From contig NW_027266297.1 in the NCBI RefSeq assembly GCF_022045235.1, positions 3,038,001 through 3,102,000 on the forward strand: a stretch of DNA of 64,000 bases, given 5' to 3'. The stretch is from Haliotis cracherodii (lineage: Eukaryota). The notes under the pieces were generated by a model. It was given only the letters and a program-made list of their open reading frames with translations. It made no database searches and was not told where the DNA came from. The position numbers were made by a program, and so were the translations under genes. Within the stretch, counting starts at the first letter, position 1. Every line of letters starts with the position of its first letter. Of this stretch, positions 1 to 64,000 are shown piece by piece.

Positions 1-3
1 TAG

Positions 4-56
4 CTCTCATGGACAAGTTTGATCTCATCTGCCGCAGACTGCCACCACGTGGACAG
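4..56 (+). CDS. ROCO-like exon (LMDKFDLICRRLPPRGQ)
   Basis: tag|...cag|gtaatg, COR-type motif. Confidence 0.8.
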
Positions 57-3000
57 GTAATGCCAGTGACCCAATACTCCCTACGTCACCTAACTGGTCT
101 CATCTCATTCCAATTCCAGACTTTCCTTGACTGGGCTTCTCCACAACCTACGTCCGTGGACATCTCTCCAACACTAAGCTGACACACTGGGAAATAACTG
201 AGATACTGTTCAAAGTGGCACAAGCCCAGTTTACCCAAACTCTGGAATGTTTGTGAAAGCTGTCATACTGACATGTATTGCACATGCATTTGCTAAACCT
301 CTGGGTGCGGTTGTACAAAACAACCTCAATGCTACGACTATCGTAAGTCTATGTAAGGTATGGGAGTTACGATCAACTTAACGCTAAGATCGCTTTGTAC
401 AACAGCACCTAGGTGGGTTTTGGGTAGTTTTCCCAATACCTTCAATCTTGCACTTTCATTGTCTTTAATATCATTGTCCATTCTTTCACATTGTCGACAT
501 ACTCAGACCTATTGACACTTGTTGGCATATGTTTATGTTTGGCATCCCACATACCAAGATGACCCTGAAGATGCGGGTTAAGACGGGTCTTCAGCAACCC
601 ATGATTTTTGTAAAAGGCGACTAAGCTTGTTGTAAGAGGTGACTAACAGGATCAGATGGTCAGACTCGCTGACTTGCTTGATGTATTTTGTTGTATCGGA
701 ATTGCGTGAATCGATGCTCATGAAATCAGTCACTGGATTGTCTGGTCCATACTCGATTATTTACAGACAGCCGTCAAATAGCTGGAATATTGCTGAGTGC
801 AGTGTTAAACAACAAACAAACAAACAAACAATACATGACACCAAGTATTTTTTGAGAGGCTATATGTTGAGATGTTTGTTTCAGACTCACCGGGAGGAGA
901 CACACAGTTACTACGTCCCCATGCGGCTGGAGAAGTTGGATGATCAGCGCCACCTGTACACGCTCTCCGACAACGTGGCTGTGTTCTACCTTGACTTCAA
1001 CAACTTCCTCCCAGGTAGGTTCATCTTAGTGCTTAGTAAATCATGTGGCAAACATTGGAGAGATAATGTTTCTTTATATCAGCTTAGGGGGGTGTAAGTA
1101 TCAGACGTTTTTCCTCTTAACTTCTTCTGCAGTAGATGTTTGCAATGAAACCATGGTAACAGTCACATCACCAATGATGTGTTGTAGACGGCCTGTTCTA
1201 TCGGATCCTGACCCGAGCAATCAGGTGGTCCCAGGACAGTGGAGGCCGAGACCCCTATCTCTACAGTCGAATAGCCAAATTCTTTCTGGACGACTCTCAT
1301 GACTTTGTGTTGGAACTGTCACCTAGAGCGTACCACAGATTAAAGGTAGGTCTTGCTTAGCATACCACAGATGAAAGGTAGGTCTTACTTAGCATAACAC
1401 AGATGAAAGGTAGGTCTTGCTTAGCATACCATGGGTTAAGGTAGGTCTTACGTAGCATACCACGAGTTAAAGGTAGGTCTTGCTTAGCATACCACAGATG
1501 AAAGGTAGGTCTTGCTTAGCATACCATGGGTTAAAGGTAGGTCTTGCTTAGCATACCATGGGTTAAAGGTAGGTCTTGCTTAGCATACATTGGGTTAAAG
1601 GTAGGTCGTGCTTAGCATACCATGGGTTAAAGGTAGGTCTTGCTTAGCATACCTTGGGTTAAAGGTAGGTCTTGCTTAGCATACCACAGGTTAAGGGTAC
1701 TCTAGCTGTTCATGCCACATGGTGAACATCACAGAGTAGTAAATGGGAATATATATTCATTCAGAAGAGATGTTTCTAGTTTGAAGGTATGTACAGAGAT
1801 TAAAGTGCCATGATTTGTTTCACTTGTACATGTGGATGTGTTTCAGGTTGTCGTCGTGGGCATCTCCGACTCCATCTACACCAACCCTGGCTACAACCCC
1901 CTCTCCGCAGCCTGTGCCAAGGTTAATCTCCATTCACTGACATCTGTTTTACTATAAATTATTTAAAGTAAAGCAGTAGTTCATAAACAGACTAAGGATG
2001 CATTCGATAGGGCCGAACATGAGCAGATCTGGACAGTGAATCATGATTGTTTATTTCTTGTTTGTTTGTTTTTAACGCCTCACTCAGCAATATTCCAGCA
2101 ATATGATGGCGGACTGAAAAATAATCGAGTCTGGACCAGACAATCCAGTGATTGACATCATGAGCATCTATCCATGCAATTGGGATACCATGACATGCAC
2201 CAACAAACCTGACCCATTAGTCGCCTCTTATGACTAGCATAGTTACCTTTTATGGCAAGCATGGGTTGCTGAAGACCTATTCTACACTGGATCTTCACAG
2301 TTCGAATCATGATTATCTCCCTTTGATTACCAAAGTCATAATTGGTTGTGACTTTCTGCATCCAGGTGCGGAACTTCCTGGAGTCTACACTGACGGACCT
2401 GCGGCAACTGTGGATGAAGAGGATTGCCTGCAAGATGTGTCTGCGATGTACGTGTGACAAGGTGTGTGAGCGGCACGGCCTGGCCGGGTGTACCCAGGAG
2501 GCCTGCCTTCACTTCCTGGACCTGGACGAATGTCTCACCTCCAAGGTAGGATGTCACAGTTGTTTAATACCACACTCCGCTCTCTTCCAGCTGTATGACA
2601 GCACCTTGCAGTCAAGGCCTCGCCTCTGTGGTCTAGTGGTAGAGCGTCTGCCTGGAGAGCAGAAGATCGGGGTTCGATCCCTGGCCGCGTCATACCAAAA
2701 GACGTTAAAAGATGGTACTTCTTGTTACTCTGTCTGGCGCTTGGCATTAAGGGGCTAAAAAAGGGTTGGTTGGCTCGGAGTCAGTTTACCGTGTCTGAGT
2801 GGGGTATTCATGTTGAACTGCTGTTAGGTATGTCAGTGGGCTAGCACTGTAAATCAGTTCGGACAGTCACACGCACACACAGACACCTCTATATAAGTGC
2901 AATAATCTTAGACGCGACGTTAAACCCGATTTCACCTCACCTCACCCGCAGTCAAATCTGGACTCCAATCATCCATGCTGTCAGGGAACATGAAAAAAAC

Positions 3001-6000
3001 CAAGTCACCGAGATTCACCACTCAATCGACTTAGACGCCTCTTACAACCATCATGGGTTACTAAAGGAACAGTTTAACCCAGAATCCCTACAGAGTGTCT
3101 TGTCAGGGTGTCTGACCATCAATGTGAGATCCAAGTGTCTGACGCCGTCACCCAGGATTTTGGCTGAAACAATGTGTAAGGTAGCATGACATGCACTCAG
3201 ATCACCTGTGTCTCCCCACAAGGCATGATACAGTGTTGTAGACTCAGAAGAACTATAGCCAGCCCTGATGTCAGGTCCTCACCAGTGTATGTGAATGTAT
3301 CTGCGGACTGCATTAGAAGTCATCTATTGTTGTTCCAGATTGTTTGCTGTGAACATAGACGGGTGAAAACTGCTGATGTAAGGAAATGGTTTCCTCAACC
3401 CAAAATAGGTAATGGTCTGGAGCATTTCCCTTCCCAATGATAAAAAATTATGTGAGATGTTCAGATAAAGATTTAAAGAATTCTGGATAAGTTTCATGTG
3501 AATATTAATGCCTTTTCTTCAAATTGTTGCTCCTTGTGCAAGGGGATGAAACAAGTTGTCTTGAGTAGTACATATGCAACAAGTTGAAGAACACCCACAA
3601 TTGGAAGGCTGAGTGTTGCAACACCCACCAACCATGACAGCTAAAATCTTATGAAACAATTTAGTTTTTTTGAGAGGTATAGATTGCTGTTTGATTTGCT
3701 CTGTAGATATAAGGAAATATGTAACTATTCCATGCTTGCATTTTCCTGAGAAATACACCATAATCATGGGGCAAATTTCAACAATATCATCTTTTATAGG
3801 ACTTGCTGTCTGTAAGGTCAAATGATGCACTTGTTCTCCAGATATGCCTGAACCGATACTGCCTCGATTGACGTTGGAGATCACAGGGGGCAACATAGAG
3901 AAGAACGTCCCGAACCTGCCGTCCTGGATGAAGGGGGCGGCCAAGCTGCTCAACAGTGGGGCCGACGAACAGGACTGGGCGGCGCTGGCAAAACTCATGG
4001 GTAGGTAGGACTAGGTACCAGGGGTCAAGATGACTGTAAACTCATGGGTAGGTAGTACTAGGTACCAGGAGGTCAAGATGACCGTAAACTCATGGGTAGG
4101 TAGAACTAGGTACCGGGGATCAAGATGACTGTAAACTCATGGGTAGGTAGTACTAGGTACCAGGAGGTCAAGATGACTGTAAACTCATGGGTAGGTAGTA
4201 CTAGGTACCGGGGATCAAGATGACCGTAAACTCATGGGTAGGTAGTACTAGGTACCAGGAGGTCAAGATGACCGTAAACTCATGGGTAGGTAGTACTAGG
4301 TACCAGGGGTCAAGATGACTGTAAACTCATGGGTAGGTAGTACTGGGTACCAGGGATCAAGATGACTGTAAACTCATGGGTAGGTAGTAATAAGTACCAG
4401 GAGTCAAGATGACTGTAAACTCATGGGTAGGTAGTACTGGGTACCAGAGGTCAAGATGACCGTAAACTCATGGGTAGGTAGTACTAGGTACCAGGGGTCA
4501 AGATGACCGTAAACTCATGGGTAGGTAGTACTGGGTACCAGGGGTCAAGATGACCGTAAACTCATGGGTAGGTAGTACTGGGTACCAGAGGTCAAGATGA
4601 CCATAAACTCATGGGTAGGTAGTACTGGGTACCAGAGGTCAAGATGACCGTAAACTCATGGGTAGGTAGTACTAGGTACCAGAGGTCAAGATGACCGTAA
4701 ACTCATGGGTAGGTAGTACTAGGTACCAGAGGTCAAGATTACCGTAAACTCATGGGTAGGTAGTACTAGGTACCAGGGGTCAAGATGACCGTAAACTCAT
4801 GGGTAGGTAGTACTGGGTACCAGGGGTCAAGATGACCGTAAACTCATGGGTAGGTAGTACTAGGTACCAGGAGGTCAAGATGACCGTAAACTCATGGGTA
4901 GGTAGAACTAGGTACCGGGGATCAAGATGACAGTAAACTCATGGGTAGGTAGTACTAAGTACCAGGAGTCAAGATGACTGTAAACTCATGGGTAGGTAGG
5001 ACTAGGTACCAGAGGCCAAGATGACTGTAAACTCATGGGTAGGTAGTACTGGGTACCAGAGGTCAAGATGACCGTAAACTCATGGGTAGGTAGTACTAGG
5101 TACCAGAGGTCAAGATGACCGTAAACTCATGGGTAGGTAGTACTAGGTACCAGGGGTCAAGATGACCGTAAACTCACGGGTAGGTAGTACGAGGTACCAG
5201 CGGTCAAGATGACCGTAAACTCATGGGTAGGTAGTACTAGGTACCAGGAGGTCAAGATGACCGTAAACTCATGGGTAGGTAGTACTAGGTACCAGGGGTC
5301 AAGATGACCGTAAACTCATGGGAAGGTAGTACTGGGTACCAGGGGTCAAGATGACTGTAAACTCATGGGTAGGTAGTACTAAGTACCGGTAGTCAAGATG
5401 ACCGTAAACTCATGGGTAGGTAGTACTGGGTACCAGGAGTCAAGATGACTGTAAACTCATGGGTAGGTAGTACTAGGTACCAGGGGTCAAGATGACCGTA
5501 AACTCACGGGTAGGTAGTACGAGGTACCAGAGGTCAAGATGACTGTAAACTCATGGGTAGGTAGTACTAGGTACCAGGAGGTCAAGATGACCGTAAACTC
5601 ATGGGTAGGTAGTACTAGGTACCAGGGGTCAAGATGACCGTAAACTCATGGGTAGGTAGTACTGGGTACCAGGGGTCAAGATGACTGTAAACTCATGGGT
5701 AGGTAGTAATAAGTACCGGTAGTCAAGATGACCGTAAACTCATGGGTAGGTAGTACTGGGTACCAGGAGTCAAGATGACCGTAAACTCATGGGTAGGTAG
5801 TACTGGGTACCAGGAGTCAAGATGACCGTAAACTCACGGGTAGGTAGTACTAGGTACCAGGGGTCAAGATGACCGTAAACTCATGGGTAGGTACTAGGTA
5901 CCAGAGGTCAAGATGACCATAAACTCATGGGTAGGTAGTACTAGGTACCAGGGTCAAGATGACTGTAAACTCATGGGTAGGTAGTACTAGGTACCAGGGG

Positions 6001-9000
6001 TCAAGATGACCGTAAACTCATGGGTAGGTAGTACTGGGTACCAGGGGTCAAGATGACTGTAAACTCATGGGTAGGTAGTAATAAGTACCGGTAGTCAAGA
6101 TGACCGTAAACTCATGGGTAGGTAGTACTGGGTACCAGGAGTCAAGATGACCGTAAACTCATGGGTAGGTAGTACTGGGTACAAGGAGTCAAGATGACTG
6201 TAAACTCACGGGTAGGTAGTACTAGGTACAAGGAGTCAAGATGACCGTAAACTCATGGGTAGGTACTAGGTACCAGAGGTCAAGATGACCATAAACTCAT
6301 GGGTAGGTAGTACTAGGTACCAGGGTCAAGATGACCGTATACTCATGGGTAGGTAGTACTGGGTACCAGGAGTCAAGATGACCGTAAACTCATGGGTAGG
6401 TAGTACTGGGTACCAGGAGTCAAGATGACCGTAAACTCATGGGTAGGTAGTACTGGGTACCAGGAGTCAAGATGACCGTAAACTCATGGGTAGGTAGTAC
6501 TGGGTACCAGGAGTCAAGATGACCGTAAACTCACGGGTAGGTAGTACTAGGTACCAGGGGTCAAGATGACCGTAAACTCATGGGTAGGTACTAGGTACCA
6601 GAGGTCAAGATGACCATAAACTCATGGGTAGGTAGTACTAGGTACCAGGGTCAAGATGACTGTAAACTCATGGGTAGGTAGAACTAGGTACCAGGGGTCA
6701 AGATGACCGTAAACTCATGGGTAGGTACTAGGTACCAGAGGTCAAGATGACCATAAACTCATGGGTAGGTAGTACTAGGTACCAGGGTCAAGATGACTGT
6801 AAACTCATGGGTAGGTAGTACTAGGTACCAGGGGTCAAGATGACCGTAAACTCATGGGTAGGTAGTACTGGGTACCAGGGGTCAAGATGACTGTAAACTC
6901 ATGGGTAGGTAGTAATAAGTACCGGTAGTCAAGATGACCGTAAACTCATGGGTAGGTAGTACTGGGTACCAGGAGTCAAGATGACCGTAAACTCATGGGT
7001 AGGTAGTACTGGGTACCAGGGGTCAAGATGACTGTAAACTCACGGGTAGGTAGTACTAGGTACTAGGGGTCAAGATGACCGTAAACTCATGGGTAGGTAC
7101 TAGGTACCAGAGGTCAAGACGACTGTAAACTCATGGGTAGGTAGTACTAGGTACCAGGGTCAAGATGACCGTAAACTCATGGGTAGGTAGAACTAGGTAC
7201 CAGAGGTCAAGATGACCGTAAACTCATGGGTAGGTAGTACTAGGTACCAGAGGTCAAGATGACCGTATACTCATGGGTAGGTAGTACTGGGTACCAGAGG
7301 TCAAGATGACTGTAAACTCGTGGGTAGGTACCACATGGTCAAGTGGCCATTACATCAATGGCGATGGTGTAGGTTTAACAAAACACATGACAGTATACAA
7401 TGTTTACTCATTGTACTGCTGATGTGTGCCGAAAGGGAATTCAATTGTGAGGCTCTGTGATGCTTTTAGTGTCACTCGATGACTATCTTTAAAGGTTTTG
7501 GTTTTAGACTTCTGAAAACACCATCATGAGAGAAACTGCTATCTGTAAAATGGCCAAGTAAACCTTTATGGGAAACCTTTATTATATTTTTATGCAGATT
7601 TATCAAATTGCAGGAGGGAGGTATTATTTTCAATTCATTGCTGATTTAATATTTGACCAGGTTTGTTTGTTTGTTTGTTGTTGTTTAACGTCACACTCAG
7701 CAATATTCTAGTTATATGATGGCGGTCTGTAAATAACCGAGTCTGGACCAGACAATCCACTGATTGACATCATGAGCATCGATCCACGTAATTGGGATAC
7801 GATGGCATGCATCTAACCAAGTCAGCGAGCCTGACCACCCGATCCCATTAGTATCCTCTTACGACAAGCATAGTAGCCTTTTACAGCAAACATGAGTTGC
7901 TGAAGACCCATTCTAACCCCAGATCTTGACAAGGTTGGCCAGATGCATATTTGAGTTATTTCACTGGAATGTACTTTGTTTAAGAATCATCAAATTACTT
8001 GGGATTTTTTGCATTAAATGAATCACTCATAAAATCCCAAACATTCAATGCCAGATTCAACAAGTTAACAACTATTCATTATCAAAACACTTCTAGGAAA
8101 TCAGTTTTACAAAACAGAAAAATATCTAAATCTTTTGAAAAATGATATGGTGAGGGTGATATTTTCTACAGGTATATTATGTTAATTATTTAAAAAAAAA
8201 TTGTCAGTATTTAATTCCACAGATGTTTCCTAGAAAATGATTCAGGTAGTCTGTGTCCACATTAGTTGCAGACATTAGGCTTGTATTCAGAGTATTTGTC
8301 TTGTAAAAGTTAGAAGGAATCATCTAGATTTTAGAAATACTTACCAATGGAAATGAGTGATAGTGTGAATTCTATTGCTAGATGCACGTGTTGACTACCA
8401 TGAACCTAAGTTCACTCTATACCGTAGAGGCACATAGAGTATCACCCACCAAAGTCAACAGCTGAGCATTGCAATGTACAGTTAAACACTGTTGTGTCGA
8501 ATGTTGATGTGTCAAACTTACACTTGTTTCAAAGTAAAAGCTTGGTCCTACCGTATTCCTTCTTTAGTCATCATTTCCGTTTGTGTCGAACCTTGGATAA
8601 CTTGAAGTATTTACGTAGGCCTCTTCAACTTCGACAGCGGTGTTGGACGGAAGGTACATTAATCTTGAACGCAAAGTTAAACCCCATTTAACCTCACCTC
8701 AACCTTTATGTACATTTGAGCATTTGACCTTGGAAGTGGTGAATCATACAATATATCAGCAAGTTTGACTTTCAATAATTGGTTAGACCACTCGCATGTA
8801 CGATCATCCGAGTTGCGCAGTGACCATGGAATTAGAAAATCGTTAAGATCTGCCTGTTTGTCCTGCAGGTTACAAACAGGCTCGGATTGACCAGATCAAC
8901 GAGGATCTGAACCCAGCCCTGGCCCTGCTGACCGACTGGGTGCTGACCAGCGGGAACAGCTCCCTCTCGGTCGACCTCATGATGGTGTTCCTGGAACAGA

Positions 9001-12000
9001 TCAATCGAGACGACATTGTGGACGTCATCCAGAAGGCCAAGGGTTCGTGTCGCTTTGCATGATTCAGTCATTACTCTCACATCCACTGCTTACCTAGAAA
9101 TTCAATAACCACAAACCAGATTCATGTGGAAGTGCACCATTAGGCTTGACAACTTGGTATGCAACGATGCCAATGTACTGTCACTGCAGCGCATATGTGA
9201 AACATGCCTTTGATATTGTCCCCAATCCCATGTCGGCAGCCTCAAGCAGCGCCAGATTTGTTCACACTTCACATTTTCAGACTACCAGTCTATCGGGTTA
9301 ATACGTAGTGGAGGATGCAGTATATATACTACTCAAAAGAAGAACTTTAAGGATCACCCAGTTCTTTCATATTGGTAATGTTAATCTGTCATGGCATGAG
9401 AGATTAACTATTGTAATATGAAAGAATCCAGGTGATCCTTAACTTCTTTTGAGTAGTATATACTGACGGAAATAAATAAGGGAACACTTAGTTACAGACA
9501 CTGTAAAATGACATGCTGTCATGTGTTCCCAAATACATGTTGGAAACATTGCACACATACACATCTCACCATTTGATTCTGATGTGTTGAATTTGTATGC
9601 ATGCTATTTCAAAAGTACTGACAGTAAAGTTTATTCCCCTGTATTTTTTCAATGGTCCCTTAATGGTTTCCATCAGTATGAGTGGCACATTTAGATTTTT
9701 TTATCCTGCTCTGGTTGTTACATACTCTTTTTAGTCTTACTTCATTTTTGAAACCTCTCGTGAAACCATTTGTCTTTTGAAGCTGAGCATGCAAGTTAAA
9801 TATCTTAAATGGTTGCTAAGACACCTATATACTCACCAGCAAAAGAAACACAAATACCATAAATGTTAGCTCATATATGAAGAATTGCTCTTATTCAACA
9901 GATATTAGTTTGGTTTGATGCACAAATAAACCTACTGGTATGTTGTGTGAAGTGAATGTATGCATAACTTATGACGTCATAGATCCATGACTTGAGATGC
10001 ACTATTTGTCTCATACAGGATTAGCATGTAAAGTTTAGAAAACCTTTTTGCAGAATATAATAAGAGTAAAGACATTCTATGGTAACACTTGACTGATTGT
10101 TTTGTCATTAAGTGGTACACATTGGAAACATCTCTTCTTATACTTACTTCTCTCTATGTTTCTATGGTTGCATTTCTGTTGGCGGTGAGTATGTATAGTA
10201 TATATTGAAATAAATAGTATTGAACATTGAAGGCAAGCTACAGTGCCTCTTGTCTGTATGTTTGTAACAGAGTTACAAAGGCAAGCTACAGTGCCTCTTG
10301 TCTGTATGTTTGTAACAGAGAGTTACAAAGGCAAGCTTCAGTGCCTCTTGTCTGTATGTTTGTAACAGAGAGTGAGTCAGACCTGCCGCAGATCTTCCTG
10401 AGCTACCAGTGGGACTCCCAGGATGACGTCCAGAGTCTCCGGGCACGCCTGGAGAGGGCGGGTTTCACCTGCTGGATGGACATTGGTCAGATGGGTGGCG
10501 GGGATCAGCTCAACCTCAAGATCGATGAGGGCATTCGGAACTGTGTGGTGAGTTGGTAAAGATGATGTCAGAGAAGATAGAATGTGAGCTGGGCTTACAC
10601 AACAGTGAGACAACACAAGGGTGCTGTAAGCGTGTATATTTGTTGTTGTTAAAGCCACACTCAGCAATATTCCAGCTATATGACGGCAGTCTGGACCAGA
10701 CAATCTGACAGATTAATATCATGAGCATCGATCCACGCAACTGGGATACAATGACATGCATCAACCAAGTCAGCAAGCCTGACCACCCGATCCCGTTAGT
10801 CGCCTTTACGGCAAGAATGGGTTGCTGAAGACCTATTCTAACCCGGATCTTCACGGGTAGTGCTGTAAGCAGTATTTAAGTTACATTACTGCATGTGAGT
10901 TTGATGCGGGAGGAAACCCCCAAGTGATGCAGGTACTTCACCCCAAATGTCATCATTTTTTATGAATGATTACAACACTGAGCCATAATTATGGTAATAC
11001 TTACGAATCTTCTACCTCTAAAACATCATTGACAAATTCCTGTAATTTGCCTGCAATCTCACTAAACTAAACAATTCTTATGAAATCTCTACCTCTATCT
11101 ATCTCTGCTATAAATCTTGTATTTTGGCTTCAATCACACTAACTAAAACTTTCAGATTTTCTGCACAAGTCCTCTTCAATGTCAACTATACAACATCAGT
11201 TGTCCGGCAATAGCACTCAATTACCCCAAGGTATTCTAGTGTGTGAAGGCGACAGAAACCTCACTTCTTCCCTGTGTATGTACTGCTCCTCCAGCAGTCA
11301 CACTATTCTTGTCCATTTCAGTAAAGAGGCTTATTACTCTAAAGTAGTAGTCTTATTGGCTGCTTATAGTACATGAGTATTAAGTAAGTAATAATGGAAG
11401 ATATACTCCCACTACCTCCTCGTCGAGATCTTCTACATCAACCTAGGTCAGACATCTTCTACGAAAATCTTTCCAGCCCAAATCTCACTGCCTGGAAGTT
11501 TTCTCGCAAAAGATGCAAGCCTCCTGATTCTCTGATTCTGCCTCAGAAACTGTGGCTAAATCATGGAGGAGAGCTATCTCCATCTCCCCATCTCCCTCTA
11601 CCTCCCCCCCCCCTCTATCAGCAATGAAATGGGAGTTCTAAAGAAGGTATCACACATTGACATTTTATTCCACTGCATGATTTCAAATAATTCAATGAAT
11701 GTAAACTCTTTGGGATTTGAAGCTGATTTATAATGAGGGAATCACAGGAAGGTAATTGCTGTCAACTATACAGGGAGTGTTCTAGAGGCAGAACCCACCT
11801 TTCCCTCCGGTATATTCTGGCAATAATGTAATAGAGGTAGAGGATTTGTAAGAATTATCAAACAATAGTTGTTATTGTTAATGATTCTAAGAATACTACC
11901 TCTATTACATCAGAAGTACTCCCTCCCACCTCCAAGATCATCTGTCTCCAGTTGATTGATGAGTGGAAAGATGTGAGGTTTCTCCTGCCTTCATATACGA

Positions 12001-13342
12001 GAGTGCCATGGGCTAAATGAGTGCTATTGCGGGACAACTGATTGTTGTGTAGTTGACAGTGAAGAGAACTTTTGTTGAAAATCGGAAAGTTTAGTTTAGT
12101 GTGATTGACACCAAAATACAGGAATTTGGCAGTGATGTAAAAGTTATAGTATTCTTACAATTAGTAACAATGATATTGTTTGATGTTTGTACACTACATT
12201 TGTACACTCTGCCCGGGGTGGCTCAGTCGTCTAATGCGCGATTCATTGTGCAGAGTTACGTCCCTTGGGCACGCCAGAAACCCATGATTGTGGGTTCAAA
12301 TCCTGGTTCGCCCCGATTATGTTTCTTGGTTTGTCAGCACCATACCCGTGCTCATTGGTTTCACCCACGTGGTCTGAGACCTGCACCACTTCGGGCTCTC
12401 CTCCAACATTAAGCTGACACGCCGCGATATTACTGGAATACTGTTAAAAGCGGCATAAAACCCAACTCACTCACTCACACAATGTACATTCTGCCCACAG
12501 CTGTTCGTCTCCTGCATCACGCCCAAGTACGTGGTGTCCCACCACTGTAACCGCGAACTGGCCTTGGCAGACATCTTGAAGAAACCCATCATCCCTGTCA
12601 TGTTTGAGTCCGTCGTCTGGCCGCCACCTGGGGGCATGTCTGTCATCCTCTCTCAGCTCGTCTATATCAATATGAAAGGTAATTGAATGTTCAAAATGAC
12701 ATTTTGTGTCTCAAGAAGTTTCCAAGCCACAAGTGACATACTTGTGTTGCTCTAAATTTAAATTTGTATTGACTAAGTTAGTTACCACCTGTTATCATGT
12801 AGAACAGTGCATAATACATGAAAAATGGGTGTTGAATTCTTACTAAATAGAAAATTGTTGAAGACAGTTATCAATAATTCCAAGACCATGTTCCTCCAAC
12901 TTTAATCAGTGACGCTGTGATATAACTGAAAGCAGCACTAAACAACTCACTCGATAACATACCCCCATCCCTTGCAGGTGTCGGAGGTCACGGTGGCAGC
13001 GGGGTCCATGCTGACCTCCAGGACAAGCATAATGAAATCATCAACCGGATCCTCCTGTACACCATGCCTGCCGTCCAGCCTTGCATCGACTCCTCCGTCA
13101 CAGTTACCGACATCAGCAAGCAGCAGGACCTGGGCAGCGAGAGCCTGTATGACACCAGTCTCAGTTCTCTCACAGAACCAGACATCCCCCTGCTCCAAGA
13201 GGTGTACCACGCACCCCCCAGCCCCCGTCGCAACCCCGTCGTCGCGCCGCAGCCAGAACCTGCTCAGCGAGCAGCAGCAGCAGCAACAAGGAACGTGGAG
13301 CAGGTTCATGTGACGAAGTGTGCAGTATGTGTAATACTGTAG
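4..13342 (+). CDS. ROCO-like protein, 3' part (COR - death domain - TIR_2 - CaaX), 11 exons, 5' end outside window
   Basis: Phase-consistent GT-AG exons: 4-56, 885-1014, 1188-1345, 1847-1921, 2366-2545, 3339-3408, 3842-4000, 8869-9042, 10369-10547, 12501-12678, 12978-13342. COR-like motifs LMDKFDLIC, YYVP and FLPDGLFYRIL; death domain DWAALAKLMG...PALALLTDW...LEQINRDDIV; TIR IFLSYQWDSQ...CWMDIGQMGGGD...SHHCNRE...PIIPV; ends CVIL*. Confidence 0.88.
301..412. mobile_element. Small MITE
   Basis: Imperfect TIR ctgggtgcggttgtacaaa / tttgtacaacagcacctag. Confidence 0.6.
563..830 (+). mobile_element. SINE-like family A copy
   Basis: Matches 7 other copies in the window (core cagcaacccatg...aaaggcgactaa; tail gctggaatattgctgagtg...(aaac)n). 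Confidence 0.8.
885..1014 (+). CDS. ROCO-like exon (THREETHSYYVPMRL...FNNFLP)
   Basis: tttcag|...ccag|gtaggt, phase 0 to 1. Confidence 0.88.
1188..1345 (+). CDS. ROCO-like exon (DGLFYRILTRAIRWSQ...AYHRLK)
   Basis: ttgtag|...aaag|gtaggt, phase 1 to 0. Confidence 0.88.
1331..1697 (+). repeat. 32-bp minisatellite, about 11 copies, spanning an exon/intron junction
   Basis: Unit taccacagattaaag|gtaggtcttgcttagca. Confidence 0.95.
1847..1921 (+). CDS. ROCO-like exon (VVVVGISD...AACAK)
   Basis: tttcag|...aag|gttaat, 75 nt, phase 0 to 0. Confidence 0.82.
2058..2300 (-). mobile_element. SINE-like family A copy
   Basis: Reverse-complement match to 563-830. Confidence 0.8.
2366..2545 (+). CDS. ROCO-like exon, Cys/His-rich (VRNFLES...DECLTSK)
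   Basis: tccag|...aag|gtagga, 180 nt. Confidence 0.88.
2616..2947 (+). mobile_element. tRNA-derived SINE with Meta-like central domain
   Basis: A box tggtctagtgg, B box ggttcgatccc, core gtcataccaaaagacgttaaaagatggtac, (cctca)n tail, TSD gcagtcaa. Confidence 0.8.
3339..3408 (+). CDS. ROCO-like exon (IVCCEHRR...KWFPQPKI)
   Basis: ttccag|...tag|gtaatg, phase 0 to 1. Confidence 0.85.
3842..4000 (+). CDS. ROCO-like exon, start of death domain (…AAKLLNSGADEQDWAALAKLM)
   Basis: ctccag|...atgg|gtaggt, phase 1 to 1. Confidence 0.88.
3991..7331 (+). repeat. 47-bp minisatellite, about 70 copies, each containing the exon end and 5' splice site
   Basis: Unit aaactcatgg|gtaggtagtactaggtaccaggggtcaagatgaccgt. 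Confidence 0.97.
7662..7932 (-). mobile_element. SINE-like family A copy
   Basis: Reverse-complement match to family A. Confidence 0.8.
8869..9042 (+). CDS. ROCO-like exon, death domain (GYKQARIDQ...DIVDVIQKAK)
   Basis: ctgcag|...aagg|gttcgt, phase 1 to 1. Confidence 0.88.
9329..9456. mobile_element. Tc1/mariner-type MITE
   Basis: TIR ctactcaaaagaag..ttaaggatcacc / ggtgatccttaacttcttttgagtag, TA flanks. Confidence 0.75.
9463..9676. mobile_element. Tc1/mariner-type MITE
   Basis: TIR ctgacggaaa..taaggga / tcccttaatggtttccatcag, TA flanks. Confidence 0.65.
9832..10189. mobile_element. Tc1/mariner-type MITE
   Basis: TIR ctcaccagcaaaagaaa / tttctgttggcggtgag, TA flanks. Confidence 0.6.
10230..10372 (+). 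repeat. 48-50 bp triplication containing the 3' splice site of the TIR exon
   Basis: cttgtctgtatgtttgtaacagag three times (AG ending at 10270, 10318, 10368). Confidence 0.9.
10369..10547 (+). CDS. ROCO-like exon, TIR N-half (IFLSYQWDSQ...IDEGIRNCV)
   Basis: taacag|...gtg|gtgagt, TIR box 1 motif. Confidence 0.9.
10639..10857 (-). mobile_element. SINE-like family A copy
   Basis: Family match; flanking direct repeat gtgctgtaagc. Confidence 0.82.
10990..12125 (+). mobile_element. Internally deleted DIRS1-like retrotransposon remnant
   Basis: Long inverted repeats (about 11115-11228 vs 12010-12122); 11832-11859 complementary to 10992-11019; decayed peptide LPLPPRRDLLHQP...LTAWKFS resembling the end of the DIRS pol ORF. 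Confidence 0.6.
12211..12478 (+). mobile_element. tRNA-derived SINE, possibly V-domain-like
   Basis: A box tggctcagtcg, B box ggttcaaatcc, shared tail, (actc)n end, diverged TSD tgtaca(c/t)tctgccc. Confidence 0.72.
12501..12678 (+). CDS. ROCO-like exon, TIR C-half (LFVSCITPKYVVSHHCNRELALA...VYINMK)
   Basis: ccacag|...aaag|gtaatt, phase 0 to 1. Confidence 0.9.
12978..13342 (+). CDS. ROCO-like terminal coding exon (GVGGHGGSG...TKCAVCVIL*)
   Basis: ttgcag| acceptor, open to TAG at 13340-13342. Confidence 0.88.
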
Positions 13343-13837
13343 CCCTGAAGGACTTTACTATACAGGGCTCCAAGTGTGCAGTATGTGGCATATTGTGTAG
13401 CCCAGAGGAACTGTCACAGCTTCGAAGGACTTCACATAGTTTGTCTTTCACTCATGTCAACAAACTCAAAATCCAGTAAATTGCGACTGGAAGTGTTTTG
13501 TTTGTGAATACAGATTACTGTGTATTTGTGACATGGTAACATTGTTAGTGAGGATGGTATGTACTCTTTCACATGATCAAGTTGAGGACCAGGATTCCAG
13601 GATTGCCAGTATTCATTTCAAGTGCTATTCCACCCTTATACTGAATTTTAGGAAGAATGATCTTTTATTCATGCTTTGGAGCTGGCTGACTGAATTTGGT
13701 GTTTAGCTCAAAACCAAAATGAAACAGCTCATGATGAAATCACTGTAGGTGTCCAATGAATGATCATTATCAGTGATTGGCAAGTGGATTAATAGGACTC
13801 CTTATCATATGGACTGGACTCAATGCATTCAGTTTAC

Positions 13838-14670
13838 CATCAAGGTCACCATTGCTACTGGAACATGGATACTCCTGTGGGCATTGGTACCATCAAGGTC
13901 ATCATTGCTCCTGGAACATGAATACTCCTGTGGACATTGGTACCATCAAGGTCATCATTGCTACTGGAACATGGATGCTCCTGTGGACATTGGTACCATC
14001 AAGGTCATCAATGCTACTGGAACATGGATACTCCTGTGGACATTGGTACCATCAAGGTCATCATTGCTACTGGAACATGGATACTCCTGTGGACATTGGT
14101 ACCATAAAGGTCATCATTGCTACTTGAACATGGATACTCCTGTGGACATTGGTACCTTCAAGGTCATCATTGCTACTGGAACATGGATACTCCTGTGGAT
14201 ATTGGTACCATCAAGGTCATTGCTACTGGAACATGGATACTCCTGTGGATATTGGTACCATCAAGGTCATCATTGCTACTGGAACATGGATACTCCTGTG
14301 GACATTGGTACCATCAAGGTCATTGCTACTGGAACATGGATACTCCTGTGGACATTGGTACCATCAAGGTCATCATTGCTACTGGAACATGGATACTCCC
14401 GTGGACATTGGTACCATCAAGGTCATTGCTACTGGAACATGGATACTCCTGTGGATATTGGTACCATCAAGGTCATCATTGCTACTGGAACATGGATACT
14501 CCTGTGGACATTGGTACCATCAAGGTCATTGCTACTGGAACATGGATACTCCTGTGGATATTGGTACCATCAAGGTCATCATTGCTACTGGAACATGGAT
14601 ACTCCTGTGGACATTGGTTCCATAAAGATCTTCAGGGCTACTGGAATGTGAATACTTCTGTAGACATTGT
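13838..14670 (+). repeat. 53/50-bp minisatellite, about 16 copies, in probable 3' UTR
   Basis: Unit catcaaggtc(atc)attgctactggaacatggatactcctgtggacattggtac. Confidence 0.95.
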
Positions 14671-17536
14671 TCCACCATGATGTTTGACTTGTACTTGTAC
14701 CTGTGTATAAACAAGCAAAAAGACTGAAACAAGTTAGGGACTACATCACAAGTTGTAGCTTTGCGGCGTATCTGCGTACAAGGGCGTCCGAGGACTTTAC
14801 AAGATGTTGCTGATCCCATGGTACAAGCATTATCTCAACCAACCAATAGAAAAAAATTAGCATTACAACGCTAATAAGACATTTATTTAAGGTCACTCTG
14901 TGATAGGTATGAGAGATGTGTTAACTTGTGCAAGTACAATGATTCTGTATGCAAGATGTATATAAGAAGAATTATGAAGTGGGGATTGGTTGCTGCCACC
15001 AGGATCACACATGGCAATGAGTGGATCAGTTGGCTATGGGAAAGATAACTGTTCCTTGTGTTGGCTATGGTAAAAGATTTAATTTAGAACAAAATGATTT
15101 TACATTTACAATTCTGGTAATTCTTGTGGGATGTGAAAGACACGAGAAATTTGTTACTGTGAAACAGCACAGCACTATTAACAGATGGTTGATTGCTAGA
15201 GAACCCAGGGCAATAAGATGCTACCCGGTAATTAAGTGACGTCTCCTTGCTTGGTGCTAACTAGTATCCCTGTGCCCTTGCAGTGTCATAGCCACTGGCA
15301 TTCTCTGTGCAAAGTTAGGCAAGCCATTTTCGAATGATTTTGGGTTCACAATGATTTTGTCGGCAAACTGAACTGGGAAGAATGTGAATAATGCGGAGAG
15401 GATACGTTCTGGTCTTAGATGCGAGTCAGATGATGGTTCTTGTTACTGATGTGTTGTTAATTCCCTGCAACTGTTACCATGATTACACACAGCACTGTTA
15501 GAGGAAGTAGTTATATTGAAGTGTATGATTGACCTATCAGTATCACCAGTCTGTCAGCGAGTGAGTTGGGTTTCACATCGCTTTTATTCCAGCAGAAATG
15601 GATTGAACACATGTCCAGATTCACAGGGTCTGGACTGGCTTTCACTGTAGACTGAAGACCACAAAGCTTCTTATCTCTTTGACTATCATAAGAACATGTA
15701 TGTTGAAATATGGGAGGAGTTGCACAGGAATCTACTTAGACATTCTCAGAGGTGATAGCTTTGCATGGGTGACTTGATTGATTTCCCTTGCAAAGGTCAC
15801 TTAAATCAAGGGCCCAATGAAGGTGCCTGGACATTGCATTATTAGGTGATTTGAAAGGGGCCACAATGCTGTCAGATTTTACATGATTTGTGAATTGTGG
15901 GTATGTTTTTTACACTTGCAGACAGGGCCTAATACAAGAGTATACAGTAAACTATGTTTATGATGAATGCGCTTATATGAAATGACAAATATGACGAACT
16001 TATTTTTTAGTCCCAGCCATTTGTTGTATATATGCTGTACATGTTTTTATTAGGAACTATAATTAGTGGTCCCTTTGAGTTCATTATAACCATAGTTTAC
16101 TGTTTATTTGTTAACATACCTTTATTAATCCGTCCGTTGGAATACCAATCACAAGTTTCAACACATCTTCAGCTTACTGTGTGTGTGACACTTTTGTCCA
16201 AAATTGCTTCTTAGGAAACAAATTCCTCATTGAATATTGTTTTGTTTCCTATCATACCTTCAATGCAGAATGTGCTATTCAACTGACCTAGTTGACTTCT
16301 TGTATTCATCTAGTATTCTTGTATTGATCATGATCTTAGTGCTTAGCGTCTCACAGAGATAAAATGCAGGCCGCCACGTGCACAAGTAAGAACGGTGTGC
16401 TTGTATGACATGCAGTTTGGTCCAGTGGTTGCTGGTTAGGGGTGCTTGATATGGTAGTACTTAAAGTATGAATTTAAAACTGGGGGGAATATGATTGTCG
16501 TCTTCAAACATGTCACAAGGAGCAAACAATTCTAATGCCAAGTGAGTTTCAGTGTTTGGATTGTTGCAAGATGTTGCACTACCTGTAGAAATGTACAAGT
16601 GAGTATTATCTACCCCACTCTCAGTACCGAGTAGTTCGTTGTCGAACTGAGTAATCGGTGCCAAGTGATATCGGGAGCAACGTTCCATATCACTTGGAAA
16701 CAACGACACACATAAACACAAGTCCAGGATGATGACCACCGGATCCATGAAGTCCTCTCATGACAAGCACAGATTTACTGCAGCTGTAGGGAGGACGGAG
16801 AGTGAACTTCTGTCTTGTAGTTGCACCAGTCTCCAGCTTGACAAGCCAGGCACTCCCAGATCAGTCCTAGTACACACAAACCAAGTACCTGTAACAGCAA
16901 CTTTACACCATTTCTGATTTGTGTTTGTCCAGTAAGTAAGTGATTTCTTTCTGTATCATATTTGAAGCTGTCATCAAAATCATCACAGATGGTGTCACAA
17001 TTGAACAGATGTGTCATCTAACTTTCATAGGATCCTACAACATTGCCACTGACTAATCAGAAAGCTAGATTATTTAATGAGTAATAATAGATTTCATAGT
17101 AATATGATTCTTAGTTGAGTGTCATGTATGGACTTGAAGATGTGGAAATGCACATCTGTAAATGGGTGTTCTGCCAAGCTGTGTTACTTGTAAGGTCTTT
17201 GTTTCTTATTCTCATATGTACATTCTCCTATCATGTAATTTTATTGTGTACATAATTTGTATATTTACATCTGACATGTACATATGTAGACATGTATCAT
17301 TAAAATATACATTTCCATTCTCTTACGTTTTGTTCCATATGTTAAACATTATGGCATCATAATGGACCTGGAGCTGGACTTGTGATTGTTTTCATCTGGG
17401 AACTGAACCCAGATCTGCATGACACTGTCCACTGGGCTACCTAATGGCAAGGGTGTTGATAAAGGCAAAGTGCAATTTTTATTCAGAAATCCTTTTGAGA
17501 TTAACATTTAAAGCTAAAAGGTCATCAGGGAATGAA

Positions 17537-17676
17537 GGAGTAGTCTAGTGGTTAAAACATTTGCTCATAGTTCATCCGAGGCCCGAGTTCAATTCCCCAC
17601 GAGTACAATGTGTGAAGCCAATTTCTGCTGTTCCCCTGCCATGATATTGCTGGAAGCAGTGTAACATATTACTCAA
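17537..17676 (+). mobile_element. tRNA-SINE family B, diverged copy
   Basis: gtagtctagtggttaaa...gttcaattcccc...gtacaatgtgtgaagcc. Confidence 0.7.
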
Positions 17677-18098
17677 CGGTCGTCATCAAGGGTTATCAAA
17701 AGACTTCCAGACCTGAAGTATCATGTGACAATAATACAAAAGTGGATTTCCCTTTCTGCACAAAATTATGGCTAATGTGTACTTTCTTTCTTTTTAAAAA
17801 TAGCAATTTAAATCATGAATTATTAATAAAAAATCAGATTTACTCTGTTTTTAGTAACACATCTTTCCAAGAATATTTAAGTTTCATCTTCTAATACAGT
17901 ACTATCCAGAAATAGCTTACCACCATCCTTCTTATTTCCATCTATCCCCAACTCCCATGTGTCCTTAGGAAATATCTACATGACGTTATCTAATTTGCAT
18001 ACACATCTAAGATACCAATATACCTGCTGAAAAGTTGGTTGACATGCATTGCCTCGGTCTCCAGATGGCCACAAATACCAGGCCATACATAATAAGAC

Positions 18099-18342
18099 TT
18101 TTGTTGTTTAACGCCGCACTCAGCAATATTTCAGCGATCTGAAAATAATCGAGTATGGACCAGACAATCCAGTGATTGACATCATGAGCATTGATCTACT
18201 CAATTGAGATACAATGGCATGCATCAACCAAGTCAGCGAGCCTGACCGTCTGATCCTGTTAGTCACCTCTTACATCAAGCTTAGTCGCCTTTTACAAAAA
18301 TCATGGGTTGCTGAACACCTGTTCAAACCCGCATCTTCACGG
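18099..18342 (-). mobile_element. SINE-like family A copy
   Basis: Family match. Confidence 0.8.
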
Positions 18343-18883
18343 AGATGATGCATTAATTAAGAAGCCAAGGAAGCCATTGAAAGGATAGTAAATAACTAAT
18401 GCCATGCAACAGTTATGCAACAGGTCGTTAGAGTGAGTTAACATGCTTTGAACAGTTACACCATGTCGTGTCAGCTTGATGTGGGAGGAAAGCCTGAAGT
18501 GATGCAGTTCTCAACTGTTTACCACTTTGGTGAAACCCATGAGTATGGCGCTGACAAAGCTAATAACATAATCAGGATGGACCGGGTTTCAAAACCAGCG
18601 ATCACAGGGAAGCATGCCCAAGGGATGCAACTCTGCACAGCAAATTGCTGGCCCCCATGCCACCATGATGCAAAGATGAAGGAAGTCATTGCAAGGGGAG
18701 TAAACCACTATGGCCTTTGAACTGTTACAAAACACATAGTTAGACGAGCAATGTCAGCATTTCAATAATGAATGATAGAGTTTAGCTCAGCATTGCCATG
18801 AACAGTATTGTAGTCATTATCTTAATTGGAGAGGAAAACTGGAGGTCCATCTAAACCTGCCTCAAAGTCCTTCTAAATATGAC

Positions 18884-19353
18884 AGGAGGTCCATCTCAAC
18901 ATAACAGGAGGTCCATCTAAACATAACAGGAGGTCTATCTAAACAAAACAGGAGGTCCCCATCTAAACATGACTGAAGGTCCAATTAACATGACAGAAGG
19001 TCCAACTAAACATGACTGGAGGTCCATCTAAACATGACTGGAGGTCCAACTAAACATGACTGAAGGTCCATCTAAACATGACTGGAGGTCCAACTAAACA
19101 TGACTGGAGGTGCAACTAAACATGACTGGAGGTCCAACTAAACATGACTGAAGGTCCATCTAAACATGACTGGAGGTCCATCTAAACATGACTGGAGGTC
19201 CAACTAAACATGACAGGAGGTCCAACTAAACATGACTGGAGGTCCATCTAAACATGACTGGAGGTCCATCTAAACATGTCTGGAGGTCCATCTAAACATG
19301 ACTCAAGGTCCCCATCTTAACATGACAGAAGGTGCAACTAAACATGACAGGAG
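18884..19353 (+). repeat. 22-bp minisatellite, about 21 copies
   Basis: Unit ggaggtcca(t/a)ctaaacatgact. Confidence 0.93.
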
Positions 19354-19376
19354 GAACCTGACCTATGGTAGGAAGC

Positions 19377-19533
19377 GGGGCCGGTGGGGTAGCCTAGTGG
19401 TTAAAGCGTTTGCTCATCACGTTCGATTCCCGACATGGGTACAATGTGTGAAGCCCATTCGTGGTGTCCCCTGCCGTGATATTGCTGGAATATTGCTAAA
19501 AGTGGCGTAAAACCATACTCACTCACTCACTCA
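19377..19533 (+). mobile_element. tRNA-SINE family B with 14-bp TSD
   Basis: A/B boxes, (actc)n tail, TSD ctatggtaggaagc on both sides. Confidence 0.88.
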
Positions 19534-19843
19534 CTATGGTAGGAAGCATGTCAAGAGCTCTAGGTACAATGACAAAAGATCTCATTCTAAGATAGAAGTA
19601 CCAAATTTCAAACTCTTAGGTGTCACCAACATTTTTTTATGATGGTGAAAATGCCAAAAAGTACTTTTCTGTAAATATCTATTCTTCAAATCAGATGTTT
19701 CAGTTCAAAAGTCATGGTGATTTACAGCTCATAACTGACCAATCAGGTCATTGTCGAATTGGGTTTAAAGCCAATTTGAACAGTTTTTCCACTATCATAG
19801 GTTTCTACTTTTCTTGGATCACTCCACTCTAATACTTAGGTTT

Positions 19844-20475
19844 GCAAGTCTAGATTACTGTCATAAAGACCCCGAATCAAACATACCCACTACAGCCCAT
19901 GCAAGTCTATAATAGTGGGCAAGTCTAGATTACTGTCATACAGACCCTGAATCAAACATACCCAATACAGCCCAAGTCTGGGCAAGTCTATAATAGTGGA
20001 CAAGTGTAGATTACTGTCATACAGACCCTGAATCAAACATACCAAATAAAGCCCATGCAAGTCTACAATAGTGGACAAGTCTAGAATTACTGTCATACAG
20101 ACCCTGAATCAAACATACCCAATAAAGCCCATGCAAGTCTATAATAGTGGGCAAGTCTAGATTACTGTCATACAGACCCTGAATCAAACATACCCACTAC
20201 AGCCCATGCAAGTCTACAATAGTGGGCAAGTCTAGATTACTGTCATACAGACCCTGAATCAAACATACCCACTACAGCCCATGCAAGTCTATAATAGTGG
20301 ACAAGTCTAGATTACTGTCATACAGACCCTGAATCAAACATACCCAATACAGCCCATGCAAGTCTATAATAGCTGACAAGTCTAGATTACTGTCATACAG
20401 ACTCTGAATCAAACATACCCAATACAGCCATACAAGTCTGCAAGTCTATAATAGTGGGCAAGTCTAGATTACTGC
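19844..20475 (+). repeat. 75-bp minisatellite, about 8 copies
   Basis: Unit caagtctagattactgtcatacagaccctgaatcaaacataccc...; the gcaagtctagattac motif also occurs in a dispersed repeat at 39157 and (reverse) near 41715. Confidence 0.9.
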
Positions 20476-21139
20476 AGTTTCTGAAAATGAAGAGTCACTG
20501 GGACCCTTTTAATTATATTGTATTAAGATAATTTTACAACTGTTCTTTCTGTAAAATATTTTCATTTCAGAGACTAGATGTCAGTCTAAATTATCACAGT
20601 AAATTTTTTGTTTGTTAACAAACGTTTCCTCCAAAACATCAAACAGTGAGATTATGTTCAAGCAATCAAAGAACCATAAATATACAATAACTCATAAGCA
20701 CAGCGCTATTCGTCAATTTTGGGCAACGACTAATCAAATAATCCACTTTGGAAACCCAAACGGACTCCAACACCGCCAAGTTTCTGGGAGGTTAGTCAGT
20801 GCAGTTAGTGAAAAGCATGCAACACAGTATCACTACATACTAGAGTTATCCCCCTTGCCTTGATCAAACACCTAATGTAACTCAGGCTAGTGGTAGGCAG
20901 TGTGTGCTTTCTCGTGGAAGCAGTCTGAGTTCCAACTTGGTTTGTATGTACCAATTGTATTCTATCTATGGGTGGTTTTATCTGCAGAATACAGCCTTTG
21001 ACAAAGTGGTACCAGCACACATGGCTGGGCATGCTGTTAGGCCAGTTATACAACATGTTCTCATCCCGGGAAAGATTCTGCCTCTAGTATCTGTCCCAGT
21101 GGTACATGGTGCGTCTGAGACATTCAACCACATGTGTGC

Positions 21140-24135
21140 CATGTGGACCCTATGTATATAGTGTGTATATCATGTGGACCTGGTGTATATAGTGTGTATA
21201 TCATGGGGACCTGTGTATATAGTCTTATATCATGTGGACCTGGTGTATATAGTGTGTACATATCATGTGGACATGGTGTATATGGTGTAAACATATATCA
21301 TGTGGACCTGATGTATAAGGTGTTATAGCATGTGGACCTGTGTATATAGTGTTTGTATCATGTGGACCTGATGTATATGGTGAGTATATCACATGGGCCC
21401 TATGTATATGATGTGTATATCATGTGGACCTGATGTATATGGTGTGTATATCATTTGACCCTAAGTATATAGTGTGTACATCATGTGACCCTATGTATAT
21501 AGTGTACGTATATAGTGTGTGTATCATTTGGACCTGTGAATATGGTGAGTATATCATGTGGACCCTATGTATATAGTGTGTCTATCAAGTGGACCTGTGT
21601 ATATGGTGAGTATATCATGTGGACCCTATGTATACAGTGTGTCTATCATGTGGACCTGTTTATATAATGTTATATCATGTGGACCTGAGTATATAGTGTG
21701 TGAATCATGTGTACCTGATGTATATGGTGAGTATGGTGAGTGTATCATGTAGACCTGATGTATATGGTGAGTTTATCATGGGGACCCTATGTCTATTGTG
21801 AGTATATCATGTGGACCTGATGTATATGGTGAGTATATCATGTGGACCTATGTATATGTGTATATCATGTGGACCTGATGTATATAGTGTGTAAATCATG
21901 TGACCCTATGTATAGTGTTTATTTCATGTGCCCCTATGTATAAAGTGTGTATATCATGTGACCCTATGTATAGTGTGTTTATCATGTGACCCTATGTATA
22001 TACTGTGTATATCATGTGACCCTATGTATAGTGTGTATATCATGTGACCCTATGTATATAATGTATATATCATGTGACCCTATGTATAGTGTGTATATCA
22101 TGTGGCCCTATGTATATTTAGTGTATATTATGTGACCCTATGTATATTCAGTGTATATTATGTGACCGTATGTATATAGTGTGTTTATCTTGTGACCCTA
22201 TGTATATTGAGTGTATATCATGTGACCCTATGTATATTGAGTGTATATCATGTGACCCTATGTATTATATGTGTATATCATGTGACCCTATGTATATTCA
22301 GTGTATATTATGTTTACCCTATGTATATAGTGTGTATATAATATGACCCTATGTATAGAGTGTTTATCATGTGACCCTATGTATATTGAGTGTATATCAT
22401 GTGACCCTATGTATATAATGTATATATCATGTGACCCTATGTATAGTGTGTATATCATGTGACCCTATGTATATTTAGTGTATATTATGTGACCCTATGT
22501 ATATTCAGTGTATACTATTTGACCCTATGTATATACTGTGCATATCATGTGACCCTATGTATAGTGTGTATATCATGTGACCCTATGTATATAATGTATA
22601 TATCATGTGACCCTATGTATAGTGTGTATATCATGTGACCCTATGTATATTAAGTGTATATTATGTGACCCTATGTATATTCAGTGTATACTATGTGACC
22701 CTATGTATATAGTGTGTATATCATGTGACCCTATGTATAATGTGTGTATATAATGTGACCCTATGTATAGTTTGTATATTATGTGACCCTATGTATTTAG
22801 TGTGTATATGATGATACCCTATGTATATAGTGTGTATATCATGTGGACCCTATGTATAGTGTGTATATTATGTGACCCTATGAATAGTGTGTATATCATG
22901 TGACCCTATGTATATAGTGTGTATATCATGTGACCCTATGTATAGTGTGTATGTTATGTGACCCTATGTATAGTGTGTATATCATGTGACCCTATGTATA
23001 GTGTGTATATCATGTGACCCTATGTATAGTGTGTATATCATGTGACCCTATGTATATACTGTGTATATCATGTGACCCTATGTATATAGTGTGTATATCA
23101 TGTGACCCTATGTATAGTGTGTATATCATGTGACCCTATGTATATAGTGTGTATATCATGTGACCCTATGTATAATGTGTGTATTATGTGACCCTATGTA
23201 TAGTTTGTATATTATGTGACCCTATGTATATAGTGTGTATATCATGTGACCCTATGTATATAGTGTGTATATCATGTGGACCTATGTATAGTGTGTATAT
23301 CATGTGACCCTATGTATAGTGTGTATATCATGTGACCCTATATATAGTGTGTATATCATGTGACCCTATGTATATAGTGTGTATATCATGTGACCCTATG
23401 TATATAGTGTGTATATCATGTGACCCTATGTATATAGTGTGTATATCATGTGACCCTATGTATAGTGTGTATATCATGTGACCCTATGTATATAGTGTGT
23501 ATATCATGTGACCCTATGTATATAGTGTGTATATCATGTGGACCCTATGTATATAGTGTGTATATCATGTGACCCTATGTAGAGTGTGTATATCATGTGA
23601 CCCTATGCATAGTGTGTATATCATGTGGACCCTATGTATAGTGTGTATATCATGTGACCGTATGTATATAGTGTGTATATCATGTGACCCTATGTATATA
23701 GTGTGTATATCATGTGGACCCTATGTATAGTGTGTATATCATGTGACCCTATGTATAGTGTGTATATCATGTGACCCTATGTACAGTGTGTATATCATGT
23801 GACCCCATGTATATCATGTGACCCTATGTATATAGTGTGTATATCATGTGACCCTATGTATAGTGTGTATATCATGTGACCCTATGTATAGTGTGTATAT
23901 CATGTGACCCTATGTATATAGTGCGTATATCATGTGACCCTATGTATATCATGTGACCCTATGTATAGTGTGTATATCATGTGACCCTATGTATATAGTG
24001 TGTATATCATGTGACCCTATGTATATAGTGTGTATATCATGTGACCCTATGTATAGTGTGTATATCATGTGGACCTATGTATATAGTGTGTATATCATGT
24101 GACCCTATGTATATAGTGTGTATATCATACGACCC
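21140..24135. repeat. 28-31 bp satellite array, about 100 copies
   Basis: Unit catgtgaccctatgtat(at)agtgtgtatat; left part more diverged. Confidence 0.96.
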
Positions 24136-24599
24136 TACATATGCAGTGATGACCCCACCACCATCGTCAATTCCAGAGGAGAAGTCCATCATTTCCGTAA
24201 CATGTAGGTGTTTGCAGCTCATGGAACAAAACCTTGAATTAAGTCTGAGGCCGAGTAGGCTGCATGAGGACCTGGCTGGCTTAGCGTCAGCTCGTACCCA
24301 ACCCAGACAGCAGGGATTGATGTTCCCACTATCTGCCACTGAGGTCGGTGCAACTCTGTCCGTACTGGTCATCCTGATGCACATCATACGAAACACTCAC
24401 CTATGAATACAAATATCCGTCTCAACATTCGATAGGGCTACTGGTGTATATCCTTCTGATACAAAACCAAAGGCCCCAACTTTTTGAACTGAATACTTGA
24501 AGCCATGTTGTGAAGATGAACATGCTCAGATCAGTTTCAGGGCAAAATTGAATACTATTCATATGACAATATCTCCGAGCAAAGAGTCACTTTCGGTCG

Positions 24600-24700
24600 G
24601 TCTCATGATATCAATCACAAAATTGATTATTTACAGACTGACGTTATAAAGCTGGAATATTGCTGAATGTGGCATTAAACAACAAACAAATAGACAAACA
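24600..24700 (+). mobile_element. SINE-like family A, 3' fragment
   Basis: gattatttacagact...gctggaatattgctgaatgtggcattaaacaacaaac. Confidence 0.65.
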
Positions 24701-24714
24701 ATAATCCCCACCTG

Positions 24715-25120
24715 GTTGCACTTGTCTAGTGACATGCATAGGACTGAAGGACTAATGCCGGTTATATAGTGCTAGCCCACTGAGATACCGTGCGACAGAT
24801 TAACATGGATACCCCACTCAGACACAGTAAACTGACCCTGAGCTGACCAGTCCTTGTTTTAGCCCCTTAATGCTGAGTGCAGGGAGGGTACCATCTTTTA
24901 GCTTCTTATGGTATGATGCTGCTGGGGATCGAACCCTGACTACCTCACTCGTCACGCCGAAGACGCGGGTTTGATTCCTGACATGGGTACAATGTGTGAA
25001 GCCCATTACTGATGACCCCGAGTGATATTGCTGGAATATTGCTAAAAGCGGCGTAAAACCTCACTCACTCACTCACTCCTCGATCTGTGCAGATGCTCTG
25101 TCCACTAGACCACTGAAGCC
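24715..25120 (-). mobile_element. Meta-like SINE interrupted by a nested family B SINE (+, 24945-25078)
   Basis: Reverse match to 2616-2947, broken between its B and A boxes by a family B copy. Confidence 0.75.
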
Positions 25121-25429
25121 ATACCCAACACATGGTATTAATAATGTAGCGCTATAAGCATTCAATAGAATATAACACATTATAGATAGACTATTACATC
25201 CGATTACCTGTATCCAGAGTTGAGTAGCGGGGCGTATGTTACAGATTGTCCCACTCTCACAATACCAAAACATAACAAACAAGTCAATGGCAATTAAAGA
25301 ATTTTAATTTAAATATTAGCTGGTTCCTGCAGCATAGAACCATGGGAAGGAAGGGGCAATGATATCACATGGTTAGTACATGATTCGCATGAGGAGTTTA
25401 GATCAAGGGCGCTCTCAGTCTCGTCTACC

Positions 25430-26060
25430 ATTTTGACACAGTGCAGATCAAGAACATAATGTCAAGAACAACTTTGACATAGTAAAGATCAAGAACAATG
25501 TCAAGAACGGTTTTGACATAGTAAAGATCAGGAACAATGTCAAGCACGGTTTTGACACTGAAGATCATGAACACCATGTCAAGAACAGTTGTGACATAGT
25601 AAAGATCAAGAACAATGTCAAGAACGGTTTTGACATAATAAAGATCAGGAACAATGTCAAGAACAATTTTGACATAGTAAAGATCAGGAACAATGTCAAG
25701 AAAAGTTGTTACATAGTAAAGATCAAGAACAATGTCAAGAACAATTTTGACACAGTAAAGATCAGGAACAATGTCAAGAACGGTTTTGACACTGAAGATC
25801 AGGAACACTATGTCAAGTACAGTTGTGACATAGTAAAGATCGAAAACAATGTCAAGAACGGTTTTGACACAGTAAAGATCAGGAACAATGTCAAGAACAG
25901 TTTTGACACTGAAGATCAGGAACACCATGTCAAGAACAGTTGTGACATAGTAAAGATCAAGAACAATGTCAAGAACAGTGGTGACATAGTAAAGATCAGG
26001 AACAATGTCAAGAACAATTTTGACATACCGAAGATCAAGAATGTCAAAAATGGTTCTGAC
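25430..26060. repeat. 39-bp minisatellite, about 16 copies, probably in PDE4 3' UTR
   Basis: Unit tcaagaacagttttgacatagtaaagatcaggaacaatg. Confidence 0.93.
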
Positions 26061-28452
26061 AGACATCAACACAGTGAGAACCCTGCTAATTGAAATCTTA
26101 ACATCTATGTGCGATGCATAGGGAAGTCAATTTACAGTCTCACTTAACCATAACGAAACATTAACAAATAATTTTTTACTTTTTGTGTTTGGTAAATGTG
26201 GCACTTTGACAAATGGTGATGGTAATGTCCTACACAACACAAGCTTTAACAATTTTGTTATAGTCCTCTGTATTGCAACACATGCATAAATCAACAGTGA
26301 CTCATCTTGCATTGGAAAAATAAACAACAACAAAACTACCCTTTGTAAGGACTCCAGTTGTGAGTCAGCTGTAAGTTCACTTCCCAAACTACAAAAACGG
26401 AATCTCACGAGACACCTGTATGGCCTGAGACGTAATAAATACTAGTGTAAGTGATAACGTGACACATGAGTTGTTGGTGGATGAATGAAGGTGATTATGT
26501 CAATGATCGCTGAACAAAGACTCAGTGTTAAACACAACAGACCTGTGGAATCAGCAAGATATGTAAATATCGGATTGAATGCCGACAATAATCTCGTATT
26601 CACTACAAGTGAACATCGACTATGAATATGCTCTCAGCTTTTGTCCAATCACCAGTTAAAATATCTAAATAATGTCCATATTTGGAAAATATCTCCTTTA
26701 AAATTATGCATAATATAAAATTTCTCCACATTGTTAAAAGTGGGTCTTTTCCATAACATTCAAATATACATAATACAACAGACTGACGTAAAATTGTGTA
26801 TCATAAATGCTAAAATCTCAATTGGTGACTCAAATTTGCCTGCCAAACGAAACAATCTTTACAAGCGTGTCAAAATTAATAGGTGCAAGTTACGTGACCA
26901 CTAAGAATTTCTTCTTTATGCAAGTATCAACTTTCAAGAAAGGATTCATACATATTATTCAAATAATAAATATATTTAAAATTCAAAATGCCTAATAAAT
27001 TCTGATTAATATTCAAGAAGTGAAGTATTTAATGTAAAGTGAAGTGTTGAAAGTAAAGAGTGAAGTCTTGGTTGGACTGAGCTGAAACATTACCAAATGT
27101 TCTCGAGTGGAAAAAACAACCTGTTTAGCATCAGCTGCCATTTTGTCAACAAGTTAGCAATTCGTTTTAAGGATGGGACATTTTAAAGAATTGTGAACTG
27201 CAAACAACCTGATAACGTAATAACTTAAATAAATAGGTTCTATGAACAACGCGTAAGCAATTAATGGAAGAGGGACTACCCCTTCATACCCCCCCTCCCC
27301 GTCCCCCATCCTTTGTCCCCCTCCCCTGTCCCCTTGCCGTAATACACATATCACAGAACGGTTCTCAGACATAGCCTCGTTCAACTGCTGGGGATTTCAC
27401 ATGTTAAACATTAAGTCACAAGAGTCAGTGCTAACTCACTTCCTCAACAATCCAACAGATTTTGTGTTATAAAGTTAGTGGATTAGCAAGAAACATATAA
27501 AAAATTGTTATTTTAAATTTATGGTAACATTAAACATGATAAGAAAACACTATGCAATCATACACTTACTTGCAATTTTTCATTATGCTACACTGAATTT
27601 TCTAAGCTATTTTGAAAATTATGCTACCAAAACATCTGCTACGTTGTATTCGAAGTTGAAAGTCCAGATTGGAGAGAGTTCAATTTAGAACTGAGAATTT
27701 CTCATTCTCGGTAGACTAGATATGTCTAGTCGTCTCTAGAAGAGAATTGTCTGAGCGAAGATACTCGAACCAAACATTTGCAATGATATAGTTTGACGGA
27801 ATTGAAGTAATGAAAATATCACAGTTGTCACACACGACCCACTTCAAGCTGCTTGCTAAATCTTTAAATTATTGGTTAAATCAAAATGCCCCAAATATGC
27901 AATAATCACATATACAAATGAACTATCCTTGTTGTGGGCAAAACACACTCTCCTGTTGTGTACAGTTTGCCATTTTGACATATATCAGTTGTTTTAGTCA
28001 ATATATCTACACAAGTCTTTGTCTCTATGCAACTGATCGAGGGAGCTCAGCAAGAGTTATCCCCCTTGTCCATAATGTTAATCACAATGAGTGTCAGAGT
28101 ATGCCGCATTGGCTAGAAGGACAGGTAACACATTATGTGGAGATCATTCTATCATCGTCGTCAACAACAGCATTGTCACTGTTAGCAGTTCGTCATGCCA
28201 CTGGGGTTACATGGCACAGCCAAGCTCAATCAGATGTTCGTTGGTAGCTCGCCGCTTGTGCCATTGCCGTGCTCTTCCCTGAGTGAATTTCATGTGCAAC
28301 TGAAAATAATGAGTTTATCGTCTAGCTTCTTCAAGTATCCATCAACGCACAGACATTTTGGCCGGCCATGACCAAACGAGAGCCAGCATTTGTAGAGTTG
28401 TCATAATTGTTGTCAGCTCAAACACATCGCTACTATCATCTACACGGAGGCT

Positions 28453-37957
<9,505 letters not shown>

Positions 37958-40277
37958 CTGAAATATGAATTGATCATTAAACTCTCGGAACCAAAAAATC
38001 ATAATTCTTCCTGGTAAAATTAGTCAACAAAACTTCACAAGGTAATATGAAAACAACATCCGCAACATTCTCTGGAAATGAAATCCTGTTCCCCATAATT
38101 TCATATTCCCTTCTAGCTTCATGCTTACATTGTTATGAAAACATGTGACTCACGTAATTTCCTGAGAATCTCAAACAAAAAATAACTGTTTAGCAAGAAA
38201 ATGAATAAATCTCAAAATAGCCAGTCTAAAAAATATTGTATTCCCAGACAACTGCAGATATGACCCAAATCCCAAATCTCACCTCCAATCACAATAAACC
38301 ACTTGTCCAACATGATGATTCTATTCACCAGAGCAATTCACACCTGACCACTGATAGTAAAAATGTGCCGGACACTAAGCAGGTATAATAATCCCTCACG
38401 TTATCTATGACAGAATTCAGTGATGAAAACCTCCAGGGATCTGCTCATTCAGGTCAAAAAGCTTTAGGTGCCAATATCCTCCATGGCCCATGTTGTCCCA
38501 TCTCAACATGAGGCGCCTGTGTACGCTGTTTCCCTCCATGTGGCCTTTCTGTTTATACTGGCACAGCAGGAGCTCCTAATGGTCTCATTCTGCCTCCTCA
38601 GGTGCTCCTGCAGGACCTGGACTGAAGCAGCAGGTGCCCTTGCTATGTACACAGTCTCAGTAGGTGCCCTGTTGGATTCCTGAACTGAGCGTAATGCAGG
38701 TAGCCAATCAGTGCCCACAGTGAGCAGGTCCCGTGGAGGTCCTGAGGAGGTCTTGGGCAGATGATCCTGGGACACTCACTGGACAAGCCTCCTGCTGTGC
38801 TGTGTCCACCCTAAGCTTGATATTAATAGCAACCTCAGGACAATTTTGACAGATCTTCAACACAGCAGGTAGCTCAGCTTGTGGGATGCTCAACTGAGAA
38901 GCAGCAATCATCCCCAAGGTGTCCAGTTCACGCGTCACCCACACCAAATCCTCTCAACTATTTGGTGAACAAGTTCCAACTGAGAACCAATTCATGGCTC
39001 CTTCGTCTTTGACCAGGCATTAACTAACGGAATCATTAGATAAACACCACTTAGCAATAAAGGAACTTTTCCCCTTCAATTTACCTTCATGATAGAACAA
39101 TTTCAGGTCCTCATGAACTTGAAAAAGGAGTCCAACACAAGTCTAGAATGATTTGGCAAGTCTAGATTACCTCAGCTCTGAAATTAAGGATTTTCCTGGG
39201 CTCCAGTTGGATTTTATTATTTTTATTTTGTAGATATATTAAAAATATATATTTTAAATAAGATAACTTTATTTCTGGGACTAAATATCAGTCAAGGTAT
39301 ACATAATAGTTACACAGACAAACTTCTCCCAATCCCTTATTCTCAAATCAATTCATACAGAAAACAAGATCAGTCATTTATATCGCTGAAGGTTCATTAG
39401 CGACTCTGTGCGGAGGTATGATATTATCAGTTAATCCCTGAAAAGCTCTACTGGGCACCGTTTAGCCGCATGTTTATACGTTTAGCACCATGTTTATACG
39501 TTTAGCCCCATGTTTACATGATCAAACCAAAACAGAAACACATAATAGGCGACACTAGGTGGTTAACACTACCAACTATGATCACAAGTTGCTGCACAAC
39601 AAATCATGACCATTAAGCTTGTTTACAATGCCTAATGCCAAATTACAATACCATGAATGGCTGGTGATCTATGCCCACATAACAAGTGTTAATATCATTT
39701 GATGAATGAAAGCCGATGAGTATCAAATCACTTGTTTACACAACTGTCATTGATAGCTACGACAGATAAATGTTGCTGTCAATGGTCGGTGATCTATAGC
39801 AGATAACACAACTATCACAGGCGTGGAGACCCGGGAAGTCACTCAATATGCTACTCACGTTTGACCACAAGTATTATAGAGGGCCGGGCGAGTGGGACGA
39901 CCCTGTATTACAGTAGTAAATATCTCTCTGTGATGTGGTCTATCTTAGACCCCCTTGTCCCTACACTCGATGGGATTCAACGACTGGAGTGTCATTGGGT
40001 TCACATGCATCAAGGCAGGAAATGGTAGAAGTATTAAATATTATACCCAATGTAACAGATTTATACCAAACAAATATCCTACTAGAATATATTCTGACAT
40101 TTTCCACGTTGGTATTATCCAAAGCATATTGTCACTTAAGAATAAAAGTTTGTTATTACCCAAACCATTTTTTTACATAAGAATCCTAAACGTTGTGTTC
40201 CTCATAATATAGAAGTTGACATACATAAATTCTCTTCCTTATGTGTATCACTTCTAAATGCTTTTCAAAGACTTGAC

Positions 40278-40527
40278 AAGAATCTTGTTACCTACATTCA
40301 TAGCACTTTCTCCATGACAGTGTGAGAAAAATTTCATCACTGTGAGAAGTTTTTAACCAAAATAATTTTTAGACATAAGAATCTTGTTACCTACATTCAT
40401 AGCACTTTCTCGATGACACTGTGAGAAAAAATTCATCACTGTGAGAAGTTTTTAACCAAAATAATTTTTAGACATAAGAATCTTGTTACTTACATTCATA
40501 GCACTTTCTCGATGACACTGTGAGAAG
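40278..40527. repeat. 99-bp tandem repeat, about 2.5 copies, containing a - strand splice donor
   Basis: aatcttgttac(c/t)tacattcatagcactttctc at 40281, 40380 and 40479. Confidence 0.9.
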
Positions 40528-40653
40528 AATTGTGTCGGAGTGAGGCGTCGTGATCATGTTTATGTTACTGCCGTTGCAGGGAACGCGACACGGTGAGTCC
40601 ACAACCGAGAGAGAACACAACACAGGCATATCGCAACTACAAAAACTCAGCAT
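40494..40653 (-). CDS. PDE4: Candidate alternative first coding exon of PDE4 (MLSFCSCDMPVLC...SRKCYE)
   Basis: In-frame ATGs at 40653 and 40629, perfect donor GAAT|GTAAGT, phase 1 matching the 37957 acceptor, promoter motifs just upstream. Confidence 0.55.
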
Positions 40654-40869
40654 CAAATTATTCCAAGAATATTGTTCCAGTGCAGGACCAGCTTTCACAA
40701 CCTCAAATCTTCCTTCAGGCAGTAACCCTTCGTCAAGATATCCAGAAATCCAACACACATTGGTCTTAGAGGATGAACCTCTGTGTCACACACAAGCTCA
40801 AAGTAAACTGAATCATTTACACATACCACGCTAACCATATCTCCCGTATTTCCCTACTACGAGAGCTGC

Positions 40870-41000
40870 CTTCTGATTGGCCGACATCCGCATACTGGCT
40901 GCCATTCATTGGCTGAAGCAACCCTGGGCCTGTGTTAGTTTCTTGGCTTGAGTGACCAACTAATGAGTTCCTCCTGTGAGTTTTCCTTTGACGTCACCAA
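40870..41000 (-). promoter_or_regulatory. Candidate internal PDE4 promoter: full CRE plus paired CCAAT boxes
   Basis: TGACGTCA at 40989-40996; CCAAT on - strand at 40876-40880 and 40908-40912, 32 bp apart; locally GC/CpG-richer. Confidence 0.55.
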
Positions 41001-41917
41001 GCTCTTGTACTGTCTCGTTAGTTCACAGCCCTGGCTGGGCTCGGCTGGCTTGCTGTAGGTGCCTCAACTCTCCTGCACCTGCTACAGCTCATATTGCCCG
41101 GTATATCAGTATATCAGTATATCAATACCACTAGGCCAGTGTATGCATGAATGCATATCCTTTATAATTAATTATCTGGTTATGTTGTTATTATTTAATA
41201 CCTCAAGCTATTGAGAAACGTGTTAAATATCTAAGAACTATAATCATGAATTTGAAAATCAAAATTTTAAGTATTTCCATCCTGGTAATGCAATACTATA
41301 TCCATCAATAATACACATCTCTAACAGTTGCATTATTTTGCAGCAGTTTTGATGCTATGAGCAGTAATTTGCTTCGTCTCTGATTTATAGCGAAATCGAG
41401 CCAGTATTTAGCAGTGACAACAGCCCTTACAGTGTAGGCGGCATCTCGGGACTGGGTCAACTGATTGACTAGGTGGTGACACGCAAGCTATTCCTTACTC
41501 TGCACATACTGCAGCTGAATTACTAGCTGTGTGCCATGGTTATACAGAAGTGTAGTTCTACCGTGACAAATATTGATTTATCGGACATACACACTCAGGT
41601 TTAGACTAACATTTAGTCCCAGATATATAGTTATCTTATTTAAAACTATATATGTACATAATAAAAAGTAAAATCCAAATGGAGCCCAGAACATTTTTAA
41701 TTTAGAGCTGATGCAATCTAGACTTGAGTTGGAATCAATTTTGAGTTCATTCTCTAGTGTCTGGGAGACAGACCAGCTCTAGCAAACACCTGGTACAAAT
41801 ATCAATACACCAGTAACCCTAGTCTACTTATCAACTCTAAATGACACAATGCGTCACATTGCACACTTTTATTGCCCTTCAGGCTGAATAATTATACCTT
41901 GATCAAAAAAGTAAAAC

Positions 41918-42003
41918 ATCATTCATTCATTCATTCATTCATTCATTCATTCATTCATTCATTCATTCATTCATTCATTCATTCATTCATTCATTCATTC
42001 ATT
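41918..42003. repeat. (TTCA)n microsatellite
   Basis: About 21 copies. Confidence 0.98.
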
Positions 42004-42562
42004 TAAACTAAACCCAGCTGTCTTACTTTACAAGATCTGCATTACTTGGGGCTGTCCTCCCCTATACCACACTGTGATACACCTGGACTACTGAATCAAA
42101 GCCACCCACTCATACTTGGCATACTTGTGCAGGTAGACATCTTATTCAGAGGTAATATTATGATGAGATGATAAATGATGATTAAAAAATAACATCAATG
42201 CAATATGTCCTTATTTGGAAGAAGGTACATACTTTTCCCCCGCCGTGCACTGTCAAGCACATGGCATGCAGCATGGGCAACTAATGTCCAAACACCATCA
42301 CAAATGGCAGGAGACATTTCCTTGTTTGCGTCACATGTAGATACTTCACAATGATTTAGGAACTGACTATTTAATATCAGGTTAGGAGGAAGGAGGCCAG
42401 GGAGATTTGTTTCAGTCAGTGTAATTGTTTTCTGAAAGGAACTGTCAAACAGAGAATCTAGCAAATCCAGCATATTCCAATTCTTTACTTTTAATGGCTG
42501 GGGGGTGGGGATTTCTTGAATACATTATTTCTTGTTTCCAACCCATCATATCAAATTGTTGG

Positions 42563-44288
42563 CCCCTCACAGATCTGTGATAAATGGTTGTCCTCTCATG
42601 GATCTATGATAAATGGTTGTCCTCTCACAGATCTGTGATAAATGGTTGTCTCCTCAGGGATCTGTGATAAATGGTTGTCCCCTTGCAGATCTGTGATAAA
42701 TGGTTGTCTCCTCAGGGATCTGTGATAAATGGTTGTCTTCTAACAGATCTGTGCTAAATAGTTGTCCCCTCACAGATCTGTAAAATGGTTGTAACCTCAT
42801 GGATCTGTGATAAACGGTTGTCCTCTCACAGATCTGTGATAAATGGTTGTCTCCTCACAGATCTGTGATAAATGGTTGTCTCCTCAGGGATCTGTGATAA
42901 ATGGTTGTCCTTTCACAGATCTGTTATAAATGGTTGTCCTCTCACAGATCTGTGATAAATGGTTGTCCTCTCACAGATCTGTGATAAATGGTTGTCTCCT
43001 CAGGGATCTGTGATAAATGGTTGTCTTCTCACAGATCTGTGATAAATGGTTGTCCTCTCACAAATGTGTGATAAATGGTTGTCTCCTCAGGGATCTGTGA
43101 TAAATGGTTTTCCTCTCACAGATCTGTTATAAATGGTTGTCCTCTCTCAGATCTGTTATAAATGGTTGTCCTCTCACAGATCTGTGACAAATGGTTGTCC
43201 TCTCACAGATCTGTGATAAATGGTTGTCCTCTCACAGATCTGTGATAAATGGTTGTTCCCTCACAGATCTGTGATCAATAGTTGTTCCCTCATGGATCTT
43301 TGATAAATGGTAGTCTCCTCACAGATCTGTGATAAATAATTGTCCCCTCACAGATCTGTGATAAATGGTTGTCCTCTCACAGATCTGTGATAAATGGTTG
43401 TCTCCTCACGGATCTGTGATAAATGGTTGTCCTCTCACAGATCTGTGATAAATGGTTGTCCTCTCACAGATCTGTGATAAATGGTTCTCCTCAGGGATCT
43501 GTGATAAACGGTTGTCCTCTCACAGATCTGTGATAAATGGTTGTCCTCTCACAGATCTGTGATAAATGGTTGTCCTCTCACAGATCTGTGATAAATGGTT
43601 GTCCTCTCACAGATCAGTGACAAATGGTTGTCCTCTCACAGATCTGTGTTAAATGGTTGTCATTTCACAGATCTGTGATAAATGGTTGTCCTCTCACAGA
43701 TCTGTTATAAATGGTTGTCCCCTTGCAGATCTGTGATAAATGGTTGTCCTCTCACAGATCTGTGATAAATGGTTGTCTCCTCAGGGATCTGTGATCAATG
43801 GTTGTCTCCTCAGGGATCTGTGATCAATGGTTGTCTCCTCACAGATCTGTGATAAATGGTTGTCCTCTCACAGATCTGTGATAAATGGTTGTTCCCTCAC
43901 AGATCTGTGATAAATGGTTGTCCCCTCACTGATCTGTTATAAATGGTTGTCATTTCACAGATCTGTGATAAATGGTTGTCTCCTCACAGATCTGTTATAA
44001 ATGGTTGTCCCCTCACAGATCTGTTATAAATGGTTGTCATTTCACAGATCTGTGATAAATGGTTGTCCTCTCACAGATCTGTGATAAATGGTTGTTCACT
44101 CACAGATCTGTGATCAATGGTTGTCCCCTCACAGATCTGTGATAAATGGTTGTCCCCTTGCAGATCTGTGATAAATGGTTGTCTCCTCAGGGATCTGTGA
44201 TAAATGGTTGTCCTCTCACAGATCTGTGATCAATGGTTGTCCCCTCACAGATCTGTGACAAATGGTTGTCCCCTCACAGATCTGTGAC
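42563..44288. repeat. 29-bp satellite, about 59 copies
   Basis: Unit gatctgtgataaatggttgtcctctcaca, with the 14-bp palindrome tcacagatctgtga across unit junctions. Confidence 0.97.
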
Positions 44289-47200
44289 GTTGAACTCCAG
44301 TACAGACACAGCTGTGACCTGTGAGTGCCCCCAAGTCTGCAGCACCAGTTGCATCAACTTCCGGCAGACATTTAATCTGGAGTAAAAAAATCAACAAACT
44401 TTGAAATTGTGATATTTGGACAATCCTGCACTTCATATTCCAGGTCCTTCCGCTTGAAATGCCACTTGTAATCTTACCTCTCTTGAAAGCAAGTAAGTCT
44501 TTTACTTATGAAGGATACTGTACATGGAGGATAAAAAATGAACCAGCTGAGTTTTAATTTTCCTGATGCAGCTGTCTGTAATTATATCCTCCACAACTGC
44601 CAAGCTACCCATTAACCCATATTTCTTCATCAACTCAATCCTGACCAAATGCACTTTCACTCAAGCTTCAGTGCTGTTCAAAATCTAATAACTGATCCTC
44701 AAAACACGTTGACTTTATCACCATTCATAATCACAAATAATGGCACAAAAACTGAAAGACATTATAAACTTCAAATATTAAAAACATAATTGGGATAGGA
44801 TGTGTTTAGATAACAGCGAAGTAGTTCACTTCAACAACAACAACTTGAACTACATCCACACACTCAAAAGTCCAAAACTAGGAGAGCACGTCTCCACGTG
44901 AGGCGCTTACGGGAGGGGGGGGGGGGGGGGGGGGGGGGGGTATATGTGATGCAGGGAACAGCTGAAGTGTGATACATGGCAACTGCTGATGCTGGAAACA
45001 TTATAATGACCATCTGGACCCTACCCTCAAAACACAGCGTAGGAAGTACGACCCCAACCCCCATCCTGCTTGATCCCACCCCCGACAACACACGGCACCA
45101 CAGCTGTTCATTGAACATGTTATCCGAGATGAGAGTCCATGTCAGCCCACTTCATCCTAGTGCTCAGTGTGTGATGGAATCAGTAGGGTATTGAAGGTGT
45201 TCTATCAATAGAACCAAGCTGTCAATACGAACACTCGAAATATCTACATCAATATTTTGGCCATGCTTATCTTGAACAATCTTTTCAAGTAAACCTGAAA
45301 TGTCTTTTTTTAGCTAAGTCTATAAGATAAAATACTATACGCTCCCGAACCAGACTTTACAAATGTATCAATATTTTCTTTAACATTAATCCCTTTCTTT
45401 AAATTTTTTTATAACAAATTAAATAGAGATCCTTATACCAGCATGTTTGTCATATTGATTTTACAAAACAAGCATCAGAATCCTTGTATTTTACGAGAGA
45501 GTAATACACAAATTCTTACACGAGTTTCATAAAATCCGAGTGACACACATTAGAGTGTAATAATTTCCTTCTTGCCCATTATTTCTTAATCCTTTTCAAC
45601 GCCCATTCAAAAATTTACTGATCATTACCGCAATTTTAGAAAACCACAATTGTCGATTGACGCCAGCCCTAGTGTGACGTCATTCAGGCCTTACGTCACA
45701 ACATCATTAGAACGCTGTCAACTATGCCGTCCAGATGGCGCCAACAATACACTGGTGGGTGTCAAGTGATTTTCGCACAAGAGCACATACAATTTTTATA
45801 AAAATAATTCTGACCGTATGGGTAATAAGTTTGATTAAGCTATATAAACAAATACATTAATATTATAGTCATTAACTTATTACCACTAAATACAGAAAAA
45901 TGTTTTCAATAAACAGCCCTGCATATATGTAATTTCAAATTGAAATTATAGTATTTTCTTGACATATAACTATAATAACTATTTTCTTGACATATAACTA
46001 TAATAACTATACTATAATAACTATAACTCATAAATATGAAATAAATGACAACATATTCCATCAATATGCCCAGGATCAAATGCTATGAAATATGAAACTA
46101 GGAAATAGTAGGGCCGATTCAGTCTACTTCTTGATTCACAAACTGATTCAGCCACGATGCAAAACACAAAACACAAACAACCATATCACAGCTCAGAACT
46201 GACCAGCTGCCAATTTCAAACACCCCTCCCACGAATTTAAAAAAAAATATTATTATTTAATGCCAGCATCCTCCCTTACAAAAAAAAAAGGCCAGAAAAG
46301 ATGCATCCGAGACCGCCTTAATCATTCCCCGCAAGGCACATTTTTACCTTCTCCACAGGGTCTTAAGGAAGTCTCTAGATATTCCCGGCAAATGTCTCCA
46401 CACCATCTCGGCAAACTACTCCAACTTGCAGCTTGCTGAGAAGTATCCAAGACTTCCTCACAGTACCTACTGAAGTAGTCTCCGATACTTCCTCAGAATT
46501 AACCTTATATGGCTAATTAAATATGCTTTGAACCATCTCGGCAAACCCACTTAGGAAGTCCCTGATTATTCTCCACAAACGTGTGTGACATAATCAAAGA
46601 TGTTTCTAATGCATCCCCACAACACTTGCAAGGAAGTCTCCGAAGCATCTTCGCAAACCTATCAGGGGTAATTAAATATGCTTTGAACCATCCCGGGAAA
46701 CCTTCTAAGAAAGTCCCCGAATAGTCTCCACAAACTATTATTAGGTAATCAAAGATGTTTCTGAAGCATCCCAGCAAAACTTGCAAGGAAGTCTCCGAAG
46801 CATCTTCGCAAACCTATCAGGGGTAATTAAATATGCTTTGAACCATCCCGGGAAACCTTCTTAGGAAGTCCCCGAATAGTCCCCGAATAGTCTCCACAAA
46901 CTATTATTAGGTAATCAAAGATGTTTCTGAAGCATCCCAGCAAAACTTGCAAGGAAGTCTCCGAAGCATCTTTGCAAACCTATCAGGGGTAATTAAATAT
47001 GCTTTGAACCATCCCGGGAAACCTTCTGAGGAAGTCCCTGGTAAGTCCCCACAAACTTGTGTTATGCAATCAAAGATGCTTCTGAAGCATCCCCACAACA
47101 CTTGCAAGGAAGTCTCTGAAGTGTCTTCACAAACCTGTCATGGGTAATTTAACATGCTTTAAACCATCCCGGCAAAGTTCTAAGGAAGTCTCCATAACAA

Positions 47201-47587
47201 AGATGTTTCAGAGACATTTTACCTTTCCATCATTTTCAGTAATACAAAAGATGTGCTTACATCATAATCTAGTCTTTCAACAGCATCCCAGAAGTGTCTG
47301 TGAAACATCCTTGCCAAACCTGTACTGTCAAAAATGAGATAACGAAGTTGTATAGTATTCTCTTTATTTGGAGTAATAACAGCAATAACCAGTAGCCAGA
47401 GGCGGACATCATCAACAGAAGATATCATTATATGGTAGCCATCATATGAAAGTGGAAGTCATCATATGAAAGTGGAAGTCATCATATGAAAGTGGAAGTC
47501 ATCCTCGTCCTGGCAGGGGTCGTCATGGAAGCTGTCCTTCAAGAGGCTGAAATGGGATCAAATGTTATTGTATATCAGTGACATAAA

Positions 47588-47751
47588 TGAGTGAGAGAGT
47601 ATGGTTTTACGCCGCTTTTGCGCAATGTTCCAGCAATATCACGGCGGGGTACACCAGAAATGGGCTTCACACAATGTACCCATGTCGGGAATTGAACCCG
47701 GGTCTTTGGCGTGACGAACCATCTTTAACCACTAGGCTACCGGACAGCCCC
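47588..47751 (-). mobile_element. tRNA-SINE family B nested in the transposon
   Basis: Family match; TSD atcagtg(a/c)cataaa. Confidence 0.85.
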
Positions 47752-47792
47752 AATCAGTGCCATAAACTAATTACTTTATGTCAGACGTCATG

Positions 47793-47960
47793 GAGTGAGT
47801 GAGTGAGTATGGTTTTACGCAGCTTTTAGCAATATTCCAGCAATATCATGGCGGGGGACACCAGATGTGAGCTTCACACATTGTACCCATGTCGGGAATC
47901 GAACCCGGGTCTTCGGCGTGACGAGCGAACGCTTTAACCACTAAGCTACCCGACCGCCCC
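47793..47960 (-). mobile_element. tRNA-SINE family B, near-intact, tRNA-Asp-like head
   Basis: A/B boxes, GTC at the anticodon-like position, TSD cagacgtca(t/a)ggag. Confidence 0.88.
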
Positions 47961-48075
47961 CAGACGTCAAGGAGACTCATTAAAAACTATTACAAAAATT
48001 ACTTTTTGGGGGCTACAAAATTACTGATGTTATGGTCAAAGAAACAAACCATGGCTCATTCACTTGAAGGCATTC

Positions 48076-49746
48076 CTAAGCGTGCAGATCTTCTTGCTCA
48101 CCACAAAGTTCCAGTTGTTTTTTCTTTGCCGGTTTCAGAACTGATGAAAAAAATAACATGTTACACTGGATGATAAATCAAAGCTTCATAATTCATGATA
48201 CAGTAAAAATAAATTGCAAACAAGATAAGAGCATTAAAATTGCACTCAGGTGAAATGGTTCCAGTCCAAATGTATGATGACTTGAAAGTTACAAAACTTA
48301 CCACTTGTACCAAAACTAGATTTTAAATGATGTCAATTAGTTAACATCTTGTGATTAGATATTAACTTAATATTGATATGTCCATGTAAGTTGACCAAAG
48401 CATTACACATTCAAATGTCATTGTGTTCTAGAAAAATGTAAAAAATGGTTTTGACATTTACAAGTACTCATATTGGCTCAAAAGTTAAACACAGGAAGGA
48501 TATTTAGATTGTAAAACCTATTGATTCCTCACTATGATTCTGATATTAAATTATAAAAATTAAACCTTTAGTTTCATAACTTATTTAGTTACAGTTCCAT
48601 TAACCTGAAATGAAATTTACCTGACACTTAACAAAGATACTGACCTTCGCGTACCACATCGGTGTCGGTAGCATGCTAAAAACACCAAGTTGCTGGCCAC
48701 CAGGCAGCAACTGGCTTCTTTTCCTTGATCCCTTCTCATGAAACAGGCACATCAGCAGGAGTTCACGTCTTCCTATGAAGTATCGTTCCTTTTTTGTCTT
48801 CAAAAATCACCACAAGGAAGGGGGCTGTAAAATCAAGTTGCATTCATTAATAACCTAAAACTAAAAGACGGGTATTGTTGGTCACAAAACAAAGTTCACA
48901 CAGGCAACTTTGCCAAAATTTCAACAACCTGGTGCCAGTCCAAAACGTAATTCAGGATCTATACCGCGATGGCGATGGAGCATGTCGACGGGGAAAACGA
49001 TAAGTCCACAACATTTACTGGGAACATATATCTATTTCAAACAAACGTTACAAAACATGAGTTTCCCTTACTTACGAGTTCTTAAAAAAATATCAACCAA
49101 CATCCTCGTTATAAAACAGCAGGTTACAAAATGGCGGCCATTTCCGTACTAATTACCATACAACAATGGACATTTGTTTGTAAAAAAAACTAAGTTTTAA
49201 TTTCAAATACAACTTAAGATAAATAGAGTTTAACATAATACAAATATATAATTTGTTTTCTATTAATTCAATAATTTTATAAACTTATAACTACAGTCTG
49301 CGATCATATTTCACATTTCAGTGACCAGATACATAATTTGTTTTGAAGAAATACTTTTTTATCTCAGTCCCACATCGGTGCTCTCCGTATAAATTACGGA
49401 GAACCACGATGTGATCGAAACATAAAATCTGAAAGGCCTGCGCAATATTACAAAATTACATCTGCGCCTATTATTTTTCATAAATAGTCCCAAATTAGAT
49501 CAGTTTGAGGTTCCAAATTAGAACATAAATTTACGATTTATAAATTGAGCTTGAAAAAAGATTTCTCTTTCAGCGAATGCTAAAACTAAGTTCAATATCT
49601 AAGTGAGAATTGGTTTGGATCGGGGGTCGTTTCGGTGGATTATTTAACATAATTGTTATGGAGACAATATAGAGGGCTATATTTTAAAAATACATTTATG
49701 TAACACAAACAGATCTAAAGTGTACCTACCGTTTGTTCAGGAACAT
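48076..49746 (-). pseudogene. Decayed spliced cargo gene inside the transposon
   Basis: Phase-consistent GT-AG exons 49746-49730, 49017-48929, 48824-48645 and 48140 onward; three in-frame stops in the third exon. Confidence 0.5.
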
Positions 49747-52700
49747 ACGTTGTCATCCTTGCTGAACTCAGAGTCGGCGTAGATTCTATCTCGATGAAGG
49801 TTTGGTGACTTTCTTTTTCAGTTTTTGCTTCTCTTTCAAATTATTATTTTTTATCGATAGATTAAAATATTATTCACTAGATCTATTTCCCGCAATGTTA
49901 TTGAAAATAGAATTCTCCGACACACACTTTGACAATGGGTCCACATCGAACAAGTCAAAGAGCAAAATGAAAACGTGTCAATCAAATCTTTAGATTATAT
50001 TTTACAAAGTAATAAATGAAATCAACAAAATTATTTATCTGTCTAAAAGTTGTCAAACTTAGATATAAGTTATCATTTCCATCTTTTCGTGCGATCGCGT
50101 GTGATGCGAGTCAAATGGCATCGCGGCTTTTAATAGTTTTATCGCCTCGATTTCTCCACAATGTTTAATGCCAAATATATGCAAGAAAAATCTTTGTCTC
50201 AGCTCGTAACCTGGCACGATACATCCACGAAGTTTCATATTTTTAAAATAGATCGCGATTTCCTGCTTAAAACGTTCAGAACAACACGATTTAACAAAAA
50301 CCTTTCGTCGAAGTCTGATATACACGAGTGCCGTTGCTGTAATTGGTTGTATAAGGTCACGTGCTCAATTTGACCAATCACGAATCTTATAGCAGATTTC
50401 GGCAAGAAAGCGTCACCAGAAACCAATAAAATAGCATGTTATAGTAATGTAAATACTCAAGGCGAGTTGACTATCGTGTAGATGACAAAATAAACGTTGA
50501 AGATAATGGTGTGTCACATGGTACGTGTTATTCATGTGAAGCTTCGAAAACGGAGATATTTCTTCATGCTACAGATCGGACAGCCACTGTCATCGGGAAA
50601 ATGATGACAGATATTATTAATAATTCTTTTGAAAATAATTTTCCGATTAGAGTCTATATCTACGTATACAATAAATATGAAAAACAACAACAACAATAAA
50701 TAGGTAGATCCACGGACGTATATATACGTCTTTGGTAGATCTAAGTTCTGAAAATCGTCAAATTGTTGTTTCCCCTGTCCTTATTCTGGACGTTATGAAT
50801 GTGTTAGCTTGGATTATTTTTATTTACAACACACTTAATTTAGTTGTAAATGCATCATTTAAATAATGTGATAAACATAACTTTCATTGGTGGGGGGTGG
50901 TGGGGTGAAGAGGGACCACACCCAATGGACACAGAACAGCTACAATTAAAATATACCAGTTGTGAACAGAAGCTCATAAATCCTGAGACTATTATAACTG
51001 GTATTGCAGTACTTACTAAGGTGCAAAGACAATGAGTAACTTAAGTGATGTGTTTGAATTTTCTGATTGATCATTCATTCTAAGTATAATTTAACTTGAA
51101 TAAACACTTTGACAGTCACTTGACTTGTATTTGAATTATGATTATAACCATTAAAACAGCCAATCATGTATTTCCTGGCACCCCTAAAAATGTAATGGCA
51201 CTCTTAATTTGGCATAATTGTGCCCATTGGCAAACTTGAAATAAATTTAATTTCGATCCCTGTTATGTATATCTTGAGCCACAAATCAGCCACTATGTCT
51301 ACAAGTAATATTACTTTATGTTGCCTTTTCTTATATACCTTTTTCTGAGGAGACTGTTATATGGAACACGGACACTGTTACTTTCTGATTGGAATTTATG
51401 AATATATTGTACATTTCTTTCTTTTTTTCTGATTATTGCATACTGATAATTCCTGCATTTGTTTTAACTGTATTTAATAGAAATATACCTCGGAGCATTA
51501 ATTGTGTTGGGTATTTAATTATTAATGTCCTTGCTGACATATATAGGATTTCTAATTCATTGCATGTGAATGTTTTAGATAAAGAGCTTTAGTATTATCC
51601 TTAAAGAAAAATCAAAATAAATAATAATGATCATGTCATCTCTTCCAAGCAAGGGGCCTAGTTTTCCGAGATCTTGACTAAAGCTCAATGTATTGATCTG
51701 TATCAATTGAAAGGAAGTCTTTGAAAGATATATACTTACAATATAGTTTTGGCTAGTGAGGATGTATTCACATCATCATTGCAAACCGGTTATCAAGTTG
51801 CCTTGTGAGGAAGTCTCTGAATAGTCTTTGCAAAGTTCTTTCGAAGATTTCCACAAGCAAAGAAGACTCCACAGTATCTTTTCAATTTTGTTTATTTGTA
51901 AAGAAGTCTCCGAAAAGTCCCCACAAATGTTTTTGTGGGGTCTTCGTTAGTGAGAATGCACTCAATACATCCTTGCAAACAGTCAGCTATTTTATTGCCT
52001 TATGAGGAAGTCTCCGAATAGTCCTCACAAAGTCTTTATGGGGTCTTCGCTAGCGAGGATGCACTGATACATCTTTGCAAACCTTCAGCTACTTTATGGC
52101 CCTTCTGAGGAAGTCTCCGAATAGTCTTTGCAAAGTTGTTTTGAAGGTCTTCGCTAGCGAAGACGTATCGGAGACATCTTAAGAGATCTCCTAAGACATC
52201 CCCTGCTAGTGGAGATGCACTAGAAACGTCATCAGTAGGTTAATGCCTTTGTGGGGAAGCACTTGATTATTCCCCAGAATAGTCTTCGATGGGTCTCCGC
52301 AAAGTCTCGGCTAGCCGAGACCATAAAAATTGGCTAAAATCCCACAAAAGATGCATCGGGACGGTCTCGGGGCGGTCTCGGGTACATCTTTTCTGGGTTT
52401 TTTTTTTGTAAGGGCTGTTATCTACATGAAATATCAATTACTCATCAGGTACTTGTAGTTTTTGTTTTTCAAACCTCAGTTGAAGGAGCATTTAAAATAA
52501 AAAAGAGTAACATTTAATGAAACACAAATAACTTCAATCAAAAGCACAAAATTTAGGTCATATTATAGTTGTGTGTAAAATATTTAAATATTCATAGAGT
52601 CATCTGCAAAATAACCCCCCAAACCCAACTTGAACTGAATTTTATGTTGTGACGTTCAGCAAGCTAACGATACACATATGCAGAGTACCTAGCCTTAAGT

Positions 52701-53727
52701 TACTTATAAAATTAGTTTTGAAAGAAAGAAGCCAATACATTTAACTTGAAAAACAGCCCCAGTGAGATGGGAGATTCAGTCTGTGGAAGATCTAGACTTG
52801 CTTCATTTAGGGTTGTAGCATTACAGTAAGGGCGAGCGGAAGGGAAAACAATATGGTTCAGGGACTGTGAGACAGGCTACATAGGCCATGAGCACATCCT
52901 GTTTCAGGAATAAGATTCTCCTACATGGGCAGGCAGACTGACTGAATGAGCAACTGGTCACAACAGGAAACCGGGATATGGGACTTCTGACTGTCAGTTA
53001 ATCATAATAAAGCCCACTGTTAGGAAACACAAAATCCTTAAGAGCTGACTGAAATCTTTGTAATGACTGCACTGGAAATAACGTGATTACGTCAAACTTA
53101 CGTAAAGATTGTAGCATCAGTTTTGATATACCTAGTTAAATACATTGAGTGATTGTTCATATTAGACAAAGATATTAGAGACTGGAAAATTATGAATTTT
53201 ACCATTATTATAGACTTACTTCATGTGTATATAAAATCTACCTATCACTAAAACAAACCTATTTACAAATTAAAATAACTTAGGGCCAGGATCATTTAAT
53301 TTTATAGATTTAAAGGTAAATCAAGGTTATTCTGATAAATATAAATTAAACTCTAAGGTATTCATGTCCCTATATGTGAAAAATATTTTTGGAATAAATA
53401 TTTCTTTTATTCTTATCAAGGAAAATAGTCTTAAATCAGTGCAATGAAAACTTCGGAAGACTTCTGTGCTTCCAATTCCACACAGAGATTGTCAGGAGAC
53501 AATCCCATCCGTAACAACCCCTCGTACAGTGAGACCTTATTGGACTGGACACCCTTCTTAATATGGAGTGCTGAACACAATATGTAATTAAGGAGTCATC
53601 ACATCAAACCCTGATTCCTGACAATTAGAACGTGTGTTCGATTATCAAGATATGAGTGACCTGAGTCAACCAGGGTTACCACATTTCTAGCAACCTTGGT
53701 TGACTAGATTCAACCTGGGTTCACCAA

Positions 53728-53890
53728 GGGGCTGTAGGGTAGCTAAGTGGTTAAAGCGTTCACTCATCATGCTGAAAACCGGGTTCAATTACCCACATGG
53801 GTACATCGTGTGACACCAATTTTTGGTGTCTCCTGCTGTGATACTGCTGAAATATTGCTAAAAGCAGTGTAAAACCATACTCACTTACTA
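53728..53890 (+). mobile_element. tRNA-SINE family B, diverged
   Basis: Family match. Confidence 0.75.
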
Positions 53891-54025
53891 ACCATAGATA
53901 GTCAAGGATAGCTTATGGCAGTACTGGAAATAAAACACATACTATGCAAGCTTAAGAGTAGCGAGTTGTGACAAATGACACATGACTTGCTTATCCATGA
54001 ATATCATTATCCAGACAATTTGAGA

Positions 54026-54236
54026 GGTTAGAACATGTCTTCAGCAACTTATGTTTGTCATTAGAGGCGACTAATGGGATCAGGTGGTCAGGCTCGCTGA
54101 CTTGGTTGATGTCATCGTATCCCAAATGCGTGGATTGATGCTTATGATGTCATTGACTGGATTGTCTGGTCCAGACTCGATTATTTACAGACAGCCGTCA
54201 TTTTGCTAGATGATTGGTGTGTGCTCTGTTAAACAA
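54026..54236 (+). mobile_element. SINE-like family A copy
   Basis: Family match. Confidence 0.75.
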
Positions 54237-54248
54237 GTCTGGCAGTAA

Positions 54249-54527
54249 GGGACCGGTCATTTATTATAGGTGGGGTGGGTCAGGGGGATTCAGGGGAGGT
54301 CCACTAATAAATAAGACAACACTACGGAAGGGTAAAAAAAATATACATATATTTGGGGAGCATCATGAAAAAAATAGACATGTTTTAATGAATTATAAAG
54401 TGCTTTTCCAATTTGTTTTTTCAGGGAGGGTTATGAAAAATGTACAAGGATATGAGGAAGGTCATTTTCATTATTTTCAATACATTTGTGCATAAAAACA
54501 CCATGCATGTCATAAATGACCGATCCC
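54249..54527. mobile_element. PIF/Harbinger-type MITE
   Basis: TIR gggaccggtcattta / taaatgaccgatccc, TAA TSD on both sides. Confidence 0.8.
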
Positions 54528-54775
54528 TAAGGTTTAGAGAGAAAAACAAATATGACACATATGTCATTTTAATGTGACATTGGTTGATACTTGATCAAAG
54601 CTTCATCAGTTTCTTTGGAAGATAATGTTTCATCTGATAACAAGAGTATACAATTTGATACATACTTCCTCACACATTTCACAGAGCAGATGATTAGCGT
54701 TCCGGCAACTTCCTACAACTTGAACCAATAGTAATCCAGCACCCGTTGACAGACAAATACTCAACACAGATGAAT

Positions 54776-56065
54776 AAAACATGTTTTTGTAGCTGTCAAG
54801 CAGCCATAACATCCGTGTCAGTCATTGACAGTAAAATGTGTGTAACTAGGAGGCCATCTCAAAACATGTTTTTGTAGCTGACAAGCAGCCATAACATCCG
54901 TGTCAGTCATTGACAGTAAAATGTGTGTAACTAGGGGGCCATCTCAAAACATGTTCTTGTAGGTGACAAGCAGCCATAACATCCGTGTCAGTCATTGACA
55001 GTAAAATGTGTGTAACTAGGGGGCCATCTCAAAACATGTTCTTGTAGGTGACAAGCAGCCATAACATCCGTGTCAGTCATTGACAGTAAAATGTGTGTAA
55101 CTAGGGGGCCATCTCAAAACATGTTCTTGTAGGTCACAAGCAGCCATAACATCCGTGTCAGTCATTGACAGTAAAATGTGTGTAACTAGGGGGCCATCTC
55201 AAAACATGTTTTTGTAGCTGACAAGCAGCCATAACATCCGTGTCAGTCATTGACAGTAAAATGTGTGTAACTAGGGGGCCATCTCAAAACATGTTCTTGT
55301 AGGTCACAAGCAGCCATAACATCCGTGTCAGTCATTGACAGTAAAATGTGTGTAACTAGGGGGCCATCTCAAAACATGTTCTTGTAGGTGACAAGCAGCC
55401 ATAACATCCGTGTCAGTCATTGACAGTAAAATGTGTGTAACTAGGGGGCCATCTCAAAACATGTTCTTGTAGGTGACAAGCAGCCATAACATCCGTGTCA
55501 GTCATTGACAGTAAAATGTGTGTAACTAGGGGGCCATCTCAAAACATGTTCTTGTAGGTGACAAGCAGCCATAACATCCGTGTCAGTCATTGACAGTAAA
55601 ATGTGTGTAACTAGGGGGCCATCTCAAAACATGTTCTTGTAGGTGACAAGCAGCCATAACATCCGTGTCAGTCATTGACAGTAAAATGTGTGTAACTAGG
55701 GGGCCATCTCAAAACATGTTCTTGTAGGTGACAAGCAGCAAAAACATCCGTGTCAGTCATTGACAGTACAATGTGTGTAACTAGGGGGGCCATCTCAAAA
55801 CATGGTCTTGTAGGTGACAAGCAGCCATAACATCCGTGTCAGTCACTGACAGTAAAATGTGTGTAACTAGGGGGCCATCTCAAAACATGTTCTTGTAGCT
55901 GACAAGCATGCAGCCATAACATCCGTGTCAGTCACTGACAGTAAAATGTGTGTAACTAGGGGGCCATCTCAAAACATGTTCTTGTAGCTGACAAGCATGC
56001 AGCCATAACATCCGTGTCAGTCATTGACAGTAAAATGTGTGTAACTAGGGGGCCATCTCAAAACA
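54776..56065. repeat. 85-bp minisatellite, about 15 near-identical copies
   Basis: Unit aaaacatgttcttgtaggtgacaagcagccataacatccgtgtcagtcattgacag...ggccatctc. Confidence 0.97.
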
Positions 56066-56494
56066 GCTGTTTCTGGTTTTAGACAGATTTATAATTGTGC
56101 ATGTCAATCATGCTACGTGTTAGTGACATTGATAACCTCAACTGGGTTTCAAACAGGTCATAATTACATCACCTAGCTTCAGAAACCATTAACACCAACT
56201 CTTCCCCCATTATCACAATAAAACATGGGTGTGAGGGACGCCTAGTACTTCCCTAGCGTCCTCGAGTGACACTGAAGACCCAGGACTGATTTCCCACATG
56301 GGTACAATATGATATTGCTGAAATATTGCTAAAAGCAGAAAAAACATACTCACTCACTCATAAAACATCAGCAACTTGGTTGGAGACAAATGCCATTAGG
56401 TCATTTTCATGATTTTGTCAATTTTTGTAGGACATTCTTCTATATCATTACCAAATATTTTGATAACTTGCAGTCACTGTCCTATAAGATGAAT

Positions 56495-56685
56495 CCTGAA
56501 ATATGCATGCATATATTTTCCTGAAACCCTGAAATATGCAAGAATAACTTTTCCTGAAACCCTGAAATAAGTAAGCATATATTTTCCTGAAACCCTGAAA
56601 TGGGCATTCATATATTTTCCCAAACCCCGAAATATGCATGAATAATTTTACTGAAACCCCAAAATATGCATGCATATTTTTTTCC
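56495..56685. repeat. About 33-bp degenerate tandem repeat
   Basis: cctgaaatatgcatgcatatattttcctgaaac, about 6 copies. Confidence 0.8.
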
Positions 56686-57148
56686 AGTCAAACATTTAAC
56701 ATTAACGATGAAAAGTATTGAAAAGGATCTAAACAGCGTCCTTTAATTCAAGGGTGAGAAGACTAGACATGACCAAGAGATGACGTAACGAGCAATAAAG
56801 ATTTGAAGCGTGCAGCACTCAGACAGGATTACATCAAACACCTTGTATTCACTGCCTCAGGGGATGACAAGCTTGTCATGACGAGACACAACCACGTAAC
56901 TCATACAAGGTTCAATGACTGCTTACGTAGGCGAACCACTCGGAGGAACGGGTAAAGGAGACTGATGGATCACAACCAGTGGATGATGATAATATGAATA
57001 CATGCAACTACTGTACAGCATCATACCTTGGTTAGCCTTTCCAAGGCTAGGTATATGTGAAAATAGCATCATTGAAGCATTCCTAATCATGATTTGGTAA
57101 TCTGGCTTCATATTACATGTTGTCTCAGAAGCTGGAAGAACATGAATA

Positions 57149-57330
57149 CATGACACTTTTTAAGGATAGCAACTTCTTTATTCCTTGTCATGTTGTTTCA
57201 GAGCTACTTCTAGCTCCTTCATCAGGTGAAAACTAAAACTCATTCGCCTGATGAAGGAGCAAATAAAATAGCTCTGAAATATCATGACAAAGAAAACAAG
57301 GAGATGCTATCAATAATAAAATGTGTCATA
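57149..57330. mobile_element. Fold-back of a Penelope-like terminus with hammerhead-like core
   Basis: Two inverted arms of about 80 bp, each reading ctgatgaaggagc...gctctgaaa. Confidence 0.6.
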
Positions 57331-57640
57331 TATTCATTACTCATGTTGTTGCTAATAGATCAGTTTGTGGATTAATATCTAGAAGAGTATCATGAAGCTG
57401 TAGTTATCATTAGAAATGTTTTGTGACCAGACGGATATATGTAGATTCCATGTAAACAAGACTTGGTTCTGTGTATACTACCAACATTTGTTTCTTTGGA
57501 GGTGCATTAATAATCACGTCAAGTTTTGGTTCCCATCGGACTAAAATTTGTTCTGGTCATACAGGAACTTCCACACACATATGTTCTACCTTGTGAAACT
57601 GTCAAGTGTCTAAAAGAGGGATTCTGTGATGGGGCTATAT

Positions 57641-57786
57641 NNNNNNNNNNNNNNNNNNNNNNNNNNNNNNNNNNNNNNNNNNNNNNNNNNNNNNNNNNNN
57701 NNNNNNNNNNNNNNNNNNNNNNNNNNNNNNNNNNNNNNNNNNNNNNNNNNNNNNNNNNNNNNNNNNNNNNNNNNNNNNNNNNNNNN
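57641..57786. other. Assembly gap
   Basis: 146 N. Confidence 1.
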
Positions 57787-60170
57787 AACCATGGAACAAA
57801 TACATACAATATATTTGTTCCAGTCGGTAAAAAAAATGTCATTTTATGTTAAGTCTTCAGGATACTCCATAACGACAGCTGGAGTATCCACAGGCGACTG
57901 CTTTTTTGTTTACTTTACTTCACATAAACAGTCATTTCATGGAATTCTTGTGCAGCAGTACTGACAATTTCAGGTGTGTTTTGGGCTTTGCATTCTATCT
58001 ATTTTTTCATAATTACATGTGTTCACAGTTGCCTTTATCATTTACTAAACTATCATGATTATTTTCATGCTTTCTTTTTTCATCATATTCTTTTGTTTTA
58101 CATTTAGATTTTCATTTTCACTGCAATTTTATGCATTTAATCCTGATATTATTTTCCGGGTTAGAACTGAATTTGGTCAGAACAAAAACATGCTTACACC
58201 CATACATTACTATCTTCCCATTTCTTGGCATTTCAACCACATTTCTTTTATGAAAATTGTTTGTTTGAGTGACAGGTGCTACCAGTAGGGCGGGACATGT
58301 TTGGCCATTTTACCCTGAATGGAATCAGTCTCTGTGGTTGTTCTCTGGCGTTGAAGTTTTACATCTTCATAGGATATCAGTTTGTTGATGGAAGGTTAAG
58401 CCTGTGTTATAGTGAACGGCCTCAGAATGATTAAGACTCAAAACAACTGACAATGAAACATGAAGTAATCAAGAAATCTGCATGCACATGTGCATGAATG
58501 AATGCATGCATGCAGCACACAGTCACATGCTGTTTTGTGTTAACAATGCTGAACTTGATGACTTGTACCATCATTGTCTCACAGCGCCCATAATGAATTA
58601 GCCCAACTCAGCATCTGCACACCAGCGCACCACTATACCAAATATACAACAGAAACATTTAAAGCTTTGATTCAAATTTTCAGGCTTTTGCACCTGAAGA
58701 GTTTGCCACCAACGAGGTTGGGAACAGGTGGAGCCACCTTGATATTTCCTCCAACATCACAATAACAGATCCTCCTCCCAGTAGGGGGGAGACATCGGTA
58801 CCAACCATTCCTGTTCTGGCATGGCGCCACCCTCCCACAGCTCCTTTCACCGTCAAGGAGTCATTGGATACCTAAGAATGCAACACTGTCGCAAGTTACA
58901 GTCAAACTTCATTCTAAGGATTGCTCTTTTAAAACAAATCTGTATCTGCCACAAAAAAAGTAACTTAGATCGTGTTGCGTAGTCTTTTTTCCCTCTCCGT
59001 ACCATTATCTTCCCTAACTTCTCCCATCCCGAGAGCGTTGCATTGTGGGAGGACCTGAATGAACTTGACAAGCCTCAGTGGCTCACGCATTTTAGACTGA
59101 GGCCATATACCCATTCATTAATGGACGGCTTATCAGCAGGAGTCAGCAAGTTTGTATAATGATGTGGGCTAATCAGGCAGGATGGCATCCTGCACCACTG
59201 CCTGGTTGGATGCCAGGAATGGGTGGCGCCAACCACAAATGACCACCCTGATTATTCCAAGAAACCATTAAATGTCTGGGTTAGAAACATGATGATATCC
59301 ATTCCACCTGTTTGGGAATAACGTGACAGTTGACAAACATTATTTACAAAACTGAGCAGGATCAGTAATGAAATTTCTCCACATTCTAAAACCAAAATTG
59401 TTGAAACAAACCGTTGAAAAACATTGATATTCATTCCACCTGTTTGAAGTGAGTGAATATGGTTTTACGCCGCTTTATGCAATATTCCTGCAATATCACC
59501 AGAAATTAGCTTCACACCAACTGTTTGGAAAATACTTGATAATTTAATGCAATCATTTAGAAAAAGAATAATTGATAATGAAGTCAACATTCTCGACATT
59601 TTCTTAAAAACAAAATTGTTGCAGACAACAAGGTGGAGCCTCATTATTCAGATTTGACAAAGTGCTTCAGACAAACATGTTCCGAAAGTAACCTTCACTG
59701 GGGTGCACAACACGCTCCAGACAGAGTACAGAAATAGACTCAGGAATTACCAAGTTACACATAACTTTTTCGAAAGCAGCATCCCAATAAATTCATGATG
59801 ATGATGATAATAATTACTGCTGACTAATGACTTCCGGCCATCTCTGACGTCAACATAACGTAGGATAGCCAAGACGCTGCGTGGTGCCTGGATGCCAAAC
59901 CCTCAATGAATTAAGCAGAAGGATCACGACTGTACTGACTGCCTTCTCCCTACCCTACCTCACACGCACACACTCGTGAGCAGCCCCCGTACTCCTTATG
60001 CATCCTTATGAAAAACATTCAAGCGATTAATAATTCATGTAAGCAAACATCAGAAGATGTGATCCGAGGTAAATTTCAAGGGGGTATTGGAAAATGGTTT
60101 CACACCTATTCTCTTCATCGACCTTGAAAAGTGAAGTACCCGGGATATGAAACACCCATGTTCCACTTAC

Positions 60171-60206
60171 CACTTTTGTTTAAGTAGAAAGCTAAGTCAA
60201 GAAAAT
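60171..60206 (-). CDS. Candidate 36-nt PDE4 cassette exon (DFLDLAFYLNKS)
   Basis: ttttcag|36 nt|gtaagt, symmetric phase 1-1, no stop codon. Confidence 0.35.
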
Positions 60207-61251
60207 CTGAAAAGTTTCATATTGATACTTGAAAGGACATCATCATAAACCTTATCAGCATCTGCACTTTCTGTAGCGACATAAAAAAATATAAAATCTC
60301 AATGTCAGAGAATAACCAGTCTCGATTACCTAACGAAACAGATTCCATTGAGTGTAAAATGGAAAACAGCAGTAACAAATATATGAATGGATCACTGAAA
60401 ATCAAGACATCAAGTTTTGTTAAACTTGCTTTATGTTAATCTGACCTGTTACTGGACTAATCATGTCTGTAAAATAAAATTTGTCAATACAAGTCAATGC
60501 TGCAATTATGTTTCGTTTTATCAAAGATGGCCAAAACATATATAACAAACAACGTTTATAACAAACTGATTTCTCCATCCCTTGTACTTCATTATGATCT
60601 ACTGTAGATACATGTATTTTGAAATAAGATAACTATATTTCTGGGACTAAATGTTAGCTGAGGTTCAATGGAGCTAGCCTAAATTTTAGGTGGGACTTAG
60701 GTAGTGACATTTTATAATATTGTTACCATAATAGACTAGAGTTGTACTTGGGAATAAAGTCCTACATTTCTCTATACACAGGTGCAAAGTTACTGTCTGT
60801 CAGTCTATGTGGCTGATTACACCACATCTTGTGAAGATATAATGATTCAGAGGAGGTCCGCTCCACAAAAGTACATTCACTTCTCTAACAGTTATCAAGG
60901 GCTCCTTGACAAGAGCTGAGATAGAGCAAGCACTATTAGATTAACTCTGAGACATCTGTGTCACCTGTTTCTCAACGTGAGTGTACTGAACAATACAGTA
61001 GTCTATCAACAGAAGCATGTCAAAACATGTGACTGGATTCGGATGATTATATTAAGGTTGGATGTTTCTTGTTGCAACATAAAAAAAACTTCTTTTATGC
61101 TGACTTCAATAACCCCCTGGGTACATGACAAACACAAATAAATAATCAATTCTGATGTCTTACTTGGATTCCCCTCGCAGTCACCAGTTTCGGAGAAAAA
61201 GTAAAATTGAAAAAAAGGATTCTGAGAAGAAGATACAATTGACTCAACGAT

Positions 61252-61990
61252 TTCTCAGTAGATGTACACTTGATACAAAGGTTTCTCAGTAGATGTACAC
61301 TTGATACAAAGGTTTCTCAGTAGATGTACACTTGATACAAGGGTTTCTCAGTAGATGTACACTTGATACAAAGGTTTCTCAGTAGATGAACACTTGATAC
61401 AAGGGTTTCCCAATAGTTGTACACTTGATACAAGGGTTTCTCAGTAGACGTACACTTGATACAAAGGTTTCTCAGTAGATGTACACTTGATACAAAGGTT
61501 TCTCAGTAGATGTACACTTGATACAAAGGTTTCTCAGTAGATGTACACTTTTTCAAAAGTTTCTCAGTAGATGTACACTTGATACAAGGGTTTCTCAGTA
61601 GATATACACTTTATACAAAGGTTTCTCATTAGATGTACAATTGATACAAGGGTTTCTCAGTAGATGTACACTTGATGCAAGGTTTCTCAGTAGATGTACA
61701 CTTGATGCAAGGTTTCTCAGTAGGTGTACACTTGATACATAGGGTTTCTCAGTAGATATACACTTGATACAAAGGTTTCTCAGTAGATGTACACTTGATA
61801 CAAGGGTTTCTCAGTAGATGTACACTTGATACAAAGGTTTCTCAGTAGATGTACACTTGATACAAGGGTTTCTCAGTAGATGTACACTTTATACAAAGGT
61901 TTCTCAGTAGATGTACACTTGATACAAAGGTTTCTCAGTAAATGTACACTTGATACAAAGGTTTCTCAGTAGATGTACACTTGATACAAA
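61252..61990. repeat. 31-bp minisatellite, about 24 copies
   Basis: Unit ggtttctcagtagatgtacacttgatacaaa. Confidence 0.96.
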
Positions 61991-62224
61991 CACTCGCAAT
62001 TTCCGCTTTTTCAATTTTTTTAGCAATAACACATATACTAAAATATAATGAGTTTATCCAATTTAAAAAATTAAAATAAAAACTTTCAATTTAGATGCCT
62101 CAACAAACGTGAACATCTTATGATGAGGAGCATAACTAAAACTGTGATTACTTTTCACCAGAGAGTTTGAGAGAGGAAGCAATAAATGGCAAGAACTTAC
62201 GTACAGACATGACAATAAATATGA

Positions 62225-62480
62225 GGGGAAATGTGGCTTACGTCAAGATTATTGCACTCATATAGCAACGTGGATGCATGTGTGTGTGTCTAAGGCTGCT
62301 TGTATTAGTTCAAGTCTGCTGAGTCCACTGACAATCACCATCCACATCCATCCCCATCCATGTGCCCAGCACCCAGAAGGGTAACAACTAGTACCATCTT
62401 TTAATGTCTTTTGGTACGATGTGGTCAGGAATCGAACCACTGATTTTCCGTTCTACGGACAGACCAACCAGATCTCGGAG
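62225..62480 (-). mobile_element. Meta-like SINE, diverged
   Basis: Reverse match to the 2616-2947 core (gtaccatcttttaatgtcttttggtacga). Confidence 0.7.
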
Positions 62481-63042
62481 CCAGTCAACCACCAAACACG
62501 TCATTCGGAAAATGAAATTCATTTTTGCTCTTTTTTTTGACAATGGAATAAATCAAAACCATATCCTGGACAATTATATTCCTGACGTCAATAGCGTGTT
62601 GTTATTATACTATATGCAGAGTAATTTCATCCACAATACATATTCATTGGCTCAGTACCCACTCATCAGATAGCAACAACTTGGAAATTGAAAATCAATA
62701 ATATAAAACACATTATGAACTATGAAAGATTTTTTGAAAGGATAATTATGAAAATATTATTTAAAATTAAAATCCTAGGATGGAAAGCAAACATGTTTTG
62801 CTTTATACTTAAGTGAGTTAGGTTTAACACAATATACTGTGTCAAATTAATATAAAGGCATGTCATCTTTATGAGACATAAGATCACTGAACGCAGGTCA
62901 TAGATCCACAGATCCTGGCATGACAAAGGTCAGCAACTCTGCACAGTGAAGAAGAAACTGATTATCTTTTAAAAACTATTTCCCTAATGCTTTAAAATGT
63001 TATTATTATATATCTAAAAAACAACTTGTATGTACACTTTTG

Positions 63043-63195
63043 GCATAGAGGGTAGTCTGGTGGTTAAGTGTCCGCTCACCAACAGCCTGGGTTCGATTCT
63101 CCACATGGGTACAATGAATGAAGACAATTTTTGGTGTCCCCCACCATGTAATTGCTGGAATATTGATAAAAGTGGCATAAAATCACTCACTCACT
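63043..63195 (+). mobile_element. tRNA-SINE family B, diverged
   Basis: Family match with (actc)n tail. Confidence 0.75.
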
Positions 63196-64000
63196 TTATA
63201 AACTACAAAACATTTCAATAAAAAATGTGAAAAAAATCTTAATCTTATTTCAAACATATCAAAATCAAGAAAACAAACAACATCTTGGAATTACAACCAT
63301 TCTTGTTGCGAATCCCAAAAGAAAACATCTTGTCCTATTCAAAACATCAAAATACCTCATAAATAATATGATAAAATGAGGGTGAAAACATGTACATATC
63401 CTATACCTCATTACACACATTCTTTCCTCAAATACAGCACAAAGGTATGGGTGTTATTTGAGTGCGATCCATTCCAGAAGAGGAAAACAATATATTTTTT
63501 CCACACTGTCTACCCAAACAAATCACATTGCATTTGAACACCCATAAACCACACAGCTTGTAAATCCTTTTTCGAAAAGTGATTTCTACTTAACCGAAAT
63601 ATGATTTCAGAGAATACGTAGCAGCCACAGAGCTGAAGGTTCAGTGTGTAAAGGTGGCAAACAACACCAGCGTATGCCAATATTGGAGTTACCTAGCCCC
63701 ACCTGAGCTGAACCGAAAATATCAATTGACATATGGTAAGGCTGGAACGTTGGCTTTCTTGCTTGTTTGTTGCCATATCTTGCATAGCAGGATCTCCTGG
63801 GGGGTCATACCTAGCCTACCTTTTATTGAGGGTTTGCATAACCAAACCACAGTCATTCCAGTGCTCATCGACAATGAAGGTAGTCACTAGGAAAGCGCTT
63901 TTGTTGTAAATCAAGTGAGAGATCTTAGCCACATTTCCATGACATATGGAATATTTGACAACTAATTGATATAAAATATGTCACTTTTTCAAATACAACT

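What the first reader, a model, noticed from the sequence alone, without database searches (positions are those of the whole stretch)
4..13342. ROCO-type protein ending in a MyD88-like death-TIR module plus a CaaX lipid anchor
Seen: the spliced ORF runs COR-like region, Cys/His-rich segment, death domain, TIR, a Ser/Pro-rich tail, then KCAVCVIL*. Known: DD followed by TIR is the MyD88 arrangement; CaaL is a geranylgeranyltransferase-I signal, and a nearby upstream Cys is often palmitoylated. Inference: a membrane-tethered, probably Roc-GTPase-gated innate immune or cell-death signalling protein combining switch, adaptor and anchor in one chain. I do not recognise this architecture as a characterised gene family.
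Basis: partly seen in the sequence, partly recalled or inferred. Interest (0 to 1): 0.75.

Follow-up and report, generated by a model that had tools for sequence, protein, structure and literature searches.

The report
Lipid-anchored ROCO death-TIR signalling gene
This is a real, expressed abalone gene from an old invertebrate family, catalogued but never studied, that joins a GTPase switch to death and TIR signalling domains and ends in a strictly conserved lipid-anchor signal.

Summary
Window 1-13342 carries the last 11 of 22 exons of one gene. All ten acceptors and ten donors are AG/GT and the reading phase runs unbroken to KCAVCVIL-stop. Single exons hit Pfam COR-A, Death and TIR_2. Spliced contigs in 4 of 4 public runs join the last four exons as predicted.

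The gene is single copy here. It is 94% identical to Haliotis rufescens LOC124147603, an "uncharacterized protein". The same NHR-Roc-COR-Death-TIR order occurs in molluscs, annelids, nemerteans, rotifers, flatworms, arthropods, echinoderms, hemichordates and amphioxus.

Of 80 homologues, 67 end in Cys-x(1-2)-Cys-a-a-X, and X is Leu in 62. The linker before the motif is unconserved. A second Death-TIR-TIR family also ends in a CaaX box.

The module resembles MyD88 only in domain order. The death domain is nearest NRADD/p75NTR, and the TIR is nearest bacterial and SARM1 TIRs.

The architecture is already in print for Aplysia. I found no report of the anchor. The scan's notes hold no earlier report of this family.

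The parts
1..56 (+). 3' part of the exon that encodes the end of COR-A (...LLALMDKFDLICRRLPPRGQ). The exon starts 108 nt upstream of the window, at L001:753.
   Evidence: AG acceptor and GT donor read. tblastn of orthologues P0018 and P0167 covers it. Pfam COR-A in P0167 runs to residue 718.
640..830 (.). Dispersed SINE-like repeat inside the intron. It is not coding sequence of this gene.
   Evidence: Own-genome DNA search gave 5205 first-look candidates. Of 40 scored, 42 matches came back, at 82-90% identity apart from the window's own locus, on many contigs.
885..1014 (+). Exon, start of the COR-B-like region (THREETHSYYVPMRL...FNNFLP).
   Evidence: AG/GT, phase 0 to 1. tblastn P0167. The orthologue model region aligns to COR of solved Roco and LRRK2 structures.
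1188..1345 (+). Exon, COR-B-like region (GLFYRILTRAIRWSQ...).
   Evidence: AG/GT, phase 1 to 0. 100% identical to P0167 residues 750-803.
1327..1699 (.). 32-bp x 11.7 tandem array that begins inside the exon's last 19 nt and repeats its donor site.
   Evidence: Tandem Repeats Finder. Sequence read.
1847..1921 (+). Exon, COR-B-like region (VVVVGISDSIYTNPGYNPLSAACAK).
   Evidence: AG/GT, phase 0 to 0. tblastn P0167 95.7%.
2366..2545 (+). Exon with the conserved Cys/His cluster (C-x-C, C, H, C, C, H, C).
   Evidence: AG/GT. These Cys and His columns are kept in 35-39 of 39 orthologues. In the Lottia model this stretch lies within the range aligned to RocCOR of C. tepidum Roco (model 38-777).
3339..3408 (+). 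Exon (IVCCEHRRVKTADVRKWFPQPKI), end of the Cys/His segment.
   Evidence: AG/GT, phase 0 to 1. tblastn P0018 and P0167.
3842..4000 (+). Exon, N-terminal half of the death domain.
   Evidence: AG/GT, phase 1 to 1. tblastn P0018. No Pfam hit on this piece alone. Death covers it in the orthologue P0167, residues 953-1019.
3991..7330 (.). 47-bp x 71 minisatellite in the death-domain intron. It starts inside the exon's last 10 nt and repeats the donor.
   Evidence: sequence. Also noted by the first stage as s1-832079.
8869..9042 (+). Exon, C-terminal half of the death domain.
   Evidence: Pfam Death 1.1e-5. AG/GT. Spliced contigs start or continue here (table 8).
10230..10373 (.). 50-bp x 2.9 tandem array that repeats the acceptor of the first TIR exon.
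10369..10547 (+). Exon, TIR N-terminal half, with the near-invariant CWMDIGQMGGGD stretch.
   Evidence: Pfam TIR_2 1.6e-10. AG/GT. Contigs join 9041/9042 to 10368/10371. Ten of the 12 motif columns are invariant, 39 of 39.
12501..12678 (+). Exon, TIR C-terminal half, with the invariant Glu (NRELALA) and WPPPGG.
   Evidence: Pfam TIR_2 1.4e-6. AG/GT. Contigs join 10546 to 12500. Glu kept in 39 of 39.
12978..13342 (+). Last coding exon: GGHGG, the last TIR helix, a disordered linker, then the conserved end and the stop codon.
   Evidence: AG acceptor, phase 1. Contigs join 12676 to 12976 and run on to 13401. Single copy in the genome.
13319..13339 (+). C-A-V-C-V-I-L. The CaaX box CVIL sits at 13328-13339, with a second Cys three residues upstream at 13319-13321.
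   Evidence: Sequence. In 39 aligned orthologues, the CaaX Cys is kept in 39, the upstream Cys in 37 and the final Leu in 38. Of 80 homologues, 67 end this way.
13343..13800 (+). 3' untranslated region (at least this far).
   Evidence: Contigs cover 13103-13705, 13389-13800 and 12976-13401 (table 8).

Best explanation
This is the 3' half of a single-copy abalone gene of 22 exons and about 43.6 kb (genome C34:3007787-3051342). It is the orthologue of Haliotis rufescens LOC124147603.

The protein has about 1265 residues. Its parts run in this order:
- a Neuralized-homology (NHR) domain;
- a Roc GTPase with a long disordered insert;
- COR-A;
- COR-B, ending in a conserved Cys/His cluster;
- a death domain;
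- a TIR_2-type TIR domain;
- a disordered linker of about 80-110 residues;
- the end Cys-x-x-Cys-Val-Ile-Leu.

Shown here: the gene structure, its transcription and splicing, the domains, and the deep conservation of the architecture and of the terminal motif.

Inferred mechanism. Geranylgeranyltransferase-I prenylates the CaaX cysteine. The cysteine just upstream is probably palmitoylated. The protein therefore hangs from a membrane on a flexible linker. The Roc-COR unit works as a nucleotide-dependent dimerising switch, as in other ROCO proteins. The NHR domain is the likely partner- or ligand-binding input. The death and TIR domains are the output, seeding homotypic death-domain and TIR assemblies at the membrane for an innate-immune, stress or cell-death signal.
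For: Gene model.
- AG/GT at all in-window junctions, with a consistent phase.
- Exon-by-exon tblastn of P0018 and P0167 maps 22 exons from L007:9787 to window 13339.

Expression.
- All 4 runs laid hold spliced contigs.
- X8 record 18 (4009 nt) and X3 record 13 join 8868-9041 | 10368-10546 | 12500-12676 | 12976-13401.

Domains on single exons.
- Roc 25.3 bits, COR-A 53.5 bits, Neuralized 1e-20.
- Death and TIR_2 (twice).
- P-loop exon.

Domains in the 94%-identical orthologue P0167, all above their cut-offs: Neuralized 133.8, Roc 58.5, COR-A 74.1, Death 33.5 and TIR_2 77.7 bits.

Structure.
- Lottia orthologue model: pLDDT 71.9, tail 1043-1129 below 50.
- LRRK2: Z 27.7, 474 residues aligned.
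- C. tepidum RocCOR 3dpu: Z 21.2, 455 of 485 residues, model range 38-777.
- COR-only 3dpt: TM 0.73 normalised by target length.

Switch residues in 39 orthologues: P-loop Gly and Lys 39 of 39; the Asp and Gly of DxxG 39 of 39.

Anchor.
- 67 of 80 homologues end C-x(1-2)-C-a-a-X, with X = L in 62.
- 4 of 4 further rotifer and millipede members also do.
- Majority-residue conservation is 0.21 in the linker and 0.69 in the last 8 residues.
- 12 of 13 members of a paralogous Death-TIR-TIR family end in a basic stretch plus CaaX.

Single copy.
Against: - No experiment shows lipidation, membrane location, GTP binding or any signalling role. No prenylation predictor was available here.
- The Roc exon alone is just under Pfam's cut-off (25.3 against 27). 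COR-B has no Pfam hit even at E<=1.
- The guanine-specificity Asp of the G4 motif (GTHR-D) is Asn in 22 of 39 orthologues and Asp in only 9, abalone included. Nucleotide handling may therefore be unusual.
- A single-copy, slowly evolving gene is not what expanded invertebrate immune receptors look like. It fits a conserved housekeeping, neuronal or developmental signal just as well.
- The only expression clue in print is one transcript labelled 'neuralized pats1', listed as down 758.9-fold in clam QPX lesions (PMC4769524, passage). That is an isoform-level figure, named by annotation.
- The kind of the runs laid is a guess ('RNA?').
Confidence: 0.65

Rival explanations
1. The TIR domain is an enzyme rather than an adaptor. 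On activation it cleaves NAD+ as SARM1 and bacterial TIRs do, so the protein is a membrane-bound executioner and not a MyD88-type scaffold.
For: - The family's TIR profile finds NAD-cleaving TIRs first: 7uwg 9.4e-8, AbTIR 8g83 1.5e-7, Cat1 1.6e-7, PdTIR 2.3e-6, SARM1 3.5e-5.
- TLR TIRs come only at 0.04-0.6, and no MyD88 TIR appears at E<=1.
- The Glu that aligns with the 'EL' glutamate of AbTIR, Cat1 and PdTIR is invariant, 39 of 39. That this Glu is catalytic is recalled, not tested.
- Foldseek lists SARM1 and C. elegans TIR-1 as the first non-ROCO matches.
Against: - The Trp four residues before that Glu, present in AbTIR and Cat1 in the printed alignments, is H, L, S or N in this family.
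- Many non-enzymatic TIRs also keep the Glu (recalled).
- Hydra TRR2, a receptor-type TIR, scores as well as SARM1 (3.5e-5).
Confidence: 0.3
2. The protein is not mainly an immune component. It is a conserved developmental or neuronal membrane signalling protein that uses an NHR domain, as in Neuralized, and a p75NTR/NRADD-like death domain.
For: - NHR is closest to Drosophila Neuralized NHR1 (2yue and 4kg0, 6e-48 with the family profile).
- The death domain is closest to NRADD (2.1e-11) and p75NTR (1.5e-10).
- The gene is single copy here.
- It is strongly conserved: majority-residue fraction 0.75 in the TIR and 0.65 in the death domain across 39 species. That is unlike fast-evolving expanded immune families.
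Against: - TIR and death domains together are known almost only from immune and cell-death signalling.
- Roc-COR units fused to TIR effectors are described as conflict systems in bacteria (PMC8195603, passage).
- No expression-site data were obtained.
Confidence: 0.3
3. The terminal Cys-x-x-Cys-a-a-L is conserved for another reason, such as metal binding, a disulphide or a docking motif. The protein is not prenylated.
For: - Two cysteines three residues apart could bind a metal.
- A Val three residues before the first Cys is also conserved, in 36 of 39.
- No lipidation data exist.
Against: - The motif is always at the very end.
- The last residue is Leu in 62 of 67, and the residue before it is I, L, V or M. 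That is the GGTase-I rule (recalled).
- It follows a disordered linker with pLDDT under 50.
- In oysters the upstream Cys shifts by one residue, which breaks a fixed CxxC spacing (6 CxCaaX cases).
- A paralogous family has a single Cys plus a Lys-rich stretch, the classic polybasic-CaaX form.
Confidence: 0.08
4. It is a true MyD88 family member, a paralogue, that simply gained extra N-terminal domains.
For: - The domain order is death then TIR.
- PMC9334734 lists the Aplysia counterpart (LOC101861518) among 'MyD88-like' proteins (passage).
- The MyD88 death domain is detectable at 1.7e-4.
Against: - The death domain scores six to seven orders of magnitude better against NRADD and p75NTR.
- No MyD88 TIR appears among 48 PDB hits at E<=1.
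- Pfam assigns TIR_2 (PF13676), not TIR (PF01582), to the orthologue.
Confidence: 0.07

Closest known systems
NHR-Roc-COR-Death-TIR proteins of other invertebrates: RefSeq 'uncharacterized protein', e.g. Haliotis rufescens LOC124147603; 'neuralized PATS1' in Saccoglossus kowalevskii; Aplysia LOC101861518 in PMC9334734
   Same: Same domain order and length (about 1240-1310 aa). 94% identity to the H. rufescens protein over 1103 aligned residues. Same terminal CxxCaaL.
   Different: Nothing of substance: this is the orthologue in another abalone genome. No function has been tested for any member in the papers I could search.
MyD88
   Same: A death domain directly followed by a TIR domain. Both proteins are expected to work by homotypic assembly.
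   Different: MyD88 is about 300 aa, soluble, with no GTPase, NHR or lipid anchor (recalled). Here the death domain is nearer NRADD/p75NTR. The TIR is TIR_2-type and nearer bacterial and SARM1 TIRs.
DAPK1 (a ROCO protein with a death domain)
   Same: Roc-COR followed by a death domain and then a low-complexity tail (the DAPK1 layout is recalled).
   Different: No kinase or ankyrin repeats here (no such Pfam hits). This protein also has an NHR domain at the N-terminus, a TIR after the death domain, and a CaaX end.
LRRK2, LRRK1 and bacterial Roco (C. tepidum, M. barkeri)
   Same: The Roc-COR-A-COR-B fold: Z 27.7 with LRRK2 and Z 21.2 with 3dpu over the whole tandem. P-loop and DxxG motifs are kept.
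   Different: No LRR, kinase or WD40. The Roc domain carries a large disordered insert. COR-B carries a conserved Cys/His cluster. The G4 Asp is often Asn.
SARM1 and bacterial NAD-cleaving TIRs (AbTIR, Cat1)
   Same: Best sequence matches for the TIR. An invariant Glu sits at the aligned catalytic position.
   Different: The Trp before the Glu is missing. There are no ARM or SAM domains. Enzyme activity is untested.
Small GTPases with a CaaL box plus nearby palmitoyl-Cys (RhoB, Rap2 type; recalled)
   Same: A C-terminal Cys-aliphatic-aliphatic-Leu with a second Cys 2-3 residues upstream, behind a flexible stretch.
   Different: Here the anchor ends a 1265-residue multidomain protein. Its GTPase domain is about 800 residues away from the anchor.
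Death-TIR-TIR-polybasic-CaaX proteins (e.g. Branchiostoma floridae LOC118413458, Crassostrea virginica LOC111130167)
   Same: The Death-TIR module is 36-40% identical. 12 of 13 end in CaaX.
   Different: No NHR or Roc-COR. Two TIR domains. The anchor is a Lys-rich stretch plus one Cys instead of two Cys. TIR look-alikes form tandem clusters in this genome.
Sea-anemone 'Novel Gene 3' (PMC5094078)
   Same: [quoted passage not shown]
   Different: It has a protein kinase and SH3 instead of NHR. I did not have its sequence, so neither the relationship nor its C-terminus was tested.

Membership tests
ROCO proteins | Roc (Ras-of-complex) GTPase domain with nucleotide-binding motifs | tested here: met
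   P-loop exon L005:2211-2390 (GKDRVGKTS). DFAGQ exon hits Pfam Roc at 25.3 bits, against a cut-off of 27. Orthologue P0167 scores Roc 58.5 bits. P-loop Gly and Lys, and the DxxG Asp and Gly, are kept in 39 of 39.
ROCO proteins | COR-A directly after Roc | tested here: met
   Exon L004:8562-8768 scores COR-A 53.5 bits against a cut-off of 35.3. P0167 scores COR-A 74.1 bits over residues 557-718.
ROCO proteins | COR-B | tested here: met
   No Pfam COR-B hit at E<=1. The Lottia orthologue model aligns over the whole RocCOR tandem of 3dpu (455 of 485 residues, Z 21.2, model 38-777). It also aligns to the COR-only entry 3dpt (TM 0.73 normalised by target length). The test was made on an orthologue model, not on the window's own spliced product.
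MyD88 family | Death domain followed by TIR | tested here: met
   Exon order Death (3842-4000, 8869-9042) then TIR_2 (10369-10547, 12501-12678).
MyD88 family | Death and TIR domains that group with MyD88's | tested here: not met
   Death: NRADD 2.1e-11 and p75NTR 1.5e-10, against MyD88 1.7e-4. TIR: none of the 48 PDB matches at E<=1 is a MyD88 TIR. No phylogeny was made.
MyD88 family | Small adaptor without other domains | tested here: not met
   The orthologue has 1265 aa with Neuralized, Roc and COR-A besides Death and TIR_2.
CaaX-prenylated proteins (GGTase-I substrates) | Cys-aliphatic-aliphatic-Leu as the last four residues | tested here: met
   CVIL then TAG at 13328-13342. Transcript-like contigs keep it.
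CaaX-prenylated proteins (GGTase-I substrates) | Motif under selection in relatives | tested here: met
   67 of 80 homologues have it, with X = L in 62. The 13 exceptions are 6 truncated models, 4 other architectures and 3 other ends. The linker is not conserved, at 0.21.
CaaX-prenylated proteins (GGTase-I substrates) | Covalent isoprenoid on the Cys; membrane binding | not testable with these tools
   This needs labelling, mass spectrometry or localisation experiments.
NHR-Roc-COR-Death-TIR orthogroup (H. rufescens LOC124147603 and relatives) | Same five Pfam domains in the same order, with high identity | tested here: met
   94.2% identity over 1103 residues in 18 exon matches. Domains are found exon by exon and in P0167.
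NAD-cleaving TIR domains (SARM1/AbTIR type) | Glu at the catalytic position | tested here: met
   It aligns with the 'EL' Glu of AbTIR, Cat1 and PdTIR and is invariant, 39 of 39. That this Glu is the catalytic one is recalled.
NAD-cleaving TIR domains (SARM1/AbTIR type) | Trp four residues before the Glu | tested here: not met
   The column holds H 11, L 9, S 6 and N 5 (four most frequent of 39). AbTIR and Cat1 show W there. The role of that Trp is recalled.
NAD-cleaving TIR domains (SARM1/AbTIR type) | NADase activity | not testable with these tools
   An enzyme assay is needed.
DAPK1-type ROCO | Kinase and ankyrin repeats before Roc-COR-Death | tested here: not met
   No Pkinase or Ank hit in P0167 at E<=1. 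The Roc-COR-Death order is shared.

The most novel reading that the evidence does not exclude
Lipid anchoring may be an ancestral, built-in part of a bilaterian death-TIR signalling module. Two separate families carry it:
- this NHR-ROCO-death-TIR family, with a double-Cys CaaL end;
- a death-TIR-TIR family, with a polybasic CaaX end.

On this reading the abalone gene stands for a third kind of TIR signalling platform, beside receptor-MyD88 and SARM1. It would be a membrane-resident, GTPase-gated sensor and executor in one chain. It appears in most invertebrate phyla sampled, and in no vertebrate, insect or nematode among the hits I saw. Its TIR may act as an NAD-consuming enzyme.
Probability: 0.3. 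Interest if true: 0.75.

Novelty: new member of a known kind. Interest (0 to 1): 0.55.

Why it matters
The gene itself is ordinary in one sense. It is the abalone copy of a family already listed in RefSeq for dozens of invertebrates. Its domain set has been drawn once, for Aplysia.

The family matters for three reasons. It is single copy in this genome. It is spread from rotifers and flatworms to echinoderms and amphioxus. No member has been studied.

It puts four things in one chain: an input domain, a ROCO switch of the kind mutated in Parkinson's disease, two classic immune and cell-death assembly domains, and a membrane anchor.

The terminal CxxCaaL is near-universal, and there is a parallel CaaX in a sister death-TIR family. 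I could not find either point in print. Both give a simple, testable handle, namely a Cys-to-Ser mutant with a localisation read-out. That could open work on how ROCO switches drive downstream assemblies and on TIR signalling outside vertebrates.

Tried and rejected
Pfam on single exons gave little for half the pieces. Five of the ten in-window ORF pieces gave no hit and two gave chance-level hits only. The death-domain N-half, the COR-B-like exons and the tail are therefore supported only through orthologues.

A PDB search with the second TIR exon alone (59 aa) gave only noise: Mediator and C5a receptor at E 0.3-1.4.

Pfam COR-B was not found, even at E<=1, in the full orthologue. The COR-B claim rests on a predicted structure of the Lottia orthologue.

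Gerdol et al. 2017 (Dev Comp Immunol) defined the 'ecTIR-DC' families and may list this one. The paper is not held, so I only recall it. The supplementary tables of PMC9334734, PMC5094078, PMC8662601 and PMC6321704 may name this family or its members. They were closed and I did not see them.

The search of earlier findings by words found nothing on this family.

The look-up of sequencing runs found no run on record as RNA. All kinds are guesses.

In one search, the table of joints (table 5) shows only 15 of 223 joints, and none of the three exon joints is among them. The splicing evidence comes from the table of contig pieces (table 8).

Readings considered and rejected:
- Pseudogene or chance ORFs: rejected by the splice sites, the phase, the 94% orthologue and the spliced contigs.
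- Retrocopy as the source of the spliced contigs: the death-domain exon, the COR-A exon and the tail each match one place only in the genome, the intron-bearing locus.
- Chance CaaX: rejected by its conservation.
- MyD88 orthologue: rejected.
- Neuralized exons belonging to a separate upstream gene: rejected because 7 of the 8 long homologues scanned start with this domain, and so does P0167.

Absence from vertebrates, insects, nematodes and cnidarians is only 'not among the 77 and 81 hits listed'. Each of those searches scored only 8000 candidates.

Full report
WHERE AND WHAT.

The window is G000:C34:3038001-3102000 of a 1.18-Gb assembly in 80 contigs. I fetched 40 kb upstream as L004-L007.

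I read the junctions base by base and then checked them by script. The ten exons from 885 to 13342 all have AG before them. All but the last have GT after them. The running phase closes exactly on the TAG at 13340-13342. The exon that straddles the window start ends at 56, with a GT donor in phase 0.

Where a full-length sequence was needed I used database orthologues.

DOMAINS, EXON BY EXON.

- Window 8847-9059: Pfam Death (1.1e-5).
- Window 10224-10556: TIR_2 (1.6e-10, profile 1-51).
- Window 12459-12683: TIR_2 (1.4e-6, profile 52-109).
- Upstream, L004:8352-8798: COR-A (3.2e-14, 53.5 bits against a cut-off of 35.3).
- L005:8542-8967: Roc (25.3 bits, just under the cut-off of 27). It carries DFAGQ.
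- L004:2440-2649 carries FIVGTHRD.
- L005:2211-2390 carries the P-loop LMLVGKDRVGKTS.
- L007:9724-9999: Neuralized (1e-20).

Five of the ten in-window pieces scanned gave no Pfam hit, and two gave chance-level hits.

THE FAMILY.

I ran phmmer with the COR-A exon against 1.84 billion representatives. It gave 255 hits at E<=1e-3.

I scanned eight long hits. Seven have Neuralized-Roc-COR-A-Death-TIR_2. The eighth is a Macro-Roc-COR protein. The named ones come from a freshwater mussel, octopuses, a snail, amphioxus, a nemertean, a starfish and a centipede. All are 'uncharacterized' or carry an automatic kinase label.

A word search with the full-length homologue P0018 listed 77 proteins at E<=1e-20. 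These add many more molluscs, annelids, hemichordates (one named 'neuralized PATS1'), echinoderms, a priapulid, a flatworm, a rotifer, ticks, mites and a barnacle. A second search, with the Death-TIR-tail part of P0167, added bdelloid rotifers and a millipede.

The best match to the window's exons is Haliotis rufescens LOC124147603 isoform X2 (P0167). It is 94.2% identical over 1103 residues in 18 exon matches. tblastn of P0018 and P0167 places 22 exons from L007:9787, the start ATG, to window 13339. P0167 passes the Pfam cut-offs for Neuralized, Roc, COR-A, Death and TIR_2.

In this genome the COR-A exon, the second death-domain exon and the tail exon each match one place only. The first TIR exon has 22 further matches at 62% identity or less, on contigs C1, C25 and C10.

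EXPRESSION.

The one run search found 23 holders. None is on record as RNA.

I laid the contigs of X1, X2, X3 and X8 (three organism codes, three studies) on window 8400-13800. In all 4 runs a contig skips the introns (table 8):

- X8 record 18 (4009 nt) and X3 record 13 (974 nt) lie on 8868-9041, 10368-10546, 12500-12676 and 12976-13401, without a break in the record.
- X2 record 7 covers the first three pieces.
- X1 record 2 covers the last three.

The ends agree with my junctions to within 1-3 letters. X8 record 18 has 7 other letters in its last piece. All seven are listed in table 3, and none falls in 13316-13342.

These joints are not among the 15 of 223 printed in table 5.

The 3053 nt of X8 record 18 that lie upstream of 8868 are about what the 963 upstream codons plus a 5' leader need. 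I did not lay that part.

ROC-COR FOLD AND THE CYS/HIS SEGMENT.

I modelled the Lottia orthologue P0190 (1129 aa) by AlphaFold with a 39-sequence alignment. Mean pLDDT is 71.9 and pTM is 0.61. The last 87 residues are under pLDDT 50.

- Foldseek puts LRRK1, C. tepidum Roco and LRRK2 on top (1.4e-20 to 1e-13). It matches the COR-only entry 3dpt at TM 0.73 normalised by target length.
- VIA-align gives LRRK2 Z 27.7 (rmsd 4.0, 474 aligned).
- VIA-align gives 3dpu Z 21.2 (455 of 485 residues, model 38-777).

The aligned range ends after the strands that carry the conserved cysteines and histidines. C-x-C is kept in 39 of 39, and four more Cys or His positions in 35 of 39. That COR-B is the dimer interface in bacterial Roco is recalled.

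IS IT MyD88-LIKE?

Only in domain order.

With the family profile (A1) against PDB sequences:
- The death domain matches NRADD (2.1e-11) and p75NTR (1.5e-10) far better than MyD88 (1.7e-4).
- NHR matches Drosophila Neuralized NHR1 (6e-48).
- Roc-COR matches archaeal and bacterial Roco proteins and LRRK2.

With a TIR-only profile (A2), the order of hits is:
- 7uwg, 9.4e-8
- AbTIR, 1.5e-7
- Cat1, 1.6e-7
- PdTIR, 2.3e-6
- SARM1 and Hydra TRR2, 3.5e-5
- a TIR-STING fusion, 0.03
- TLRs, 0.04-0.6
- no MyD88 TIR among the 48 hits at E<=1

The printed alignments put the family's invariant Glu under the 'EL' Glu of AbTIR, Cat1 and PdTIR. The Trp four residues earlier in AbTIR and Cat1 is not kept in the family. 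The TIR could be an enzyme or a scaffold. I lean to scaffold, but weakly.

THE ANCHOR.

The protein ends K-C-A-V-C-V-I-L.

I examined 80 homologues: the 77 plus P0077, P0159 and P0151. Their ends are:
- 60 end CxxCaaX.
- 6 end CxCaaX (oysters and pearl oyster).
- 1 ends CxxCLIN.

The last residue is L in 62, I in 4 and N in 1.

The 13 without the motif are:
- six models that stop within or just after the TIR (P0163, P0180, P0203, P0219, P0028, P0089);
- four proteins of other architecture (P0221, P0224, P0226, P0227);
- two S. purpuratus isoforms and a barnacle model with other ends.

Four further members (three rotifers and a millipede) also end CxxCaaX.

In the 39-sequence alignment, the linker between the TIR and the end has a majority-residue fraction of 0.21, against 0.69 for the last eight residues. 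The CaaX Cys is kept in 39 of 39, the upstream Cys in 37 of 39, and the Leu in 38 of 39.

Two rules are established knowledge that I recall and did not test here. CaaX with X = Leu directs geranylgeranylation. A nearby Cys is often palmitoylated.

A SECOND FAMILY WITH THE SAME HABIT.

The Death-TIR search also found proteins of 900-1470 aa with Death plus two TIR_2 domains and no Roc-COR. They are 36-40% identical over the module. Twelve of 13 end in a Lys/Arg/Ser-rich stretch plus CaaX, for example ...KKKSKTCSIL. The exception is a Haliotis rubra model. This makes a lipid anchor look like a property of the module rather than a quirk of one gene.

LITERATURE.

- PMC9334734 (passages). The Fig. 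6 legend lists NHR, ROC, COR, Death and TIR for Aplysia proteins. The text counts one 'MyD88-like' protein with ROCO domains (LOC101861518). So the architecture is in print, from sequence analysis only.
- PMC5094078 (passages). It describes anemone genes with Roc/COR plus TIR, one with kinase, Roc/COR, Death and TIR.
- PMC8195603 (passages). It notes Neuralized repeats among SPRY-like immune domains, and bacterial Roc-COR proteins with TIR and other effectors.
- PMC6321704 and PMC8662601 (passages). They speak of conserved invertebrate TIR families without vertebrate counterparts, citing Gerdol et al. 2017, which is not held.
- PMC4769524 (passage). It lists a 'neuralized pats1' transcript as strongly down in clam QPX lesions.

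Searches that combined ROCO, TIR, death domain, prenylation or CAAX found no paper on a CaaX end in such proteins (listings only).

VERDICT.

- The protein starts with an NHR domain.
- The death-TIR pair is not MyD88-derived by any test I could run.
- The family is catalogued, and its architecture has been published once.

What seems new is the strict conservation of the double-Cys CaaL end, and its parallel in a sister family. Function is inferred, not shown.

Noticed in passing
L005:4755-5258, 5368-6933, 8892-8988; L004:2595-4783, 7542-8161, 8842-9894; window 1327-1699, 3991-7330, 10230-10373: Nine tandem arrays in this one gene start or end at a splice junction, affecting 8 of its 21 introns. 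Several repeat the donor or acceptor itself together with up to 22 codons of the exon. Examples are at least 14 copies of the last 18 codons plus donor of the GTHRD exon, and 71 copies of the death-domain donor. The three junctions that I could check in contigs use the exon-proximal site. I have no explanation, and I did not test whether it is a habit of the whole genome.
   Followed up: partly
window 13306-13321 and 13372-13387: The DNA for the last codons (…AAGTGTGCAGTATGTG…) occurs again about 66 nt further on, after the stop. There it would read KCAVCGILCS in another frame position. This is a small local duplication of the gene's end inside the 3' UTR.
   Followed up: no
G000:C1:3451306-3785884, C1:51423942-51446555, C25:926456-930446: The first TIR exon has 22 look-alike matches at up to 62% identity. 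They come in tandem clusters, often two about 1.4 kb apart. This fits an expanded Death-TIR-TIR family, whose members in other species end in polybasic CaaX boxes. I did not fetch these abalone loci.
   Followed up: partly
P0224 (Amphiura filiformis, 1894 aa): A brittle-star protein lists RIG-I CARD, DEAD/helicase and RIG-I C-terminal domains together with Roc, COR-A, COR-B and Death (precomputed Pfam). That would be an RNA-sensor helicase fused to a ROCO switch and a death domain.
   Followed up: no
P0028, P0180, P0203, P0219; window 10547/10548: Four gene models from a snail, a limpet, a sea slug and a tick stop at or near the boundary after the first TIR exon. In the window, reading through that donor adds three codons and a stop. 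A short isoform without the second TIR half and the anchor is possible, but these may simply be annotation artefacts.
   Followed up: no
L004:2440-2649 (GTHRD); alignment A3: The residue at the position of the guanine-specificity Asp in the G4 motif is Asn in 22, Asp in 9, Ser in 2 and Lys in 2 of 39 orthologues (four most frequent). This is unusual for a GTPase. Its meaning for nucleotide choice is unknown.
   Followed up: partly
L005:7234-7497 and 7702-7923: ORFs inside the 6-kb Roc intron include a weak phage-integrase-type match (0.0024, below the cut-off). This may be the remains of a tyrosine-recombinase mobile element.
   Followed up: no
window 13835-14669: A 53/103-bp tandem array (16 or 8 copies) lies just downstream of the part of the 3' UTR that contigs cover. 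It gives long spurious ORFs in all three + frames.
   Followed up: no

What the first reader, a model, noticed from the sequence alone, without database searches (positions are those of the whole stretch)
3991..7331. About 70 perfect decoy donors inside the death-domain intron
The 47-bp unit is the last 10 exon nt (AAACTCATGG), then GTAGGT, then intron sequence. About 70 donors with the same local context as the real one follow it over 3.3 kb. Read-through hits TAG two codons later (GGT AGG TAG), which would cut the death domain and remove TIR and CaaX. Units also contain AG|GT motifs resembling recursive sites, but without a pyrimidine tract. Variant units recur 372 bp apart (5708/6080; 5886/6258), indicating 8-unit higher-order duplication. 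Copy number could act as a U1 sink or an expression rheostat (inference).
Basis: partly seen in the sequence, partly recalled or inferred. Interest (0 to 1): 0.7.

Follow-up and report, generated by a model that had tools for sequence, protein, structure and literature searches.

The report
Abalone splice-donor minisatellite ("mirage")
The end of one exon of an abalone signalling gene, splice signal included, is copied 71 more times into the next intron, but the RNA assemblies of related abalones join at the first signal, so the copies are likely idle repeat DNA of a kind already known from lancelets and human genes.

Summary
The array is real: 72 donor-bearing units (44-48 bp) at 3991-7330, GTAGGT intact in 71 of 72, found only at this locus. 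It starts 10 nt inside exon 17 of a 21-exon Haliotis Neuralized-Roc-COR-Death-TIR-CaaX gene. One RNA-type contig from a relative joins the first donor (4000) to the acceptor (8869) with no unit inserted, and two more leave the genome at the same place. This layout is known: amphioxus 'mirages' and the human F7 intron 7 VNTR, where the first site wins and copy number (1-12) did not change site choice. It is common in this genome: arrays cover 14% of the surveyed gene DNA and span 7 of 169 other donors. The gene itself is a hot spot (7 of 40 boundaries, about 0.8 expected). The donor is no better conserved than the rest of the unit, the AG|GT motifs are not acceptor-like, and the 372-bp match is one of several irregular block duplications. 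A sink or rheostat role has no support here, but rare or decay-prone products are invisible to these data. The scan noted the same kind of repeat before, in this genome and others. Ordinary; new member of a known kind.

The parts
3842..4000 (+). Coding exon 17 (159 nt; start of the death domain, ends ...K-L-M-G, phase 1)
   Evidence: contigs of runs X1, X5, X6 match 3840-4002
3998..4006 (+). Real splice donor TGG|GTAGGT, inside unit 1
   Evidence: score 5.13, 32nd percentile of 184 predicted donors
3991..7330 (+). Donor-spanning minisatellite: 71 full units of 44-48 bp and a partial 72nd; 70 intact GTAGGT copies after the real donor
4004..4006 (+). Second codon after the junction (AGG); the in-frame TAG follows at 4006-4008 on read-through
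   Evidence: K-L-M-G-R-stop
7331..8868 (+). Unique 3' part of intron 17 with a SINE-like repeat (about 7670-7930) and the acceptor ...GTCCTGCAG
   Evidence: acceptor score 9.56, best in the intron
8869..9042 (+). Coding exon 18 (rest of the death domain)
   Evidence: Pfam Death E 9e-6; contigs of X1 and X7
1327..1699 (+). Second donor-spanning array of the same gene (32 bp x 11.7, donor of exon 13 at 1345)
10230..10373 (+). Acceptor-spanning array (50 bp x 2.9); the last copy holds the acceptor of exon 19 at 10369
10369..12678 (+). TIR exons 19 (10369-10547) and 20 (12501-12678)
   Evidence: Pfam TIR_2
12978..13342 (+). Last coding exon, ends C-V-I-L-stop (CaaX-type motif; prenylation predicted from own knowledge, untested)

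Best explanation
A 47-bp piece spanning the exon 17 donor was duplicated in place and grew into a 72-unit minisatellite, likely by slippage and unequal exchange, and the spliceosome uses the first donor while the 70 copies likely stay silent and near neutral. Shown: the unit is a copy of the local boundary, occurs nowhere else in the genome, and the first donor is the one joined to exon 18 in contigs of relatives. Inferred: the first donor wins because it is transcribed first and is the only one paired with a strong acceptor 159 nt upstream (exon definition, oriented scanning as in F7); any stray use of a copy would stop translation two codons on, four exons before the end, and would be removed by nonsense-mediated decay. 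Inferred: the array persists through the high minisatellite turnover of this genome, not through a function.
For: Junction: the 4,202-nt contig of run X1 matches 3840-4002 at record 1113-951 and 8868-9042 at record 953-779; the 3-nt overlap is the shared G|GT, so no unit lies between. Contigs of X5 and X6 also stop at 4002, and in 4 of 4 runs the depth of bin 3982-4037 equals 21/56 of the exon contig's depth, i.e. no cover past 4002. KLMG-YKQ is uninterrupted in 5 of 5 full-length Haliotis protein models from four species. No special conservation of the donor: 2 of 22 variant alleles fall in the nonamer (4.2 expected), and 14 of 47 nine-base windows are as conserved or more (on the 55 units of 47 nt). 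Commonness: one array start per 3.8 kb of intron, 14% of 522,749 surveyed bases; 7 of 169 donors of unrelated genes are spanned, with up to 58 and 85 units. Precedent: in F7 minigenes the most upstream site was used even when pseudo-sites were made TGG/gtaggt, and 1-12 monomers did not change the choice.
Against: The RNA evidence is contigs labelled 'RNA?' from relatives (2-6 other letters per exon), which drop rare forms; the joint tables were cut to 15 of 190 and 15 of 161 rows by SINE matches, so a rare copy-to-exon-18 joint could be hidden. Run X1, which closes the junction, has no cover on the units, though X7 of the same coded organism has. The real donor is middling (32nd percentile) and 6 copies (CGG|GTAGGT, 6.81) score higher. 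In human IFI6 (6-16) and CBS the nearest copies are used (stated in PMC1557585). F7 was tested to 12 copies only, in mammalian cells. The protein models are predictions. The units are shared with at least three other coded organisms, which shows persistence.
Confidence: 0.8

Rival explanations
1. Leak or rheostat: a share of transcripts uses the nearest copies (or the array slows intron removal), the products are destroyed by NMD, and allele length tunes the level of this Roc-Death-TIR protein.
For: 70 intact copies with the same or a better score than the real donor; every read-through ends at the same stop; proximal copies are used in IFI6 and CBS; an intronic 38-bp VNTR alters TERT splicing, by G-quadruplexes (PMC11830802, abstract only). 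Decayed products would not show in contigs.
Against: First-donor joint in contigs; a single contig covers the start of exon 18 in X1 and X7 (depth 21.5 and 8.48 = 55/63 of 24.6 and 9.71); donor not selectively conserved; no copy-number effect in F7. If only the nearest copies leak, total length should not matter.
Confidence: 0.12
2. U1 sink or local U1 shield: the copies bind U1 snRNP and either titrate it or protect the intron from premature cleavage and polyadenylation.
For: 71 U1-complementary sites in 3.3 kb; U1 protection of introns is established (own knowledge).
Against: U1 is far more abundant than the nascent transcripts of one gene (own knowledge), so a global sink is implausible; the 4.9-kb intron holds one ATTAAA, no AATAAA; no selective conservation of the donor.
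Confidence: 0.04
3. Seedbed for micro-exons: the CCAG|G in each unit acts as an acceptor and the next unit's donor closes a 25-27-nt exon; in the six 48-nt units this would add nine residues in frame within the death domain.
For: 45 unit AGs score above 3 as acceptors (3.0-5.2); 6 give in-frame 27-nt exons, 39 give frameshifts. Matches the intron-gain model drawn for mirages (PMC3087553).
Against: The in-frame sites score 3.0, near the 5th percentile of predicted acceptors; no pyrimidine run over 3 nt; no insertion in the X1 contig or in 5 of 5 protein models.
Confidence: 0.03
4. Assembly artefact: the array length is inflated.
For: Long tandem arrays are hard to assemble; no reads of this animal were laid.
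Against: 37 distinct full-unit variants in a nested order among 71 units; units are present in runs of three other coded organisms.
Confidence: 0.01

Closest known systems
Human F7 intron 7 37-bp VNTR, with the IFI6 (6-16), CBS, LMNB2 and PDGF cases it cites (Borensztajn et al. 2006, PMC1557585; parts 1-3 of 6 of the text read)
   Same: First monomer spans the exon-intron boundary; the donor is repeated down the intron; the most upstream site is used; the same nonamer TGG/gtaggt was tested there as a pseudo-site and not used.
   Different: 72 units here against 5-9 (F7) and at most about 25 in the cases cited; 10 exon nt per unit against 4; a mollusc; no minigene or population data here.
Amphioxus 'mirage' minisatellites (Adh3, globins BflGb6 and BflGb9, troponin C, PGBD5); passages read in PMC3087553 and PMC3902484; the original paper (Canestro et al. 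2002) was not held and was not seen
   Same: Tandem units span an exon-intron boundary, on donor or acceptor side, several per gene; unit size within the 10-160 bp reported; normal splicing reported; edge units differ from the interior.
   Different: Gastropod, not cephalochordate; higher copy number than the 3-6 of BflGb6; length instability not tested here.
Polymorphic intronic minisatellite of abalone TSSK1-like (PMC6905558, passages read)
   Same: Haliotis intron with a long minisatellite (27 bp, 62 copies shown) that varies between animals.
   Different: Not described as spanning a splice site in the passages read.
TERT VNTR6-1 (PMC11830802, abstract only)
   Same: Long intronic VNTR (38 bp, 24-66 copies) proposed to tune splicing and decay.
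   Different: Works through G-quadruplexes according to the abstract; functional evidence exists there and none here.

Membership tests
Mirage / F7-type donor-spanning minisatellite | Head-to-tail array with a minisatellite-sized unit | tested here: met
   Period 47, 71.4 copies, 92% matches
Mirage / F7-type donor-spanning minisatellite | First unit spans a real exon-intron boundary | tested here: met
   Unit 1 starts 10 nt inside exon 17; boundary fixed by protein models and contigs
Mirage / F7-type donor-spanning minisatellite | Splice signal repeated in the copies | tested here: met
   GTAGGT in 71 of 72 units
Mirage / F7-type donor-spanning minisatellite | Locus-specific, derived from the local boundary | tested here: met
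   46 of 46 exact pattern matches in G000 lie in the array
Mirage / F7-type donor-spanning minisatellite | Main mRNA uses the authentic (first) site | tested here: met
   X1 contig closes 4000 to 8869; X5 and X6 stop at 4002; relatives' contigs only, rare forms not visible
Mirage / F7-type donor-spanning minisatellite | Copy number varies between alleles or cells | tested here: inconclusive
   Summed depth on the units differs between organisms E and F (5 against 152, unique intron about 7), but the tool states this is no copy number; no second allele of this species seen
Recursive splice sites | AG|GT with a functional acceptor context upstream | tested here: not met
   Best acceptor score of any AGGT in the array 2.1, under the 5th percentile (2.9); longest pyrimidine run 3 nt
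Recursive splice sites | Saw-tooth nascent RNA or intermediate joints | not testable with these tools
   Only contigs were available
Regular higher-order repeat | Fixed multi-unit period along the array | tested here: not met
   Identical units at lag 8: 8, lag 15: 8, lag 18: 9, lag 7: 6; longest run 6 units at lag 18
Regulatory (splicing or expression) VNTR | Allele length changes isoform ratio or mRNA level | not testable with these tools
   No paired genotype and expression data
Roco-like protein (host gene) | Roc domain followed by COR | tested here: met
   P0005, identical to the spliced product: Neuralized, Roc, COR-A, Death, TIR_2 all over Pfam cut-off

The most novel reading that the evidence does not exclude
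Splice boundaries, donors above all, are birthplaces of minisatellites in abalone, and this Roc-Death-TIR gene is an extreme hot spot (7 of 40 boundaries against about 0.8 expected; 7 of 169 donors elsewhere against 2.3). With 70 intact donor copies, the longest allele would push first-site selection to its limit, so that allele length sets how much message is lost to decay and thus the dose of an immune-type signalling protein.
Probability: 0.08. Interest if true: 0.55.

Novelty: new member of a known kind. Interest (0 to 1): 0.17.

Why it matters
As it stands it is a large, clean example of a known oddity. Its use is as a test case: 70 intact copies is well beyond the 12 tested for F7, so a minigene series would show whether first-site selection has an upper limit. 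The clustering of seven such arrays in one gene and the weak donor excess elsewhere bear on how these repeats are born, which PMC3087553 calls unclear. If allele length did tune expression, it would be a common kind of regulatory variant in a repeat-rich genome.

Tried and rejected
Self-sequestering of the copies by RNA structure: the unit holds near-palindromes and unit 1 breaks one, but unit 1 ranked 8th, 4th and 42nd of 72 in donor accessibility under three window sizes, and three units fold no better than shuffles (28 of 200 as stable): rejected. Recursive splicing and a regular 8-unit repeat: rejected. A general excess of arrays at splice boundaries: the 16-mer test gave 10 of 340 boundaries against a 2.1% intronic rate (P = 0.18); by TRF donors 7 of 169 against 2.29 (P = 0.009) but acceptors 1 of 171 against 2.34; a second set (myosin, DEAD) gave 1 of 75 donors against 0.46 and 0 of 59 acceptors against 0.40, underpowered and dominated by one myosin cluster: left open. 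No listed holder of the stretch is on record as RNA; runs guessed as RNA were used. A dispersed element as source: rejected. Protein search for the neighbouring phosphodiesterase gene was dropped; its exons were read from translations. Paper searches for a mollusc report (Haliotis + minisatellite + intron + splice; tandem repeat, splice junction, mollusc, exon-intron boundary, minisatellite, 4 of 5) listed none on splice-spanning arrays; the library lacks most subscription journals, and no supplements were read.
Full report
Observation. Tandem Repeats Finder reports 3991-7330, period 47, 71.4 copies, 92% matches. Parsing gives 72 unit starts, 71 full units of 44-48 nt and a partial last one; GTAGGT is intact in 71 of 72, TGG|GTAGGT stands in 65, CGG|GTAGGT in 6. 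A 24-nt unit pattern matches 46 times in the 1.18-Gb genome G000, always inside this array, and 0 times for the control. The 372-bp pairs are real, but identical runs are longer at lag 18 (6 units, 834 bp) than at lag 8 (4 units), so the array grew by irregular block duplications.

The gene. An exon query found Haliotis proteins. With 200 kb of upstream DNA the gene has 21 coding exons over 43.6 kb; the spliced product is identical over 1,263 residues to P0005, named as Haliotis cracherodii by its source, and 92-98% identical to the other four models (P0005 guided the boundary choice, so that identity is not independent for the boundaries). Pfam gives Neuralized, Roc, COR-A, Death and TIR_2; the protein ends CVIL. 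The array starts 10 nt inside exon 17 (3842-4000); intron 17 is 4,868 nt and splits the death domain. Read-through gives K-L-M-G-R-stop, four exons before the end, so use of any copy would likely lead to decay (inference).

Which donor is used. No run was on record as RNA; runs guessed as RNA, from relatives with 2-6 other letters per exon, were laid. In X1 one 4,202-nt contig (same run, length, depth and strand in both calls) matches 3840-4002 at record 1113-951 and 8868-9042 at record 953-779. The three shared letters are the G|GT common to both sides, so the first donor is joined to 8869 with nothing between. Contigs of X5 and X6 also end at 4002; for X12 only a piece to 3940 was listed. 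In 4 of 4 runs the depth of bin 3982-4037 equals 21/56 of the exon contig's depth. In X1 and X7 one contig accounts for the depth at the start of exon 18. Limits: contigs drop rare forms, decay would hide products of the copies, and the joint tables showed 15 of 190 and 15 of 161 rows, all from SINE matches. Unit sequence is covered in X7 (organism A), X18 (E) and X20 (F) but not in X1, so the array predates or is shared among these relatives.

Strength and conservation of the copies. Splice models were trained on the gene's 20 introns plus predicted boundaries of 184 family matches. The real donor scores 5.13, the 32nd percentile; six copies score higher (6.81), and TAG|GTAGGA four bases into unit 1 scores 5.78. 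Among the 55 units of 47 nt, 2 of 22 variant alleles fall in the donor nonamer (4.2 expected) and 14 of 47 windows are as conserved or more: no sign of selection for or against the copies. AG|GT motifs score at most 2.1 as acceptors, under the 5th percentile of 2.9. The CCAG|G of the units scores 3.0-5.2; 45 such sites could close 25-27-nt micro-exons, 6 in frame; none was seen in RNA contigs or protein models. Folding gave no stable difference between unit 1 and the rest.

How common. In this gene 7 of 40 boundaries are spanned by arrays: donors 5, 7, 13, 17 and acceptors 4, 11, 19, against 0.35 and 0.48 expected; without the focal array 6 of 39. For other genes I used 184 of 189 matches of three families (123 of 125 kinesin, 47 of 50 chaperonin, 14 of 14 aldehyde dehydrogenase); 28 of 368 boundaries were dropped as weak, distant or repeat-derived. 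Arrays cover 14% of 522,749 bases, one start per 3.8 kb of intron. A 16-mer test found 10 of 340 boundaries (9 of 169 donors, 1 of 171 acceptors) against 2.1% at intronic positions, P = 0.18. A TRF test found 7 of 169 donors against 2.29 (P = 0.009) and 1 of 171 acceptors against 2.34, with arrays of 17 to 85 units among the donor hits. A second set (58 of 117 myosin and 21 of 58 DEAD matches) gave 1 of 75 donors against 0.46 and 0 of 59 acceptors against 0.40. Boundaries in these surveys are predicted, the expectation is rough, and the donor excess is a post hoc split. So about 3-5% of donors carry such an array, the donor excess is only suggestive, and this gene is a local hot spot, 3 Mb from a contig end; the survey showed 4 of 77 hits within 4 Mb of a contig end against 4 of 188 beyond 10 Mb, too few to judge.

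Mechanism. Shown: local origin, repeated donor, first donor in the main RNA. Inferred: first duplication by slippage across the boundary, growth by unequal exchange, first-site choice by transcription order and exon definition, removal of leaks by decay, near neutrality. I put this at 0.8, a leak or rheostat at 0.12, a U1 sink or shield at 0.04, micro-exon use at 0.03.

Known kin. PMC1557585 (parts 1-3 of 6 read) describes the human F7 intron 7 VNTR: pseudo-sites are functional when the first is inactivated, do not compete otherwise, including when made TGG/gtaggt, and 1-12 monomers did not change the choice; it cites IFI6 and CBS, where the nearest copies are used, and LMNB2 and PDGF, where they are not. 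PMC3087553 and PMC3902484 (passages) describe amphioxus mirages with normal splicing; the original mirage paper was not held. Two searches for a mollusc report listed none on splice-spanning arrays. Earlier notes of this scan list the same kind of array in this genome and in sharks, an urchin and an annelid; I had reached this reading before opening them and did not check their loci.

Verdict. Observation confirmed, interpretation partly supported, new member of a known kind, interest 0.17. What stands out is only the size and the clustering in one gene.

Noticed in passing
G000:C34:3022755-3023258, 3026892-3026988, 3030595-3032534, 3036842-3037894 (upstream of the window, same gene): Four more boundary-spanning arrays: acceptor 4 (86 bp x 5.9, about 60 exon nt per unit), donor 5 (50 bp x 1.9), donor 7 (compound, 14 copies of about 55 exon nt plus donor), acceptor 11 (38 bp x 29).
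   Followed up: yes
G000:C34:3023368-3024933: 53 bp x 29 array that starts one base into intron 4; its copies lack the G of the donor GT.
   Followed up: partly
window 3339-3414: Tandem donors 6 nt apart at exon 16: contigs of X1, X5, X6 and X12 fit the 70-nt form, model P0005 uses the 76-nt form, and the two H. rufescens isoforms differ by two residues.
   Followed up: partly
window 28400-37957, minus strand: cAMP phosphodiesterase (PDE4-like by recalled motifs) exons; a G-rich array at 31194-31468 abuts the acceptor at 31191 and supplies its pyrimidine tract without copying the AG.
   Followed up: partly
window 13835-14669: 53 bp x 16 array about 490 nt after the stop codon, possibly in the 3' UTR.
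   Followed up: no
window 38460-39020, minus strand: G+C-rich stretch that looks like coding sequence inside the phosphodiesterase gene region; not translated.
   Followed up: no
L059 (G000:C74:4486-5433): Best kinesin match is intronless with 18 TAA and 2 TAG inside; looks like a ciliate-code contaminant contig. Left out of the survey.
   Followed up: no
G000:C12:46.06-46.20 Mb: About 20 near-identical DEAD-like matches with 6-7 TGA each at 4-5 kb spacing.
   Followed up: no
G000:C12:64.58-64.96 Mb: Tandem cluster of about 15 myosin-head genes.
   Followed up: no
L086-L088 region survey: G000:C23:58135673 and G000:C8:6493332: Kinesin genes with donor-spanning arrays of 33 bp x 58 and 34 bp x 85; the first keeps 41 near-copies of the boundary 16-mer within 3 kb.
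   Followed up: partly

Follow-up and report, generated by a model that had tools for sequence, protein, structure and literature searches.

Can a PDE4 gene make, from a promoter within one of its own introns, an enzyme that carries neither UCR1 nor UCR2, the two regions by which PDE4 is defined? The question is raised by a stretch of 64,000 nucleotides from the abalone Haliotis cracherodii (assembly GCF_022045235.1, contig NW_027266297.1, positions 3,038,001 to 3,102,000; hereafter the window, to which our coordinates refer), where a preliminary description made from the sequence had placed a cAMP-responsive internal promoter and an in-frame first exon on the minus strand. A natural and conserved form without UCR1 and UCR2, and with its catalytic exons intact, would lie outside the standard PDE4 classes.

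The host gene is the abalone (Haliotis) PDE4. The acceptor exon of the proposed junction is 98% identical to Haliotis PDE4, and tblastn places eight exons of the window at residues 276-716 of the Haliotis PDE4 protein P0001. The catalytic domain (PDEase_I, Pfam PF00233) was matched on four window exons, and an ERK-type PISP site and an FQF motif are both encoded by the last exon. The exons downstream of the junction are:

28456..35978, minus strand: seven catalytic and C-terminal exons after the acceptor exon (tblastn, residues 339-716 of P0001)
37767..37957, minus strand: acceptor exon KQQEVDIP... (end of UCR2/linker 2), common to UCR-containing isoforms (junction contigs, protein comparison)

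The UCR domain (Pfam PF18100) was matched at three places on the same strand, all upstream of the window, and the candidate exon therefore sits in the intron past the last UCR2 exon; that is, inside an intron of ~29 kb lying 3' of that exon, 26 kb of which falls within the window. The nearest UCR exon (G000:C34:3105271-3105366) reads FKRML...YL, has a phase-1 donor at its end and corresponds to the human UCR2 segment still carried by 507-aa PDE4D chains (residues 6-36). We take this segment to hold the gating helix, which is consistent with passages of PMC6135860. Two stretches without stops, 81 and 90 aa long, are present in the same intron (38953-38500, minus strand), possibly a decayed mobile element; a Pfam search of one of the two gave no convincing match. 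Elsewhere in the window, a TIR_2 domain exon (10224-10556, plus strand; E 1.6e-10) belongs to a separate plus-strand gene at ~8.8-13.3 kb.

The candidate exon and its surroundings consist of the following elements:

40494..40924, minus strand: transcribed exon, probably an alternative first exon, 5' end variable (contig ends 40796, 40845, 40924)
40494..40629, minus strand: predicted coding part of this exon, a 45-aa N-terminus starting MPVLC (ORF and gastropod homologues)
40695..40760, minus strand: upstream ORF of 21 aa in another frame, closed ahead of the main ATG (ATG 40760, stop ends at 40695)
40488..40493, minus strand: phase-1 splice donor GTAAGT, used (sequence and junction contigs)
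40278..40531, no strand assigned: tandem repeat with a 99-bp unit (2.6 copies) that duplicates the end of the exon and adds donors reading GTAGGT (sequence)
40184..40276, no strand assigned: high-copy dispersed repeat adjoining the tandem array (40 scored among 1050 candidates)

Positions 40540-41200 are single-copy in the genome, and a Pfam search of the new exon matched no family. The short upstream ORF and the GTAAGT donor are as originally described: joining donor 40493 to acceptor 37957 keeps the frame open in phase 1 into KQQEVDIP, with Tyr as the junction codon. In-frame ATGs stand at 40653, 40629 and 40557 (minus strand), and further upstream ATGs at 40838, 40824 and 40816 matter if transcription begins higher up; two to nine ATGs precede 40629 depending on the start site. 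From 40629 the predicted isoform is 486 aa long and all catalytic exons are present. An ORF with a donor says little by itself, because ATG-started phase-1 ORFs of at least 20 aa precede 4 distinct donors in the 26 kb of intron within the window; transcripts and homologues have to decide.

A triplicated donor had also been proposed. The repeat array exists, with 2.6 copies, but donor copies 2 and 3 (40394, 40295) have the sequence GTAGGT with in-frame stops ahead of them, and the joints listed in the four runs examined include none that uses them; we have set aside the idea that the triplication is functional. Dispersed repeats at 40184-40276, ~39120-39260 and ~41600-41780 are abundant in the run contigs. 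Because the second and third of these are joined on opposite strands, they look like inverted copies of a single element on either side of the exon.

Transcripts were sought in 20 runs that contain the exon region, 14 of them guessed to be RNA (8 studies, 6 organism labels), none being on record as RNA. Four of the 20 (X1, X4, X7 and X9) were examined in detail as assembled contigs, their RNA type again a guess. The junction 40494->37957, on whose presence the preliminary description had staked its proposal, is found in three of these four (X1, X4 and X9; three studies, three organism labels, RNA guessed). It skips 2536 letters and ends CT..AC on the plus strand, a canonical GT-AG pair exactly at the predicted sites, and in the same three runs two dispersed repeats are the only covered parts of the intron. 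It also bypasses all three UCR matches, including the FKRML...YL exon, so that UCR1 and every UCR2 exon found by Pfam are skipped, as had been claimed, and what is left of UCR2 is a few residues encoded where the acceptor exon begins.

The exon contigs begin at 40924 (X1), 40796 (X4) and 40845 (X9), with no unaligned 5' tail. Such free and differing ends fit a first exon with thinning coverage, in contigs that cannot fix start, strand or level. Run X7, ~2% diverged, has no 40494->37957 joint listed; its contig spans 41163-40481 with 17 letters left over, giving a 30-letter tail past 40494 that equals the overlap length in X1, X4 and X9. The aligner probably ran on into the intron here, because the first 13 letters of intron and exon differ at only 5 places. 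The X7 end at 41163 says little owing to low intronic cover in that run. Since the contigs of X1 and X7 reach above the CCAAT boxes described below, and that of X7 above the CRE too, one sharp start is disfavoured. Contig depths for this exon and the shared exon (11.6/36.5, 86.8/216.5, 45.8/427.1 and 10.7/32.6) are no measure of expression. From these transcripts and the homologues described below, we judge it highly probable that this is a spliced internal exon of abalone PDE4 that makes a UCR-less isoform, and it is likely a first exon.

What drives this exon is a separate matter. The candidate promoter contains:

40989..40996, minus strand: complete, palindromic CRE (TGACGTCA) as a possible CREB/ATF site, 65-190 bp upstream of three of the contig 5' ends (sequence)
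40908..40914, minus strand: distal CCAAT box (RRCCAAT, NF-Y-like; CCAAT at 40912)
40876..40882, minus strand: proximal CCAAT box (CCAAT at 40880), with a spacing of 32 bp to the distal box
40806..40811, minus strand: initiator-like TCAGTT, candidate start at ~40809, ~70 nt below the proximal CCAAT (X4 contig end 40796)

The CRE (40996-40989) and the two CCAAT boxes 32 bp apart are thus where the preliminary description had put them; a third CCAAT, at 40763 (minus strand), had been left out of it. No TATA box match was found in the candidate promoter. The NF-Y boxes (RRCCAAT) and the initiator were judged by their usual consensus and spacing, and TCAGTT is a frequent motif, with 108 copies in the window where 95 are expected. 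The ends of X4 and X9 fit a start at ~40809-40845, and X1 reaches just above the CCAAT boxes. Full CREs number 82,607 in the genome, or one per 14.3 kb, which gives a ~2% chance of one in any given 300 bp; finding one near the candidate transcription start suggested by the contig ends, as expected of a cAMP-inducible intronic PDE4 promoter, has the same ~2% probability by chance. The genome contains 4 instances of the exact layout of a CRE with two RRCCAAT boxes and 1 of the reversed control, counted with a pattern that was fitted to the site afterwards; the three other sites are L009, L011 and L012. Among the differences listed for X7 none falls within the CRE or the CCAAT boxes, which is uninformative at ~2% divergence.

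Seven more full CREs lie in PDE4 introns (window 45675, 59845 and 62583; L013:1314; L014:2000, 4376 and 5899), making 8 in the ~46 kb seen against ~3 expected at the genome rate; a CCAAT-type box lies ~60 bp from each of the two at 59845 and 62583. Enrichment of CREs within the window was considered and dropped: five are present, which only 1 of 100 shuffles matched, yet this equals the genome background.

Two readings of the promoter have to be weighed. The putative CRE may make the isoform a cAMP-induced, delayed negative-feedback brake, and hence a candidate for CREB-driven feedback on cAMP; resting as it does on one motif, this is a tentative reading that we put a little below an even chance. 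Equally, the isoform may be real and its promoter constitutive or tissue-specific (NF-Y driven), with the CRE incidental or basal only. The genome-wide CRE background, the missing TATA box and the presence of the exon in 14 RNA-guessed runs from 8 studies, which is unlike a rare induced transcript, all point this way, and it too falls just short of being evenly probable. TATA-less CRE promoters are often poor responders to cAMP.

Whether the exon encodes something that evolution has kept can be asked across molluscs. From 293 proteins fetched, 257 were full-length with a recognisable junction, and 36 (fragments or no junction match) were set aside; the intron position in other species was deduced from the junction residue. 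UCR2 is present in 228 of the 257, all with Asp at the junction, whereas 23 have no UCR2 and carry Tyr there, as predicted for the window isoform. The remaining 6, without UCR2 and with Asp or Asn at the junction, look like truncated models. A gastropod-type N-terminus, a grouping by a motif that was defined after seeing the sequences, is found in 11 of the 23 (Patella, Nucella, Aplysia californica, Elysia, Plakobranchus, Candidula x2, Bradybaena x2 and two further contigs); a number of the gastropod entries are gene models labelled 'hypothetical', in some cases on short scaffolds. The window isoform shares the traits of this group: a place in the same intron, a phase-1 donor, the junction Tyr, an MPxxC start and a downstream hydrophobic motif.

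The likeness extends to the peptide. Patella X2 begins MPVLC, exactly as does the window ORF from 40629, and its score against the window peptide was reached by 0 of 2000 shuffles, compared with 2/2000 for Candidula and 8/2000 for Nucella (with a slice that ran 8 residues beyond the junction). Pairwise scores for Elysia (156/2000) and Plakobranchus (423/2000) were not significant, and likewise those for bivalves. A profile of the 11 gastropod N-termini, with the window left out, put the window ORF in first place among 2071 ORFs (E 0.0069, against 1.2 for the runner-up); with an earlier profile that lacked Patella it came 5th of 1593 (E 5.4). By these alignments we regard the homology to gastropod UCR-less N-termini as modest and leaning on the limpet, but real, and the conservation in other gastropods that had been foreseen is borne out.

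These homologues also speak to the start codon. Met-Pro opens 8 of the 11 gastropod-type entries and, in 7 of those 8, Cys stands at position 5, as in the window; a Met-Pro start is found in only 6 of 225 UCR2-bearing proteins. Because the homologues begin at the Met-Pro of 40629 and such a start is rare in UCR2-bearing proteins, translation likely begins at 40629 and not at 40653, which would add 8 unconserved residues. An ORF of 45-53 aa had been described: both ATGs are indeed in frame, but it is the 45-aa version with which the homologues agree. Similarly, of the Cys-rich N-terminus then proposed, Cys5 is conserved and the other cysteines are not.

Beyond gastropods, the combination of no UCR2 and a junction Tyr is seen in bivalve-type entries (six), a Sepia cluster (four) and Mytilus (two). 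Bivalves have a conserved UCR-less first exon of their own (P0187, P0019, P0062, P0287, P0015 and P0039), often with a Met-Pro start, and four of the six end in an ILAPIYFNFT-like sequence. Comparison of the bivalve and cephalopod first exons with the gastropod exon revealed no detectable peptide similarity (best E 0.17; hhalign 0.3%), and a resemblance to the super-short peptide of the vertebrate protein P0145 was rejected (window rank 22 of 178). In land snails both PDE4 paralogues retain the UCR-less first exon (P0003, P0072, P0061 and P0293). Both UCR-bearing and UCR-less proteins are listed for Patella vulgata, Ruditapes, Sinanodonta and Bradybaena. The window isoform is absent among the 15 members listed of a 28-member Haliotis cluster, and no UCR-less form with a Tyr junction occurs among the members listed for Lineus (15/15), Tubulanus (14/14), Lingula (15/16), Liolophura (7/7) and an Octopus cluster (15/27), which is no proof of absence. 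The UCR-less isoform is already present, unnoticed, in the automatic annotation of several molluscs, including the limpet RefSeq.

The presence of a UCR-less form in Aplysia californica (P0058) invites the reading that the window isoform is the already cloned Aplysia 'supershort' apPDE4, with novelty limited to abalone. We think this unlikely: the supershort form is said to keep UCR2, as its name implies in mammals, even though P0058 is in NCBI with the same N-terminus type. Passages of PMC4580752 describe long, short and supershort forms of apPDE4, which is what makes the identity conceivable. It is less likely still that the transcript is spliced in abalone and yields little or no protein, either by the uORF and upstream ATGs diverting ribosomes or by decay of the exon. 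The two to nine ATGs above 40629 would favour this, as would the abalone peptide being the most diverged in the MKTEALIL-like motif and 2 of 3 listed ORF variants altering the residue (too few to judge by), but gastropod lineages have preserved the frame, the phase, the junction Tyr and the MPxxC start. Lastly, run types that are only guessed to be RNA and contigs that cannot show a start leave a very slim chance that a retrocopy or deletion in DNA gave rise to the joined contigs, or that the exon is an internal cassette, against which stand the canonical GT-AG at predicted sites in three studies, the uncovered intron, the free 5' ends and the single-copy exon.

Returning to a UCR-less isoform with its own first exon, the following mechanism can be proposed. 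A TATA-less promoter (two NF-Y boxes and the initiator-like site at ~40809) would start the transcript, onto whose first exon all downstream exons would presumably be spliced in one molecule, and translation would begin at ATG 40629 behind the uORF. The product would be a 486-aa cAMP phosphodiesterase, catalytically intact by its exon content, likely monomeric, and without UCR1 or the UCR2 gating helix. With UCR1 absent there should be no PKA switch and no UCR dimer, and with the UCR2 helix absent no capping of the active site. Its activity would then be set by amount and location (transcription, uORF and turnover), likely under transcriptional rather than PKA control. The Met-Pro-x-x-Cys N-terminus could serve as a targeting or turnover signal. 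Speculatively, Pro2 might act as a Pro/N-degron of the kind treated in passages of PMC9180843, and a GID4-family gene is present in the abalone genome; it is likewise speculation, built on one conserved Cys, that Cys5 might be acylated to form a palmitoylated anchor. Since the effects of ERK on PDE4 depend on UCRs in mammals (passages of PMC5526615), the ERK response of a UCR-less isoform may differ. By analogy, the isoform probably works much like a super-short monomer made from an intronic promoter (as in passages of PMC1892053).

The broadest interpretation is that molluscs have an ancient fifth PDE4 class: active, UCR-free, driven by a CREB-dependent intronic promoter, beyond the reach of PKA activation and UCR2 capping, and bearing MPxxC as a membrane anchor or a rapid-turnover mark (Pro/N-degron-like). 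We consider this doubtful as a whole. If true, it would amount to a transcriptional off-switch for cAMP that has not been separated from the known isoforms in the Aplysia and Lymnaea memory models. According to passages of PMC4580752, Aplysia PDE4 controls serotonin-induced facilitation, and catalytic-domain probes cannot distinguish isoforms. The passages of the literature available show an active UCR-less PDE4 only as an engineered construct, and we found no paper on such a natural enzyme, on the UCR-less models or on this exon in a search whose coverage left out most subscription papers. The interest is bounded by what short forms already offer, being monomeric and mostly released from autoinhibition, and by the listing of the isoform in databases for several molluscs.

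How does the isoform compare with known PDE4 classes? In passages of PMC6613170 and PMC6135860, UCR1 holds the PKA site, UCR1 and UCR2 together make the dimer, and the UCR2 helix gates the active site; the former (2019) states that UCR2 is present in all long and short isoforms. By its predicted exon content, the abalone isoform cannot be placed in any vertebrate class, whether long, short, super-short or dead-short. Long forms have both UCR1 and UCR2 and short forms a complete UCR2, whereas the abalone isoform has neither region. Super-short forms are closer, with no UCR1, an intact catalytic domain and their own intronic first exon, and PDE4D2 is a monomer (passages of PMC2929239 and PMC6135860). 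They retain part of UCR2 (UCR2b), having either a first exon placed between UCR2a and UCR2b or a start at a Met within UCR2. The abalone exon is situated an intron further downstream, and the FKRML...YL exon is skipped as well; the preliminary description had suggested a form shorter than the super-short ones. Known active vertebrate forms keep the regulatory module in part, and this isoform would drop the whole of it. The enzymatic difference may be small, because autoinhibition by UCR2 is said to be specific to long forms (passages of PMC6613170). Dead-short PDE4 is also without UCR1 and UCR2 (PMC6613170), but its catalytic unit is truncated and inactive, while the abalone gene has all catalytic exons. 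The model for the abalone CRE is provided by PDE4B2 and PDE4D1/D2, whose intronic promoters are induced by cAMP as delayed feedback (passages of PMC1892053). These forms, however, keep UCR2 whole or in part, use a promoter in a different intron and have demonstrated induction, in contrast to a CRE motif alone in abalone. The isoform classes of Drosophila dunce were compared from a summary, and a UCR-less fly form is possible. In Aplysia, the N-termini of long and short apPDE4 set membrane targeting (passages of PMC4580752 and PMC6567041), and these forms oligomerise through UCR1-UCR2 (PMC4580752), regions that the abalone isoform does not have. Its nearest counterparts are UCR-less models known from databases only, Patella vulgata X2 (XP_050403957.1), Ruditapes X3 (XP_060565335.1) and Aplysia californica P0058: all three share its junction and Tyr, and those of Patella and Aplysia share its MPxxC N-terminus as well.
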